A stretch of 64,000 nt of DNA from Isurus oxyrinchus. Lineage: Eukaryota. Numbering within the stretch: position 1 is the first letter of the stretch; every line of letters starts with the position of its first letter. The translations under genes and the position numbers were made by a program. Where the stretch lies: positions 142,290,001 to 142,354,000 of the forward strand of contig JANJGN010000001.1 of the NCBI GenBank assembly GCA_026770705.1. Direction: 5' to 3'. The notes beneath the pieces are model-generated. The model ran no database searches. It was given only the letters and a program-made list of their open reading frames with translations, and had not been told where the DNA came from. Shown piece by piece: positions 1-64,000 of this stretch.

Positions 1-105
1 GGGAAAAGGCAAGTGGGTGGCAGAAGGTGAATTGCTCTTCAGAGGCCCAGCACAGACGTGATGGGCTGAGTAGCCTCTTTCTGTGTTGTAATCATTCTAT
101 GATTT
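1..105 (+). mobile_element. CR1-type LINE 3' tail fragment
   Basis: gatgggctgagtagcctctttctgtgttgtaatcattctatgatt resembles the other CR1 3' ends in the window. Confidence 0.6.
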
Positions 106-794
106 TATGATATATTCCAGAGCAGGAACCATTGTTAGGATATTCCTTTTGTTCTTTTCTTTATAGTTTGAAATTTCTGTGGAATATTCTTTCCAATAAA
201 ACAAGAAAACTTCCCCTGACATTGTTCAGGGTAAACTGAAACATACAGTGCACCACCAGTGTGATATTATGTGGTGCACACTGAGGGGAGTATTGACTTT
301 GTGTGCAAGTGTAAAATAGGTAACAACGAATTGGGTGTTTACCTTTTACATCGCTCCTGATTTTTATCACCATTGTCTTCACTCAACATAGAAATCAGAA
401 TAGGTGTCAAACAAGTTGTCAACCTGCATTTATATGGCACCTTTCACACTCTCGGGCCACCCCGAGGTGCTCCACAACTATGTCCAAGCTTCCGCTAACA
501 TTTTAATTCCTATGTTCTCCCTGGTGCCCTGGCCAGTGGTGGATTTAGTGTTGGTGGGGCCCTGTGCGCAGCTTCATCTTCATGGCCCCCCTCCCTCGGG
601 ACCGCTTCCCTCTGCTGCCCGGTCTGGGGCTCTGAAGGCCAGCAGATAGTCCCTCCTCAGGAATTGGCCATTGCCACCAGTTGAAAGGAGGCTCAAGAAT
701 GGTAATTGGAAACCAATATTTTTGTCTTTTCTTTCATATGCTTTTCCGTCCCCCTCTCCTGCTGAGGTTGGGAACACTGTAAGCAGTTCTACAT

Positions 795-1144
795 GGGGAG
801 GCAATGGAGTAGTGGTATTGTCGCTGGACTAGTAATCCAGAGACCCCAGGGTAATGCTCTGGGGACCTGGGTTTGAATCCCACCATGGCAGATGGTGGAA
901 TTTGAATTCAGTAAAGATCTGGAATTAAAAGTTTAAGATGACTGTGAAACCATTGTCGATTGCTGTAAAAACCCATCTGGTCCACTAATGTCCTTTAGGG
1001 AAGGAAATCTGCTGTCCTTACCTGGTCTGGCCGACATGTGACTCCAGACTCACAGCAATGTGGTTGACTCTTAAATGCCGTCTGAACGAGGGCAATTAGG
1101 GATAGGCAATAAATGCTGGCCTAACCTGTGACCCTCACATCCAC
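795..1144 (+). mobile_element. tRNA-derived SINE (MetaSINE-like core, LINE-derived tail)
   Basis: A-box-like tggagtagtgg and B-box ggtttgaatccc. Core cactaatgtcctttagggaaggaaatctg. Tail gggcaattagggataggcaataaatgctggcc. Further copies at about 17215-17580, 28575-28935 and 50630-51005. Confidence 0.8.
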
Positions 1145-2929
1145 TGTGAAGCATCTGTTTATTGTTGACTTGAGGATGCTGGGACAGTAATATTGAAGCA
1201 CAGATCTATAAGAGGCACTCTTCCCATTTTATTTTCTAATCAGTGAGCTGCTGCCCTCTTAAGTTGGTTGGAGTTCTAGTAGTCTATACACATTTTTTTT
1301 TTGAATTACTTGTAGATCTCCATAGGCTCACATCATAAGGGGGCAAGTCCTGGACACCAGTGCTAATGTAAAATGCTATAATGCTTCTAATGTCCCATGT
1401 TCTGTACTGCTCTCTTCCCATCCCTGGCAGCCAAGGCACATCATTATTTTGGTGCAGGCATCCCCATCACAAAAGAAGAAATAGTCTTAAATTTTTCAAA
1501 CTGTAAATAACCCAGAGTGTTAGAAATCCACTGTAAATGAGGATTAAGAAGAGCGGCAAAGGCTCTTTATCTTCAGTCAAGTCTTCAGACTTGCACTGGA
1601 TAGCCTTGCACAGGGACTATTTAAAATAGGAGTTTTCGTCTTGGGGAAAAATATCAGCTTTTACAGTGTCTTTGACAATTCTACATCAAAAGTTTGTTTC
1701 AGGAACCCAGGGTCTTGATATCTTAGCAAGAAGCGGTTGTTCAGAGGCATGCCGACTGAATTTCCTTTGAACTAATTTTTTTGAGACTGGATGTAAAATT
1801 ACTGCATTCTTGTTAGTTATATAGAAGAAACAGGAGTTGCATGAATTTGTGTGTCTAATTTGATATTTCTTTACTGCAAAGACCAAGCAACATAACATTT
1901 GAATGGCAAAGCTGGGGATAAGGCTTCCTGCCGGAATTTAGTTCAAGACAATGTGTGTATGAACCAGCACGGCCTTTTGAGGGGGAAGATACTTCTGTTA
2001 TTTTGGCTGGAAGGCAGCCTGAAGAAGAAAAAAATGCATAAAAACTTCCTGTAACTTCTAATGTGAAACCAGGTCCCGTGTTTTGGAGGGGAAAGATGAG
2101 CTGCTGCTGTGTGCTGTTAATAGCTGATTTCTAGGAGAGAAAGGAAAAGCTATTCAGGTTCAACCAGCTGAATACAGGCTTTCACAGATACATGTGCCTT
2201 GAGCTGATTATATTGTCAACCAAAATCAATAAAATGTGTGCTTTCTTTTGAGAATAAAGCAAAAACCATGTTGGGTTAAGTTTGATAAATGAAGCAAAAA
2301 GATCATGACCTCACTTGTACATTTGAGGCTTTTTGATTTGGAAGGCCCCAATATTTGAGGAGGAAACATCAGCCCCACTGTTAACATGACAGTGGCCAGC
2401 AAGAAACAAAATCAAGGGAAGCGTTCCCCACTCTGAAATCTTGAGAATTGACTGCTGCCTGATCATCTTGATGCTGTTACAATTGGAGATCCAAAATTGG
2501 TTGAAAGAGTTTGCACATAAAGGAAAGCTCTGATTTATTTTTCACCCGACAAATCTGTGAAGTGTTTGAACAATGTGAATCCTTGAGAATAAATCTCGAT
2601 CTTGCTGCCCGCAACCAAACCAAAAAATTCAAGGCTTCCCAAAGTGAAAATATTCGGCTTTCCTCGAACGTTGCCTAGAATTGTAAGGCAGTGGGCCCAT
2701 ATTCTGGAGCTTTAAAAGCGTGCTATTTGAGTGCTTAATTTTGAGAGAAAGGAAAGGTACGATCCTCCTCCCCCCCCACAACACTCTTCCTCTACCACCT
2801 CTTCGCACCGGCCACATTAAATTTGCAAATCGCATAATGGTTTGTTTAGTGTCTTGAGAGAAGGGGGGGGGGGGGGGGGGTGGGAAACGACCAGGAGATT
2901 TTGTTTGCATACAGCTGAGCAGATGCTTT

Positions 2930-3270
2930 AATGTCTCAGCTAAAGATGGCACTTCCAACAGCTCAGCACTCCCTCATGATTTTGGGCCCTGCCCCCTGTT
3001 GTTTGGGGACCCAGTGCCACGGCACAGTGTGTTCCATTACAGGTCTGCCCCTGGCTCTGGCCAACATTTATCCCTTAACCAAGGTCACTGAAACAAATGA
3101 TCTTACCCTTTACCAAACCCCACTGTTTGCGGGATCTTGCTTTGTCCAAATTGGTTGCCATGTTTTCCGAAATTACAACAGTGACTACACTTCAAGAAGT
3201 ACTTCATTGGCAATAAAGCAATTTGGGATGTACTGTGAGGTTGTGAGTGGACACATATAAATGCAAGTTC
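2930..3270 (+). mobile_element. Deu-domain-type (SacSINE1-like) SINE fragment with a short GC-rich insert
   Basis: ctggccaacatttatccc ... ctgtttgcgggatcttgc ... acaacagtgactacacttcaa ... atataaatgcaagt, shared with 13980-14425. Confidence 0.65.
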
Positions 3271-4029
3271 ACTTCAATTCAAACGACTTGTGTCCTTCTG
3301 CTTTTGCCTCTGGCAAGCTATTTTGGATCCCGCTGGGAATGGGACGATCCATAAAGATTCATGAGACTCTCTACGTTTGAGATAGGGACATAAAACTTAG
3401 CAATGGAAAGTCACACAGGCTGTGCTGACCTCAAGGGTTTTGTGTTCACTGTCACACAAAGCTCTGTGCTGAGAGTGCTAATTGGTGAAATAAAAATAAC
3501 CACCATGGAGACTGAAGCATCTTTCAGATTCAGCCATGCTGCCAGAGATGATTTGGATTCACAGCAGGAGGAGCTTTCATATCAAAAGACGCTCATTCCA
3601 TTGATGACCTGCTGTGTATCCAACCAGAATTGATGGGGAAAAAAAAAGGAGCTGATAATCCATCTCACAGCAGCAGCTGCCTTACACACAGTCCACCAAA
3701 CTCTCAGAGTAGACCTAGCTCGAGCCAAATAGGTGTTGGGGAAACATTGGATGAACAGCCCAGTTTGATTTCTCCTCAGTCTCTGATGTGGTCTGACAGG
3801 CAGGGAGTTCAATTCCCTCGGGTCCTGGATATTCGATTTCTAGCAGGCTTTTAAAGCTAAAACGGCTGGCAAAAATCACGGACTTTTTTTTATTGCAAAG
3901 ACATAGCTATTCTTATCCCTGTGAGTAAGAATTATGCCAAATGGGGGAAAAAAATGGCCAGTTACAGTTCATTTACCGCATCCATGCCCTGAAATTGCAT
4001 AAAATGGGGAGTAGGATGGGGGCATTTTT

Positions 4030-4490
4030 TGAATTTGTTCTTGAGGTGTGGGAATTACTGGCAAAGTCAACATTTATTATTTATCCCTAATTACCCTGGA
4101 CAAGGTGGTGGTGAGCCATCTTCTTTAACGCTGCAGTCCACGTAATGTATGTATATCCACAGTGCTGTTAGGAAGGGAGCCTCACTTCTTTGACCCTGCG
4201 ACAGTGAAGGATCAGAGATACAGTTCCAAATCAGGATGGTGAGTGGCTTGGAGGGAAACTTGCAGGTGGCGGTGTCCCCATGAGTCTGCTGCCCTTGTCC
4301 TTCTAGGTGGTAGGGGTTGCGGGTTTGGAAGGTGCTGCCGAAGGAGCCTTGGTGAGTTGCTGCAGTGCATCTTGTAAATGGTGCACACACTGCTGCCACT
4401 GTGTGTCCGTGGTGGAGGGAGTGAATGCTTAAAGCAGTGGATGGGGTGCCAATCAAGTGGACTACTTTGTCCTGAACGATGTTGAATTCC
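4030..4490 (-). mobile_element. CR1/L2-clade LINE 3' fragment (family sharing its tail with the 795 SINE)
   Basis: Same sequence as 26340-27070, 32440-34370 and 55605-56110. Encodes an IHSLHH-type ORF2 C-terminus. Confidence 0.75.
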
Positions 4491-5248
4491 AGTTAGGATG
4501 GGTTCATAAATTTCTGGTTCAAGGTGAAAATAAAAAGTGCTTCAGAGGGAAGTGGGTACTTTTGCCCAAAGCTCCACTGTGTTACTATGGCAATTTTTAT
4601 ACTTCCAACCTGGAACATTCAACTGAAGCATTTGTACTGGACCCAGAAAGATCCACATCTGCTGAAAGCAGGCACAGGTTCAGCAGTTGGACCAAAATGG
4701 GGCTTGAAAATCCAAAGGTGATCATTGCCAGGAGGTTAATTATCTCTTCTGTCTGTCCTCTTTACTTATTGAAGAAACACAGTGACTCCGGTGGTGGTAG
4801 AGGGGAAATAAATATATCTCATTTCTGATTTGGGCCTCTGGCTTTTGGACTAAAGGCTAACACAGCCCACATTGACCCCGTCCCTTGGATTTAGAGTAGG
4901 GTTAATGACTGTGCAAAGTGATGTGGTGATGCTCTGCCCTAATGGTGCTGCAGAATTTCTCCATTCTGCCCTTAAGATCCACCTACATCAGGCATGTCCA
5001 AGTCTTGTGTCATCACGGGCATTACAGGGATGTGGCCTGGAATCATAGAGGCCAGGGATAAAATTTTAATTGATGTTCCCATTATGTATCTCCCCCCCAG
5101 CTGCCCCCCCCCAGCAGATCTTGATTTAGGTTTTGTCCAACAGTCTTGGTGCAAACTCCAGATCCAAGAAATGGAAACAGAGTAAACAGGAAAATTAGGA
5201 ATAAGAGCAAACAAGACCTTCCAAACCCATTACCTCCACCATCTAGAA

Positions 5249-5933
5249 CTGGCTTGTCCGACCCGCGCTCCATGGGCCACACCTCTATGTTGCCCGTAGA
5301 GCGTTTGTTGAAAATGCCAGTAGAACAGGGGCATCAGTGAGTTTGAAAACTTCTCCAGGGCGCTGCTCCTCAAATCACAGCCTGTTTCTACCCCCCCCCC
5401 ACCTATTGAACCTATCAGCAGCAAACATGGAACAGAACCCAGGCTATGATTGAAGGAACATCAAACACTGGCAACTCTGGAACACGTGCTTGGCCTTTGC
5501 TCACCACGCTTTCCCCTTGACTTCCAGTGTTTTGGCCCAGCTCCGGCTGTATTCTCCTGGTTCCTCCAGCATTCCCCCAGTTCTCCCCGCGTTCTTCTGG
5601 CTCTGGCCACATTTCTCTGGTTCCCCCCAAGTCCAACCAGTTCTCAGTGCTCCCCTTGATGGACACACGCATTCTGGTGCTGCTACGCTTTAAGCAGTAC
5701 TCCAGGCCACTCTTCCTCTCTCATCACATCTCCCCCGACCCCCACAGACAATTTGGTGAGTGAGGGTAGATAGGTGTGTGAGGGCGGGTGAGTGAATGAG
5801 GGCGGGTGATGGTGGGTGGGTGAGTGAGGGTGGATGGGTGAGTGAGGGCGGGTGGGTGAGTGGGTGAGGGTGGGTATGTGGTTGGCTGAGACAGAGAGAG
5901 TGAGCGTGTGTGTCTGACAGAGAGAGAGCGACT

Positions 5934-5966
<33 letters not shown>

Positions 5967-6729
5967 TGACAGAGAGCAAGAGAGAGGAGAGAGTATATGT
6001 GTGTTTTGTGTGTATGTGTGAGTGAGAGACAGAGACAGAGGGTGAGTGTGTATGTGTGTCTGAGAGAGACAGGGTGAGTATGTGTGTGAAAGAGGGAGGG
6101 TGAATGTTTGTGTGTATTTGTGTGAGAGAGAGAGAGACAGGGTTTGTGTGTGTGTGTGTGTGTGTGTGTATACAGAGAAAGAGGGTGAGTGTGTGTGAGA
6201 GAGAGAGGTGTGTGCGTGTGTGTTTATGAGTGAGACAGAGGGGTAAGTGTGTGTGTGTGTGTCTGTGCACGTGTGTGTGTGTGAGACAGAGGGTGAGTGT
6301 GTTTCTCTGAGAGACAGGGACAGGGGAAGAGTGTGTGTGTGACAGAGAGTTGAGGGGGTTGAGAGGGAGGGAGTCTGGCTCTCTTCCAGTCTCAGGGTTC
6401 TCATTCACCTTCACCCCACACACCAGAAGACACTCTCACCCACTCTCAGTGGTGAGGGTGAGTAAGTGTGAGCTGGACACTCTCATCTTTTCACACTCAA
6501 ATGGTCATCTTAATTTAAAAAATAACGAGTAATAAATAATCAATTTATTGTTGTGGCTTTTTTGATTGCTCAGCAAGTTGTTTCTTTTCCTACGTCTACA
6601 TTCTTTTTTGAAATTCATGTTTCATGTTGTTGCCAAACCTTATCTTTCTGAAAATTGTGCATTGGCCTCCACTGAGTTTGAGAAAAATCGAAATGTGTCC
6701 CCCCCAGCCGAAAAGGTTGAACAAACCTG
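5249..6729. mobile_element. Non-autonomous hAT (Charlie-type) DNA transposon
   Basis: Perfect 8-bp TSD ATCTAGAA at 5241-5248 and 6730-6737, matching the Charlie NTCTAGAN target. Imperfect TIRs ctggcttgtccgaccc / aggttgaacaaacctg. Interrupts a LINE 3' UTR (ccatctagaaggacaaggg). Confidence 0.8.
5755..6480. repeat. Compound GT/GA/GGGTGAGT low-complexity microsatellite inside the hAT element
   Basis: Long (GT)n, (GA)n and gagggtgagt units. Confidence 0.9.
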
Positions 6730-7989
6730 ATCTAGAAGGACAAGGGCAACAGGTACATTGGAATACCAAAATCTGCAGGTTTCACTCCCAACCAGCAAAA
6801 TTTGGAAATATATTACCATTTCTTCATTGTCGCTGAGTGAAAATCCTGGAACACCTTAAGCACTGTGGCTCTACCTTCCTCACATTTAAGGATGTTTAAG
6901 AAAAAGATTCGCCACCAACTTCTCAAGGGCAGCTAGGGATAGGCAATATGCTGAATTTGCCAATAACACTCACATCCCAGGAATGAAAGAAACAGGTTAC
7001 TTGGTTTTTGAGGGCCAGATTGCCAGGGGTCAGGGTGAGTGGGGGGCTCACACATTGGATACCCCTGACCCACATGACCAAACCAAACAGGTTAATGTCG
7101 CTCTGGTAAATTGCAAAAACATTAAACAATCTCAAATGAAAACCATTCATACTAAACGGATGATTCAAACGTTGCATCAAGCAAAAGATTCCAAAGGCTG
7201 TTCTCATCAAACATGGAGCTTTCTGTGCCTGCGTTCAAGATAAATGGAATTTGCACTCATCTGATGAAAGATCTGTATCAGGAGCACTAAAGATGAACAT
7301 TCACCTCATAAAGATTCAGTACCTATCAAGCAGATGAAGCTAGTTTGGCTCGATTCTCAGTTCCGTATAGAATTGATTACAGGGGAAAAATGCAATGCCG
7401 AGAAAGGGAGATGAATTACCTTTTCTGAACTGTGATAGTCAGCAAGAACCAAATACTATGACACACAGATTCATTTTATCCTCGAGCAGTTATTTACTGA
7501 TTGAACTCGACTCATCCTGAAGAACAATTATCAAGTCTACTGCACATGGATACTGATGTATCCCCCTCTAACTGAATATAAACACTGCAGTTTCTCCAAA
7601 AAATACCCCGCAGGTATGTTTAATGAAATCGTGTAATCTGTTTTAAGTGCAGCAAGGATGTTGCTATTATAGGTCCTGCATGTTTTTCTTTGAGAAGATA
7701 GAGTGGCTCCAATTTCCTTTAAACTGTTACCATCATCCTGTAAAGGATAGAATAGTTGGGACCTTTTCTCCCCACACCGCGGGACATTTTTCTGGATTTA
7801 TCTCTTTTGTTTTAAGCCGTTATTGCTCTCTGGATGTACTGATGTGCCACTTTGTCATTTAAACTCAGGGGAAATGACCTGTTGCAGCATTTTGAAGCAA
7901 CCTTATTTTAGCTGGAAGCGTTTCTGTGTTTCTCCAGCGATATGACACAACCCTCTGGCACTCGGCATCAGCATTAGAGTCATCACGAA

Positions 7990-9080
7990 GGAAGAAGAGC
8001 TTTTACAACTTCAGAACATCCCAAAGTGCTTCACCACCAATGCAGCGTTTGTAGGTCCGCCAGTTTTGTAACGCGGGAAAAGCACAGCAGGCAGTTTGCA
8101 CACAGCAAGCTCCCACAAAGAACCTGAGATAAATGGCCAGGTAATCTGTTTCTAGGGGCAGAACTTTCCCCATGACGGGCCCGACCGACTTGGCAGTGGG
8201 CGGGCAGCCAATCGCCACCACCGCCGCCGAAACGGGCCCTGCCGCCATTTTAAGTGGGCGGGGCCAATTAAGGCCTGCCCAGCGTGTCGCCTGATGGGAA
8301 GCACTATTAGCTTCCTGTGTGTGGGGGGGGGGGGGGGGAGAAATTCCCCAACTGCGGGAGTGCGCACATCTCCCTGAGGCTAAGCGCTGCCTCAGGGAGA
8401 TCGCTGAAACTCTGTGAAACTCTCAAAATAGAAAAATTTTAAAAATCATTAACATGTTCCCCCCTCATGTGAAAAATGTCACACGAGATGGGATGCGTTA
8501 GTGAAGAACACGAACACTTTATTAAAAGTTTTTAAACCTGATATCAAACCTCATCCCGCCGCTGGATGAGGTTTGTAAAAAAAAAAAATCACCATTGGGC
8601 CCGTGCGCCGAGCCGAAGTTCGCACAGGCCCCTCAAAATCCAGGTCGACTGGAGAGTTAATGGCCTTAACAAGGCCTTTAATCAATGGGGGACGCACATC
8701 CCGCTGCCTAGCGCGCTCGCTGATCGAAATATCGCGATGTCCGCGAGCTGACAAAATACCGGGACGCTTGCACAACATTTTAAGCAGTGGATGCAGACTT
8801 CGTCACCCACACACCAGCCAGAAGATTCTGCCCTATATGTTGGCTGAGGGAGAAGTGCTAACCTGGATACCATTGAGAATTCCCTGCTTCTCTTCAAGCA
8901 GCGTGATGGGGATCTTTCATGTCCCCTCAAGAGGGCAGGTGGGACATTAGTTTAATACTTCATCCAAAGGACAGCACCTTCAACAGTGCTGCATACCACT
9001 GGAGCGTCAGTCCAGATTATGTGCTTATTCTTGGAAGCTGAAACTGAATCTACAACCCATTGATACAGCGGTAAGAACGA
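7990..9080 (-). mobile_element. Deu-type SINE split by a MITE
   Basis: SINE tail at 7990-8155, resuming at 8834 (atgttggctgaggg ... atggggatcttt ... gacagcacct). Confidence 0.65.
8156..8833. mobile_element. Non-autonomous TIR element (PIF/Harbinger-type MITE)
   Basis: TIRs gggcagaacttt / aagattctgccc. CpG-rich interior. Inserted in a SINE. Confidence 0.7.
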
Positions 9081-10089
9081 TATCAATTGTGCCATGACGG
9101 ACACTTCGCATGATTGTCTCTCTTATGCTCCAACATTGCAGATCTTACAACCGGGATGGGAGCCGTGTGTGAATTATCCAGCCCCACTACTCTGCAGGTC
9201 ATAAAATGAAGGAAAAAGTCCGCAGGGTCTCGACGCTGTTGACCTGGAATTCTCTTGTGCGATGATGGGCTGCTTTCCATGTGATGTCCAGCGAGTTACC
9301 AACCTTCCTTTTCAGTTTTTTTCTCCATCAATTTAAGTGATTATTATTCAAAACAAACAACCAGATCTTCCTCAAGTACCATAAGGGTCAGATGATTTCT
9401 TGGAAGAGGCCTGCTTGCTGACAGTTCCAAGGTGAATTGATGACCTTTTAAACAAAATCCCGCATTAACACCCAAATGTCCAGGTCATGCCATGTCCTTC
9501 GGTTTTGAAAAATTCAGTCTTGAGAGATATGATTCTGAAACATATATAAGGTCCAGTTTCCTTTTCTGCATATCAGCCATTCTGGTGTTTTACCGGAGTA
9601 CAATTGTCAACATTGTTGTAGGGATTTTATGCGGGGAGTTTTGGATACTCGAGGGGAGTTCAGAATGGCCCATGCCAGCCTCAAGTGGGATTCTCACAAG
9701 CATCAAAGAAAAGACATATCCTGTCATCCTGGCTTAACTTTGGTTCTGTGTCCCAGAGGTGACATTGTTGCAAGGTAACCGAGGCTGTGCTGATAATTCT
9801 GGACATGAGTGAAGGTTCTCAGCAATTCTACCTTTAGAGGACATGGCAACAGTATAAACCCTTCACCTCCAACATCATCAGTCACGATGCTGAGCAGGAA
9901 GCTGATTGCTCATCTGAATAAGCTTTGATTGACCATCTCTTTTTGTGGAATCTGCTGAAGTTCATGGGTTAGATTTTGTAATATTATAATGTCTGAACTA
10001 TTTGGCTTCAAGCGGGTGTTTAATATATGTGCAGTAGGACACTAAATGGTAAACTATGTCACGATTAAAGTCATGTTTCACATGACCTT

Positions 10090-10360
10090 CCAGGTTTCAG
10101 CTGAAATGTTAAAAATGAGGCCCTGTCTGCTTTGCAGGCAGGTGTAATAACCCCACGGCACTATTTCAAAGAAAGGTATCCCGCAACCAACATCACTGAA
10201 ACAGATTATCTGGATGTTATCACATTGCTGTTTGTGGGAGCTTGCTGTGTGCAAAATGGAAGCCATGTTTTCTGACCTTACAATAAATATTTCATTGGCT
10301 GTAAAGCTCTTTGGGCTCCTGACTTTGTGGAAGGCACAAACTAAATGCAAACCCTTTCTT
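10090..10360 (+). mobile_element. Deu-type SINE fragment
   Basis: gaggccctgtctgc ... cggcactatttcaaagaa ... ttgctgtttgtgggagcttgctgtgtgcaaaatgg. Confidence 0.65.
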
Positions 10361-11014
10361 TTGTGGGGGAGATGACATCAAAGGGCTTAGTACAAGCAAT
10401 GCGATATATGTCAGAAGGAGCAGATTTCAAAAGGAAAGGAAAGATTTAACTTTCAGAAGGACGCATCAGTCTTCCACTGATTCTGCTTCATAAAAATTAA
10501 GGGTATATGTTGTGAATAAATAACATTTAGGTTCCTTTAGCCTTTGGGTTCCATTTGGAAAAGATTCAGGTTTAAGAGAGTTTTAATGGGTGTCCAATAA
10601 TGTGACCTCTGTTTGCATCCCTCTGTTCAGGCTTCCGTCCCTCTGCCTGTTTCAAACCTGTTCTACTCTAACCTGATAAACAGCATTAGGAAAAAGATTG
10701 AGTGAAGATCAGCATATTTAAATAATATGGTAGAAATATACATTTAAAAAAAGGCAACAATAATAATATTAAACATTTTTGCGTCAGTGCATCTGCCATT
10801 TCATAAACACTGCACAAACCTGCTCGGGCAAAATAGACATTAGAAATTAGTACAAGTGAAAATAAGTGTATGTTTTATGCTTAATAAAAACATTTTGCCT
10901 TGATGAAAGGAGGGTCAGTTTGGTTTGATATGCTCTTGATCCAGAAGCTCTTAATGTTGAAGGGGAGCTGAGTAGACACACGGGATAAACTATGTTAAAT
11001 CTGTGGGATCCTAC

Positions 11015-11181
11015 CTTTGGGAAAAGATGTCTCTGTATGGGCTGCCATGCTGGAGAGCGATGCCATATCCTCGGTCTGCCAGGGTGTTGCCAACAGTGAA
11101 TAAAGAGCAGTCGGGGCTGTTCAGGGCAATGTATTCCAACACTGCCACGTCCCAAACGAAGGCATAATTCCCAGCTTTCAC
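11015..11181 (-). CDS. GRID2: Glutamate receptor ionotropic delta-2(-like), next exon (S2 lobe; equivalent to GRID2 exon 14)
   Basis: Reverse strand reads ctctaactcgcag|GTG AAA GCT GGG AAT TAT ... TCC CAA AG|gtagga = [55 protein letters not shown](R). 167 bp, joins in frame to the 48020-48215 exon. The ORF track misses it (shows another frame). Confidence 0.95.
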
Positions 11182-11459
11182 CTGCGAGTTAGAGAATAGA
11201 TTTCAGTCAAATCCAACGCAGCCTTTGATCTGGCCTTTCTTTTGTATCCATCTTTTGTGAGTGAAACATTTGGGAGAAAAGCGAAGGAAGAGAGAGAAAA
11301 GAGAAAAAAACTTGATTCCATTTGATTGCCATTGCCAAGTTAAGGTCGCACTACAATTATTTCAAGTCGACTTTTTGTGCGTTTATCATGTAAAAATACG
11401 ACTGCATTCCAGAGGATATCATTTGATACTGAGGCTCCAGTTGAATAAGAAAGCTGTGT

Positions 11460-12280
11460 GTTCAGAATTATGAAGGGTTTTGGTAGAGTAAATAGGGAGG
11501 CATTATTTCCAGTGACCAGAGGACACAGATTTAAGATCATTTGCAGTTGTTTTAATGCAGGGAGCTGTTATGATTTGGAATGCGTTACCTGAAGGAACAG
11601 TGGAAGCAGAGCCACCGAGGTTGGATGCAGAGGTGGACGGGGCCTGTAAATACAGGTGCCAACCTGACCCTATTCCTGGCGTTGGCCATTTTAGGGCAAG
11701 AGGGTATGGGTCTCACGAGGCTGGCAGTTGGTTAGGCTCATTGGGAGCCTTGTTGACGACAGTTAAAAATGGTGTGATGGGGGTGGGGAGGTGGAAAGGG
11801 GAGGGCGGTGGGCGGGGGGGGGGCGTGCAGAATACCAGGGAGGTGCCCTCCCAGTTACTTACCCTTTACTGCAGCCTTCTGTTCCTTTGAAGCTGCAAGG
11901 GTTCTGATTGGCCCTCCAATTTCGAGAGCTGCCTGTTGTCCTTAATTAAACCGGGAACCTGTCTCCACGCCGGTTAAGGAGGCACACCATCAAAATCCCA
12001 AAAAGTCATGTTCCCCCTCCCAAGGGCAAATTTGGGATCTGGTACATTCCCAGATCCTGCTCCCCGCCTCCAAAGCAAAAGTTAAGCCCACTATTTCAAA
12101 AAGGAATTGGATAAATACATGGAAAGAACATATGTACAGGATTCTAGGGGAAGAGTGGGACTTAGATGGTGGGGGATGGGGTCGGTGGGATTGGACTAAA
12201 TGAGTGGCTCTTTCAAAGAGATGGCACAAGCACAAAGGGTCACATGGCCTCCTTCTATGCTGTATGAGTCTATGATTCTG
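11460..12280 (+). mobile_element. CR1 3' fragment interrupted by a GC-rich MITE-like insert (about 11610-12090)
   Basis: attatgaagggttttggtagagtaaatagggag ... then tttcaaaaaggaattggataaatac ... atggcctccttctatgctgtatgagtctatgatt. Confidence 0.55.
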
Positions 12281-12503
12281 CAAACAGCTTGCACTTATCC
12301 ATCACCATTAACATATTAAAATCTTCCCAAGGTGCTTTCTAGAGGTAGAGAAGGAGGAACAAGAAGTTTGGGTGGGGGGAGGAGGCACAAATGGAAATCA
12401 GTAACTACCCATACATCCACCGTTCATCCCATCAATAAGTGACACCTATTCATGTCAACGTGAGGTATATAATTCACACTAATTTTCTGCAGCACACACG
12501 CAC

Positions 12504-12604
12504 AATGAAAATCTGTCTGTTGATAAACCAGGAGCAATTCCTATTTCAAATAGGAATGAAAATCTGTCTGTTGATAAACCAGGAGCAATTCCTATTTCAA
12601 ATAG
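12504..12604. repeat. Perfect 50-bp tandem duplication with a 1-nt spacer
   Basis: aatgaaaatctgtctgttgataaaccaggagcaattcctatttcaaatag at 12504-12553 and 12555-12604. Confidence 0.95.
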
Positions 12605-13019
12605 CGGGCATCTGAGGTGGAATGGCCATTGATTGTTAATGAAGGAACCTTTTCCTTTGACTCAGAAAAACTAACTTATAGGGAAATTATCTTTGGAGAT
12701 GTCCTTATAGAGTTTGTCACCTTTGCAGTTCAGGCTCAAATGAACTGTGCTTCATGAAAAGTGTGAATAACGATTAGGTTTCTTTCCTCCCTTACTGGTC
12801 CGAAGCTGAACTTTTTTTCTCTCTCTCTTTCTTTTGGGTGTCACAGTTGCCTGCAGATACTAAGATAAAGTGAGAGCTGAGGCTTATGAAATTTAAGGGT
12901 AAATTCAGCGCTCTTGTGTTCCCAGTGGGGAGTTAAGATTAAAAGGAAGATGGCTGGAGAACTGGTGCTGTCATCTTTATTGCATTTATGCAAGGGTCAC
13001 AGTACACAGGACTACTGTC

Positions 13020-13690
13020 ACAACATCAGATTGTATTTATATATCACCTTTCATGAAGTGAAATGCCCCAAGGTTCTTCACAGGATCATTATCAAACAAA
13101 ACATGACACTGAGTCACAAAAGGAGATATTGCGACAGGTGACAAAAAGCCTGGTTAAAGATGTAAGTTTTAAGGAGCATCTTAAAGGTGGAAAACAAGAT
13201 AGGGAAGCAAGGACCTTTAGGGAGGGAATACCAGTCAAAGGCATGGCCAACAGTGGTGTACTTATGAAAATTGGAGATGCTCATGTGGCCAGAATTAGAG
13301 GAGTGCAGATGTCTCAGAGGGTTCTGGGCCTGGAGGAGATTACAAAGATAGGGAGCCGGGGAGATGCCCATGGAAGGATTTGGAAACGAGGATGAGAATT
13401 TTAAAATCAAGGTGTTGCCTAACTGGGAACCAATGTAAGTTAGTGGGCACAGGGGTGAATAGGTGAACGCGACTTGCCATGAGTTAGGGCATAGGCAGCA
13501 AAAAGTTTGGATGACCTCAAGTTTATGGAATGTGGGAGACCAGCCAGAAATGAGTTGGAATTGGCCAGTGTAGAGTTAACAAAGCCATGGAAGAGAGTTT
13601 CAATAGCATATGAAGTAAAACAGGGGTTGGTTTATTAGACGTTACTGATGTGGAAATAGGCAGTTTTATTGATGGCACAGATGTGTGATC
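13020..13690 (-). mobile_element. L2 LINE 3' fragment
   Basis: Reverse of the L2 end seen at 31245-32230. Same family at 18280-18790, 43990-44310 and 48600-49205. Confidence 0.75.
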
Positions 13691-13979
13691 AAGAGTATGT
13701 GAATGGATATTGAATTGTAACTAGTCTAATTGTAAGAGGTTAAGAGGAATGTAACAGAAATTCCTCTGGACCCACTGCTGGCTAGTGCTGTCTCAGGACT
13801 GCCATTTTGTGCTGACATTAGAGGCCCGAAGCCTGTGGTAAAATCCTAACTGTTAATTCTGTTCCTTCCTCCACAAATGCTGCCAGACCTGCATTTTCTT
13901 GTTTTATTGCAGTTACTAAGTTGGATTATAACTTGATGCAATATAGCTTTTCAACTGAATCAGTTCAAAATTCTGTGTC

Positions 13980-14425
13980 AGCAAATGGCTTAATGGATAG
14001 CACTCTTGCCTCTCAGTCAGAGCTTGTGGGTTCAAGTCCACTTGAGCACGCAAGTGTAGGCTGCCATACCAATGCAGTACTGAAGGAGTGCTGCACTGTT
14101 GGAGGTGCTGTCTTGAGGATGACATGTTAAGCTGAAGCTCTGTTCGCCCTCATAGGTGGACATAAAAGATCCCATGATGCTATTTCGAAGAACAGCAGGG
14201 GAGTTATCTCTGGTGTCCGGGCCAATATTTATCCCTCAATCCCAACTTCACTAAATCAAATTATCTGGGTATTATCTCATTGCTGTTTGTGGGAGCTTGC
14301 TGTGCACAAATTGGCTGTCACCTTTCCTACGTTACAACTGTGACTACATTTCAAAAAGTATGAAAAGTGGCTTTGGAACCTCCTATTAGCCTGAAAAAAT
14401 AGTACATAAATGCAAGTCTTTCTCT
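13980..14425 (+). mobile_element. Near-full-length tRNA-derived Deu-type (SacSINE1-like) SINE
   Basis: Head gatagcactcttgcctctcagtcagagcttgtgggttcaagtcc. Core aaaagatcccatgatgctatttcgaagaacagcaggggagtt. Tail ataaatgcaagtctttc. Confidence 0.8.
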
Positions 14426-15699
14426 TTTTAAAATATAAGACATCTCATTGATGGTTGTGGTCCCTGTTTTACTGTCATTGCGTTAAAAATAATCAGTTGA
14501 TTTATTAGAGAAGATTAGTGACCACAATGCAATATTTCTTGGCAAAAACTGACAGGGTAACTTTGTCCTCCCCAGTCGGCACACTGAAGAAAGTTCAGAG
14601 TAATCCATAACTTTTGCGTAAATGATACAGGGATATTGGGAGCCAGCAGCACTGAATTAAAACAGCAATACTGTGCGTATGACAAATGGTGGATGAAAGG
14701 AAATGAAATGTGTGTCTACTCTGGGGCCTAGCTTTTGCTGATTTAACTCCACTTTTCAGCTCTAATATTTCTATGCTTTCATCCATTCCCTAAAATAAGC
14801 AGGGCCATTGAGCAATCCGGCTGCCACATTAACTCTGCCATTGTTGTTTGGACTGACGGCGCTTCATGGTGTCAACGAAAAGGCTGTGCGCCAATGCCTG
14901 ATTCTCTTGAAAGGTGGTGCCATTCTCTCAGCAAGACACCAAAAGGTTTCATTGCTCATCAGGTTCCCAATTCACCTAATTGTATCGCATTTAGAGTAAT
15001 GCTCAAATACAAAGAGGGAAAACCCAGCTGTTGAAACTCCCTGACTGAGCAGATTCATCAGCACCTAAAGCTGTAAAGTGCTACATTATACCCTGTCAGG
15101 TCTTCATGCTTCAGTACATATGCAGTTGACACATTTAAAATCAGAACATTAGGTAGTTAAGGCAATGTCCCCATCACAGCAGTTGATTGAGATTCATTTG
15201 GCTAGTCTTCCAAAATTCTTAGGTGAATTTGTGTCTTGGTGATGAGATGAATTCCTAATGCTGCAAAATCATTTTCTTAACTTCCAACTTATAAGCACAT
15301 TGAGAATGATACTTGAATAGTGTTGATGCATCCTTAAAGTGGCAACATCATTGTAGAATACTGTGTTGTAAGATACTTTGGTTCTGCATTAATAGCTGTA
15401 TCCAATTCACAGACATGAGCTTATGCCCCAAGGCCAACACTGTTGTCAGAAAGCTCGCACCACTCTGGGTGATGATGAAAAATTGTCACTATTGAATTAG
15501 CTGCACATTATATACCCCATCTATTTTTTTTACCTTTGAAGTCAAGGGCTGAGGTGTATGTTGTATGGTCAATTTGATGTCGCCCAAACACATCAGAAAT
15601 TGCGACTGAAAAGAGGTCTGGAAGTTAAGATCAGTCAGGCTTCATGCTGGCCTGTCTAGGTCATCTGAGAGAGTGACCTGCTTGTGGCTTCAGCCTGCC

Positions 15700-16825
15700 A
15701 GTCATGGTTCAGTGGCACAAGTGCTTTGGAGCAGACAGTTGTGGGTTCAAGCCCCACTTCAGAGACATGTGGGAGGGGGGTTGGCACCCCCAGGGTTTGG
15801 GTTGGAACCCCCAGCATTGAGGTCAAATGTGGGCCATGACCTTGCTGTGTGGGGAAAACAGTCACCTGCCAGTGATTTTTCTCGAATTGGCCAATTAGTA
15901 GCCAGAAGACAGGCTCACCATCCAATTATGGGCAGTAGGGGTGGGGAGGGGAGCTTCTCGAAGCTGGTAGGGCTGATAGGAAGCCCTCAGAAAGAGCAGC
16001 AACCTGCAGTTTGGTAAGAGAGAGAGAGAGAGAGGGGGCACCAACATCATGAAACACCCTTCCTGCACATTTTAAAACTTTCATTTTAAAAAATCTGAAA
16101 CTTGAGAGCCCATTCAGACTTTTAGAGACCCTGGCCTTGCTTATTGGAGTCATCAGCGGGTCCATTGTTGGGGATGGACAACCCTGATCTGCTACTGGAA
16201 GGCTGCATCCAGGCAGATGCCTAGCTCCTGACTCTTTGGGGGTCCTTGCAGGCCAACTGGAAAACTCCAGCCAGCCTCTGACAATAGGCTTTAATAGGCC
16301 ACTTATTCCACATAATTGGTTAACTGCCTTTCCCCAATTCTGCCTCTGGGAAAATGGCTCAGTGTTGGGATGGTGCTGGCAAAATGGCACAAATGCTCCT
16401 GCTCGCCTCACTACTTGCCCCTTGTGTAGGGGCAAAAATCCTGCCGCTGGGCACGGAATCAAGGCTGACAGCCCAGTGTAGCACTGAGGAAGTGCTGCAC
16501 AGTCAGAGGTGCCAACTTTCAGAGGAGATGCTAGATGGAGGCCTTGTCTGCTTTCTTGCATGTATAGGAAAGACCCATGGCACTAATGAAAAAGAGAATG
16601 GAGTCCCCCCACCAACACCCCCACACACACACCCCTCCCCCCCCACCCGACGAGCATCACTTTTACAGGTTATTTGTCCCCCTGCTGTTTGTGGGAGCTT
16701 GCTGTGCACAAACTGACTGCTATATTTCTTACATTAAAACACTTCAAAAAGTACTTTGGGTGTAGGGCACTTTGAGATGTCCCGATGTTGTGAAAGGAGC
16801 TAAATAAAGGCAAATTCCTTCTTTT
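15700..16825 (+). mobile_element. Deu-type SINE interrupted by a MITE-like insert (about 15770-16447)
   Basis: SINE head gtgggttcaagccccacttcagagac, resuming at about 16450 (aatcaaggctgacagcccagtgtagcactgagg). Insert ends in aaaatcctgcc. Confidence 0.6.
16091..16150. repeat. 60-bp inverted copy of 16965-17024
   Basis: Reverse complement of 16965-17024 with one mismatch (59/60). Confidence 0.95.
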
Positions 16826-17214
16826 TTAAACATATCAGTGAATCAATAGTGTCCCCGCTTCTCAACATGCTCCTACCTGTCATTTAAACCACTGTTTTAA
16901 GAGCTGGTCAGAGGTCACAAGAACTGGGGCCCTCTGGTGCAATTAGGACCCCGGTACCGGTTTAACTCCAATAAGCAAAGCCAGGGTCTCTAAAAGTCTG
17001 AATGGGCTCTCAAGTTTCAGATTTCTAAGTGCAAAGCAACGGCCAATACAACGTTGACGTAGGGCATTCTCAGCCAATACCATTCAAAAAACAGTTGGAT
17101 TACGTCGGCATTCATCTCACTGCTGTCTCTGGAAAGTTCCTGGTGCAGATTAGCTTACGTTTAACCACACTCCACTCTGCACTTCATTCACACCATGACT
17201 GAACTGCTTTTTTA

Positions 17215-17580
17215 TACTCATACTTGGGATGTGAGAATACGAACATACAAATGAGGAGCAGGAGTCGGCCATTTGGTGGGAAGGCCACCAGCCCTTTCCT
17301 CTTGAGGCTGAATGGTTTGCTGGGCCATTTCAGAAGGTGGAGCCGGAGTCACATGTAGGTCAGACCGATTGGTGACGGCAGATTTCCTTTTCCTGAAGCA
17401 AATGGCTTTTTATGACAAACTACGAGCTCCACGACCAATATTAATGAGGCTAGCATTTCATTCCAGATTTATTAGCCAATTTAATTTAACTGTCCCATGG
17501 TGGGATTTGAACTCATGTCTGTGGAGCATTCGTCCAGACCTCTGGATTACTAGTCCAGTAACATTATGACCAGGCTACTG
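17215..17580 (-). mobile_element. tRNA-derived SINE (same family as 795)
   Basis: Ends ggattactagtccagtaacattatgac. Contains ggagtcacatgtaggtcagacc. Confidence 0.7.
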
Positions 17581-18279
17581 ACCGCCTATTAGTCTTATTA
17601 AGCTGAGGGAGTTTTTGGCTCCATGTGTTATCATTTCCAACATATTTCTTGTGAATTGCCTTCCTGTGAAAAACTTTTCATTCCCCATAAGAGCTGGAAA
17701 TTGGAGGTGCTCTGTGGAGCACACACTACCTGCTTGGCTGTGATAAGGCAACATGGAAATGAAAGTATAATTATTTATTTTATCACTTCTTTGCAGGTGA
17801 ACTTGCCTAGGGAACATTTGGGCTCCAATCCATTTAAAAATCAAAGGAATTTTACAGTACAGGGCCATTCGGCCCATCAAGTCTGTGCTGGCTCTGTGAA
17901 AGAGATGTCCACAGGCCAGTTCCTCGTCCCTACCACGATAATTTTCTTTGGAATATTTATCCCGTTTCCTTTCTCAAAGCTGTTCTGCGTCCTGCTCGGG
18001 TTTTCGTTTCTGAAAAGTCTCCACAACCAAAATAAAAAGCCTCGTAGCCCAAAGCCGTACGGTGGCATCTTAAATCGATGTCCTCTGTGGAATCACAACA
18101 ATAAAATTAAACAAACTGCCCCCTTTCTAAATTCATAAGAACCAATTAGTGATGGGCTATTTCAGGTCTCAGTAATTGTATTTCAGATTTCCAAATGGAA
18201 AAGGTAAACATTGCAAAAAAAAAGGAATGATCTTCCCCACCCTTCTTTAGTAAGTAAACCTAGAATGTCTTCAACTGAT

Positions 18280-18790
18280 ACAACAACAACTACTTGCATT
18301 TATCTAGTGCCTATAATGGAGTAAAACATCCCAAGGTGCTTCGCAGGAGCGTTATCAAATAAACTTCGACAGCGAGTCACAGGGGAGATTAGGTCAGTTG
18401 ACCAAAAGCTTCGTCAAAGAGATAGTTTTTAAGGGGCATCTTAAAGGAGGGAATAAAGGTAACAGGACAGGGTGGTTTAGGGAGGGAATTCCAGAGCTTA
18501 AGGCTGAGGAAACTGAGAACATGGCCACGACTGGTGGAGAGGTGAAAATTGGAATCGGGGGAGCATCGACCTCTCAGAGAGTTGCAAGGCTGGAGGAGGA
18601 GAGAAAGGGATTTGAAAACAAGGATGAGAATTTTGAAATGGAGGTGTTGCTTCACTGGGATCCAATGTAGATCAGCAAGCACAGGGATAATGGGCGAATG
18701 GGATGAGCATACGGGTTGTAGAGTTTTGGATGACCTTAGGGTTATGGAGGGTGGAAAGTGAGAGGCTGGCCAGGATTGCGTTGGAACATC
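18280..18790 (-). mobile_element. L2 LINE 3' fragment
   Basis: Minus-strand translation PVLADLHWIPVKQHLHFKILILVFKSL ... KLWNSLP. Confidence 0.8.
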
Positions 18791-18879
18791 CTCACGCCTG
18801 AATTGCAATTGGGAATAGAATTTTTACCTCATTGCTCCCCCTCCCTTCTCTCTTGAACAGGGGCATTAGGACTAATTGA

Positions 18880-19225
18880 AGGACCTGTTTTCAAAATGAT
18901 GAGAGGTTTTGATCGAGTACATAGAGGAAACCTATTTCTTGTGCAGAGTGGATCAATGACCACAGGTCAAAGATTTAGAATCATTAGCAATAAATCTAGA
19001 TAGGAGATGTGAAGAAGCTTTTTACACTCAAAGAGTTGTCGGGACCTGGAACGCTCTACCTGAAAATTTGGTGGAAGCTGATTCCATGGTCAATTTTAAA
19101 AGGGAGTTGGACAGATACTTGAGGATGAGGAACTGACAGGGTTACAGTCAAAAAGCGAAGATGTGGAACTAATTGGATAGCTCTTTCAAAGAGCCGGCAC
19201 AGGCACAATGCAGCAAATGGCCTCT
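18880..19225 (+). mobile_element. CR1 LINE 3' fragment
   Basis: ttttcaaaatgatgagaggttttgat ... ctggaacgctctacctgaa ... ttttaaaagggagttggacagatac. Confidence 0.7.
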
Positions 19226-20519
19226 TTGGTATAGTTCACTACTGATATCCTGATATCCAAGCATCAAAGCAAGTAGGACACAGGACTTATAAACAGGGGT
19301 AGGCCATTCAGCCCTTCAAGCCTACCTCAGCATTTAATAAGATCATGGCTGATCTGGTTGTGGCTTCAACTCCACTTTGCCTTCTGCCCCCACTCCCGGC
19401 CCTTGACTCCCTTGTCCAGGTGCCTCCAGCTAGAAGCGAGAGCCCTTTGAGAGCTTCCTAGATGTGCCTCCATACACTTGCTAACCATCAGGAAATCCTC
19501 TTTAGTTTTAATCAGATCTGTTCCAGGTTTGGAGTTAATGGTGCAGAATTAGAAAGTTTCCTTTAAAATTTGTGGATTGTTCCACAGGTGCTTTTAGGCC
19601 ATTTTAACTGTCAGGAATTGAGGCGAGTCATGCAGGTTGGAAACAGGAATGGTAGAATTTTACAACTGTTAATGGGTTAATTGGAATTGATTGAATTGTA
19701 GAGTTGATTGACTTTGACGGTTTGGTTAACTGGATAAAACATGGCCATGAGAACTCTGTCTTGCTGGTGTGTCGGTAATAATTACAAACGTAGCACGATA
19801 GACCAGCCTGAGCAGGGAGCGGCAAATCATGGACTGAGACTGGAGACGGGGTTGGTGATTAACCTTAATTGATTCAAACAGTTTGGCTCAAGGAGAACAA
19901 CCGCCAGAAGCTTGGTTGCTGAAGCTCGAAACATAATTTTGTCCACTATTGTGTCGAGATAAAGGTGCTGAGGGAACACAACGGAGATGTGAGGCAGTGC
20001 CAGCTATGTCGGCTATGAAGAAAACACGTGAAAGCTGATGAGATAATGAACTCACTTATTACAGCCAAACTGTACAAAAGTGCTCGCCTGAGGACAATGG
20101 ACACTGCAGTCAGGAACCGGTGGTCCAGTCAACCATCAGAAGCTGCAGAGGGACAGGACATCCATTCCCAAGCAAAGGCAAACTCAAACAGCTAGGGTGA
20201 GAATATTGTTAATGCATCTGATGATCAAAAAAAATGTTACTGCGTTTAACAAGAATATTTTGCTTTTGCCTGATTCATTGTCATCTAGAGTAAGGGTCTA
20301 AACTTATTAGGATCTTTAAAGGTCCTTATAGGAGCAGGGCTTTCTCACAAGGCCTTTCTCACTTAGCACTTGCCTGGAGAACCTTTGTTCCAGAGGAACA
20401 AAAAATTAAAAGTCAAACGGAATTTTGCAACAGGATGGTCAAATGTCAGGCTTGACCCAATGTCCATACTTTTTCGCTGAGTCAGAGAGTCATGTGGTAA
20501 ATCCTCATTCCCCGATTCT

Positions 20520-20885
20520 GGACTGTCACTTGAGTGTTGTATGCAAGAGTACCAGGCACTCAAAGCAATTGCTGTACTTGGAACTCAGTCATGGCAGGAG
20601 GGCAGTGGAAATGTCTTACGGATGCCCTCAAAGCATCACTGAAGAAATCAAACATTCCCGACGAGTCATGGGAGTCCCTGGCTTGTGGCTGGCCAAACTG
20701 GCGAAGACTCATCCAGGAAGGCACCGAACACATCGGGAGTCTTTGTCGGGAACACACAGAGGCGTAGTGTTGAAGGGAGTGCACAAAACTCAAAACAACC
20801 CATCCCTCCAAGAACCACCTGCCCCACAGTCTGTAGATCGTGCACTGGATGTGGCAGCCACTTCAGAACTTATCGAACCAGAATG
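20520..20885 (+). mobile_element. RTE-clade LINE 3' fragment (degenerate)
   Basis: Across frames: KQLLYLELSHG / GGQ..DALKASLKKSNIPDESWESLA..PNWRRLIQEG, followed by a Cys/His-rich tail. Confidence 0.75.
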
Positions 20886-22129
20886 GAAGCAAATCATCTG
20901 CCCACTTGGGAGCATGCAAGGAGTGGTCCATTGTCACCTTTAAAATGAGTTTGTTATACTGTGGTTTCCGCTATCTTTTCAGGTGGATGTAAAAGATCCC
21001 ATGGCATCATTCCAAGATGTTGGAAGGGACTTTTCTTAGGAGTCCAATCCAACATCTATCCCTCAACTGAAAGCAGTAAACACAGATCGAATGAGGATTT
21101 ATCACATCGATGTTTGTGGGACTTCATTGTATGCAAATTGGCTGTTGTGATTTCTTACATTACAATACTACACTTCAGGACATGAAAGTCATGATATAAA
21201 TCCAAGTTTTCTTTTGGTAATGCATTCATAGGGTTAACTTGGCTTATGAAATCAGACAGAAGGCTTCCATGGCAATAAGTGAAACTTAAAGTATCATGAA
21301 GAGGAACACTGCGCAGATCTATTAATAACATGAAGCATGGCTGCATCCAGATTGCTGGTTCAATTTACGTGAGAAAGTTTGTGAAATCACTGCACCTACC
21401 CCTGTGGGTAATGAGTCAACAGTGGCTGTGGATCATTGATTGGAAAGCGTTTCTGAGAGAAGTGAAAGACCTCTTCATGTGAACAGCTTATCTGTTCACA
21501 GGCTGCATTTCAATGCACATCATTCTCACTATGCCCTTGATCACAATATTTTAAACTCTCCCCTTTTTGCGCCATTTTTTTACTACTGATTTCTGCTCTT
21601 AAAAAACACACATCAATCCATGGACTTTCTTAATGATACAACTGGTGCTTGGGATCTGAAGCTTAATTTATGTTTGTTTGACGGATAGCCACTAAGGGCA
21701 CTAGAGCAAGTCCCCAGCAGCTACTTTGGTTTTGGATTTGGAAATCCATTTATCTAATCCCCCAGAACCTTTTAAATGGAACTTTGAAGTTTGATAACGG
21801 TGAACTGATGGGGTGTGCTCTGTTGATTTAGATGGAGATTATCGTGCGTCTGATGATATTCTGAATCTCAGAATTGGATTGGAGCTGTTCTGACAAGAAA
21901 TAGACAGATTGGTTATTTAGAGGACAAGCTAGTTAACTAGTGGACAGGCTGGTTAACCAGTGGACGGGCCAGTTATTCCTTGAACAATTTAATTTTTCAG
22001 TGAACTGAGTTCCCAAAATGTAGATTCAACACCAGACATCTATTTTTTAAGAATATTTAAAAAAAAAATATGATTTGAGTGTTTTCAATGTATTTGAATC
22101 ATCTGCAGAGCCAACCACTGTAATTCCAG

Positions 22130-22339
22130 AATAAAAATGAGAAGTTCTGGGGGTACTCAGCAAATCTGGAGGCATCTGTGGAGAGAGAAACAGAGTTTTC
22201 GTGAAGAAGAGTCATATTGGACTTGAAACGTTAACTCTGTTCCACTATCCACAGAAGCTGCCAGACCTGCTGAGTATTTCCAGCACTTTCTGTTTTTATT
22301 TCAGATTTTCAGCATCTGCAGTGTTTTGCTTTCATCTCA
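22130..22339. mobile_element. Fold-back Penelope pLTR-tail unit with a degenerate hammerhead
   Basis: Arm 22130-22198 is the reverse complement of about 22233-22300. Centre gtgaagaagagtc-atattg-gactt-gaaacgttaact. Perfect 9-bp direct repeat TAATTCCAG at 22121-22129 and 22340-22348. Confidence 0.75.
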
Positions 22340-23821
22340 TAATTCCAGTCATTTTTTTTCTCTTTCCAACACAGATTTGTGTGTAGTGGGAAATTAAGTT
22401 AAGCATCAACGCTCTGTTTCTTGAATAATAGCTTAAACTGTAAAGCAATTTTGGGATATTTGGGGCAGGACTTATTGCAATGAGATAAATGTTATTTCTC
22501 GCTCTGTTGATGTCTTGCACTTGTGTCTAAGTGAAGGCAGCACTATTAGGCTCTTGATGCTGCCCAAATGGTCAATTAAATAAACAAGCTGATGATAGAA
22601 ACTTTAGATAGGACACCATCTGACTTGTCTTCAAATGGTCCCAAAGAATCTTTTGCCAATGTCTTAATTGATTACATTGTTAAGGTTTAATGACAATAAT
22701 ATTGTTAAACAGGTGATGGGTATTTGCACACTTTTAAATGGGGATAGCTGGGACACTGGGCGCAGCAGTAGATTTGACTGTGAGCTAATTCAATAAACTT
22801 GCTCCAGCAAAGAAAGCAGCTGTTTCTTTGTTCACTTTATCAACCCCGTGTGGATCTGGGTGACATCTTTCATTCCGATCAAAGCAAGGTACCATTTTCA
22901 CAATTTACCTCAAAGGGCCTGTCTCTGATAGTGCAGCACTGTCTCCATGAAACGTGAACTCATAACCTTCAGACTTATTGGTAAGCATGCTACCAACTAC
23001 CTGAATGCTGTTTCTTTACCAGTAGTGTGACTGTCTAAATATAACGCTTTTTAAATACCAATCCCCTTGTGCAGCAACTGTTGGCACAAGAACAGACTTT
23101 AATGATAGTGAGCTGAGCTTTTGAAGAGATAAATCCTATGAGTATTTGAATTGTGAACTTGGATCCAGATTAGTGGAACCTTTCAACGTTTGCATGTGAT
23201 GAGGAGCGATCTGAAGTGAACAATATTTGAAAATCAAAGCACCGAGAGAGCTCTGTTTCAGGCCTCTTACAATCTCATTTCCTGAAATATGGTTTACTGG
23301 GAAAACCTGTAGTGTTTTGAAAATTCTTATTCTGCACTTTTGCGAATTTGTGACCACGCTCACTCTTTCTGCTCATTAAAAAACAAACCTTTCTTAGCGT
23401 GGGTGAAGCTCGAAACTTAGAAATTAACACTGAATTAACAGAAGAAGCAGCTGCTGGGGTTGGAGAAGGGAAATACGAAGTAAGAAGGAAGCCAGTGCTT
23501 TCACAGGACTTTGCATTGACATATGCATCTTATTGTCAGCTGTGGCTCAGTGCTAAGCAGCATCATCTCTGGGCTGCATTTTACCTGCCCCTGTTGGGTG
23601 TGTTTTCAGTGGGGGGGCCATGTAAGATTGGGCAGGTTCCCACCACACCACCTTCCCGCCCTCCCCGAGCTTACCCCCATAATGTGGGGCGGGTGGGAGG
23701 GTAGGTGGGTGCTGAAATCGGCAGGCTTGCCATATTTAAATAGATAATCAAGGATCAAGGAGGCTTGTTACCTGATAATCTGCTACCCATGCCATAATAC
23801 ATTTGGCATGGGAACCTGGGT

Positions 23822-24572
23822 GGGAGTGTATTTTCTAAATGGGGAGAGAATTCAGAAATCTGGAGTGCAAAGGGACTTGGGAGTCCTAGTCCAGGATTCT
23901 CTTAAGGTTAAGTTGGTAGTTAGGAAGGCAAATGCAATGTTGGCATTTATTTCGAGAGGACTAGAATATAAAAGCAGGGATGTGCTGCTGAGACTTTATA
24001 AGGCTCTGGTCAGACCACATTTAGAATATTGTGAGTAATTTTGGGCCCCGTATCTCAGGAAGGATGTGCTGGCCCTGGAGAGGGTCCAGAGGAGGTTCAC
24101 AAGAATGATCCCAGGAATGAAAGGCTTAACATATGAGGAACAGTTGAGGACTCTGGGTCTATACGTGATGGAGTTTAGAAGGATGAGGGGGGGATCTGAT
24201 TGAAACTTACAGAATACTGAAAGGCCTGGATAGAGTGGACGTGGGGAAGATGTTTCCATTAGTAGGAGAGACTAGGACCTGAGGGCACGGCCTCAGAGTA
24301 AAGGGAAGACCTTTTAGAATGAGAAGACATGAGGAGAAACTTCTTTAGCCAGAGAGTGGTGAATCTATGGAATTCATTGCCTCAGAAGGCTGTGGAGGCC
24401 AGGTCATTGAGTGTAGTTAAGACTGAGATAGATAGGTTCTTGATTGGTAAGGGGATCAAAGGTTACGGGGAGAAGGCGGGAGAATGGGGTTGAGAAACTT
24501 ATCAGCCATGATTGAATGGCGGAGCAGACTCAATGGGCTGAATGGCCTAATTTCTGCTCCTACGTCTTATGG
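23822..24572 (+). mobile_element. CR1 LINE 3' fragment (ORF2 C-terminus + 3' UTR)
   Basis: VQRDLGVLV...ANAMLAFISRGLEYKSRDVLLRLYKALVRPHLEYC. Tail gatgggctgaatggcctaatttctgctcctacgtcttatggtctta. Confidence 0.9.
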
Positions 24573-25813
24573 TCTTATCCTTACAATTCTTTGGGTGAAA
24601 GTTTCTTCTGAATTCCCTACTGGTGATTATCTTATATTGATGGCCTTTACTTATGATCTTCCCTTGAAAAGGAAACATTCTCTCTGCATCCACTCCAGCA
24701 AAATCCTTCATAATTTTAAAGACCTCCACTAGATCACCCCTCATCCTTTATTCAAGGGGACATCAAGTTTGATGTTAAGGCGACAGAGGGCACAGTACAG
24801 ATTCATTAGGATATGAGAAGATACAGAATTAAGAGTAAAAAAGAATTGAAGTTGTTCTTATTAGATGTTTTAGTAGCAGCTTTTAAAACTATGAAGGAAT
24901 GGGCCAGAGTGCATAAAAATAGATTGTCTAGAATGAGGGGCATAGATACAATGCAAGAGGTTTAAGACAGAGCGCAGGAGAAATAGTTTTACACAGAGAA
25001 TTGAGAGACTGGAATGAACTTGCGGAGTTAAAGGTTAGAATAGGGATACTTTTAAGGATGTTAGATGGGTGTTTGAAAGAAAGGGAATAAGTGAAGTGGG
25101 CACAGTAGATTAGGACTCCTGCCCATGTGAATGCTAAATACCCCCTTTTCCATGTTGTGATTTCTATGTAATTCCATGTATTCAGTTAATTGCTCAGAAC
25201 TGGGAAAGCGAAGAAACACTATAATTAGCAATCATTATAAACTGAGCCTGATTCTGTCCCTGCCTCAGTCCACTTGATGCTGAAACCATCTGTTCTACTG
25301 ACCAGTCTCCCATCTTCTTCTGCAAACACTGGCTCATCTAAAACTCATTGGCCACTGGTTGAAAAATGTCTTGAATGTAAACTTCTTATTATCCTTGTGT
25401 TCAAATCCCTCCACTACCTCCTCCAACCCTCTGAGATCTCTGCCCTCCTCCAATTCTGCTCTTTCAGCATTCCTGATTTCCATCATGGCCATGCCTTCAG
25501 CTGCTGGGTCCTAAGCTCTGGAATTCCCTCCCTGAACCTCTCTGCCGACCTACTATGATTTTTGCGGAGATTAAGAACTCTGTATAATTTAAAATAGGAA
25601 TTTTTAATCTGCTTTGTTGTTTATTGCAGAAATAAATCCTTTGTTTTCCTAAAACTGCCTCTACAAAAAGACCTCTCCCCCTGACTGATAACTTCCTATC
25701 TGCTCTCTGCAGTTTCTCAAAGAACTTTTATTTAGATTTTGTTTTGCTTTTTAAATTAATCATCCACCTGCTTCCTGCACATAGAGCACAGGCCACGAGA
25801 AAAGACAGACTTG

Positions 25814-25885
25814 CATTTATATAGCGCTCTTCATTTATATAGTGCTCTTCATTTATATAGTGCTCTTCATTTATATAGTGCTCTT
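25814..25885. repeat. 18-bp minisatellite, 4 copies, at the tail of a minus-strand Deu-type SINE (25800-26185)
   Basis: catttatatag(c/t)gctctt x4. Confidence 0.9.
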
Positions 25886-26339
25886 TGTGATCACAAGACA
25901 TCTTAAAGCACTTTACAGGAAATTGAAGTATAGCCACTCTTGTAATGTTGGAAACATGGAAGCCCAATTGCACACAGCAAGCTCCCACAACAGCAATGAG
26001 GTAAGGATCAGATAATCTGTTTTTGTGATATTGGCTGAGGGATAAGTGTTGGCCCAGGACAGGGGGAGGAGAACTACCTCTTCGAAATAGTGCTATGGGA
26101 TCTTTTACATCCACCCGGGCATATGGGGACTTGGTTAACGTCGCATCTGAAAGATAGCACCTCTGACAATGCAGCACTCCTTCAGTCAGAAGTGGGGATG
26201 TTTACTGATGATTGTACAATATTCAGCACGATTCGCAACTCTTCAGATACTAAAGCAGTCTGTGTCCACATGCAGCAAGACCTGGACAACATTCGGGCTT
26301 GGACTGATGTGGCATGTAACGTTTGCACCACACCAGTTT

Positions 26340-27070
26340 TTTTCTTATTCGTTCATGGGATGTGAACATCACTGGCTAGGTCAGTGTTTATTGCCCAACC
26401 CCAATTGCCCTTGAGAAAGTGGTAGTGAGCTGCCTTCTCTAACCACTGCAGTCCGTGTGATGTACAACACCCACAGTGCTGTTAGGGAGGGAGTACCATA
26501 ATTTTAACCCAGTGACAGCGAAGGAATGGCAAAATATTTCCAAGTCAGGATGGTGAGTGGCTTGGAGGGGAATTTCCAGGTGGTGGTGTTCCCATCTATC
26601 TGCTGCCCTTCTCCTTCTAGATGGTAGTGGTCACGGGTTTGGAAGGTGCTTGGGTGAGTTCCTGCAGTGTATCCTGCCGATGGTACACATTGCTGCTACC
26701 GTGTGTCGGTGGTGGAGGGAGTGAATGTTTGTGGATGAGGTGCCAATATGGCGAGATGCTTTGTCCTGGATTATGTCAAGCTTCTTGAGTGTTGTTGGAG
26801 CTGCACCCATCCAGGCAAGTGGGGAGTATTCCATCACACTCCTGTCTTGTGCCTTGTAGATGGTGGACAGGCTCTGGGGAACCTGAAGGTGAGTTACTCG
26901 CTGCAGGATTCCTAGCCTCTGACCTGCTCTTTATGGCTAGTCCAGTTCAGTTTCTGGTAGGTGGTAACCCCCAGGATATTGCAAGTGGGGGATTCAGCGA
27001 TGGTGATGCCATGGAGTGTCAATGGGTAATGGTTAGATTCTCTCTTCTTGGGGATGGTCAATGCCAGGCA
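26340..27070 (-). mobile_element. CR1/L2-clade LINE 3' fragment
   Basis: MEYSPLAWMGAAPTTLKKLDIIQDKA...IHSLHHR and ILGVTTYQKLNWTSH. Confidence 0.85.
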
Positions 27071-28574
27071 TCCTCTGAACGAATAAGTTAAAAAAATATA
27101 TATACTGCACTGGAGCATCAGTGTTGGCTTTTGTACACAAGCCTTGGAGTGGGACCAGATAAGATTCAGATCTTAAAGCTGGTAATGCATGCTGGGAAAG
27201 GCCTAGACAGAAGCATGGCTTTCAGTTGGTTTTAGCAAGAAGAAAATGCTTCCAGAATTTAATGGATGGTTACTGAATTATTGCTAAAGCATTTACTGTG
27301 AAATGGGAATGGTAATGGCTGGCATTATGTTCTACACTGTAAAATTTTACTGATTATATTTGACATAATTATGCATGCATGAAAATGCATCACTCTGAAT
27401 TATTTTAGGAAATTCAATGTTTACAACTGTTGATCTGACAAACATGGGACTTTATCAGCTGTGAAATTTTTAAATGCTTTATCTCGTACAATGGCATATA
27501 AAATCTGGAGGCAACGAGTAGCACATTCATATCCGTTGCAGTTCACACACTATTCCAAGTTATTGAGTAGTGGGAAAGCTCAGCAGCTTGTCTTTGTTTA
27601 TAGAGTTAGAACATTTCTTACAGGCATGAGTGCTGGCAAATTACAATTAATCTATCCCACAATTCTTTTTCTTACTGTTTGTTTGGATTACAGTCAATTC
27701 TTCCTAAAGGCTTGTCACAAGCAGTTTGGAGCCACCTTAGATAAGAGTTTAGTTTTCACTTGTCTACTCATCAGCTGCATGAGTCACGACAATCTGTACT
27801 GACAGGCTTAAACTAGCAGGCCATGTATACACTCAGACACCCATGGGCTATATGCTCCTCTCTCTAACTGTGATTGCTCAGCTTTGAGCAGGAAACCCTT
27901 AATGTCTCAGTCAAAGCAAAATCCATGTTGGAAATAAACAAGTTGTGGTCTATTTTTCATGGCCACTGAATTCACTTACCCTCCTTTGGAGTATCCCTGG
28001 TGATGAAATGGCAATGTTCTCGGAGGTTGGGGAAAAGATTTTGTGGCGATTTTATGGGGGTCTCTCTACCGTGACAGTGTCGAACTTGCCTGTGACTGCC
28101 TGATGGGCTCTGAGAGACCACCGGGTTACCTTTGACCCCAAACACAGTGAGAGCTTCTGAGGACCAAGTGTGAGATTTCTTTGTTTGCCATTATAATGGA
28201 CGGGAAGAGACAGAGCAGTAGGAGAATAGGAGAGAATGCAGGAAAGGAGAGTGAGGGAGAATGGGAAGGGGTTATGCATTTCAAGCTGTTGTTCCCCAGC
28301 AACAGATGGTCCATGGGACCGAGAAAGCGGGTGAGATCCAAGGGGTTGTGGCAGCAGAGAAGGATCTGGATCATAATCCTGGGACTTCTGCTGAACCCTA
28401 TCCTCAGCATCACATCCCTCCACTTCCTCATTCTCATCATCATCATCTCCATCACAGTCCACAAGAATACATTAAATAGGTGCAGGAGTAGGCCATATGG
28501 CCCCTATCTGTTCTTCCATTCAATAAGATTATCTATCTATCTATCTCAATTTTACTTTCCTCCCCCATCTCCAT

Positions 28575-28935
28575 GTTCATTATTGTCACTAGACTAATAA
28601 CCCAGAGGCACAGGTTCAAATCCCACCATGGCAGCTGGTGGAATTTAAATTTAATTAGTAAAATCTGGAAGTGAAAGCTAGTCTCAGTAATGGTGACCAT
28701 GAAACAATCACTGATTGTCATAAAAACCAATTTGGTGTACTAATGTCCTTTAGGGAAAGAAATATGCTACCTTTACCTGGTCTGACCTACGTGTGACTCC
28801 AGGTCCACAGCAATGTCGTTGACTCCTAACTGCCCTCTGAAATGGCCTCGCCACTCTGTTCGAGGCATTTAGGGTTGGATAACAAATGCTGGCCTTGCCA
28901 ACAACTCCCACATCTCAAGAAAGAATAAATTAAAA
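28575..28935 (+). mobile_element. tRNA-derived SINE (same family as 795)
   Basis: ggttcaaatcccaccatggcagctggtggaattt ... ctaatgtcctttaggga ... cccacatc. Confidence 0.8.
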
Positions 28936-30169
28936 AATCTATTCATCTTAATTTTGAATATACACATCCACAGTTCTCTGGTGTATTGAAATCCAAAGAT
29001 CCACAACCCTCTGAGTGAAGAAATTTCTCCTCATCTCAGTCCTAATTTAATCGACTCCTTATTCTGAGACTGATCTCTATTTCTAAATGCCCTAGCCAGG
29101 GGAAGCAGCCTCTCAGTAAATACCCTGTTTCAACTAGATTTCGGGATAAATTCCCCCCAGCTCCTTTCCAATATCACTATCCTCATTCCTTGTGCCCCCC
29201 CCCCCCTCCACCCCTCTCTTATTGCTGTGTGGGTCTTTAAGAGAGAAGAGCATTAAATGTGAATGGATGAGCACAGATTAAGGAGGCAGAGAAGATTCTG
29301 GACCTTTTTGGTCATCTGGCACTTACCAGGGATGCCACAGTAAATGTGTAGGTGTGTGTTCACTAACCCACTCCCTTGAAAACCAATCACCCCAGATATC
29401 AGGGAAAGCTAGATAAGTGCGTGAGGAAGTAAGGAATAAAACGATAGGGTGAGATGAAGTAAGGTGCAGCAGAAACACTGGCATAGACTAGTTGGGTTGA
29501 ATGGTCTGTTTGTTTGTGCTGTAAAAATGCTAACATATATGCTAATGGACTCTACTGTTTATAGCAAGATCAGCACCTGACATTATTGTTGGGTGCAACT
29601 GTAGTATTATTGGACCTGTGGAACTGTGGGAGTAACTTTCAGTGGATCACCTCCTAATTTTCATTCTAGTGTTGTACAAAGGTTGTGTGATTAGCTCTGC
29701 GAAATTATCTCCCAGGCAGTGCAGTTGAAAATTACCCACAGTATATCACCTCGTTTCTATCAAGATGGCAAGTTGGTACAATGCTCTGAAGCTTTATGGT
29801 ACAGTGCCAAAGAATTCTTGGACATGCACTGATGTAACTTTCTAGCTCTCAGCAGTTCTATCAGATACTAAGCTGTAGCATGACCTTCTGAAGAAGACAG
29901 ATTAAAATGGATCGGGGATACCCTAATTCTACTTGTGCATCTCTCAGATGGTTTGAGTATTTTAGGCATAGCATACTTGGGAAAGGGTGCGCTGCAAACA
30001 GTGAGTGTCACCTAAGTTAGGTGATGTGATTAGAATAAGTAAAAGTTATTCTAAAAGCCTTTCCAAAAGTCCCAAAATCTTCTTTAAGAGGCAGTATGGC
30101 TCTTCCCACAGCCACTCCTCCCCCAACACCCACCTACACAAACTATTTTAATTTAACTATGTGGTTATT

Positions 30170-30460
30170 AGCTAGAGGTTTTGTGATGAAGCAGTTAGCA
30201 TTCCTGCCTCCGTGTCAGAAGCTCCAGGTGAGAGTCGCATCCCAGGACTTGATGGCCAAAGGAAGGCGCGTTCATAATGCGGCCAAACGGGTTGAGTATC
30301 AACCTGCAAATCCTTCCAACACACGCCAATGGCAGGCGGCAAGAGTGGGAGAGATTCCTGGTTAGCCATGGATGGAAAGACAGTTGGAGCCTCTCCCCTC
30401 ACCATCCATAGCTCCAGGCTAGATCATGCATGTAAAAGGGCACATTGCCATCACAACTCC
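30170..30460 (+). mobile_element. Third tRNA-headed SINE-like family
   Basis: Homologous to 38710-39005 (-) and partly to 62040-62225 (-). Confidence 0.65.
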
Positions 30461-31244
30461 CATTCCCTGAGTGAACTGTAACACAGCACAGCCATTATCA
30501 CACTGCCGTCTATGGGAGCTTGCTATTCCACAAATTGATTGTCACATTTCCTACATTACAACAGTGACTACACTTCAGATGTACTCGGCTGCAAGGTATT
30601 TTGGGTCTCCTGGCTCTTGAAAGACGCTATATAAATACAAGCCTTTTTTCCTTCATTTTTGCCTGATGTTTGTGAGAAATTATGGAACACTTGGATAGGT
30701 TTTCAACTTGCTGCTTGTTATTGTGAATTGTCACCCCCATTACAGAGACCACATTTTGCCGTCCACTTAAATGGAAATGAAAATCAAATGCTTTCCATGG
30801 CAGCAAACAATCTATAATGCTGCATTCCTGCCCTCGAGGAACTGGAGTATTTATTTCAAAGCATTATGTTTCACAAAATGTTAGCCTGCTTTTAGTGAAT
30901 AGGAATGTGCCACCATTTGAATTGCAGCAAAAATTGGTGAACTCATTACATTAGCAAGCGGGATGTATCTGACTCCTTCAAAAACATAAGATATTTACTA
31001 ATAAACATGATGGGGAAATCAGAGAAAAACATCTTTACCCAAAGACTGGTGAGAATGTAGAACCTGCTACCACACAGAGAGCTTGAGGCAAATCCTCAAG
31101 ATACATTTAAGGGGTAGAATAAACATGTGATGGAAATGGAAATAGAGGATAAACTGATGAACAGGGATGGGAGGAGGCTTGTGTGAAACACAGGTATGGA
31201 GTTGTTGGGTCGAATGCCCTGTTTTTACGTTGTAAGTTCGATGT

Positions 31245-32230
31245 ATCCACGTGCAGTCCCTCAGTGATATCATTCGAAAACACAACATCAGGCACCACAT
31301 TTCCAGTGATGACACTTGGCTCTGTCCTACCATCACAGCACTGTTTCTAACTTGCCACATTGCTTGTCTGCTGTCCAATATTGCATGAGCAGAAATTTAT
31401 ACCAAGTAAATTTTGGGAAGACTGAAGCCATGGCCTTCGGTGCTCATCACAAATTTTGTTTCATAACTACCGTTCCTATCCCTGCCAACTGTCTGAAGTT
31501 GAGCCAGACCATTTGCAACCTTGGTGTTTTGTTTGGTCTTGAGATGAGCTTCTCAATACATGTCCACTCCAAGACTGCCTGCTTCACCATCTGTAACATC
31601 ACCCCACTATGACTGGCCTCAACTCAACTATAACTGAAACCTTGTCCATGCTTTGTTACCTCACCTCTAAGCTTGTCTGCTGCAATACTGTCCTGGCCGG
31701 CATCCCCTCTTCCACCATACATAAATTTGTGCTCAACTAATACTCTGCTGCCTGTATCTTTACTCGAACCAAATCTTGCTCACACATCTTCCCTGTGCTT
31801 GCTGACTTACATTGGCTCCCAGTCCAACACTACCTCAATTTTAAAATTCTTAGCCTTGTTTTCAAATCACTCCGTGGTCTCATCTCTTCCTACCTCTGTA
31901 TCCTCCTCCAGCCTTGCAAGTCTTTGAGATCTCTGCATTGCTCCAATTCTGGCCTGTTGTGCATCCATGATTTTAATCGCTCCACCATTGGCTGCCCTGC
32001 TTTCAGCTGCCTAGGCCCTAAGCATTGGAAATCCCTCGCCAAGCCTTGCCGCCAAAACTGCTCTCTTCTCTTTTATGATTCTCCTTAAAAGGCACCACTT
32101 TGACCAAGCTTTTGGTGAACTGTCCTGAATCTCCATCTGTGGTTTGGTGTCAATTTATTTTTATGGGTGATGCTTTAATTGAACATTTTTCTAAATTAAA
32201 GGCGCTAAATAAATGCAAGTTGTTGCTGTT
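31245..32230 (+). mobile_element. L2 LINE ORF2 3' part + tail (degenerate)
   Basis: N.GKTE, NLGVLF, LADLHWLPVQHYLNFKILSLVFKSL motifs. Tail aaggcgctaaataaatgcaagttgttg. Confidence 0.85.
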
Positions 32231-32639
32231 GTAATTCTGTGCAATAATTACCTTTCCTCTGTCTTCAAGTTCAACATGTTGGAAACAGGCAATGTATATT
32301 GTGGTAACAAAGGAGTTAAAAGAATAAATCCAGATTACAGAAGGACCAAGTGGACTGGGACTTAGATTAGATTGTTTGTTTGGAGGCTGAAACAAGATCT
32401 CAGGGAAGAAGCAGCAACAGCGAGGTGAACATGTCTTTTTTTCATGCATCCATTCACGGGGTGTGGGTATCGCTGGCTAAGCCAGCATTTATTTCCCGTC
32501 CCTAATTGCCCTTGAGAAGGTGTTGGTGAGCCACCTTCCTGAACCGTTGCAGTCCCTGTGGTGTAGGCACACCCACAGTGCTGTTAGGGAGGGAGTTCCG
32601 GGATTTTTGTCCCAGCGACAGTGAAGGAACGGTGATATA

Positions 32640-33880
32640 GGTTGGATATTGGCGTTGGGTGTCATGTCGGGTGTGAGCGGACAATATGGGCAGAGGGCCA
32701 AAAATTGGTTTTATGCCAGTGTGAAAGCAGTTTGCGATTGTCTGCTCTGCCCGTCAATGGCGGCCATGTTTCCTGCCGCCAGACGTCGGGAAAATCATTT
32801 TGATACATTTGCACCTAATTATAATCCCTGCTCATTGGAATCATTCCCCCGCACTGGACCATTCAGTTTCACAACTGTACGTAAGCGACGTGCACCTGGC
32901 GAGCTGCATTTCACTCGGGACTTCAAGGTTTGTTTGCCAACCTTTCTTCTGGCATCACTCACAGTCAACAGCGCCAGGATTCACAGGCAGTGCCACGTCA
33001 TTTTTAGGGGGGCTCACGGGCAGGTCTCTACTTACCAGACACCAGCTGTAAGGCAGGGTAGCTTTTCAATGGCTGCAGGGCTAGGCCTTGCTTGGGGTAG
33101 GGGGAGAAGTGGTCTCAGTCAAGGGAAGAGGCTGCAGGGTGAGGGCTGTATTGGGGAAGGAGGGTATCCCAGGGTGTGTGGGGGGCACATGTTGATCTGT
33201 GCAAGTGGCCTCAAAAGGGTGAGGGCTGAGGAGGCAGCCTCCAGAGGAGATGAGGCCAGATGGTGATGTGAGGGTTTGTGTCAGAGAATGAGTGGTGATG
33301 TCTTTTGAGCCGGCAGTGAGTGAGATGCAAGTGAAGATTTGTGAGTGTGAGTTTGGAGGATTGAGAGGGCGGCACAAATGAGACCATTCATCCATTTTCT
33401 ACACTGGATGGCCAACCTTTTGTGTGCAGCATTGGCACTGACCACCTCTGCCACCACCTCCCAAGCCGGAGCTGTGAGACTGATGGGCCTCTTGTAGCCA
33501 GAGCAAGGGTAACAGACATTGCTGTAGGCCTCCACAATGTCCAGGAGGCATCCCAGGGATGTGTCACTGAATCAGGCGGCTTCACTCTTCTTGGATTTTG
33601 TGGCCATGTCTTCACCAGCGCACTCCTGAACTTCAAGCATTGAGAAGTGTGGGCGCGGCTTCAGTTTAAATATGGCGCCCTGCGTGAGGAAGCGACGAGG
33701 TAGTGGTGGGCAAATTGGAGGCTGCCCACTAGTGAAACAGCGTGTTTCCTGTGACTACATAATTAATGAGGCAGGAATGGGACGATACAGCACAAAAAAG
33801 CTGCCATTGCGGCTGGCGGATAAGATGTCCTTTTTCTTGCCTGCTAACGCACTTGGTGCAAATGTGGAACAATTCCGCCC
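32640..33880. mobile_element. PIF/Harbinger-type deletion derivative
   Basis: 3-bp duplication ATA (32637-32639, 33881-33883). Ends ggttggatatt / aattccgccc. Carries a Myb/SANT remnant. Confidence 0.75.
33369..33607 (-). pseudogene. Myb/SANT-like (Harbinger DNA-binding protein) remnant
   Basis: MATKSKKSEAA*FSDTSLGCLLDIVEA...APAWEVVAEVVSANAAHKRLAIQCRKWMNGLICAA. Trihelix pattern F-S-D..L-L / W..VA..V / R..QC.K..N.L. One in-frame TGA. Confidence 0.7.
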
Positions 33881-35945
33881 ATAGTTTCAAGCCAGCATGG
33901 TGTGTGGCTTGGAGGGGAACTTGCAGGTGGTGGTCTTCCCATGCGTTTGCTGCCCTTGTCCTTCTAGGTGGTAGAGGTTGCAGATTTGGAAGGTGCTGTC
34001 GAAGGAGCCTCGGTGAGTTGCTGCTGTGAATTTTTCAGATGGTATACATTACTGCCACTGTGTATCAGTGGTGGAGGGAGTGAATGTTTAAGGTGGTAGA
34101 TGGGGTGCTAATCAAGTGGGCTGCTTTGTCCTGGACGGTGTCCAGCTTCTTGAATGTTGTTGGAGCTGTACTCATCCAGGGAATTGGAGAGTATTCCATC
34201 ACACTCCTGACTTGTGCCTTGTAGATGGTGGATAGGCTTTGGGGAGTCAGGAGCTGAGTTACTCGCCACAGGATTCCCAGCCTCTGACCTGCTCTTACAG
34301 CCACAGTATTTATATGGCTGGTCCAATTCAGCTTCTGGTCAATGGTGACCCCCCCCCCCAGGATGTTGATTTCTGACACAGTATATATTGAGGAGCATCT
34401 CTTCCAGCAAGCAGTTAAAGCCACTGATTCCTAAGAATGATGGTTCAAACACATATATGGGAAAGGAGGAGAATGTAAATTGTAAACTAGAAAATGTGAA
34501 AATGGGATTGTATGCATGTGGCTTTGAAGCATCCACTGAATCGCTCACAACTGTACCATCTGTGGGAAGAGGACATTGTGGCTGTCACATTGCTCTAAGC
34601 AGAAAGCTCAGAGATGAAGTCAATTTTTAATGGCTTAATTTTTGCAACCTACCATATCCTGCGGGCTAAAAACACTCTGTATGTATTGTTAATAACTATG
34701 AATTAACTATTGCTTAACTATTAACATGCTTGTTTGACGTCCTGGTTTGACAAAGAACTAAGAGCTATGTTGACAAAAATAGATCATGTGTAAAAGTACT
34801 GCTTGGAATAGGAACTGACAAAAAGCTCGTCAGTTCACCAGGGGTGAGATGAGGACAGTGTTTTTAAATGCAGTGATTTGCTGATCTGAATGACACTGCC
34901 TGATGGAAGCAGATTCCATACTAACTTTCAAAAGGAAATGAGATAAATATTTGAAGTAAAACTTTGCAGGGCTATGGGGGTAAGGGGAGGGATGTGGGGG
35001 TCTAATTGGTTAGCTCTTTCAGAGAGCTGCCACTGACATGATGGGCTGAATGGTTTCCTCCTGCGTTGTATCGTTCAATGAATCTACCTACAATACACTG
35101 ATCAGATGAAAATCAAAATCAAAATAAATGTCAAATGTTTTCAGAACAGCCAGAATTTCAGTCTAATCTAAATAATATTAACTTCAATTTTTCAAAGGTA
35201 AGAAAATCACAAGTTCAGAGAGAAGTCATTTTAGCAAGAGTGAGATCAAATAAGATGTGACATTATATCCCCAGATGTCTGAATACAAACAAACCCTTTT
35301 CTTTCTACCATCTGACAGTCCTCTCAATGGAGTCTACAAATACATTTAACTTGCTTGGTAATTCATTCTTAACTCTGTTTCAGACCTCTATGATGGCAGA
35401 AGAAAACACTATTGGGATTTTTCTCACAAAAGAAAGAGATTGAAATGACACAGGTATTTTGTACGAAAATTGTGCATTTAAAAACTTTTTGCAGATGTTG
35501 AGCTGAACATGCAGAAAAAGTCATGCGGACTTTGATGTTTTATTAGTAGTCCCCCTTTGCTCATTTCTTGTTAATGTTGTTGAGAGAATTTGGACTCAGT
35601 GATGATATTGTAATTAAGCACTTGGTGGGGGGTGAATTTCCACATAGCGAATTTCACACCTGTAGAAATAGGTCTGGAGAGATAGTTACATGAGGCTCCC
35701 CCGGACCAGCTCAGTTGCATATCAATTGGTCAACTATTGGCACACATCCCATACAAAATGGGGGAGTGCATGGCTATTAGAGTGTAGTGTTTAAGCACAG
35801 TTCTGGCTGCCTGGGGGACAACCAGGTTACAAAGGAGCAGCATCTTGACTGTCACTTGACCCTCAGATAACGTTATTGCCCATTTCATTGATCTGATTAT
35901 CATTCCAGATTGCTCACCACAGGAGCAGCTTGTATACAGTCAAAC

Positions 35946-36170
35946 ATGGCAGTGGTCAGACCTGGAAGAGGTGCTTCAATTTTCCAGACTTTGACCTGCA
36001 CATCCTCCTCAAAGAAAGGGATATCAGGAAACATCTGGCAATAAGCCTGCCAAGACTATTACATACCACCTGGAGGGAGATTGGCACTGGTGCTGATTGC
36101 CAACTCTCTTGTTCCCTCACTGCAGACCAATGCTTCAAGAAGTTCAAAAACCTCCTCGGGGCGGGCAAGG
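35946..36170 (+). pseudogene. Second Myb/SANT-like Harbinger remnant
   Basis: KRCFNFPDFDLHILLKE...TTWREIG...SLTADQCFKKFKNLLGAGK, ending at AAG|gt. The candidate ATG at 35946 is out of frame. Confidence 0.6.
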
Positions 36171-38469
36171 TATAGGAACATAGGACTTAGCATCAGGAGC
36201 AGGCCATTTGGCCCTTCGAGCTTGCTCCACCATTCAATAAGATCATGGCTGGTCTGGTTATGGTCTCAACTCCACTTTCCTGTCTGTCCTCCATAATCCT
36301 TGACTCCCTTGTCTATCACAAATCTGTCTAACTCAGCTGTGAATAAATTCAATGACCCAGCCTCCATTGCTTTCTGGGGAAGAGAATTCCACAGACTAAC
36401 GACCCTCTGAGAGTAAACATTTCTCCCAATCTCAGTCACGGATAATGCACCCATTACTTTTCCTTTTCTTCCTGGACCAGCGGGCTCCACAGAGGACTCT
36501 TTACTTTTTAAAAGTAACCACTCTACAACTCATGATGCACAATGCACTCAGGTTAAGGAGACCACTAGCTGAGATGTTGCACTGTGACTAGAGTGAGTGC
36601 TGTGATAAGAGGGTTGTTTTATGAGGAAAGATTGAGTGGAATGGGCCTATATTCTCTGAAGTTGTAAGAATGGGTGATGAGCTCATTGATACTTAGACAA
36701 TTCTTAAAAGGCTTGGCAGGGTAGATATGGAGAGGTTGTTTCCTCTGGCTGGAGAATCTAGAACTTGGGGTTAAACCTTACAAGGGATACTGGTACATAA
36801 TTCCCGTGTGAGATAGGGCACTGTGGATGGCCGGGGGCTGGGGGGGTGGTTGGGGGGTGCGGGGAGGGATTGAATTTCCACTTTTATCACTTTGCGAAGC
36901 TGATGGGTATTGACTCTGATCTTGCTGTGTTCAAGATGGTGAGGCTGTGGAAATATTGCCAAGTTAGGACATCATAGGAAGGATGTGATTGCACTAGAGA
37001 GAGAGAGAGAGACTGCAGAGGAGATTTACCAGGATGTAGCCTGGGCTGGAGAGTTTTAGTTGTGCTGTAGACCTCTATGACTCTATGACACCCACACTGT
37101 TGCCTTGTGAAGTATGGCACAGATACAACCTTTCTCTTAATCCCAAGGGAATAATGCCAGCAATTCTTAACTTCCGTCCTCCTTTCGTGAAAAATCCTTC
37201 AGAGGAGGAGGAAGATGATGGTGAAGGGCAACAGAAATAATAGAGGCAGAACTACTTTCCTGTCAATTGTGATGCTCATGAGGAGGAAGAGAATGAGGAA
37301 GAGGGTGATGTTTTCCTCAAGATCACCCATGAGTTCCAGCAAAAATTTCCAGCCCTCTATTCTTCTGTGTTAATTATATGTTAATTATATTTTTAGGATA
37401 CACATGCCACAGGCATTGTTTAATTAAGCACTTAGAACACTTATAAAGAGAGACTGTTGCCAGAGTGGGTTTATAATGCTGCAGGCAGACACGTGTAATG
37501 CTGTAAATAAAGGTGCTATCAAGAAAAGGATTTATGCCGTGTTTCAGAATTCACCATTTGGCTTTATCACTTTGCCTCTTTCACCTGAAACATGTGCTTC
37601 TTGACTCCCATACACAAATTCAGATATTTTCACATCATAGGTGCCTGATTTACACCTTCAAAGGGGCCTATCAGCTGAAACAGGAGAACTCTTTGAACAC
37701 CATTTCATAACGGAGCTGGTGCTATTGCCGCTGTAAACAGGGCAGTGAGGTCACCACCTCCATTTTGAGCCTGTCACCACATGCTTTGGACCAGGCAAAA
37801 GCAGCCAAGATTGTCCCCTGAGAATCTGGCAATGGCACAGCCATGAATGGCCGAAGGAACTTTCTCCGCAGCAATTAATATGATTTCATGGATAGCTCCT
37901 TATTGAGACTACTCATGTAAACTTTCCCACACAAACAGGGGAGCCCTGGCTATGTGGCTCCATAGAATAGACCATTCATGCCGTAGTTTGTGAAAAAAAT
38001 TGGAATGCAAGACAGGTATTTGCGTCAATATTGGAGAACTTGATCAAGTTAAGAAATGAGCATTTCACCCTCCAAAATTACAGAGCCATATAACAATCAA
38101 AAAATAATTATACTGAATTTCTATCTATTTAAGAAAAGATTGCTTCTTATCTCACCTAAAGGGCAAATTGTAGTGCAAAATTGTACTGCAACTATTATGA
38201 CATCATGTCAAAAGTCTAGTTCAATAATGTTCCCAGCTACGATTGCAGAAATAAATGATATTTTCACTTTGGTGTATAGTTATTACATTTTCAGCTGAGA
38301 GAGGTTAGCCCGCCATGGTCTGGAAGTATTGGGAAAAGTGAATTAAAGTGGTAGCAACAAGTTGTGATTTCAATACAGCAGGCGGTATATGGTAGAGAAA
38401 TTTATGTAGGATAACACTGTTGAAGTGTACAAGGGGAGCAATTACAAATAAGATAAAGGTCTGCTATAA

Positions 38470-39005
38470 CTGGTTTGGGGGCTGGTTAGCGTGTGGATCA
38501 GATTAATCACAACAGCATGGGGTTCAATCCCCATTCTGGCTGAGGTAGACCCAGGCCATTCTTCTTCTTCAGTTCTCTGCACAAAGGCGGGTCTGACCCA
38601 TAGCGCCACAGGTCCTGAATCCACCCCAGCCAGAAATGGAATCGAACTCCATGCTGTTGGCACCAATCTGATCCGTGCTGGCCGTCCAGTCAGTTGAGCC
38701 AACCAGCACTCCCCCACACCAAGGAGTCCGAGTTGCTGTGGCAATGTGCACTTTTACATGCATGTTGTAGTCTGGAGCTATGGATAATAATGGTGGAGGC
38801 TCCAATTTATTTCCATCACATGGCTGATCTGGAATCTCTTCCACTCTTACCTCCTGCCATTTGGAAGGATTTACAGGTTGATGCTCAACCTGTTTGGCCA
38901 TATTATGACCACCTTCTTGGCCATCAAGTCCTGGAGTGGGATTTGAACCCAGAGATTCTGGCTCAGGAGCAGGTACGCTACCCACTGTGCCACAAGACCT
39001 CCCGC
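38470..39005 (-). mobile_element. Composite tRNA-derived SINE with a second tRNA-like module and an inverted partial copy
   Basis: Head (reverse strand) gtggcacagtgggtagcg...gggttcaaatccc. Second module ggagttcgattcc. 38481-38555 is an inverted counterpart of 38605-38705. Confidence 0.6.
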
Positions 39006-41892
39006 CTTGTCCTATCCATAGTAAAAAGTCACGGAACTTTGCCATGGTTCAGTGAATAATCATCAAGGCAGAGAACTCAAGAAGAAGATAACTGGTTTGC
39101 TGGAAGTTACTATTTCCCATGTAACTGTTGAGGTGGTAAGAATGGGACCTCCTTTGGGATTCCTGTAGTAAGAATTGGAGGAGGATGAGCAAAATCAAGA
39201 AAAACCGGTGTGACTATACTTCATGCATTATGTACACATGGACCCTTATCCTAGGACCCCCGCTTAATGACCCAGACATTCCTTCTTTAGCATGTCTTCA
39301 GCAAAGTCTCTTGGGTACCAACTTGCAGGCAACTCATACCAAAGAGGCCACTTTTGCTATGGGTGTGCACTGAATCTTCTTCGACTGGATCCTTCCAAAT
39401 CCAGGACCAGTGAAGCACACAGGATTTTCTTCCCAGTAAAATGAACTGATGGACAGTAAGTCCAATGACTGTTCTGACCACTTCACCTAGAGAGCCCTGA
39501 TGTGCGAAACTGCGAACTGGGAAGATGATTCCCGTAAAATCCATCCCGAAGTGAGGATATCATTAGCATCACATTTAATGACCTTTTATGGTCAACAGCC
39601 TGTCAACATTTGATATCTAAATACACACTTGAAATAAGCCACTTTGGGGAGATACGGGAAGATTGTGGGCAAAAAATGGGACTTTCAGTACTGCCTTCAA
39701 GGCCAAAAGATTGGAAGAGATACAACTACCATCTCTAAGTTTTGATACAGCCATTAATGTGATTTCCACAGGATTTCATCAGTCTTATACAACAGCTTAA
39801 ACTTCAACTGCATCTTTAACCGCAAAAAAATTTCCCAAAAGCATTTCATAAAGTAGAAGAAGAGTTAAAGGTGATGGGCAAATAGGTGGTATAGGAAAGG
39901 AAGAGGTTAAAGGATGGAGGAGTTGACAGAGAGGGTTCCAGAGCGTGGACTGAGAGCTGCTCCATTCACAGTGGAGTATGGGGGGTTGGATGTTGACTAC
40001 AGTGCATGAAGTGCAGAATCAGGGCCAGTGAAGGCTGCTCAATAAGGGAGGGAACAAGGCCACTGGGGGGGCAGGGTGCTGTAGGGAAGAATTTTGAAAT
40101 CGCATCATTGGAGGATGATCAGAATTCAACTTCGGCCAAGGCAGATCTGATGCGGAGACGAATAGAATGCAGGATAGGGTGGGGATTAGAGTTTTGGATG
40201 AATTTCAATTTGTGAACAGCAGAACACAGGAATCCAGCAAGGAGAACTTTGGAATTATGGAGGTTGGAAGGGGCAAAGTATGATGAATAGTTTCAGTAAC
40301 TGTTCTCGTAGTGAGATATGGGTGAAAGCAGGCTGGGTTGAATGCTGAAATAGGTGCTCTAAGTGGTGGTTAGCATGTGTAATCAAAGAGGGCACCAAGG
40401 TCAGTACTCTCAAATGTAGGCTGTGCAGTCGGCTTGTGAGGGGACTAGAGTTAGGACCAAAGAACCAAGGTTTTTAATGGCATTGAACAGGATGACCTCA
40501 GTCTTATGATACCGAGTTGACTTGTTAGCTAAAAGCAGATAATTGAGGAGTGAAGAATTATGAAGGAGAGGTAGGTCAGTCCGTTGACTTTAGAAAGCTG
40601 ATCACCAGACCTATGAATGGTGTCATCTAGCACAGCTAACAAGAAGAATGAAACCTTTAATCGTAACTGAGGTGACTTTGCAAGGGCAGGAGGAGGAGCT
40701 TTTGAGGGCATTGTGCTAATTTTAGTCTGTTGATAGTGCAAAACTTGTGTATTGTTGAAAAAAGAGACATATTGAAGCTTTTTGTCTTGTACTCACCAGA
40801 ACATTCGCAGGAATACCAAATGTAAAGAACAATTTACACTTCAGGAGAAGTGAGTGCTGATTGGTTGACAAGTGGACTCTGATTGGCATTGCCATGGAGA
40901 ATGCACCAGTTAACTGATGACTGACAGTTAACTGACAAGCTTTGTTTCTTTTCAAACCAGGCAGGTTGCCACTGATTGGTCAGGGCATTGCACTGGGGAA
41001 TGAACCAGAGCATGGCCGTCACCTATTTTGGTCAGTTGAAACAGGTGCAGTGTGTGTACATGTTCTTTCTGTCTGCAAATAGCAGGATTCTGTGTATGAA
41101 TATACATGGTTTCTAGCACGTGTAAGTGGGCCACACTGTGAGTCTGACTGATAATCTTAAATTGGTTGTCAGGAGTTCTTACAGCATTCAGGGTTGTTTA
41201 TCAAAACGTTGTCAATTGTGGAAACACATCTAATATTGGACACAGTGTTTTGAGTTTTGCAAGCATGGACTGGCTGGGTACAGTCTGTACCTTGCCTATT
41301 GTGAACAGTCGAAGAGACATGCTGTTTGATACGATCCACCAGTCATTGGAATGTACTGACATTCTGCCTATCACACAAATGAGTGTGATTTATGAATTTC
41401 AGAGCCGATGTGAAGTTAGGTACGATTTTTAAAAAATCATTCATGGGATGTGGGCATTGCTGGCTGGGCCAGCATTTATTGCCCATCTGTAATTGCCCTT
41501 GAGAAGGTGGTGGTGAGCTGCCTTCTTGAACCGCTGCAGTCCATGTGTTGTAGGTACACCCACAGCGCTGTTAGAGATGGAGTTCCCCAGTCTTCGCAAA
41601 TGTGAATGTTTCCTTCACCATACATGTGCAAAACTTGCTCAAAACTGGATGTAGCAACTTGCCTAACCATTTGGTTAATTTATGTTGTACAGAACTGGTC
41701 ATAGATAAGATAGGGCACAAAAGGACATCACTTTTGTGTGTCTTGGGCAACCTATGCATACACGGGCGCAGTGAGCCTTGAGGACGAACCCTATCATATA
41801 TATCACCAGACAGCTCTTTGCGCTTCCACAAGTCCAACAAACATTTTTCAGGTCCAATCAGAGTCAACCTGCCTGGTTTAAACTTAAACAAA

Positions 41893-42130
41893 GATAAAAG
41901 CAAAATATTGCGGATGCTGGAAATCTGAAATAAAAACAGAAAATGCTAGAAAAACTCAGCAGGTCTGACAGCATCTATGGAGAGAGAAACAGAGTTAACG
42001 CTTTGAGTCCATATGACTCTTCTTTAGAGTTCTGAAGAAGTCATAAGGACTCAAAACATTAACTCTGTCTCTCTTTCCACAGATGCTGTTAGATCTGCTG
42101 AGTTTTTCCAGGATTTTCAGTTTTTATTTG
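41893..42130. mobile_element. Fold-back Penelope pLTR-tail unit with two opposed degenerate hammerheads
   Basis: About 100-bp arms inverted around 42025-42030. Flanked by aacttaaacaaa (41881-41892) and aagttaaacaaa (42131-42142). Confidence 0.75.
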
Positions 42131-42289
42131 AAGTTAAACAAAAGTTGGCATTTAACTTTCAGTCATCAATTAACCGGTGCATTCTCCATGGCAACGCCTC
42201 TATTAATTAGAGTCCATTTGCCAGCCAATCAGCATTTTCTTCTCATGAAGTATAAATTGTTGTTCCCTTTACATTTGGTTTTCTTGTGA

Positions 42290-42325
42290 ATGTCCTGATG
42301 AGTGCAAGGCAAAAAGCTTCGACAT
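42290..42325 (+). ncRNA. Minimal type-I hammerhead ribozyme motif, probably inactivated (G12A)
   Basis: AUGUC-CUGAUGA-GUgcaagGC-AAAA-AGCU-UC-GACAU. Helix I AUGUC/GACAU and palindromic AAGCUU helix III. A more decayed copy lies on the - strand at 40769-40804. Confidence 0.6.
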
Positions 42326-43539
42326 GTCTCTTTTCAGTTATACTCATATGCTAATTTTGTTGGGACAGGAAGGAGTGAAACCAGGCTAGAACAGTGCAAG
42401 GGAGGTGAATGGTGGAGGGGAAGAGAGTGAATGACAATGTAGAAAGATCAAAAAGGATGAAAAGGGATGGTGCACTATGGTTGCAGCCATGGAGAGTATC
42501 ACTGGCGTCTGACCAAGAGATGTTCTAGGTGTTGCGTGCAGAGTCAAAATTAGATTGAAGATATGCTTTGGCAAGAGTGGTGATAAGCTGTAAAATTTAC
42601 CTCAAACCAAACACCCTTTGGGTTGGGTAATTGACTTTAATATTTGGAATATGCAAGCATTGGCATTCCTCTTAACATATTCTAGCCACCTCCGCAGTTT
42701 ATTAAAATGTTCAGTGCTGATATTTCAAAGAAAGCAGTTCTGTGATACAACATAAGTCAAGAGCAAATGCATAAAATATGCATACAAAATAATATAGCTC
42801 TCGGCCCTACTGAATGAGCAGCATCATAAATAATGTATTGTCAGTCATGCCTGTCATTTGCTGATATGCTGTGCATCATTCACTTTTAATAGTACAATGT
42901 ACCTAATAACAGAGGACAAACTTGGCAGTATACACATGTGTTAACTTGAAAGCCCTTTGAGTTAAGCAACAACCATGAAGTAATAACTGAACTAACAAAA
43001 TGATACAGGACTGGCGAAAAACCTAAGATTCTCAAACTCTCCACTCACTCTGGAAACACCGAGCTATGCTGACTTCCATCCTCATCCTCCAAGAGGGTTT
43101 AAAATTCAGCTGCTTAGCAGATGTAAAGGCTCCACATGTTGGGCTGAATTTTACAGTTCCCTGGGGACAAGGTTGTGGAGGGGGCTGTGGTAGGGGTGGG
43201 AGGAATCCTGTAAAATCTTTAAGGAAGTGCTGGGGGGTTGTGGGTTAGTGGGGGGATGGTGGGAGTGGGCCTGTCCTTTCCCACCAGCATGTCATAAGGT
43301 AGTGGACAGTCCTTCTGCCCAGAAGCCAACTGAATGACTTGAGCGGCCAATTAACGGCTGCTTCCTGTCCTCACTGGCATTTTAACAGTGGTGGGTGGAC
43401 TCTCTGCCGAATGAACTTTGGCGGCCTCTCAATGGGCTTGGTGGGTGGTTTGCTGGGGGGAAGAGTGAGATCGTCTGTTGGGGGGCAAGAGTGAGGGTTT
43501 GGGGATTGGATGAAGTGGTGCCAGAGCCCACTAGGCCAT

Positions 43540-43870
43540 TTGTAGGGCTCAGAGAACTAGAACCAAGGGACACAGTTTAAGAACCAGAGGTTCTACAGTT
43601 TAAGACTGAGATGTGGAGTATTTTTTTCTCTCAAAGGGTTGTTAATATGTGGAATTCTCTTCCCCAGAAAGAAGTGGATGCTGGGTCATTGAATTTATTT
43701 CAGGCAGATTTAGTCAGATTTTTGATAGACAAGGGAGTCAAGGGTTATGGGGGGGCAGGCGGCAAAGTGGAGTTGAGACCACAACAAGATCAGCCATGAT
43801 CTTATGGAATGGCGAAGCAGGCTTGAAGGGATGAATGGCCTACCCCTGCTAATAAGTCCTATGCTCCTAT
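43540..43870 (+). mobile_element. CR1 LINE 3' fragment
   Basis: FFSQRVVNMWNSLPQ. Tail gatcagccatgatcttatggaatggcg...gaatggcctacccctgct. Confidence 0.8.
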
Positions 43871-44889
43871 GTTGCGATGAGAAAGGAGTCTCTGGGGATT
43901 CTGTTCCTTCAGGACTGTCGTGACCTGAGTGAGAAGAAGGTTCATAGACGTGTGCCTTGTCAGTGCGATCTGTGCCCTGGGACTTCAGATGGAATATGGC
44001 TCCTCTAATCCTACAGCCCTCTGAAATAGCTGCATTCCTCCAATTCTGGTTTCTTACACATCTCAATTTTCACTGCTCCACCACTGGCAGCCATTCAACT
44101 GCCTAGTCCGAAGCTCTGGAATTCCCTCCCTAAACCTCTCTTCACTCTCTCTCCTCCTCGAAGATACTCCTTATAAAACTGTCCTCTTTGACCAAGTCTT
44201 TGGTCACCTATCCTAATATCTCCTAATGTGTCTCAATGTCAAACTTTATTTGAAGTCCTAAAACCCATTTTCAAATGCTTCATTACATTTAAGGTGTTGT
44301 ACAAATGCAATTTCTTGCCATTCCCAAAGCTTTCTACAATTGGGGTCTCCCTTGCAGCTTCTTGGCTGCCTCTGCCATAGCAACTTGCTGAAGCCCCCAC
44401 CATGTCCTGTTAAACCTCCCTCCAGCCAAACATTCGACTTAACAACATCAATTAGCCGTTGAAACTACCGTCAGCATAAAGCAAAACTCTTTTCCTCCTC
44501 CAACGGTTCCCCCTGACCGCTGCTATCTCGCTGGTCTTCTGGCTCGATCCCGCTCCTTACTTCAGCGCCAGCCGCCACCTGATCTTCCGTTGCACTTTGC
44601 AGATTGCTGGCCCCGTGGAAATGGGGCCCGATATTTGAGGCGCCGCCGGCCTCGGATTGTCCCCAGCGTGACCCACCCCACCCCTGCCCCACCCACCACC
44701 ACCCCATCACAGGCCCAGAAATGGAAGCACCCGAACTTCCATTCCCATCTCTTTCCAAAGCCGTGGAAGCATCACATGACGGCATGATATAAATTAATGC
44801 TTTAGTTTAATCCCTGAGTTTGTTTCAAAATGCATCCTTATTGGGCAGCTAATGGTGCACGTTAGGTCATACAAAGCAAGGGGTTATAA

Positions 44890-47640
44890 TAATAGAAGAA
44901 TCTTGAAATGATGCGTTGCAAAGGGAGGTGCTTCGGGCCATTGTGGCTGTGCTGACTATTTGAGAGAGCTGTTCAATTAATCCCACTCACTGCTATTTCC
45001 TTGTAGCTCTGTATTATTTTCTTTTTAAGTGTTTATCCAATTTCCTTTTGAAAGTTATTAATAAATCTGCTTCAACCGGCCTTTCAGACCATGCAGCTTA
45101 GTTTACAACAACACTGGTTGCTGACCCTCCTTCCACCACAAAGTGTTTCTCCTCATTTACTCTATCAAAACCACTCCACAACCTTTATCAAGTCTCCTCT
45201 TAATCTTCTTTGCTCTAAGGAGAACGACTCCAGCCTCCCAACTCTCTCCACATGACTGAAGTCCATTCCAGCAAATCTCTTCTGCACCCTTCATTCTGAG
45301 AAAAAAACTTTTTCACACAACCAGTGGTTCGGGTCTGGAATGCGCTGCCTGGAAGTGTGGTGAAGGCAGGTTCAATCGAGGAATTCAAGAGGGCATTAGA
45401 TGATTATTTGAATAGAAACAATGGGATACGGGGAAAAGGCAGAGCCATGGCAATAGGTCATAATGCTCATTTGGAGAGCTGGTGCAGATACAATGGGCTG
45501 AATGGCTTCCTTCTGTGCCATTAAAATTCTGTGAAACTGTGAGCCTCTCCAAGGCCTTTGCACTCTTCCTAGAAGCTTACCTTGATGAATGCTCTGAGAC
45601 ACTGCACCTGAGAAAAATGTCTAGGTTAAAAATCCCAAATTGATGTGTATGTCCAATGAGAATGTAGCAATTACTCATTGTGAGCAGTAGCTGGGGACCT
45701 TGGTGTTCTATGACATAAGAAACATAAGAAATGGAAAGAGAATAAGGCCATTTGCCCTTCGAGCCTGCTCCATCATTCAAGATTCTCGAATAGAATAGGA
45801 TTATGGAATGGTTACTGCAACAAAAGGAGGCCATTTGGCCTATCATCTCTGGGCTGGCCCTCTGAAGGGGCATTCCACCAAGTGCCGCTCCCCTGCCTTT
45901 TCCTGTAGCCCTATAAATTTTTCCTTTTCAGGTAATGATCCAATTCCCTTTTGAAAGCCTCAGTTGGTCCTGCCTCTACCACACTCTCAGGCAGTGCATT
46001 CTAGACCCTAACCCTTTTGGAACAGTTTCTCCCTATTTACACTATCCAGACGCCTCATGATTTTGAACATCTCTTTCAAATCAATTCGGCTCTATGGAGC
46101 CAGACAAAACACACAATTAATTAACCATGGCTGATCTTCAGCATCAACTCAATTTTCCTGGCCTATCCCCATATCCCTTGATTCCCTTCGTGTGCAGAAG
46201 CTATCGACCTTAGTCTTGAATATACTAGTGAACATCCTCAGCTCACTGCGGTAAAGAATTCCAGAGAGTCACAACCCTCTGAGTGAAGAAATATTTCCTC
46301 ATCCCAGAACTAAAATGCCGACCCTTTATCCTGAGCTGATGACCCCTAGTTTTAAGCTCTCAGGTATGGGAAACAGCATCTGCCTTGTCCAGAGAGTACA
46401 AGCCCACTCTACCCAATCTGTCTTCATAGGACAGCCCCCTCGTCCCAATTAACTGCATGTTTATACCCATCTTCTCTGGTAGTTACTGCAGCCAATTGAT
46501 AGAATCCCCAATAACTTTCATTCCTTACTTGTCTCTGCATTTCATATGAAACAGTTAGGATGGCTTTTGCTCTTTGAAACAATTGTTTCTAAAGCTATAA
46601 TTCAGGTCAGCAAACTGTTTTTTTTCCTCTCTTATCCAAAAACTACCCCTCAGTTCAAAAATCTTCTAATGTACTTAAATTGTCAACCAAACAAAGAATG
46701 TTAGGTCAGTGTTAAGGGTTGGTTTGCATGAAGCTTATGAATCAGGATGAGAAAGGCATCATAGAGACGAGTGGATAAAAATAAATAAATAATATTTTCC
46801 TAAACTGCTGTTGGAAACGAATGACAGTTTAGTAAAGATTAAGCCAAGGGAGGTACATTCCAGGTTGCTGGTTACAAAGTTCTATAGAACTCACAAGCAC
46901 AGAAACAATCCCCTCCAAGCCACTCACCATCCTGAATTGGCAATATATCGCTGTCCCTTCACAGTCGCCGGGTTAAAATCCTGGAACTCCCTCCCCGCAA
47001 CTAAGTAATCATGGCTGATCTTCAACGTCAGCTCAATTTTTCTGCCATATGGACTGAAGCAGCTCAAGAAGGCAGCTCACCACCACCTACTCAAGGGCAA
47101 TTAGGGACGGGCAATAAATGCTGGGCCCAGCCAGCGATGCCCACATCCCATGAATGAATTAAAAAAAATTGCCATTCAGCCCAACAGATCATTGCTGGAG
47201 TTTATGTTCCACTTGAGTCTCCTCTCAGCCCTTCTTCACCTAAACCTATCAACACACCCTGTTAATTCCTTGCTCCCTCATGTGGTTATCAAGCTCCTCC
47301 TTACATATGTCTATGCTATTCACCTAAAATACTCTCTGTGGTAGCGAGTTCCACATTCAAACCACTTTCTGATTAGAGAGATTTCTCCTGAATTTACGAT
47401 AAGTTTTATTAGTGACTATCTTATATTTATGGCCCTCATTTCTTGTTCACAAGTGCAAATATCGTCTCCACCTCTATCCTATCAAACCCTTTTATAGTCT
47501 TAAATACCTCTCTCAGATCACCCCTCAGTCACCTCTGTTCTAGAGAACAGATCAACAGCTTGTTCAATCTTTCCTGATTGGTATCAAGTCTCAGTTTTGG
47601 TATCATTCTAGTAAATCTTCTCTGCATCTCCAATGTACTG
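44890..47640. mobile_element. Cluster of nested CR1/L2-clade 3' fragments in both orientations
   Basis: Repeated aggccattcggccc / ataagaaacataagaaat / tggaatgcgctgcc motifs. Confidence 0.6.
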
Positions 47641-48019
47641 CACTGCACATATTTAGGATGTAATACTGTAGCTATGTCATGAGGAAGGTACAGAGCAGAG
47701 AGAAGAGAAAATGGTATATGACCACTTTGCTGCCCATTATCGTGGCCTTTGCAGGGGGTTGCATTTCTTTTAGCTAAAGGAATGACGTAAATGTGGCAAA
47801 ATTAAATGGAGCACATTATCTTTTTCGTAAATGGAAGAAAAAGGCAGTAAGAAAAATAAAATTGATGCTTAGGGTGACTTTTGAACTCCTCCGTTTATCT
47901 AGAATTCTGCAAGTTGCATTCTCCCACACAGAACTATTCACCAGAGTACAACAATCTCGTCTAACATTTAGAAGAATAATATACAGCTGGTGGAAAGACA
48001 TGAGAGAAATGCACTGTAC

Positions 48020-48215
48020 CCTTCGGATGCCGTCCTGGGAATCCTTCACCGAGGTTTCTGTGCCGTTACCTCTGTTGATCATCCTCCACATTTGGGCGTA
48101 CATATTGTCTCTCTCAAAGGGGTTCATTCCTTTGACTCGAACATGCTCATACACAGCCGACTCCATCACCGTGCCATACGGTATGTCTGTTTGCTTGGAA
48201 AGATCTTGCAGGGAC
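48020..48215 (-). CDS. GRID2: Glutamate receptor ionotropic delta-2(-like), internal exon (start of S2 lobe; equivalent to GRID2 exon 13)
   Basis: Translates [65 protein letters not shown], which matches GluD2 rather than GluD1. Acceptor ttcttctcaactcaaag|G and donor AGG|gtacag. 196 bp, phase 2 to 0. Confidence 0.93.
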
Positions 48216-48599
48216 CTTTGAGTTGAGAAGAATGACAAGATAAATAAATAACACCACGTTTAAACATAAATCCCGAAGGCTTAATATAAGCTCAGGTGTT
48301 GATTACCCATATCTAAAAACTCATTTTATTGAAGAAAAGATGCAAGCTGCAATGAGTTTACAATTAATCCACAAAGCACTTTGCTGATCCTAGAAGCATT
48401 TGTTAAGGAACATTGGTCGAACAATCAGTCATCAAGGTGACACAGAGTGGTGGGGCTCCAAGGCAGAGAGACAATGGGGTGACAGGAAGTTCATCCTTTG
48501 TATTTTGCACATAGTGCATTAACAATCGCACTGTAACATACTGAGAGGGATCAGATGGAACTCTGAGGGGGTTGGGGAGAGGAAAAATCAAAGGATGAG

Positions 48600-49205
48600 A
48601 CATGCTCTCTCTCATCAACAGTAAGCAGCTCATCTGCTGCTCCAAACATTTGTCACCTCTATACTCCATGATTGTGACATGCTCCTGCCTCATGACCATC
48701 ACCATGCCTACTTTGTAAATTTGAGCTTATCCAAAACTTTGCTGTTGTATCCTAACTCATACCAAGTCCCATTCAGCCACCACCTCTGTGCTGGCTGACC
48801 TACATTGGTTCCCAGTCCGGCAACTCCTCAACATTAAAATTCTCATCCTTGTTTCCATACCCTTTAATGGCCTTGCCCCACCCTATCCCTGTAAGGTCCT
48901 CCAGCAAACAACAACCTTCCAAGATCTTTGTGTTCCTTTACTTCTGGAATCTTTGCCACCCCTCCCCCATTTTCTTTGCTCCACCAATGGTCTTTAGCTG
49001 CCTGAACCCTAAGCTCTGGAATTCCCTCCCTAAACCCCGATGCCTCTTTAGCTCTGCTCCTTTTGGTCGCTCCTTAAAACCTAACCAAGCTTGTCCTAGT
49101 ATCTCCTTATGTGTCTTGGTGTCTAAGCCTGTTTGATAATGATCCTGTGAAAAGCCTCGGGAGCTTTTACTATGTTACAGGTGCTGTATAAATGCAGGTT
49201 GTTGT
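48600..49205 (+). mobile_element. L2 LINE 3' fragment
   Basis: LADLHWFPVRQLLNIKILILV and PKLWNSLPKP. Confidence 0.8.
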
Positions 49206-50019
49206 TGATGCTTTTGTTATGAGGGGTATTGGTCAAAGTTTTGAAACAGGCTTGGTCTGTGTAGGAGACCAAAGGAAACAGATGGAGAAAATAAAACACA
49301 TTTACTTCATTTGATTTATTTACTAATCATTAGCCGTTATCAAAACAGATACATGAGTTAGACACTTTTTTTGGGCTATTGCCAATTTAGAATATGGATT
49401 CCTTTGTAAAAATCTTAAAATCAAAAATACAAAGGGAATGCTTATCTAATTGTGGCTCACCCAATGGGCAAGGTTTTGTGTTGGGGGAGAGGGTGTGGAT
49501 TTGATGGTAAACTATCAGCGTTCGCCCCTTCTTATTCCTCTGAAACTGACAGCTACTTTAGAATGTCGGGCACGCACAGATTAGTGCAGAAATCCTTGAA
49601 TTGTCGTCAGTCACTCAGGGCTACGACACAAACTGTGCTGCAAACTGTACCCTCACACCACTCCCAGAGTCAGCCATCGTGAAGTCAGCGAGAATTTGAA
49701 CTACCCCCTCCTGCATTGCTGTTAGACACCCTATAAAAAGTTACACCTTGTTCAAGAAGGCATAACTGGGTTTCTAAAGGTGATGTGATTAATAAACCTC
49801 GATGAACAACAAAACTAGCCCTGAAAAATCAATTTTATATTCGTGGAGTACTGTTAACTGGTTACAGATTTTTTTAGGCTAAATTTTTTCATAATGATAT
49901 TTTAAAAAAATGTTTGCCTTGAATATTTTAGCACTTTCCTTCACCCATATTTGTGGCTTAATCTTTAACTTGCACCATGTGAACATTTTTAAAAGTGATT
50001 TTATTTTAATATTTTTTGT

Positions 50020-50625
50020 TACTTGCACTTCTTTCAATTCAGTACACAGTATTCACTGCTCACAATGTGGTCTGCTCTACACTGGGGAGACCAAATGCTG
50101 ATTGGGTAATCGCTTAGTGGACCATCTCCGTTCAGTCTGCAAGCATAACCCTGAGATTCTGGTTGCCTGTCATTTTAATTCTCCACCTACTCACATCTCT
50201 GTTCTCGGCCTACTGCCGTGTACCGATGAAGCTCAACACAAGCTCAAACACAACATAACCTCGTCTTTTGATTAGGTACTTTGCCACATTCTGGACTCAA
50301 CATTGGGTTCAATAATTTCAGCCTCTTCCCCCTTTTTTTTTTCTCTTTTCTTTGCATGTCTTGGTCATAATCCTTTTGTCCCCCTGCTTTTGTTATCAGG
50401 TGGTAGCTGTTCATTATTCTGCCATTCACACCTCCTCTGGACACACCTTTTGTTTCTTTATTATGTTCCATTATCTTTGGCTCTGCACAACCAATGCTTC
50501 TGTCATTTAATGCCTCTATTCTTCTTTTTCTACCCTTCCCCATTTCACCTGCTTACATTTACATTTTTAACTTTTCCCAGTTCTGATGAAAGGTCATTGA
50601 GCTGAAACATTAACTCTGTTTCTCT
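50020..50625 (+). mobile_element. Older degenerate Penelope (Neptune-type) 3' fragment: GIY-YIG remnant + pLTR
   Basis: IHCSQCGLLYTGETK, homologous to the end of the 51023 ORF. The tail continues at 51014-51024, 53372-53400 and about 53645-53675 after nested insertions. Confidence 0.8.
50579..50615 (+). ncRNA. Degenerate minimal hammerhead motif of the older Penelope
   Basis: AGUU-CUGAUGA-A-AGGUC-auu-GAGCU-GAA-ACAU-U-AACU. Core boxes are intact, but helix II has a mismatch and the ACGU palindrome is broken. Confidence 0.55.
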
Positions 50626-50629
50626 TTCT

Positions 50630-51005
50630 TTCTTTTATTTTTTGATAAGATGTGGGCTTTGCTGGCGAGGCCAGCATTTGTTGCCTATCCCTAATTTCCC
50701 TTGAACTGAATGGCTTATTAGGCCATTTCAGAGGGCAGTTCAGAGCCAACCACATTATTGTGGGTCTGGAGTCACATGTAGGCCAGACCAGGTAAGCACG
50801 GCACATAAGTGAACCAGATGGGTTTTTAGAGCAATCAATGATGGCTGCATGGTCACCATTACTGAGGCTAGCTTTCAACTCCAGATTTAATTGATTGAAT
50901 TTAAATTCCACCAGCTGATATGGTGGGATTTGAATCCATGTCACTGGAGCATTCATTTGGGTCTCTGGAATACTGGCCTAGGAACAGTGCTACCATGGCA
51001 CCATT
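50630..51005 (-). mobile_element. tRNA-derived SINE (same family as 795)
   Basis: gatgtgggctttgctggcgaggccagcatttg ... tggtgggatttgaatcc. Confidence 0.8.
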
Positions 51006-51022
51006 TCCCCCATCTCTCCATA

Positions 51023-52816
51023 GACAAGGGTGGTGCTGTTGTTGTCTGGCGCACTGACCTCTACCTCGCGGAGGCTGAGCGTCAACTCGCAGACACTTCC
51101 TCCTACCTCTCCCTGGACCATGACCCCACCACTGAACATCAAGCCATTGTTTCCAGGACTGTCACTGACCTCATCTCCTCTGGGGATCTCCCTCCCACAG
51201 CTTCCAACCTGATAGTCGCCCAACCTCGGACGGCCCGCTTCTATCTCCTACCCAAAATCCACAAACAGAACTGCCCTGGTAGACCGATCGTCTCAGCTTG
51301 CTCCTGCCCCACAGAACTCATTTCTCGTTATCTTGACTCCCTTCTCTCTCCCCTTGTCCAGTCCCTTCCCACCTATATCCGTGATTCCTCTGACACCTTA
51401 CGTCACATCAACAATTTCCAGTTCCCTGGCTCCAACCGCTTCCTCTTCACCATGGACGTCCAATCCCTCTACACCTCCATCCCCCACCAGGATGGTCTGA
51501 GGGCCCTTAGCTTCTTCCTCGAACAGAGGCCCGAACAATCCCCATCCACCACTACTCTCCTCCGTCTGGCTGAACTTGTTCTCACGTTGAACAATTTCTC
51601 CTTCAACTCCTCTCACTTTCTCCAAATAAAAGGTGTGGCTATGGGTACCCGCATGGGCCCCAGCTATGCCTGTCTCTTTATGGGGTACGTGGAACATTCC
51701 TTGTTGCAGTCCTACCCCGGCCCCCTTCCACAACTTTTTCTCCGGTACATCGATGATTACTTCGGTGCCGCTTCATGCTCTCGTCGGGACTTGGAAAAAT
51801 TTATTAATTTTGCTTCCAATCTCCACCCCTCCATCATTTTCACGTGGTCCATCTCTGACACTTCCCTTCCCTTCCTTGACCTCTCTGTCTCAATCTCTGG
51901 TGATAGACTGTCCACCAATATCCACTACAAACCCACCGACTCCCACAGCTACCTCGACTACAGCTCCTCACACCCCGCTTCCTGTAAGGACTCCATCCCA
52001 TTCTCCCAGTTCCTTCGCCTTCGTCGCATCTGTTCCGATGATGCTACCTTCAAAAACGGTTCCTCTGACATGTCCTCCTTCTTCCTTGACCGAGGTTTTC
52101 CACCCACGGTCGTTGACAGGGCCCTCAACCGTGTCCGGCCCATCTCCCGCGCATCCGCCCTCACGCCTTCTCCTCCCTCCCAGAAACATGATAGGGTCCC
52201 CCTTGTCCTCACTTATCACCCCACCAGCCTCCCCATTCAAAGGATCATCCTCCGCCATTTCCGCCAACTCCAGCATGATGCCACCACCAAACACATCTTC
52301 CCTTCACCCCCCTTATCGGCATTCCGTAGGGATCGCTCCCTCCGGGACACCCTGGTCCACTCCTCCATCACCCCCTACTCCTCAACCCCCTCCTATGGCA
52401 CCACCCCATGCCCACGCAAAAGACGTAACACCTGCCCCTTCACTTCCTCTCTCCTCACCGTCCAAGGGCCCAAACATTCCTTTCAAGTGAAGCAGCATTT
52501 CACTTGCATTTCCCCCAACTTAGTCTACTGCATTCGTTGCTCCCAATGTGGTCTCCTCTACATTGGAGAGACCAAACGTAAACTGGGCGACCGCTTTGCA
52601 GAACACCTGCGGTCTGTCCGCAAGAATGACCCAAACCTCCCTGTCGCTTGCCATTTTAACACTCCACCCTGCTCTCTTGCCCACATGTCTGTCCTTGGCT
52701 TACTGCATTGTTCCAGTGAAGCCCAACGCAAACTGGAGGAACAACACCTCATCTTCCGACTAGGCACCTTACAGCCTTCCGGTCTGAATATTGAATTCAA
52801 TAACTTTAGGTCGTGA
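51023..52816 (+). CDS. Penelope reverse transcriptase + GIY-YIG endonuclease (uninterrupted, 5'-truncated)
   Basis: DKG, FYLLPKIHK..PGRPIVS, MDVQSLYTSI, GVAMG, RYIDD, LPFLD, linker CPRKRRNTC, NLVYCIRCSQCGLLYIGETKR...RFAEH, GLN. The ORF-track N-terminus (50891-51022) is read-through of SINE sequence. Confidence 0.92.
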   Translation, partial: DKGGAVVVWRTDLYLAEAERQLADTSSYLSLDHDPTTEHQAIVSRTVTDLISSGDLPPTASNLIVAQPRTARFYLLPKIHKQNCPGRPIVSACSCPTELISRYLDSLLSPLVQSLPTYIRDSSDTLRHINNFQFPGSNRFLFTMDVQSLYTSIPHQDGLRALSFFLEQRPEQSPSTTTLLRLAELVLTLNNFSFNSSHFLQIKGVAMGTRMGPSYACLFMGYVEHSLLQSYPGPLPQLFLRYIDDYFGAASCSRRDLEKFINFASNLHPSIIFTWSISDTSLPFLDLSVSISGDRLSTNIHYKPTDSHSYLDYSSSHPASCKDSIPFSQFLRLRRICSDDATFKNGSSDMSSFFLDRGFPPTVVDRALNRVRPISRASALTPSPPSQKHDRVPLVLTYHPTSLPIQRIILRHFRQLQHDATTKHIFPSPPLSAFRRDRSLRDTLVHSSITPYSSTPSYGTTPCPRKRRNTCPFTSSLLTVQGPKHSFQVKQHFTCISPNLVYCIRCSQCGLLYIGETKRKLGDRFAEHLRSVRKNDPNLPVACHFNTPPCSLAHMSVLGLLHCSSEAQRKLEEQHLIFRLGTLQPSGLNIEFNNFRS

Positions 52817-53371
52817 GCTCCCTCCCCCATCCCCACCCCCTTTCTGTTTCCCCCTTTTTTTCCCCCCTTTTTTTTCCCAATACATTTTATAGATTTTTCT
52901 TTTCCCACCTATTTCCATTATTTTTAAATATTTTAAAATCTTTTATGCTCCCCCCACCCCCACTAGAGCTGTACCTTGAGTGCCCTACCATCTATTCTTA
53001 ATTAGCACATTCGTTTAGATAATATCACCAACTTTAACTTTAACACCTATGTGTTCTTTTGCACCATTGTCACTGACATCTTTTGATGATCTGCTTCTAT
53101 CACTGCTTGTTTGTCTACACAAGCACCTCTGTCTCTCTCTCTCTCTCACCGCCCCCCCCCCCCCCCCTCCACACACACACACACACACACCTTAAACCAG
53201 CTTATATTTCAACTCTTTCTTGGACTCGAAATCAAGTTCTGTCGAAGGGTCATGAGGACTCGAAACGTCAACTCTTTTCTTCTCCGCCGATGCTGCCAGA
53301 CCTGCTGAGTTTTTCCAGGTAATTCTGTTTTTGTTTTGGATTTCCAGCATCCGCAGTTTTCTTTGTTTTCA
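51025..53371 (+). mobile_element. Young 5'-truncated Penelope-like retroelement (Neptune-type), copy 1
   Basis: RT+GIY-YIG ORF and pLTR with hammerhead. TSD TCTCCATAGA at 51015-51024 and 53372-53381. Confidence 0.93.
53235..53273 (+). ncRNA. Minimal type-I hammerhead ribozyme (variant core CUGUCGA)
   Basis: AGUU-CUGUCGA-A-GGGUC-augag-GACUC-GAA-ACGU-C-AACU. Predicted cleavage after GUC at 53269. Confidence 0.7.
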
Positions 53372-54759
53372 TCTCCATAGATATTGCCTGACCTGTTGAC
53401 CTGATTGTGCTTTATGAGCATATGATGAAAAGGTCTAGGCCTCATTTGGAAATTGAACCATTTACACTACTAGTTGTGTGCAGGCTCATTTGCTACCCTC
53501 ATCACAATCAGTCTCCAAGGACCACCTACCAATATGGAATGGAGAAACAAGCCATGGGTAAAGTGAATAAACAACCAGTGTAATCGGGTTGACATCCTGC
53601 TTGCTTATTCTCAGAAACCCAGGCTGAAGGCCAAATCCATTGGACTGATTGATTTCCAGCATTTTCTGTTTTTAGACTTTTGTGTCTCTGGACTATTATG
53701 GGTAACTTTGTTTTCAAATATGTGAAGAATTAATGTTGTTCGGAAGGTCTTCATGATATTGGAGACTGGGAAGGGAAGCATGAGTCTGGATTGAATGAAC
53801 TGAAGGATACAAGAGGGTGAGGGAGGTTCTATACAGAAATAAACTCATAACCAGAGATAACAATGAAGAACTCATGAAGCAAACAATTAAACACAACTTA
53901 AGGAATTACTGCATCATTCACAGGGGGTATACCCAAGAGAAGGTCAACAGGAGGAATTTTACGCCTTTAAGGTTAACTCCAGGAAGAAGGTTTCACCTGC
54001 TGTAATCGTTTTCCGATTGACAAGAAGCTATTAAAGTGGATTTAGTGCAAGTAAGTGTAAACAGAAAAATGTCACTGCGGCAGAGTTCTAGGAACGAGTG
54101 GGATCAATGAGGGTTAATGAGGCAGTGGGGGTGCGGTGGTATGGATGCAGTGGAGGCATTTAGGCAGGATTTGAACAAGAAGAGTCAGATTGCAGGAAAT
54201 GAACTATCTTTTCACATTCTTGTATTCTTATCACTGAATTGCAGTCTGATATTTTCTCAAAAATTGTGCAGTTGGCAACGTTCCAGAGATCACAAAGGTT
54301 CTAATTTGAAGGAATGTTGGTGACTGCATTGCTTTTAAGATCACTTCCGAAATGATTGCTTCCTTTTCAGCAGGCATCATTTAAAAGTCCAGGTACCTCT
54401 GGCACTTTACATTACCTTAAATAAGTAATTTCCTGTCAAACATAAAATTTAAATGAAGCTCTTCCCGAATGCTAGGCTGGAGAAATGCGAATTGTTAGAT
54501 TTACAAAACTGCAGATAGAAAGTGATGGTGAACAGCACATTGGGGGTGCTCCACTGGGGCCATTGTGCCCTTGGTTCTGGAATGGAGAGATAGCGTTTGA
54601 TGCTGGGCTTGTGTTCACCTGGAGACCGATGTTCTGATTCCTAAGCTCAATCTGTCCTATATCCCTCACTTTCACTGTGCATTACACCCGCCCAGTCCAC
54701 ATTTTCTACTCTGAGACTCAGAGCACCATCACTGCGGAGTGCTGCATAATGCAGTCTGT

Positions 54760-55260
54760 CCGCCATTTACCAGGCACAAGTCAGGAGTGTGATGGAATAT
54801 TCTCCACTTGCCAGGATTAGTGCCAGCTCCCACAACACTAAGGAAACTTAATACAGCCAGGACAAAGCAGCCCATTTGGTTGGCACCACATCCAACAGCT
54901 TAAATATTCACACCCTCCATCACTGGTGTACCATGGCATCTTCAAGACCCATTGCAGCATCTCGTCAAGGCTCTTTCAACAAATCTGCGACTACTACCAC
55001 CCAGAAGAACAAGGGCAGTAGATGCATGGGAACACCACTGTCTGCAAGTTCCCATCCAAGCCACACACCACCCTGAGTGAAATTATATTGTCATTCCTTC
55101 ATTATGGCTAGGTTAAAATCCTGGGACTCCCTTCCTAACAGCACTATGGACTGCAGTGGTTCAAGAAGGCACTCTCGTCACATTCTCATGGGCAGTTAGA
55201 GATGGGCAAAAATGCAGGCTTACCTAGTGAAGCTCACATCCCATGAATGAATAAATGAAA
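54760..55260 (+). mobile_element. CR1/L2-clade LINE 3' fragment
   Basis: caagtcaggagtgtgatggaatattctccacttgcc ... cacatcccatgaatgaataaa. Confidence 0.8.
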
Positions 55261-55604
55261 AAAAAAAGATGGATGCTTAGGGTGGAATTTAATGTCCTTC
55301 CCTGAGGCAAGTTTGGAAGCAGGGGAATTTAATTGGTTTGGCCACTTGTCCTGATTAAGCCTGGGAAGGGGAGGGTTTAAACTAGATGGGCAGGAGAATG
55401 GGAACCGGAGTGGGAAGACACAAGAGAGGGAAACAAAGATAGGAGTGAAAGGCAGAAAAGTAGAAAACAAACGTGGAAGGCAAAGGGAACAAGGGCTAGC
55501 AGCAAAAAGGGCCATAGTACAAAAAAATGGGTAAAAATATTCAAAAGACAAGCCTAAAGGTATCTGAATGCATGGAGCATTCGCAATAAGGTGGATGAAA
55601 TTTT

Positions 55605-56110
55605 TAAAATTCATTCACAGGCTGTGGGCTTCACTGGCTGGGCCAGCATTTATTGCCCATTCTTAGTTGCCCTTGAGAAGGTGGCGGTGAGCTGCCTTCT
55701 TGAACTGCTGCAGTCCCCATGGTGTAGGTACACCCACAGTGCTGTTAGGAAGAGAGTTCCAGGATTTTGACCCAGCGACAGTGAAGGAATGGTGATATAT
55801 TGCCAAGTCAGGATGGTGAGTGACTTAAAGGAGAACTTCCAGTTGGTGGTGTTCCCATCTATCTGCTGTCCTTGTCCTTCGAGACGGTAGTGGTCATGGG
55901 TTTGGAAGGTGCTGTCGAAGAAGCCTTGGTGAATTCCTGCAGTGCATCTTGTAGATGGTACACACTGCTACTATTGTGCGTTGGTGGTGGAGGGAGTGAA
56001 TGTTTGTGGATCAATCAAGTGGCTTTGTCCTAGATGGTATCAAGCTTCTTGAGTGTTTTGGGAGCTGCACTCATCCAGGCAAGTGGGGAGTATTCCATCA
56101 CACTCCTGAC
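55605..56110 (-). mobile_element. CR1/L2-clade LINE 3' fragment (inverted relative to 54760)
   Basis: ttcattcacaggctgtgggc ... ggggagtattccatcacactcctgac. Confidence 0.8.
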
Positions 56111-56859
56111 AGCGCAAATAGATGTAAACAGGTATGATATGTCTGTGATTATGGAGGTTTAGCTGCAGGATGACCAAGGTTGGGAACTGAATATCCAAGG
56201 GTAGTTGCTATTTAGGACGGACAGGCAAAAAGGAAAAGGAGGTGATGTAGTGTTGTTAGTTAAGGATGAAGTCAGAGCAATAGTGAGAGAGGATATTGGC
56301 TCAGAAAAATCAAGATGTAGGATCAGTCTGTGTGGAGCTAAGAAGCAACAACGGGCAGAAAACATTAGTGGGAGTCGTCTATAAGCCTCCGAACAGTAGT
56401 GATAAGGTAGGGGAAGTCATTAAGCAGGAAATTAGAGATGCCTGTAACAAGGATGCTACATATAGGCTGGGCAAATCAATTTAGCAATAATACTGTGGTG
56501 GATGAATTCCTGGGCTATGTACGAGATTTTTTTTTAGATTAGAGGAACCGACTAGGGAACAGGCTATCCTAGATTTGGTATTGTGCAATGAGAAGGGGTT
56601 AATTAGTAATCTTGTTGTGCAGTGTCCCTTAGGGGACAATGACCACAAAATGATATAATTCTTCATTAGGATGCAAAGTGAAGTAGGCAGAACAATTACT
56701 TTAGTTCTGTCTTCTCGGAGGAAGAGGCAAATAACTTCCCAGTTATCTTCCCCAGGGTCTAGTGAGAAGGAGGGATTGAAGGAAACTAGTATTACTAAAA
56801 CAATAATGCTGGAGAAATTAATGGGACTGAAAGCTGATAAATCCCCAGGGCCTGATAAT

Positions 56860-58359
56860 CTCATTTCTCGTTATCTTGACTCCCTTCTCTCTCCCCTTGT
56901 CCAGTCCCTTCCCACTTACATCCGTGATTCCTCTGACACCTTACATCACATCAACAATTTCCAGTTCCCTGGCCCCAACCGCTTCCTCTTCACCATGGAC
57001 GTCCAATCCCTCTACACCTCCATCCCCCACCAGCATGGTCTGAGGGCCCTTAGCTTCTTCCTCGAACAGAGGCCCGAACAATCCCCATCCACCACTACTC
57101 TCCTCCGTCTGGCTGAACTTGTTCTCACGTTGAACAATTTCTCCTTCAACTCCTCTCACTTTCTCCAAATAAAAGGTGTGGCTATGGGTACCCGCATGGG
57201 CCCCAGCTATGCCTGTCTCTTTATGGGGTATGTGGAACATTCCTTGTTGCAGTCCTACTCCGGCCCCCTTCCACAACTTTTTCTCCGGTACATCGATGAT
57301 TACTTCGGTGCCGCTTCATTCTCTTGTTGGGACTTGGAAAAATTTATTAATTTTGCTTCCAATCTCCACCCCTCCATCATTTTCACGTGGTCCATCTCTG
57401 ACACTTCCCTTCCCTTCCTTGACCTCTCTGTCTCAATCTCTGGTGATAGACTGTCCACCAATATCCATTACAAACCCACCGACTCCCACAGCTACCTCGA
57501 CTACTGCTCCTCACACTCCGCTTCCTGTAAGGACTCCATCCCATTCTCCCAGTTCCTTCACCTTCGTCGCATCTGTTCCTATGATGCTACCTTCAAAAAC
57601 GGTTCCTCTGACATGTCCTCCTTCTTCCTTAACCGAGGTTTTCCACCCACGGTCGTTGACAGGGCCCTCAACCGTGTCCGGCCCATCTCCCGCGCATCCG
57701 CCCTCACGCCTTCTCCTCCCTCCCAGAAACATGATAGGGTCCCCCTTGTCCTCACTTATCACCCCACTAGCCTCCGCATTCAAAGGATCATCCTCCGCCA
57801 TTTCCACCAACTCCAGCATGATGCCACCACCAAACACATCTTCCCTTCACCCCCCTTATCGGCATTCCGTAGGGATCGCTCCCTCCGGGACACCCTGGTC
57901 CACTCCTCCATCACCCCCTACTCCTCAACCCCCTCCTATGGCACCACCCCATGCCCACGCAAAAGATGTAACACCTGCCCCTTCACTTCCTCTCTCCTCA
58001 CCGTCCAAGGGCCCAAACACTCCTTTCAAGTGAAGCAGCATTTCACTTGCATTTCCCCCAACTTAGTCTACTGCATTCGTTGCTCCCAATGTGGTCTCCT
58101 CTACATTGGAGAGACCAAACGTAAACTGGGCGACCGCTTTGCACAACACCTGCGGTCTGTCTGCAAGAATGACCCAAACCTCCCTGTCGCTTGCCATTTT
58201 AACACTCCACCCTGCTCTCTTGCCCACATGTCTGTCCTTGGCTTGCTGCATTGTTCCAGTGAAGTCCAACGCAAACTGGAGGAACAACACCTCATTTTCC
58301 GACTAGGCACCTTACAGCCTTCCGGACTGAATATTGAATTCAACAACTTTAGGTCATGA
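56860..58359 (+). CDS. Penelope RT + GIY-YIG endonuclease (uninterrupted, 5'-truncated; in frame with upstream CR1 sequence)
   Basis: MDVQSLYTSI, RYIDD, CPRKRCNTC, VYCIRCSQCGLLYIGETKR. Confidence 0.9.
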   Translation, partial: LISRYLDSLLSPLVQSLPTYIRDSSDTLHHINNFQFPGPNRFLFTMDVQSLYTSIPHQHGLRALSFFLEQRPEQSPSTTTLLRLAELVLTLNNFSFNSSHFLQIKGVAMGTRMGPSYACLFMGYVEHSLLQSYSGPLPQLFLRYIDDYFGAASFSCWDLEKFINFASNLHPSIIFTWSISDTSLPFLDLSVSISGDRLSTNIHYKPTDSHSYLDYCSSHSASCKDSIPFSQFLHLRRICSYDATFKNGSSDMSSFFLNRGFPPTVVDRALNRVRPISRASALTPSPPSQKHDRVPLVLTYHPTSLRIQRIILRHFHQLQHDATTKHIFPSPPLSAFRRDRSLRDTLVHSSITPYSSTPSYGTTPCPRKRCNTCPFTSSLLTVQGPKHSFQVKQHFTCISPNLVYCIRCSQCGLLYIGETKRKLGDRFAQHLRSVCKNDPNLPVACHFNTPPCSLAHMSVLGLLHCSSEVQRKLEEQHLIFRLGTLQPSGLNIEFNNFRS

Positions 58360-58853
58360 GCTCCCTCCCCCATCCCCACCCCCTTTCTGTTTCCCCCTTT
58401 TTTTTCCCAATAAATTATATAGATTTTTCTTTTCCCACCTATTTCCATTATTTTTAAATATTTTAAAATCTTTTATGCTCCCTCCACCCCCACTAGAGCT
58501 GTACCTTGAGTGCCCTACCATCCATTCTTAATTAGCACATTCGTTTAGATAATATCACCAACTTTAACTTTAACAGCTATGTGTTCTATTGTACCATTGT
58601 CGTTGACATCTTTTGATGATCTGCTTCTATCACTGCTTGTTTGTCCACACAACCACACACCCCCCCACCTCTCTCTCTCTCTCTCTCTCCGCCCCCCACA
58701 CACACACCTTAAACCAGCTTATATTTCAACTCTTTCTTGGACTCGAAACCAAGTTCTGTCGAAGGGTCATGAGGACTCGAAACGTCAGCTCTTTTCTTCT
58801 CCGCCGATGCTGCCAGACCTGCTGAGTTTTTCCAGGTAATTCTGTTTTTGTTT
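56862..58853 (+). mobile_element. Young 5'-truncated Penelope-like retroelement, copy 2
   Basis: About 98% identical to copy 1 by eye. TSD CCTGATAATCT at 56851-56861 and 58854-58864. Confidence 0.93.
58752..58790 (+). ncRNA. Minimal type-I hammerhead ribozyme (variant core CUGUCGA), copy 2
   Basis: Identical to 53235-53273 except AACU>AGCU, which keeps helix I through a U-G wobble. Confidence 0.7.
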
Positions 58854-60394
58854 CCTGATAATCTACATCCCAGGGTACTATAGAAGGTGCCCATGGAAAT
58901 AGTAGATGTGTTGGTTGTCATCTTCCAGAATTCTTTAGATTTTGGAACAGTACCGGCAGATTGGAGGGTGACAAATGTAACCCCATTATTTAAAAAAGGA
59001 GAGAGGGGAAAAAACATCAAATTACAAATCAGTTAGCCTAACATCAGTAGGAGGGAAAACGCTAGAGCCTGTTATAAAGGATGTGATAACAGGACACTTG
59101 GAAATATCAACATGATTAGATACAGTCAACATGGATTTATGAATGGGAAATCGTGTTTGAAAAACCTACTGGAGTTTTTTGAGGATGTAACTAGCAGAAT
59201 AGATAAGGGAGAACCAGTGGATGTGGTGTGTTTGGATTTTCAGAAAGTTTTGATAAAGTCCCACATAGGAGGTTAGTTTGTAAAATTAGAGCACATGGGA
59301 TTGGAGGTAATATATTGGCATGGATTGGTTAGCAGACAGGAAACAGAGACTAGGAATAAATGGGTCTTTTTCATATGGCAAGTGGTGACTAGTCGGCTAC
59401 CACAGGGATCAGTGCTTGGGCCCCAACTATTCACAATATATATCAATGATATGGATGAAGGGACCAAATGTTATATTTCCAAGTTTGCCGATGACACAAA
59501 ACTTGGTGGGAATGTGAGCAATGAGGAAGGTGTTAAGAGGCTGCAAGTTGATTTACACAGGTTGAGTGAGTGGGCAAATATATGGCAGATGAAATATAAC
59601 ATGGATAAGTGTGAAGTTATCCACTTTAGTAGGAAAAACAGAATGGCAGAGTATTATTTAAATGGTGATAGATTGGGAAATGTTGATGTACAAAGGGATC
59701 TGGGTGTCCTTGTACACCAATCACTGAAAGCAAGCACGCAGATGCAGCAAGCAGTTACGAAGGCAAATGCTATGTTGGCCTTCATTGTGAGAGGACTTGA
59801 GTACAGGAGCAAGGATGTCTTACTGCAGCTGTACAGGGCCTTGGTGAGACCACACCTGGAGTATTGTGTGCAGTTTTGGTTTCCTTACCTAAGAAAAGAT
59901 ATACTTGCCATAGAGCAAGTGCAGCAAAGGTTCAGCAGACTGATTCTGGGGTAGCGGGATTGTCGTATGAGGAGAGATTGGGCCAACTAGGCCTGTATTC
60001 ACTGGAGTCTAGAAGAATGAGAGGGGATCTCATTGAAACATTTAAAATTCTGACCGGGATGGACAGACTGGATGCAGGGATGATTTTTCCTTTGGTTGGG
60101 GGTCTAGAACAACGGGTCACAGTCTGAAGATACATTTAGGAATGAGATGAGGAGAAACATCTTCACTCAGAAGAATTCTCTACCACAGCAGGCTGTAGAG
60201 GCCACATCACTGAATATATTAAAGAAAGAAATAGATTCCTGGACTGTGAAGGCATCAAGGAGTTTGGCGAGAGAGTGGGAGTATGATGTTGAGATGCAGG
60301 ATCAGCCATGATCATATTGAATGGCAGAGCAGGCTCGAAGGGCCGAATGGCCTACTCCTGCTCCTATTTTCTATGCTTTTACGTTTCTCACCCT

Positions 60395-60990
60395 GCTGCC
60401 AACTGAGACATGTAAGTGGTTAATTAATGCCCATTTAAGGGTCTCATCCTGCAGTCATTGCTATTTAACAGTGGCGGACGAGGCAGTCGTCACAGTTGAA
60501 GCCCGATGGCAAAACCTGGCGTGTTTGCTTGCAGGCTCCCGGTGTGGTGGGGGAGGGATGTGGCGGGGGAGGGGGTCCCTTATTCAAACGCATTCAGTGC
60601 CTGAATGAGGGGCCCGGCGTTGGAAAGTGGGGTGTGGTTTGCTGAGAACCATCCCCTTTCCCTTGCTGTCATCTCCCCTCATCTCTCGCCCTGCAACTGT
60701 CATCCTGCCCACACTCACCCTTGGGTCTCTGTGATTCTAGGCCTCTCCCTTGGTGCATTAATAGCAACACATCCACTGCTCCTCCAGTGGCGCTGTCTGC
60801 AATGCACAGATGCCGGCCTCTGGTTGGCAGCCAACTCTTGGGATGCAGAATTTCCAGCCCCAGCGTCCTTAATCCTTGGGAAGGCTCGTTGCTGTCCACT
60901 TAAGTGCCTAAGATGCACTTAAATCTGGCATGCCTTCCCCAAAGGAGGCGGCACAGGGCTCCTGTTGGCTCTCCAGCCGGTGGCCAGTTC
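60395..60990. mobile_element. GC-rich MITE-like fragment
   Basis: Shares motifs (aagtggttaattaatgccc, ccacttaagtgcc) with other MITE-like inserts. Ends not resolved. Confidence 0.4.
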
Positions 60991-62789
60991 CCTGTTACTT
61001 GCAAATAAAACCATCCACAGACACAGCGATATTCACCAAGATTCAAAGGAAACCTGGTACACCTGGAATGAAAATTCACTCACACAAGAAACACTGACCA
61101 ACCAATGCAAAGCCTGCCAAACTCAACAGGATGGACTCCTGCTGGTAGCTTTTGTCCAATCGTGTCAATTCTGACAAAGGTTTCCGCACAAAATATTAAC
61201 CTGTGTTTGTTCCTTCTTTCATATATTTCCTGCATTTTCTAGTCCAGAGACTCCTCACAATGGGATCTTGGTGATTAGGCCTGTATGATGCCCTTCATTA
61301 TTGACTCCACTGGACTTTGAGGGGTCAGTGGGAAGTCACCTCATTTGAATGGTGCAAGATGGCGGCAAGCACCCCTATGAGGGTGACTCCAGCAATTGCC
61401 TGTATCATTTGACCAAAAACTCTGGTGCTTTCCTGCCATGGGGAGGGGGATAGTGGCCTAGTCCTCACCCCTGTCCCTTACTCCGCCACTCAAACCCCCA
61501 GCCATGTCTTCCTCGAGTAGGGATTAAAAATAACGCTCCTTTACTTCAGGGGTTCATTGGCCTCGACCCCACCAGCAGGGCCCAAGCATATCCGTCTGCA
61601 AGTTACTCAACTGCCCAGCTTCCAGACATACAACTGGGTCCTGACTGAGCCACTGGATTGGTAATTTCTGATATGGGGTCGAGGGGGGGGAGGGGTCTCC
61701 ATCTCTCAGGTGTAATCTCCACCCACCCATGAGATGCCTCCTGACATCTGGTGCAAGCATGGTTGGCATCTTCACGCAGGATAAGATCCACCTACTGTCT
61801 GTGCCTTTCTGTACTTTTCTCCTAGTTGCCTATTTTCTGCTTTGCTTTGCTGTGAGTTGCAAGGTGTCTTTATTCTGCATTTGAAAGCTTGGTAAAATTA
61901 TTGGTAACAGCATTGCACTTTTACTTCACTTTTGGGGGAGATATCCTGATTCCTCCTCCTCCGTTAGTAGCAAGCCCTGAGAGAGTGTTGGCAACCATGA
62001 TTATGCTTGGCAAAGTACTGCAGTGGTTTGCTATTGCCTTCTGGAGTATGGCTGATCAGGAAGCTCTCCTACTCTTATCACCTGCTGTCAGGTGTATTGG
62101 ACAGAATATAGGCAGATAATTAGCTTGTTTGGCCACATTATGATCACATCTTCTGTGGCCATCAAGTCCTTGAACACGGATCTTCTGACTCTGAGGTAGG
62201 AAAGCTACCCACCGTGACACAAGACCTCATACCCTACTTAGAGGAAATGTTGCCATTGTCACTGTCAGCTTTCACACTGATATTCTCCATAACCAAATTA
62301 TATCAGTGGAAAGATTTTAAAACCTGAAAGGGGGTGTTGGGGGAGGGGGGATGGGTCACATCAGGACTGAACTAAGCATTGCTGTTATATGGCCAGGAGT
62401 TTGCGCTAGATTGTGCTGTCTCTTTTAGCAAGATGTGTTACAAAACCTGCCAAACCAACACAAAAGATCATGGAATCTCAAGTGCATCTTACATCCAGTG
62501 CAAATTGAGTTTTCACAATCTTTTGCACTCATTTAAAAAAAAAACATTGTGCCAGGGGCTGGCCCCTCACACAAAACTGACCTCGTCTCCAGATCAGTTA
62601 ATCACCATGATAGCTTCCACTAATTGTGCCTGTTTCTGGGCCTTTAAGAAGGGTTTCAGACCAAGATGTTAGGGCACAAGGACACTAATTTTGAATATGA
62701 TATTCTTTTTAATTTACTAAGAACCTGACTATGCTGTGTATAATGGTTTCGTATAGGTCTTTTAAAAGTCATTTTCCTTCATTTAAAAG

Positions 62790-64000
62790 CTACAACACTG
62801 GCATCGATCTGGCAATGTGGAAAATTGCCCAGGTATGTCCTGTACACAAAAAGCAGCACAAATTCAACCCAGCTAATTACAGCCCCGTCAGTCTACTCTC
62901 CGTCACCAGTGAAGTGATGGACGGGGTCATCAACAGTGCTATCAAGCGGCACTTGCTTAGCAATAACCTGCTCACTGATACCCAGTTTTGGTGTTATGCT
63001 TCAGTTATACGGGGCATTGGTGAGACTGCACCTCGAATACAGTGCACAGTTTTGGTCTCCTTATTTAAGGAAGGATGTAAATGTGTTGGAGGCGGTTCAG
63101 AGGAGGTTGACTAGATTAATACCTGGAATGAGTGGGTTGTCTTCTAAGAAAATGTTGGACAGACTGGGCTTGTTTCCACAGGAGTTTAGAAGAGTGAGGG
63201 GTGATTTGATTGAAGTATACAAGATCCTGAACGGCCTTGACAAGGTGGACGTGGAAAGGGTCTTTCCTCTTGGGGTGAGTCCAGGACTAGGAGGCACTGT
63301 TTTAAAATTAGGGGTTGCCCTTTTAGGACAGAGATGAGGAGAATTCTTTTCTCTCAGAAGGTTGTGTGACTTTGGAATTCTCTGCCTCAGAAGGTGGTGG
63401 AGGCGGGGTCACTGAATATTTTTAAGGCAGAGGTAGATAGGTTTTTGTTAGGCAAGGCAATCAAAGGTTATTGGGGTTAGATGGGAAATGTGGAAATCGA
63501 AACACAAGAAGATCAACCATGACCTGATTGAATGGGGGAGCAGGCCTGAGGGGCCGAATGGTCTACTCCTGTTCCTAATTCTTATGTTCTTATATTCTGC
63601 CAGGGTTACTCAGTTTCTGACCTCTTTGCAGCCTTGGCTGAAACATGGACAAAAGAGCTGAACTCCAAAAGTGAGGTGAGAGTGACTGCCCTTGACATCA
63701 AGGCCCCATTTGACAGAGTGTGGCATCAAGGAGCCCTAGCAAAACTGAAGCCAATGGGAATCAAGGCAAAAATTCTCTGCTGGTAGGGGTCATACCTTGC
63801 ACGAAGGAAGATGATTGTGGTTGTTGTAGGTCAATCATCTCTGTTCCTGGATATCATTGCAGGAGTTCCTCAGAATAGTGTCCTAGGCCCAACCATCTTT
63901 AGCTGCTTCATCAATAACCTTCCTTCCATCATAAGGTCAGAAGTGGGGATATTTGCTAATGATTGCACAACATTCAGCACAATTCATGACTCCTCATATA
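62790..64000 (+). mobile_element. CR1/L2-clade LINE RT fragment split by a CR1 3' fragment (about 62992-63595)
   Basis: WKIAQVCPVHKK..NPANY.PVSLLS ... then ALDIKA.FDRVWH and GVPQ.SVLGP. Insert LYGALVRLHLEYSAQFWSPYLRKD plus tail. Confidence 0.85.

Follow-up and report, generated by a model that had tools for sequence, protein, structure and literature searches.

A short fold-back unit in a GRID2-like intron, most likely a minimal PLE insertion with a decayed hammerhead

Described PLE insertions and hammerhead elements

The closest described counterparts of the unit studied here are insertions of EN+ Penelope-like elements (PLEs), as reported for Pen2a_Av (PMC3846280) and Penelope of D. virilis (PMC2377424) and outlined as a general scheme in PMC8557442. 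These insertions are reported to carry an inverted 5'-truncated copy at the 5' end, a 30-40-nt tail on one arm, a target-site duplication (TSD) of 8-10 bp around the whole and a palindrome at the junction. An inverted 5'-truncated copy combined with a 30-40-bp tail at one end is described as typical of PLEs (PMC8557442), and the Pen2a_Av copy of Adineta vaga shows an inverted pLTR, a 31-bp tail and a 9-bp TSD (PMC3846280). The palindromes at the inverted junctions have been interpreted as a sign of self-priming (PMC3846280), and inverted-repeat copies are reported to have arisen in Penelope-transformed flies (PMC3681739, PMC2377424). The protein of PAc, a Poseidon element of Anolis carolinensis, was reported to cut and extend both strands in vitro, starting at two internal sites that bound the tail; it prefers ATT and requires RNA located 3' of the start sites (PMC11167929).

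Metazoan PLEs are also known for minimal hammerhead ribozymes (min-HHR). Hammerhead pairs are reported at 100-700 bp from each other on opposite strands, most solo motifs were ascribed to truncated PLEs, and single minimal motifs are reported to have given no cleavage (PMC4209133). In the PAc hammerhead, the change C3G abolishes cleavage (PMC11167929). Metazoan non-LTR retrozymes (PMC7229834; bioRxiv 10.64898/2026.07.22.740005) resemble our unit in being short, non-coding and PLE-derived, with a type-I hammerhead and a long TSD, but they are described as head-to-tail tandems with at least two ribozymes and circRNA, whereas the unit is a head-to-head monomer with one apparently dead core. Its identification as a non-LTR retrozyme was rejected on the grounds of the single core, the head-to-head arms and the lack of a tandem copy in the window. 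The inversions produced by twin or dual priming of L1 (PMC2837659) are similar in that both target strands prime and the inverted pieces lie within one TSD; however, the L1 pieces are reported to derive from separate regions of the RNA and to involve an internal deletion, while the arms of the unit overlap the same sequence. No ORF-less fold-back PLE unit or family was described for cartilaginous fish in the literature searched, repeat databases and most subscription papers being beyond its reach.

Structure and setting of the unit

The unit was analyzed within a 64-kb stretch of DNA, the whole of which is called the window hereafter, and comprises the following parts with its TSD.

22121-22129, + strand: left TSD, TAATTCCAG, adjoining the unit (position-aware null, 0.0002-0.005)
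22130-22339, 210 bp: fold-back unit made of inverted arm, hammerhead, sense arm and one-sided tail, with a 9-bp TSD around the whole
22130-22197, - strand: inverted tail-less 68-nt arm, bounded by the short PLE end and by the complement of the base that follows the predicted cleavage site
22198-22201, + strand: inversion junction TTCG (4 nt), read from the sequence and the alignment
22201-22232, + strand: decayed minimal type-I hammerhead core with G at position 3 (motif definition from PMC4209133)
22233-22300, + strand: sense pLTR arm of 68 nt, with homology to the 3' ends of ORF-bearing PLEs in the window
22301-22339, + strand: 39-nt PLE tail, on one arm only and without a pairing partner
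22340-22348, + strand: right TSD, TAATTCCAG, directly after the tail end

The alignment of the inverted arm with the reverse complement of the sense arm showed 52 identical positions out of 68. The final 6 nt of the inverted arm (22192-22197) also constitute the 5' strand of hammerhead stem I. The TTCG at the junction is not assignable to a single origin among untemplated bases, a remnant of the inverted core and later mutation. In EN+ PLEs, the pLTR end and the tail can encode the beginning of the ORF; here an open frame spans arm and tail, with no match among 10 named relatives or in the protein database. As RNA, the unit folds back with a stability z of -7.98 on the + strand and -7.67 on the - strand, and none of the 200 shuffles was equally stable on either of them. 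Perfect two-copy 9-mers are ordinary in this region (of 19 families of direct repeats within 1.5 kb around the unit, 7 are of this type), so the position of the 9-mer at the unit boundaries was tested instead. Random position pairs placed a perfect 9-mer at the two boundaries with a probability of 0.0002 (slop of 2 nt) to 0.0026 (slop of 10 nt), and a null with a sliding 210-bp spacing gave 7, 18, and 49 cases out of 9029 at slops of 2, 5, and 10, respectively.

A sequence-only reading had proposed a 210-bp fold-back with a perfect 9-bp TSD, which is confirmed by the boundary position null and by the fold on both strands. Its description of the unit as a tail and an inverted copy around one hammerhead-like center is refined in that the arms are unequal (22301-22339 is unpaired) and the hammerhead is decayed. 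Read as their reverse complement, positions 22118-22129 agree with the tail over its first 12 nt at 7, 7, and 9 of 12 positions, so that the left boundary could reflect a slightly degenerate arm or priming microhomology. The target site 22118-22129 is nearly palindromic and similar to the start of the PLE tail, a part reported as required for endonuclease recognition in D. virilis (PMC11167929). Further into the left flank, 17 nt (22092-22108) show 82% identity in direct orientation to positions 22305-22321 of the tail, probably by chance. A scan of bacterial and archaeal genomes with a 22-nt arm word returned one match, whose similarity extended over just 22-25 nt and which was treated as a chance hit.

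The hammerhead-like motif occurs as a single copy in the loop of the unit and only on the + strand. Its core box (22201-22207) is followed by an extra base, a 5-bp stem II (22209-22213/22220-22224) and GAAA; stem III is loopless and palindromic, and cleavage is predicted between 22232 and 22233. The succession of stem I, core box, extra base, stem II, GAAA and stem III is that of the PLE minimal hammerhead, with which the unit shares the extra base before stem II, the loopless palindromic stem III and a short native stem I (PMC4209133). It departs from that model by the G at position 3, the G-U closing pair and a stem I extended by the 68-bp arm. The catalytic core (C3-G8, G10.1-C11.1) is not intact, as position 3 is a G (or follows from a 1-nt insertion) and position 11.1 is a U, so that G-U replaces the G10.1-C11.1 pair. 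The ribozyme is predicted to be inactive because its position 3 is a G and C3G kills the PAc hammerhead, and it would require a partner to fold. Rfam models gave no match at the gathering score in the 64-kb window, and none of the 11 weak matches around the unit was a hammerhead; those to miRNA precursors (26.6 and 21.8 bits versus a cut-off of 90) were rejected as generic hairpin matches. The end of the inverted arm falls exactly on the predicted cleavage site and could be a trace of run-off on cleaved RNA, although this reading is confounded because the final 6 nt of the arm natively form the 5' strand of stem I. According to PMC11167929, PLE RNA-seq contained no reads ending at the hammerhead cleavage site, and cleavage was dispensable in vitro.

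The unit is located in a 37-kb intron between two consecutive GluD2-like exons on the minus strand, the borders of which were set by splice sites read from the sequence.

48020-48215, - strand: GRID2-like exon preceding the host intron; GluD2 leads the PDB matches (E=5.5e-31, GluD1 having 8.4e-18)
11015-11181, - strand: GRID2-like exon following the host intron; GluD2 leads the PDB matches (E=1.8e-30, GluD1 having 2e-24)

These flanking exons bear out the location in a GRID2 intron claimed from the letters of the locus, and the long hairpin expected in the GRID2 pre-mRNA agrees, as a prediction, with the fold beyond chance on both strands. The pre-mRNA would hold the hairpin of the unit but only the antisense of the ribozyme, which would not form there because it is encoded on the opposite strand. 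Read on the sense strand of GRID2, the left arm at 22176-22197 (minus) presents a pyrimidine tract ending in CAG, which resembles a 3' splice site and would be buried in the hairpin.

Related elements in the window

Searches of the window with the unit and with a profile of its arms revealed a second fold-back and two ORF-bearing PLEs, given below together with the empty site of the fold-back; remnants were found at 13852, 50578, and 53652.

41893-42130, - strand: second fold-back of the same subfamily, with two decayed hammerheads back to back, a 36-nt tail and a 9-12-bp TSD
40760-40979, - strand: empty paralogous site of the second fold-back, an inverted paralog of its flanks in which the TSD word occurs once, with no insert
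51025-53375, + strand: PenA, a 5'-truncated PLE with an open RT and GIY-YIG frame, a hammerhead, a long end with tail and a 10-bp TSD
56862-58854, + strand: PenB, a 5'-truncated PLE with an open RT and GIY-YIG frame, a hammerhead, a short tail-less end and an 11-bp TSD

The sense arm (22233-22300) is identical to PenA at 54 of 66 positions and to the long arm of the second fold-back at 59 of 68. By these alignments, both fold-backs belong to one subfamily, distinct from PenA and PenB (~80% identical), and no ORF-bearing copy of that exact subfamily was found in the 64-kb window. The protein of PenA matches RVT_1 with 33.5 bits, above the cut-off, and GIY-YIG with E=0.0006, just under the cut-off. 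The closest named relatives of the window PLE protein are from sharks and rays, with 65-75% identity (5 of 120 matches listed), and the host is on this basis probably a cartilaginous fish. The open RT-EN frames of PenA and PenB are 96% identical over 502 aa and look young. The same variant of the hammerhead core, having U at position 6, occurs in both elements (53239-53269 and 58756-58786). PenA was seemingly inserted in an older pLTR remnant (51013-51024 and 53372-53400), the putative empty site agreeing with the arm in 25 of 31 positions (E=0.0015 against the profile).

The second fold-back, whose hammerheads are separated by a 4-nt spacer and whose own arms are identical at 61 of 70 positions, was inserted into one arm of another PLE family. 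Judging from its flanks, the region at 40760-40979 can serve as an internal empty-site control for this kind of unit, not for the 22130 locus; no other copies of the flanks 21700-22129 and 22340-22900 were present within the window, and so there is no empty paralog for the unit itself. The different family, with long inverted arms, occupies 40760-42334 and makes a third inverted PLE structure in the window. It includes a hammerhead-like motif (42295-42320) and an RT-like fragment (41574-41891, minus) with ~30% identity to the PenA protein.

TSDs were identified at four of the six loci examined, with lengths of 9, 9-12, 10, and 11 bp, and none was found at the decayed remnants 13852 and 50578. 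The first of these is a decayed solo arm (13850-13908) whose start lies no more than ~3 nt from the position of predicted cleavage and whose other end is close to the short boundary. The second belongs to an older PLE remnant (50021-50628) with an endonuclease-end fragment (60% identity to PenA), a UTR and a hammerhead-like motif, interrupted by another repeat at ~50626. Two opposite fragments of ~200 bp at 45326-46013 are 71% alike and unrelated to the PLE arm profile.

The tail-less ends of the left arm of the unit, of the short arm of the second fold-back and of the non-inverted PenB align within 1 nt, and the tails at the long ends measure 39 nt in the unit, 36 nt in the second fold-back and 40 nt in PenA. 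The ends of these elements thus fall at two positions, matching the two reverse-transcription start sites reported for PLEs. As in PAc, the ends are one tail-length apart, ATT is present in the target and a hammerhead lies just upstream, whereas the accessible text of PMC11167929 does not describe fold-back products. The unit presents the features of EN+ PLE insertions, namely, homology to the 3' pLTR of RT and GIY-YIG elements, an inverted 5' copy, a 39-nt one-sided tail and a 9-bp TSD; it differs from the described ones in having neither ORF nor upstream pLTR and in that its arms, of 68 and ~110 nt, meet at the hammerhead. It is most likely the published PLE insertion shape in its smallest form, from which the ORF between the arms is gone. 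The interpretation in the sequence-only reading is partly supported: integration as a single event is backed by the positioned TSD, by the presence of TSDs (9-12 bp) at four of six loci and by the empty paralog of the second fold-back, and truncation plus inversion during Penelope reverse transcription corresponds to an architecture already described for PLEs.

Routes to the fold-back and what it may record

We give about an even chance to the reading that the segment at 22130-22339 is a single, one-off and dead-on-arrival product of the PLE RT/GIY-YIG protein. The PLE endonuclease would have cut the two strands of an AT-rich site, with the nicks 9 bp from each other as suggested by the TSD. 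In the order of priming that follows, which like the joining is reconstructed around the ends, TSD and junction positions seen at the locus, one 3' end would have primed at the outer start site of the element RNA, producing the long arm and the tail, and the other at the inner start site, producing the oppositely oriented tail-less arm. Two start sites and priming by two strands come from in vitro work on another PLE and would apply to the unit by analogy. Both cDNAs would have reached the hammerhead after ~70-110 nt and halted, the first at the 5' edge and the second at the predicted cleavage site or vice versa; their 3' ends, complementary via stem I, could have been joined there. The copy, which has no upstream pLTR, would then have decayed, its only likely activity being that of a long intronic hairpin in GRID2 pre-mRNA.

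The comparison of the arms is at odds with one aspect of this proposal, since arms made from one RNA should start identical and decay equally, and the left arm departs from this. It has 9 private changes, the other arms having 3, 2, and 2 (P = 0.0005; only columns with a 3-of-4 majority were counted), an excess that would need two different template RNAs or another process. A rival route is a one-off PLE product formed by fold-back self-priming at the stem-I inverted repeat or by deletion from a two-hammerhead unit, which we regard as unlikely. The second fold-back contains a 6-nt stem-I word twice (41991 and 42026), and a deletion between the two would give the layout of the 22130 unit bar 3 extra bases, but two further small changes at the junction would be required. 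Self-priming is the way in which PMC3846280 reads the palindromes at PLE junctions; however, it also predicts arms identical at birth and, taken alone, does not account for an inverted arm that stops at the tail boundary of PenB, unless an extra nicking step is added. The junctions of the two fold-backs differ, both being at hammerhead edges. Fold-back priming and later deletion would yield this junction equally well, and the mechanistic routes are inseparable at one locus. Priming microhomology was rejected as the general rule: it is seen at the left flank of the 22130 unit (7-9 of 12 positions) and is absent at the second unit and PenB (2-4 of 12).

Another possibility, also offered by the sequence-only reading, is a non-autonomous fold-back family, in which transcripts of a master hairpin would be put back into the genome in trans by the PLE protein. 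We consider it rather improbable, even if two units of one subfamily (210 and 238 bp) lie within 64 kb, pLTRs are reported to suffice for mobilization in trans in a rotifer (PMC3846280), and short non-autonomous Penelope elements are mentioned in butterflies (PMC6685494) and algae (PMC8557442). The discriminating signal for a family is shared arm-specific letters and not the position of the junction, which would recur without a family if it were set by the hammerhead edges, as in both units. In 3 of 68 columns, both arms of one fold-back agree against both of the other, while a single column separates long from short arms; this and the different junctions argue against a family. The arm tree (58/74) supported only one of its three inner branches, the one joining PenA and PenB. 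Changes of A to G on the hammerhead strand make up 5 of the 9 private left-arm changes, a pattern such as would arise from a hairpin RNA edited before reverse transcription, but the excess is not robust: its P value goes from 0.0003 to 0.35 depending on the assumptions, and three of the changes are adjacent, in a place where the alignment is ambiguous. Moreover, PAc requires RNA beyond its start sites, and the unit stops at the RT start site, so that this requirement, if it extends to the unit, would count against a family; it has no upstream pLTR, its inner start region would be locked in the hairpin, and its lone hammerhead has no partner. The more specific proposal that ORF-less fold-backs form a mobile family of their own in cartilaginous fish, with a hairpin RNA that has a hammerhead in its loop, is A-to-I edited as double-stranded RNA and is re-inserted by the PLE protein, and that the end at 22197 records cleavage in vivo, seems to us quite improbable.

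Two independent and adjacent PLE insertions in opposite orientations, accompanied by a chance 9-mer, would fit the higher divergence of the left arm. PLEs do enter older pLTRs, as in the PenA empty site (25 of 31), and the region of the left 9-mer resembles the start of the tail (7-9 of 12). Yet the right 9-mer begins exactly after the tail end and does not belong to the element in either PenA or the second unit, the 9-mer has a chance probability of 0.0002-0.005, and an inner TSD is absent at the junction. Both arms of the unit also share an A in column 44 and a C in column 54 against all four other arms, and we hold this explanation to be very improbable. That the unit is a MITE of a cut-and-paste DNA transposon is scarcely credible: it is short and non-coding, with an inverted repeat and a 9-bp TSD, but its right end, with the 39-nt tail, has no terminal inverted repeat, TSD length is variable (9-12 bp), and the arms share homology with the 3' ends of RT and GIY-YIG elements. 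The homology and the one-sided tail largely refute the MITE reading.

Taken as a single locus, the unit is of minor import, a decayed intronic retrotransposon scar whose architecture is already known and which is most likely an ordinary, dead, minimal PLE insertion. The formation of inverted ends in PLEs and the cleavage of their hammerheads in vivo are stated as open in PMC8557442, PMC11167929 and PMC4209133. Short fold-backs record both priming sites and both stopping points in ~200 bp, and two of them occur in 64 kb; a census of fold-backs in a shark or ray genome could address the two questions computationally. The fold-back hairpins could also be a source of double-stranded RNA, and inverted Penelope copies are reported to match siRNAs in transgenic flies (PMC3681739).

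What the first reader, a model, noticed from the sequence alone, without database searches (positions are those of the whole stretch)
53235..53273. Young Penelope family carries a minimal, dimer-type hammerhead with a non-canonical CUGUCGA core
Seen: both young copies (here and 58752-58790) fold as helix I AGUU/AACU, core CUGUCGA, an extra A, a 5-bp helix II GGGUC/GACUC, GAA, palindromic ACGU and a GUC triplet. The single difference between copies keeps pairing (U-G wobble). Established: Penelope pLTRs carry minimal type-I hammerheads whose palindromic helix III forms in dimers, and the canonical core is CUGANGA. Inference: A6 is replaced by U in both recent insertions, whereas older relatives here have CUGAUGA (50583) or CUGAAGA (42032). 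The change was therefore in the active master element, which is either a functional or attenuated core variant or an element that transposes without cleavage.
Basis: partly seen in the sequence, partly recalled or inferred. Interest (0 to 1): 0.78.

Follow-up and report, generated by a model that had tools for sequence, protein, structure and literature searches.

The report
Penelope hammerhead with eroded core letter
A very abundant jumping-gene family in this animal genome kept multiplying after its small self-cutting RNA motif lost a normally fixed core letter, which likely weakens the cutting and suggests that cutting is not needed for jumping, though cutting itself is untested.

Summary
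Confirmed. 53235-53273 and 58752-58790 are minimal type-I hammerhead motifs in the pseudo-LTRs of two 5'-truncated Penelope-like (RT + GIY-YIG) insertions, with U at core position 6. The exact 30-nt U6 motif occurs 61,194 times in G000; A6 in the same context 141 times. It arose several subfamilies ago, is shared with a second species, and a sister sub-lineage went on to C6. The five later master changes in the motif are all hammerhead-compatible, but the elapsed divergence is small (4-fold sites 9/95), so selection for catalysis is not shown. Copies span the predicted cut site and start far more often at the motif's first base (at most 5,605) than at the cut (240); the older A6 family shows no cut-site peak either. 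Most likely this is a weakened ribozyme whose cutting is not needed for insertion, as shown in vitro for an anole element. No cleavage or RNA data were obtained. The scan noted this before on other pieces of this genome, and A6U/A6C in other genomes. New variant of a known kind; interest 0.45.

The parts
53235..53273 (+). Minimal type-I hammerhead motif with U6 core (helix I 53235-38/53270-73, core 53239-45, extra A 53246, helix II 53247-51/53257-61, GAA 53262-64, palindrome 53265-68, predicted cut after 53269)
   Evidence: cleavage untested
58752..58790 (+). Second copy of the motif, one A>G in helix I
51023..53375 (+). 5'-truncated Penelope-like insertion 1, 98% identical to the tandem unit in L013; ends with the long tail; flanked by a short direct repeat of about 10-12 bases read by eye as a target-site duplication
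56860..58853 (+). 5'-truncated Penelope-like insertion 2, short tail, 11-base direct repeat at its ends, interrupting an older LINE-like RT element (CR1-like by recalled motifs)
51023..52816 (+). Open reading frame remnant: RT (Pfam RVT_1, E 4.5e-8) and GIY-YIG (E 5.8e-4, below Pfam cut-off); the CX4CXXC linker is intact in copy 2 and L013, with one Cys changed in copy 1
53222..53231 (+). Upstream near-copy of the hammerhead's helix-II 3' strand plus GAAA, found only in the youngest stage; predicted to compete for the helix-II 5' strand
   Evidence: function untested
53274..53375 (+). pLTR 3' part and tail downstream of the predicted cut; holds a block of about 30 nt almost invariant across stages; copies end at two main places (near 53337 and near 53370)
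   Evidence: RT-start role inferred from PMC11167929
42028..42064 (+). Older A6 relative (CUGAAGA) in a head-to-head pLTR pair
50579..50615 (+). Oldest-type A6 relative (CUGAUGA), decayed

Best explanation
The motif is the pseudo-LTR hammerhead of a Penelope-like retrotransposon, its core position 6 is U in over 60,000 genomic copies, and it likely cuts weakly or not at all in cells while the element is likely copied from uncut RNA. Shown: family membership, fixation of U6 in the amplifying lineage, a C6 sub-lineage, copies that span the predicted cut site, and many copies that start at the motif's first base. Inferred: the transcript begins at or near that first base; RT starts in the tail downstream of the cut site; A6U lowers cleavage as A6C and other CUGA-turn changes do in other hammerheads. 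Also inferred: the rest of the motif persists through a mix of short elapsed time and an overlapping role (start-site or promoter signal, or protein-binding fold), perhaps with slow residual cutting.
For: U6C7 61,194 against A6 141; 99 of the first 100 of 72,948 core-free matches have U6. A6 never re-expanded. C/G6 gives 1,774 matches, 85 of the first 100 CUGCUGA; 6 of 13 C6 copies with upstream sequence share spacer endings absent from the U6 stage D/E list, and 2 loci carry C6 in both arms, so position 6 changed twice in amplifying masters. Junction-type starts: 240 at the cut site, 82 at a -4 control, 5,605 at the first base (up to 36 of the first 100 may be upstream variants, not junctions); 0 of 29 unselected copies start within 5 nt of the cut. 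Older A6 family: 204 against 4,415 intact, and 16 of 30 inspected still carry upstream hammerhead sequence. Predicted helix II probability in context falls from 0.44-0.62 (stages A-C) to 0.11-0.30 (D-F). Literature: hammerhead mutants did not affect insertion in vitro and no RNA-seq ends were found at the cut site in the anole element (PMC11167929). CUGA-turn single and double mutants had low activity except the C-G swap (PMC9901934). A6C cut a rate from 0.3 to 3.55e-6 per min at 0.3 mM Mg (PMC7151607). Naiads amplify without canonical hammerheads (PMC8557442).
Against: All 5 other master changes in the motif after U6 (N7, two loop-II bases, H17 U>C, one A-U>G-U) are hammerhead-compatible (conditional P 0.001-0.004), and the other 10 core bases never changed, which is what continued selection on the ribozyme fold would give. 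The cut-site count is three times the -4 control, so a small cleaved fraction is not excluded. The fold decline is not significant against a same-position null (5.7% of 300). No rate for A6U itself was found in my searches. The anole hammerhead cut only with its protein, which folding programs cannot see. No RNA data were obtained.
Confidence: 0.55

Rival explanations
1. The U6 motif is a slow but working ribozyme still under selection for cleavage (in tandem dimers, with the element's protein or with Mn2+), serving a step other than templating insertions, such as processing read-through transcripts or tuning translation.
For: 5 of 5 later changes are compatible and 0 fall in the other 10 core bases. 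H17 moved to the GUC triplet. Tandem units 3,353 nt apart exist. Natural A6C hammerheads keep low activity and are rescued by Mn2+. The anole hammerhead is protein-assisted.
Against: The ORF clock predicts only 2.6-2.8 incompatible changes (P of none 0.06-0.08). A neighbouring non-hammerhead block is equally invariant. There is no cut-site peak among copy starts. Competing helices are predicted in the young stages.
Confidence: 0.27
2. The ribozyme was actively selected against: cutting would remove the downstream tail or the 5' end, so masters with a pyrimidine at 6, competing helices and an upstream decoy out-amplified their ancestors.
For: A6 never re-expanded. The upstream spacer changed stepwise, much faster than the 4-fold clock (D to F 9/169), into a near-copy of the helix-II 3' strand plus GAAA. 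Predicted upstream pairing of the helix-II 5' strand rises from 0.01-0.02 to 0.24-0.44. Exact-match counts rise from thousands to about 70,000.
Against: Exact-match counts favour young copies. The fold decline is within the null. The upstream change could be promoter evolution or template slippage. Selection against cutting would be expected to hit G8 or G12 as readily as A6.
Confidence: 0.13
3. Assembly artefact or post-insertion decay in two copies.
For: None.
Against: 61,194 exact copies on both strands; the same letter in contigs from sequencing runs of two organisms.
Confidence: 0.01

Closest known systems
Minimal type-I hammerheads (min-HHR) in pseudo-LTRs of metazoan Penelope-like elements (Cervera and de la Pena 2014, PMC4209133; main text parts 1-2 of 4 and supplement file 2 part 2 of 3 read)
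   Same: Position in the pLTR, short helix I, extra base between 9 and 10.1, G10.1-C11.1 pair, palindromic 15.2-16.2 with no stem III, thousands of solo copies.
   Different: U (and in a sub-lineage C) at position 6. All 44 alignment rows that I saw have A6 and none is from a cartilaginous fish; their consensus is CUGANGAH, so a search built on it would miss this family.
PAc Poseidon element of Anolis carolinensis (Frangieh et al. 2024, PMC11167929; parts 1-2 of 4 read)
   Same: RT + GIY-YIG ORF, tandem units, hammerhead upstream of two tail ends, insertion from uncut RNA.
   Different: The paper reports no A6 change in PAc, whose hammerhead cuts with protein and overlaps the start codon. Here the core is altered, the main ORF starts downstream, and the RT-EN linker has the CX4CXXC motif of Neptune/Nematis-type elements.
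Natural A6C hammerhead of phage Bcep176 (Perreault et al. 2011, PMC3088659, section 8 and passages; Naghdi et al. 2020, PMC7151607, part 1 of 4)
   Same: A pyrimidine replaces A6 in a natural hammerhead; the C6 sub-lineage here has the same CUGCUGA core as the mutant they tested.
   Different: A single phage motif with measured low, Mn-favoured activity; here the change is mainly U, in a minimal dimer-type motif fixed across more than 60,000 copies, and activity is untested.

Membership tests
EN+ Penelope-like element | Single ORF with RT and C-terminal GIY-YIG endonuclease | tested here: met
   Pfam RVT_1 above cut-off; GIY-YIG E 6e-4 to 8e-4, just under cut-off; 865-aa open frame in L013
EN+ Penelope-like element | Tandem or partial-tandem units forming pLTRs, inverted 5'-truncated copies, optional tail | tested here: met
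   Three direct motifs 3,353 and about 3,340 nt apart, many head-to-head pairs, two tail lengths
Neptune/Nematis-type PLE | CX2-5CxxC linker between RT and EN | tested here: met
   CX4CXXC in L013 and window copy 2; definition from PMC8557442 passages
Neptune/Nematis-type PLE | Placement in the clade by RT phylogeny | not tested
   No tree with reference elements was built
PLE minimal hammerhead | Located in the pLTR; helix II with G10.1-C11.1; extra base after A9; palindromic 15.2-16.2; NUH triplet; short helix I | tested here: met
PLE minimal hammerhead | Canonical core CUGANGA...GAAA | tested here: not met
   Position 6 is U in 99 of the first 100 core-free matches. Descent from A6 members is shown, so it is a derived variant, not a canonical member.
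PLE minimal hammerhead | Helix covariation | tested here: inconclusive
   Within the lineage only one-sided changes (A-U>G-U in helix II; C.A>U-A in helix I). Two-sided changes against the oldest family (AGGUC/GACCU) were seen by eye in 2 rows and not formally counted.
PLE minimal hammerhead | Dimer through helix III | tested here: inconclusive
   Co-folding two 39-mers gave a swapped helix II, not the ACGU helix; the constrained energy evaluation failed
Hammerhead ribozyme | Self-cleavage 3' of H17 | not testable with these tools
   Needs an assay; genomic copy starts show no peak at the site

The most novel reading that the evidence does not exclude
A vertebrate Penelope lineage records, subfamily by subfamily, selection that disabled its own ribozyme: A6 to pyrimidine twice, then competing helices and an upstream decoy, followed by its largest expansion. 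The pLTR hammerhead would then be a brake on, or parasite of, the element and not part of its copying, and the genome would supply a ready graded series to test this.
Probability: 0.15. Interest if true: 0.75.

Novelty: new variant of a known kind. Interest (0 to 1): 0.45.

Why it matters
What the pLTR hammerhead does is still open (PMC8557442 calls it unclear; PMC11167929 finds it dispensable in vitro). This genome gives natural evidence at scale: a lineage that amplified to more than 60,000 copies with a core change that likely impairs cleavage. It also offers an ordered series of natural variants (A6, U6, C6; with and without competing helices) that makes the question directly testable. If the U6 dimer does cut, the hammerhead core consensus and the search descriptors need widening, and large families are being missed.

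Tried and rejected
Rfam scan: no hammerhead family match in the window; its mir-3202 hits at 41971-42086 are the inverted pLTR pair, not a microRNA. A second, canonical hammerhead within the unit: no candidate on the sense strand of the L013 unit. Cleavage fossil in copy starts: no peak in U6 or A6 families; of 30 inspected U6 cut-site junctions, 18 were flagged as inversions (5 on helix-I microhomology), 7 kept upstream hammerhead sequence (one in both groups), 2 more were inversions by eye and 4 were solo starts. The U-G difference between the two window copies as covariation: rejected as a single-copy transition. Dimer energy: calculation failed. Fold erosion as proof of selection: not significant. 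Runs X21 and X22 (organisms C, D) laid 2 and 0 reads, so no test. RNA-run data were not obtained, so expression, start site and cleavage ends stay open. Literature searches for an A6U natural hammerhead or shark PLE hammerheads listed none by title or abstract start. Lunse et al. 2017, the most relevant paper on PLE hammerhead variants, is not held (only its title seen), and supplement file 1 of PMC4209133 could not be searched, so prior description is not excluded. The bioRxiv retrozyme preprint 10.64898/2026.07.22.740005 (part 1 of 5 and passages) used canonical and minimal descriptors, and its main text had no hit for 'catalytic core' or 'CUGA'.

Full report
Observation. The motif is at the stated coordinates in both copies, with the stated helices, core, extra A, palindrome and GUC triplet. 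It lies about 420 nt downstream of the stop codon of an RT + GIY-YIG frame. Both window elements are 5'-truncated (51023-53375 and 56860-58853), 98% and 95% identical over their whole length to a tandem unit of 3,353 nt with an 865-aa open frame elsewhere in G000. The CX4CXXC linker points to the Neptune/Nematis type as defined in PMC8557442 (passages); I built no tree. The host looks like a cartilaginous fish from recalled repeat types; no call names it.

Is U6 a family trait? Yes. The exact 30-nt motif occurs 61,194 times in 4.98 Gb. With A at position 6 and any base at 7 there are 141, and with the seven core bases free there are 72,948, of which 99 of the first 100 listed have U6. In 800 kb taken without regard to content, a descriptor with position 6 free found 13 intact motifs, all U6. 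Contigs from runs of two organisms show no other letter at 53242 above the 5% threshold; inside the motif the listed differences are at CpG sites only. A marker at 53231 is about 99% C in organism B and about 56% C in organism A, so the U6C7 family predates their split and likely stayed active afterwards in A.

History. I collected 186 motif copies from the loci held at that point and assigned 130 to seven stages by loop, helix and flank markers; 24 more lacked upstream sequence and 32 were unassigned. Stages A and B were separated by position 6 itself. The order is CUGAAGA (O), CUGAUGA (A), CUGUUGA (B), loop changes (C, D), helix II GAGUC to GGGUC with H17 U to C (D), new flanks (E), and N7 U to C (F). 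In the GAGUC background 4,189 of 7,410 matches are U6, which places the switch there. ORF copy divergence is 4.3% (A), 4.2% (B), 3.0% (D), 3.8% (E, few sites) and 0.9% (F). U6 is therefore several master generations old. A search for C or G at 6 gave 1,774 matches, 85 of the first 100 being CUGCUGA and only 9 CUGCCGA, although C7 copies are about seven times commoner. Twenty of these loci were fetched: 8 of 13 C6 copies with upstream sequence share one spacer type, 6 with endings not seen in the U6 stage D/E list, and 2 loci carry C6 in both arms. I infer a C6 sub-lineage of the order of a thousand copies.

Is the rest still under selection? After U6 the master changed at N7, two loop-II bases, H17 and one pair (A-U to G-U), and at none of the other ten core bases. 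Given five changes, the chance that all are compatible is 0.001-0.004. The 4-fold clock between B and F is only 9 of 95 sites, so just 2.6-2.8 incompatible changes were expected and seeing none has P 0.06-0.08. A block of about 30 nt downstream, outside the hammerhead, is as invariant. Many loci were fetched with patterns that fix the core, which would hide a sub-lineage with another core change; searches are the unbiased checks and show none that is common. The evidence is suggestive of constraint but does not show that the constraint is catalytic.

Are copies made from cut RNA? Patterns demanding three non-matching bases before a given point counted 240 starts at the cut site, 82 at a control four bases upstream (a longer pattern) and 5,605 at the motif's first base, of which up to 36 of the first 100 may be upstream variants. 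Of 30 cut-site cases inspected, most were inversions or small deletions and 4 were solo starts. None of 29 unselected copies starts within 5 nt of the cut; ten have their limit at 53234-53235, a mix of true starts and older upstream sequence. The older A6 family gives 204 against 4,415 intact, with 16 of 30 inspected still holding upstream hammerhead sequence. Copies end well downstream of the cut. So templates were mostly uncut both before and after U6, in line with the anole element, where hammerhead mutants did not affect insertion and no RNA-seq ends mapped to the site (PMC11167929). That the RNA begins at the motif's first base is my inference.

Folding. The isolated 39-mer forms helix II (P 0.98) but is no more stable than shuffles. 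With downstream sequence, mean helix II probability falls from 0.50, 0.62 and 0.44 (A-C) to 0.30, 0.23 and 0.11 (D-F). With upstream sequence the helix-II 5' strand pairs upstream at 0.24-0.44 in D-F against 0.01-0.02 earlier. The spacer upstream changed stepwise into a near-copy of the helix-II 3' strand plus GAAA. The decline is not significant against a same-position null (5.7% of 300), and such programs ignore tertiary contacts, dimers and protein help.

Expected effect of A6U. I found no rate for A6U. A6C is expected to break one or two hydrogen bonds and gave under 0.1 per min in a natural variant (PMC3088659 section 8); it fell to 3.55e-6 per min at 0.3 mM Mg but 0.18 in Mn in another (PMC7151607). 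Pairwise mutagenesis found low activity for single and double mutants of the CUGA turn, except the C-G swap (PMC9901934 passages). Minimal PLE hammerheads are already slow with a canonical core (PMC4209133). Weak or no cutting is thus the likely state; it is inferred, not shown.

Comparison and novelty. PLE pLTR hammerheads, inverted pairs and tails are known. All 44 rows seen of the published alignment have A6, and my searches listed no A6U natural case, but Lunse et al. 2017 was not available. Earlier notes of this scan report the same change on other pieces of this genome, and A6U or A6C in other genomes. They are unchecked AI notes; I tested the same-genome claim myself and not the others. 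Added here: the stage series, the clock, the C6 sub-lineage, genome-wide start counts and the upstream near-copy.

Verdict. Real, family-wide, a new variant of a known kind. Most likely a weakened hammerhead not needed for insertion (0.55); a slow working variant remains possible (0.27); active selection against cutting is the bold reading (about 0.15). Interest 0.45.

Noticed in passing
window 30254-30317 (+): HDV/CPEB3-like fold (Rfam CPEB3 E 0.0077, 26.6 bits against gathering 35) with a perfect 6-bp outer helix and a stable inner hairpin; possibly a decayed HDV-like ribozyme of another retroelement.
   Followed up: partly
window 53222-53231; stages D-F: The spacer upstream of the hammerhead changed stepwise and fast into a near-copy of the helix-II 3' strand plus GAAA; decoy, promoter change or template slippage.
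   Followed up: partly
G000, loci L273-L292: A sub-lineage with C at core position 6 (CUGCUGA), about 1,500 matches by extrapolation from 85 of 100 listed of 1,774.
   Followed up: yes
window 53252-53254 and 53317-53325: An ATG in loop II (short upstream ORF) appears at stage C, and a splice-donor-like CAG|GT site appears at stage B and improves at stage E (donor consensus recalled). No RNA test.
   Followed up: no
window 53264-53271: The H17 U>C change also creates a CRE/ATF-like half-site on the DNA (motif recalled), a possible non-ribozyme reason for that change.
   Followed up: no
window 41884-42129 and about 22100-22338: Head-to-head pairs of older A6 pLTR ends; the first gives false mir-3202 hits in Rfam.
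   Followed up: partly
L013:5480-5540: The near-intact unit appears to have a frame break near the start of its ORF, upstream of the 865-aa open stretch (read by eye).
   Followed up: no
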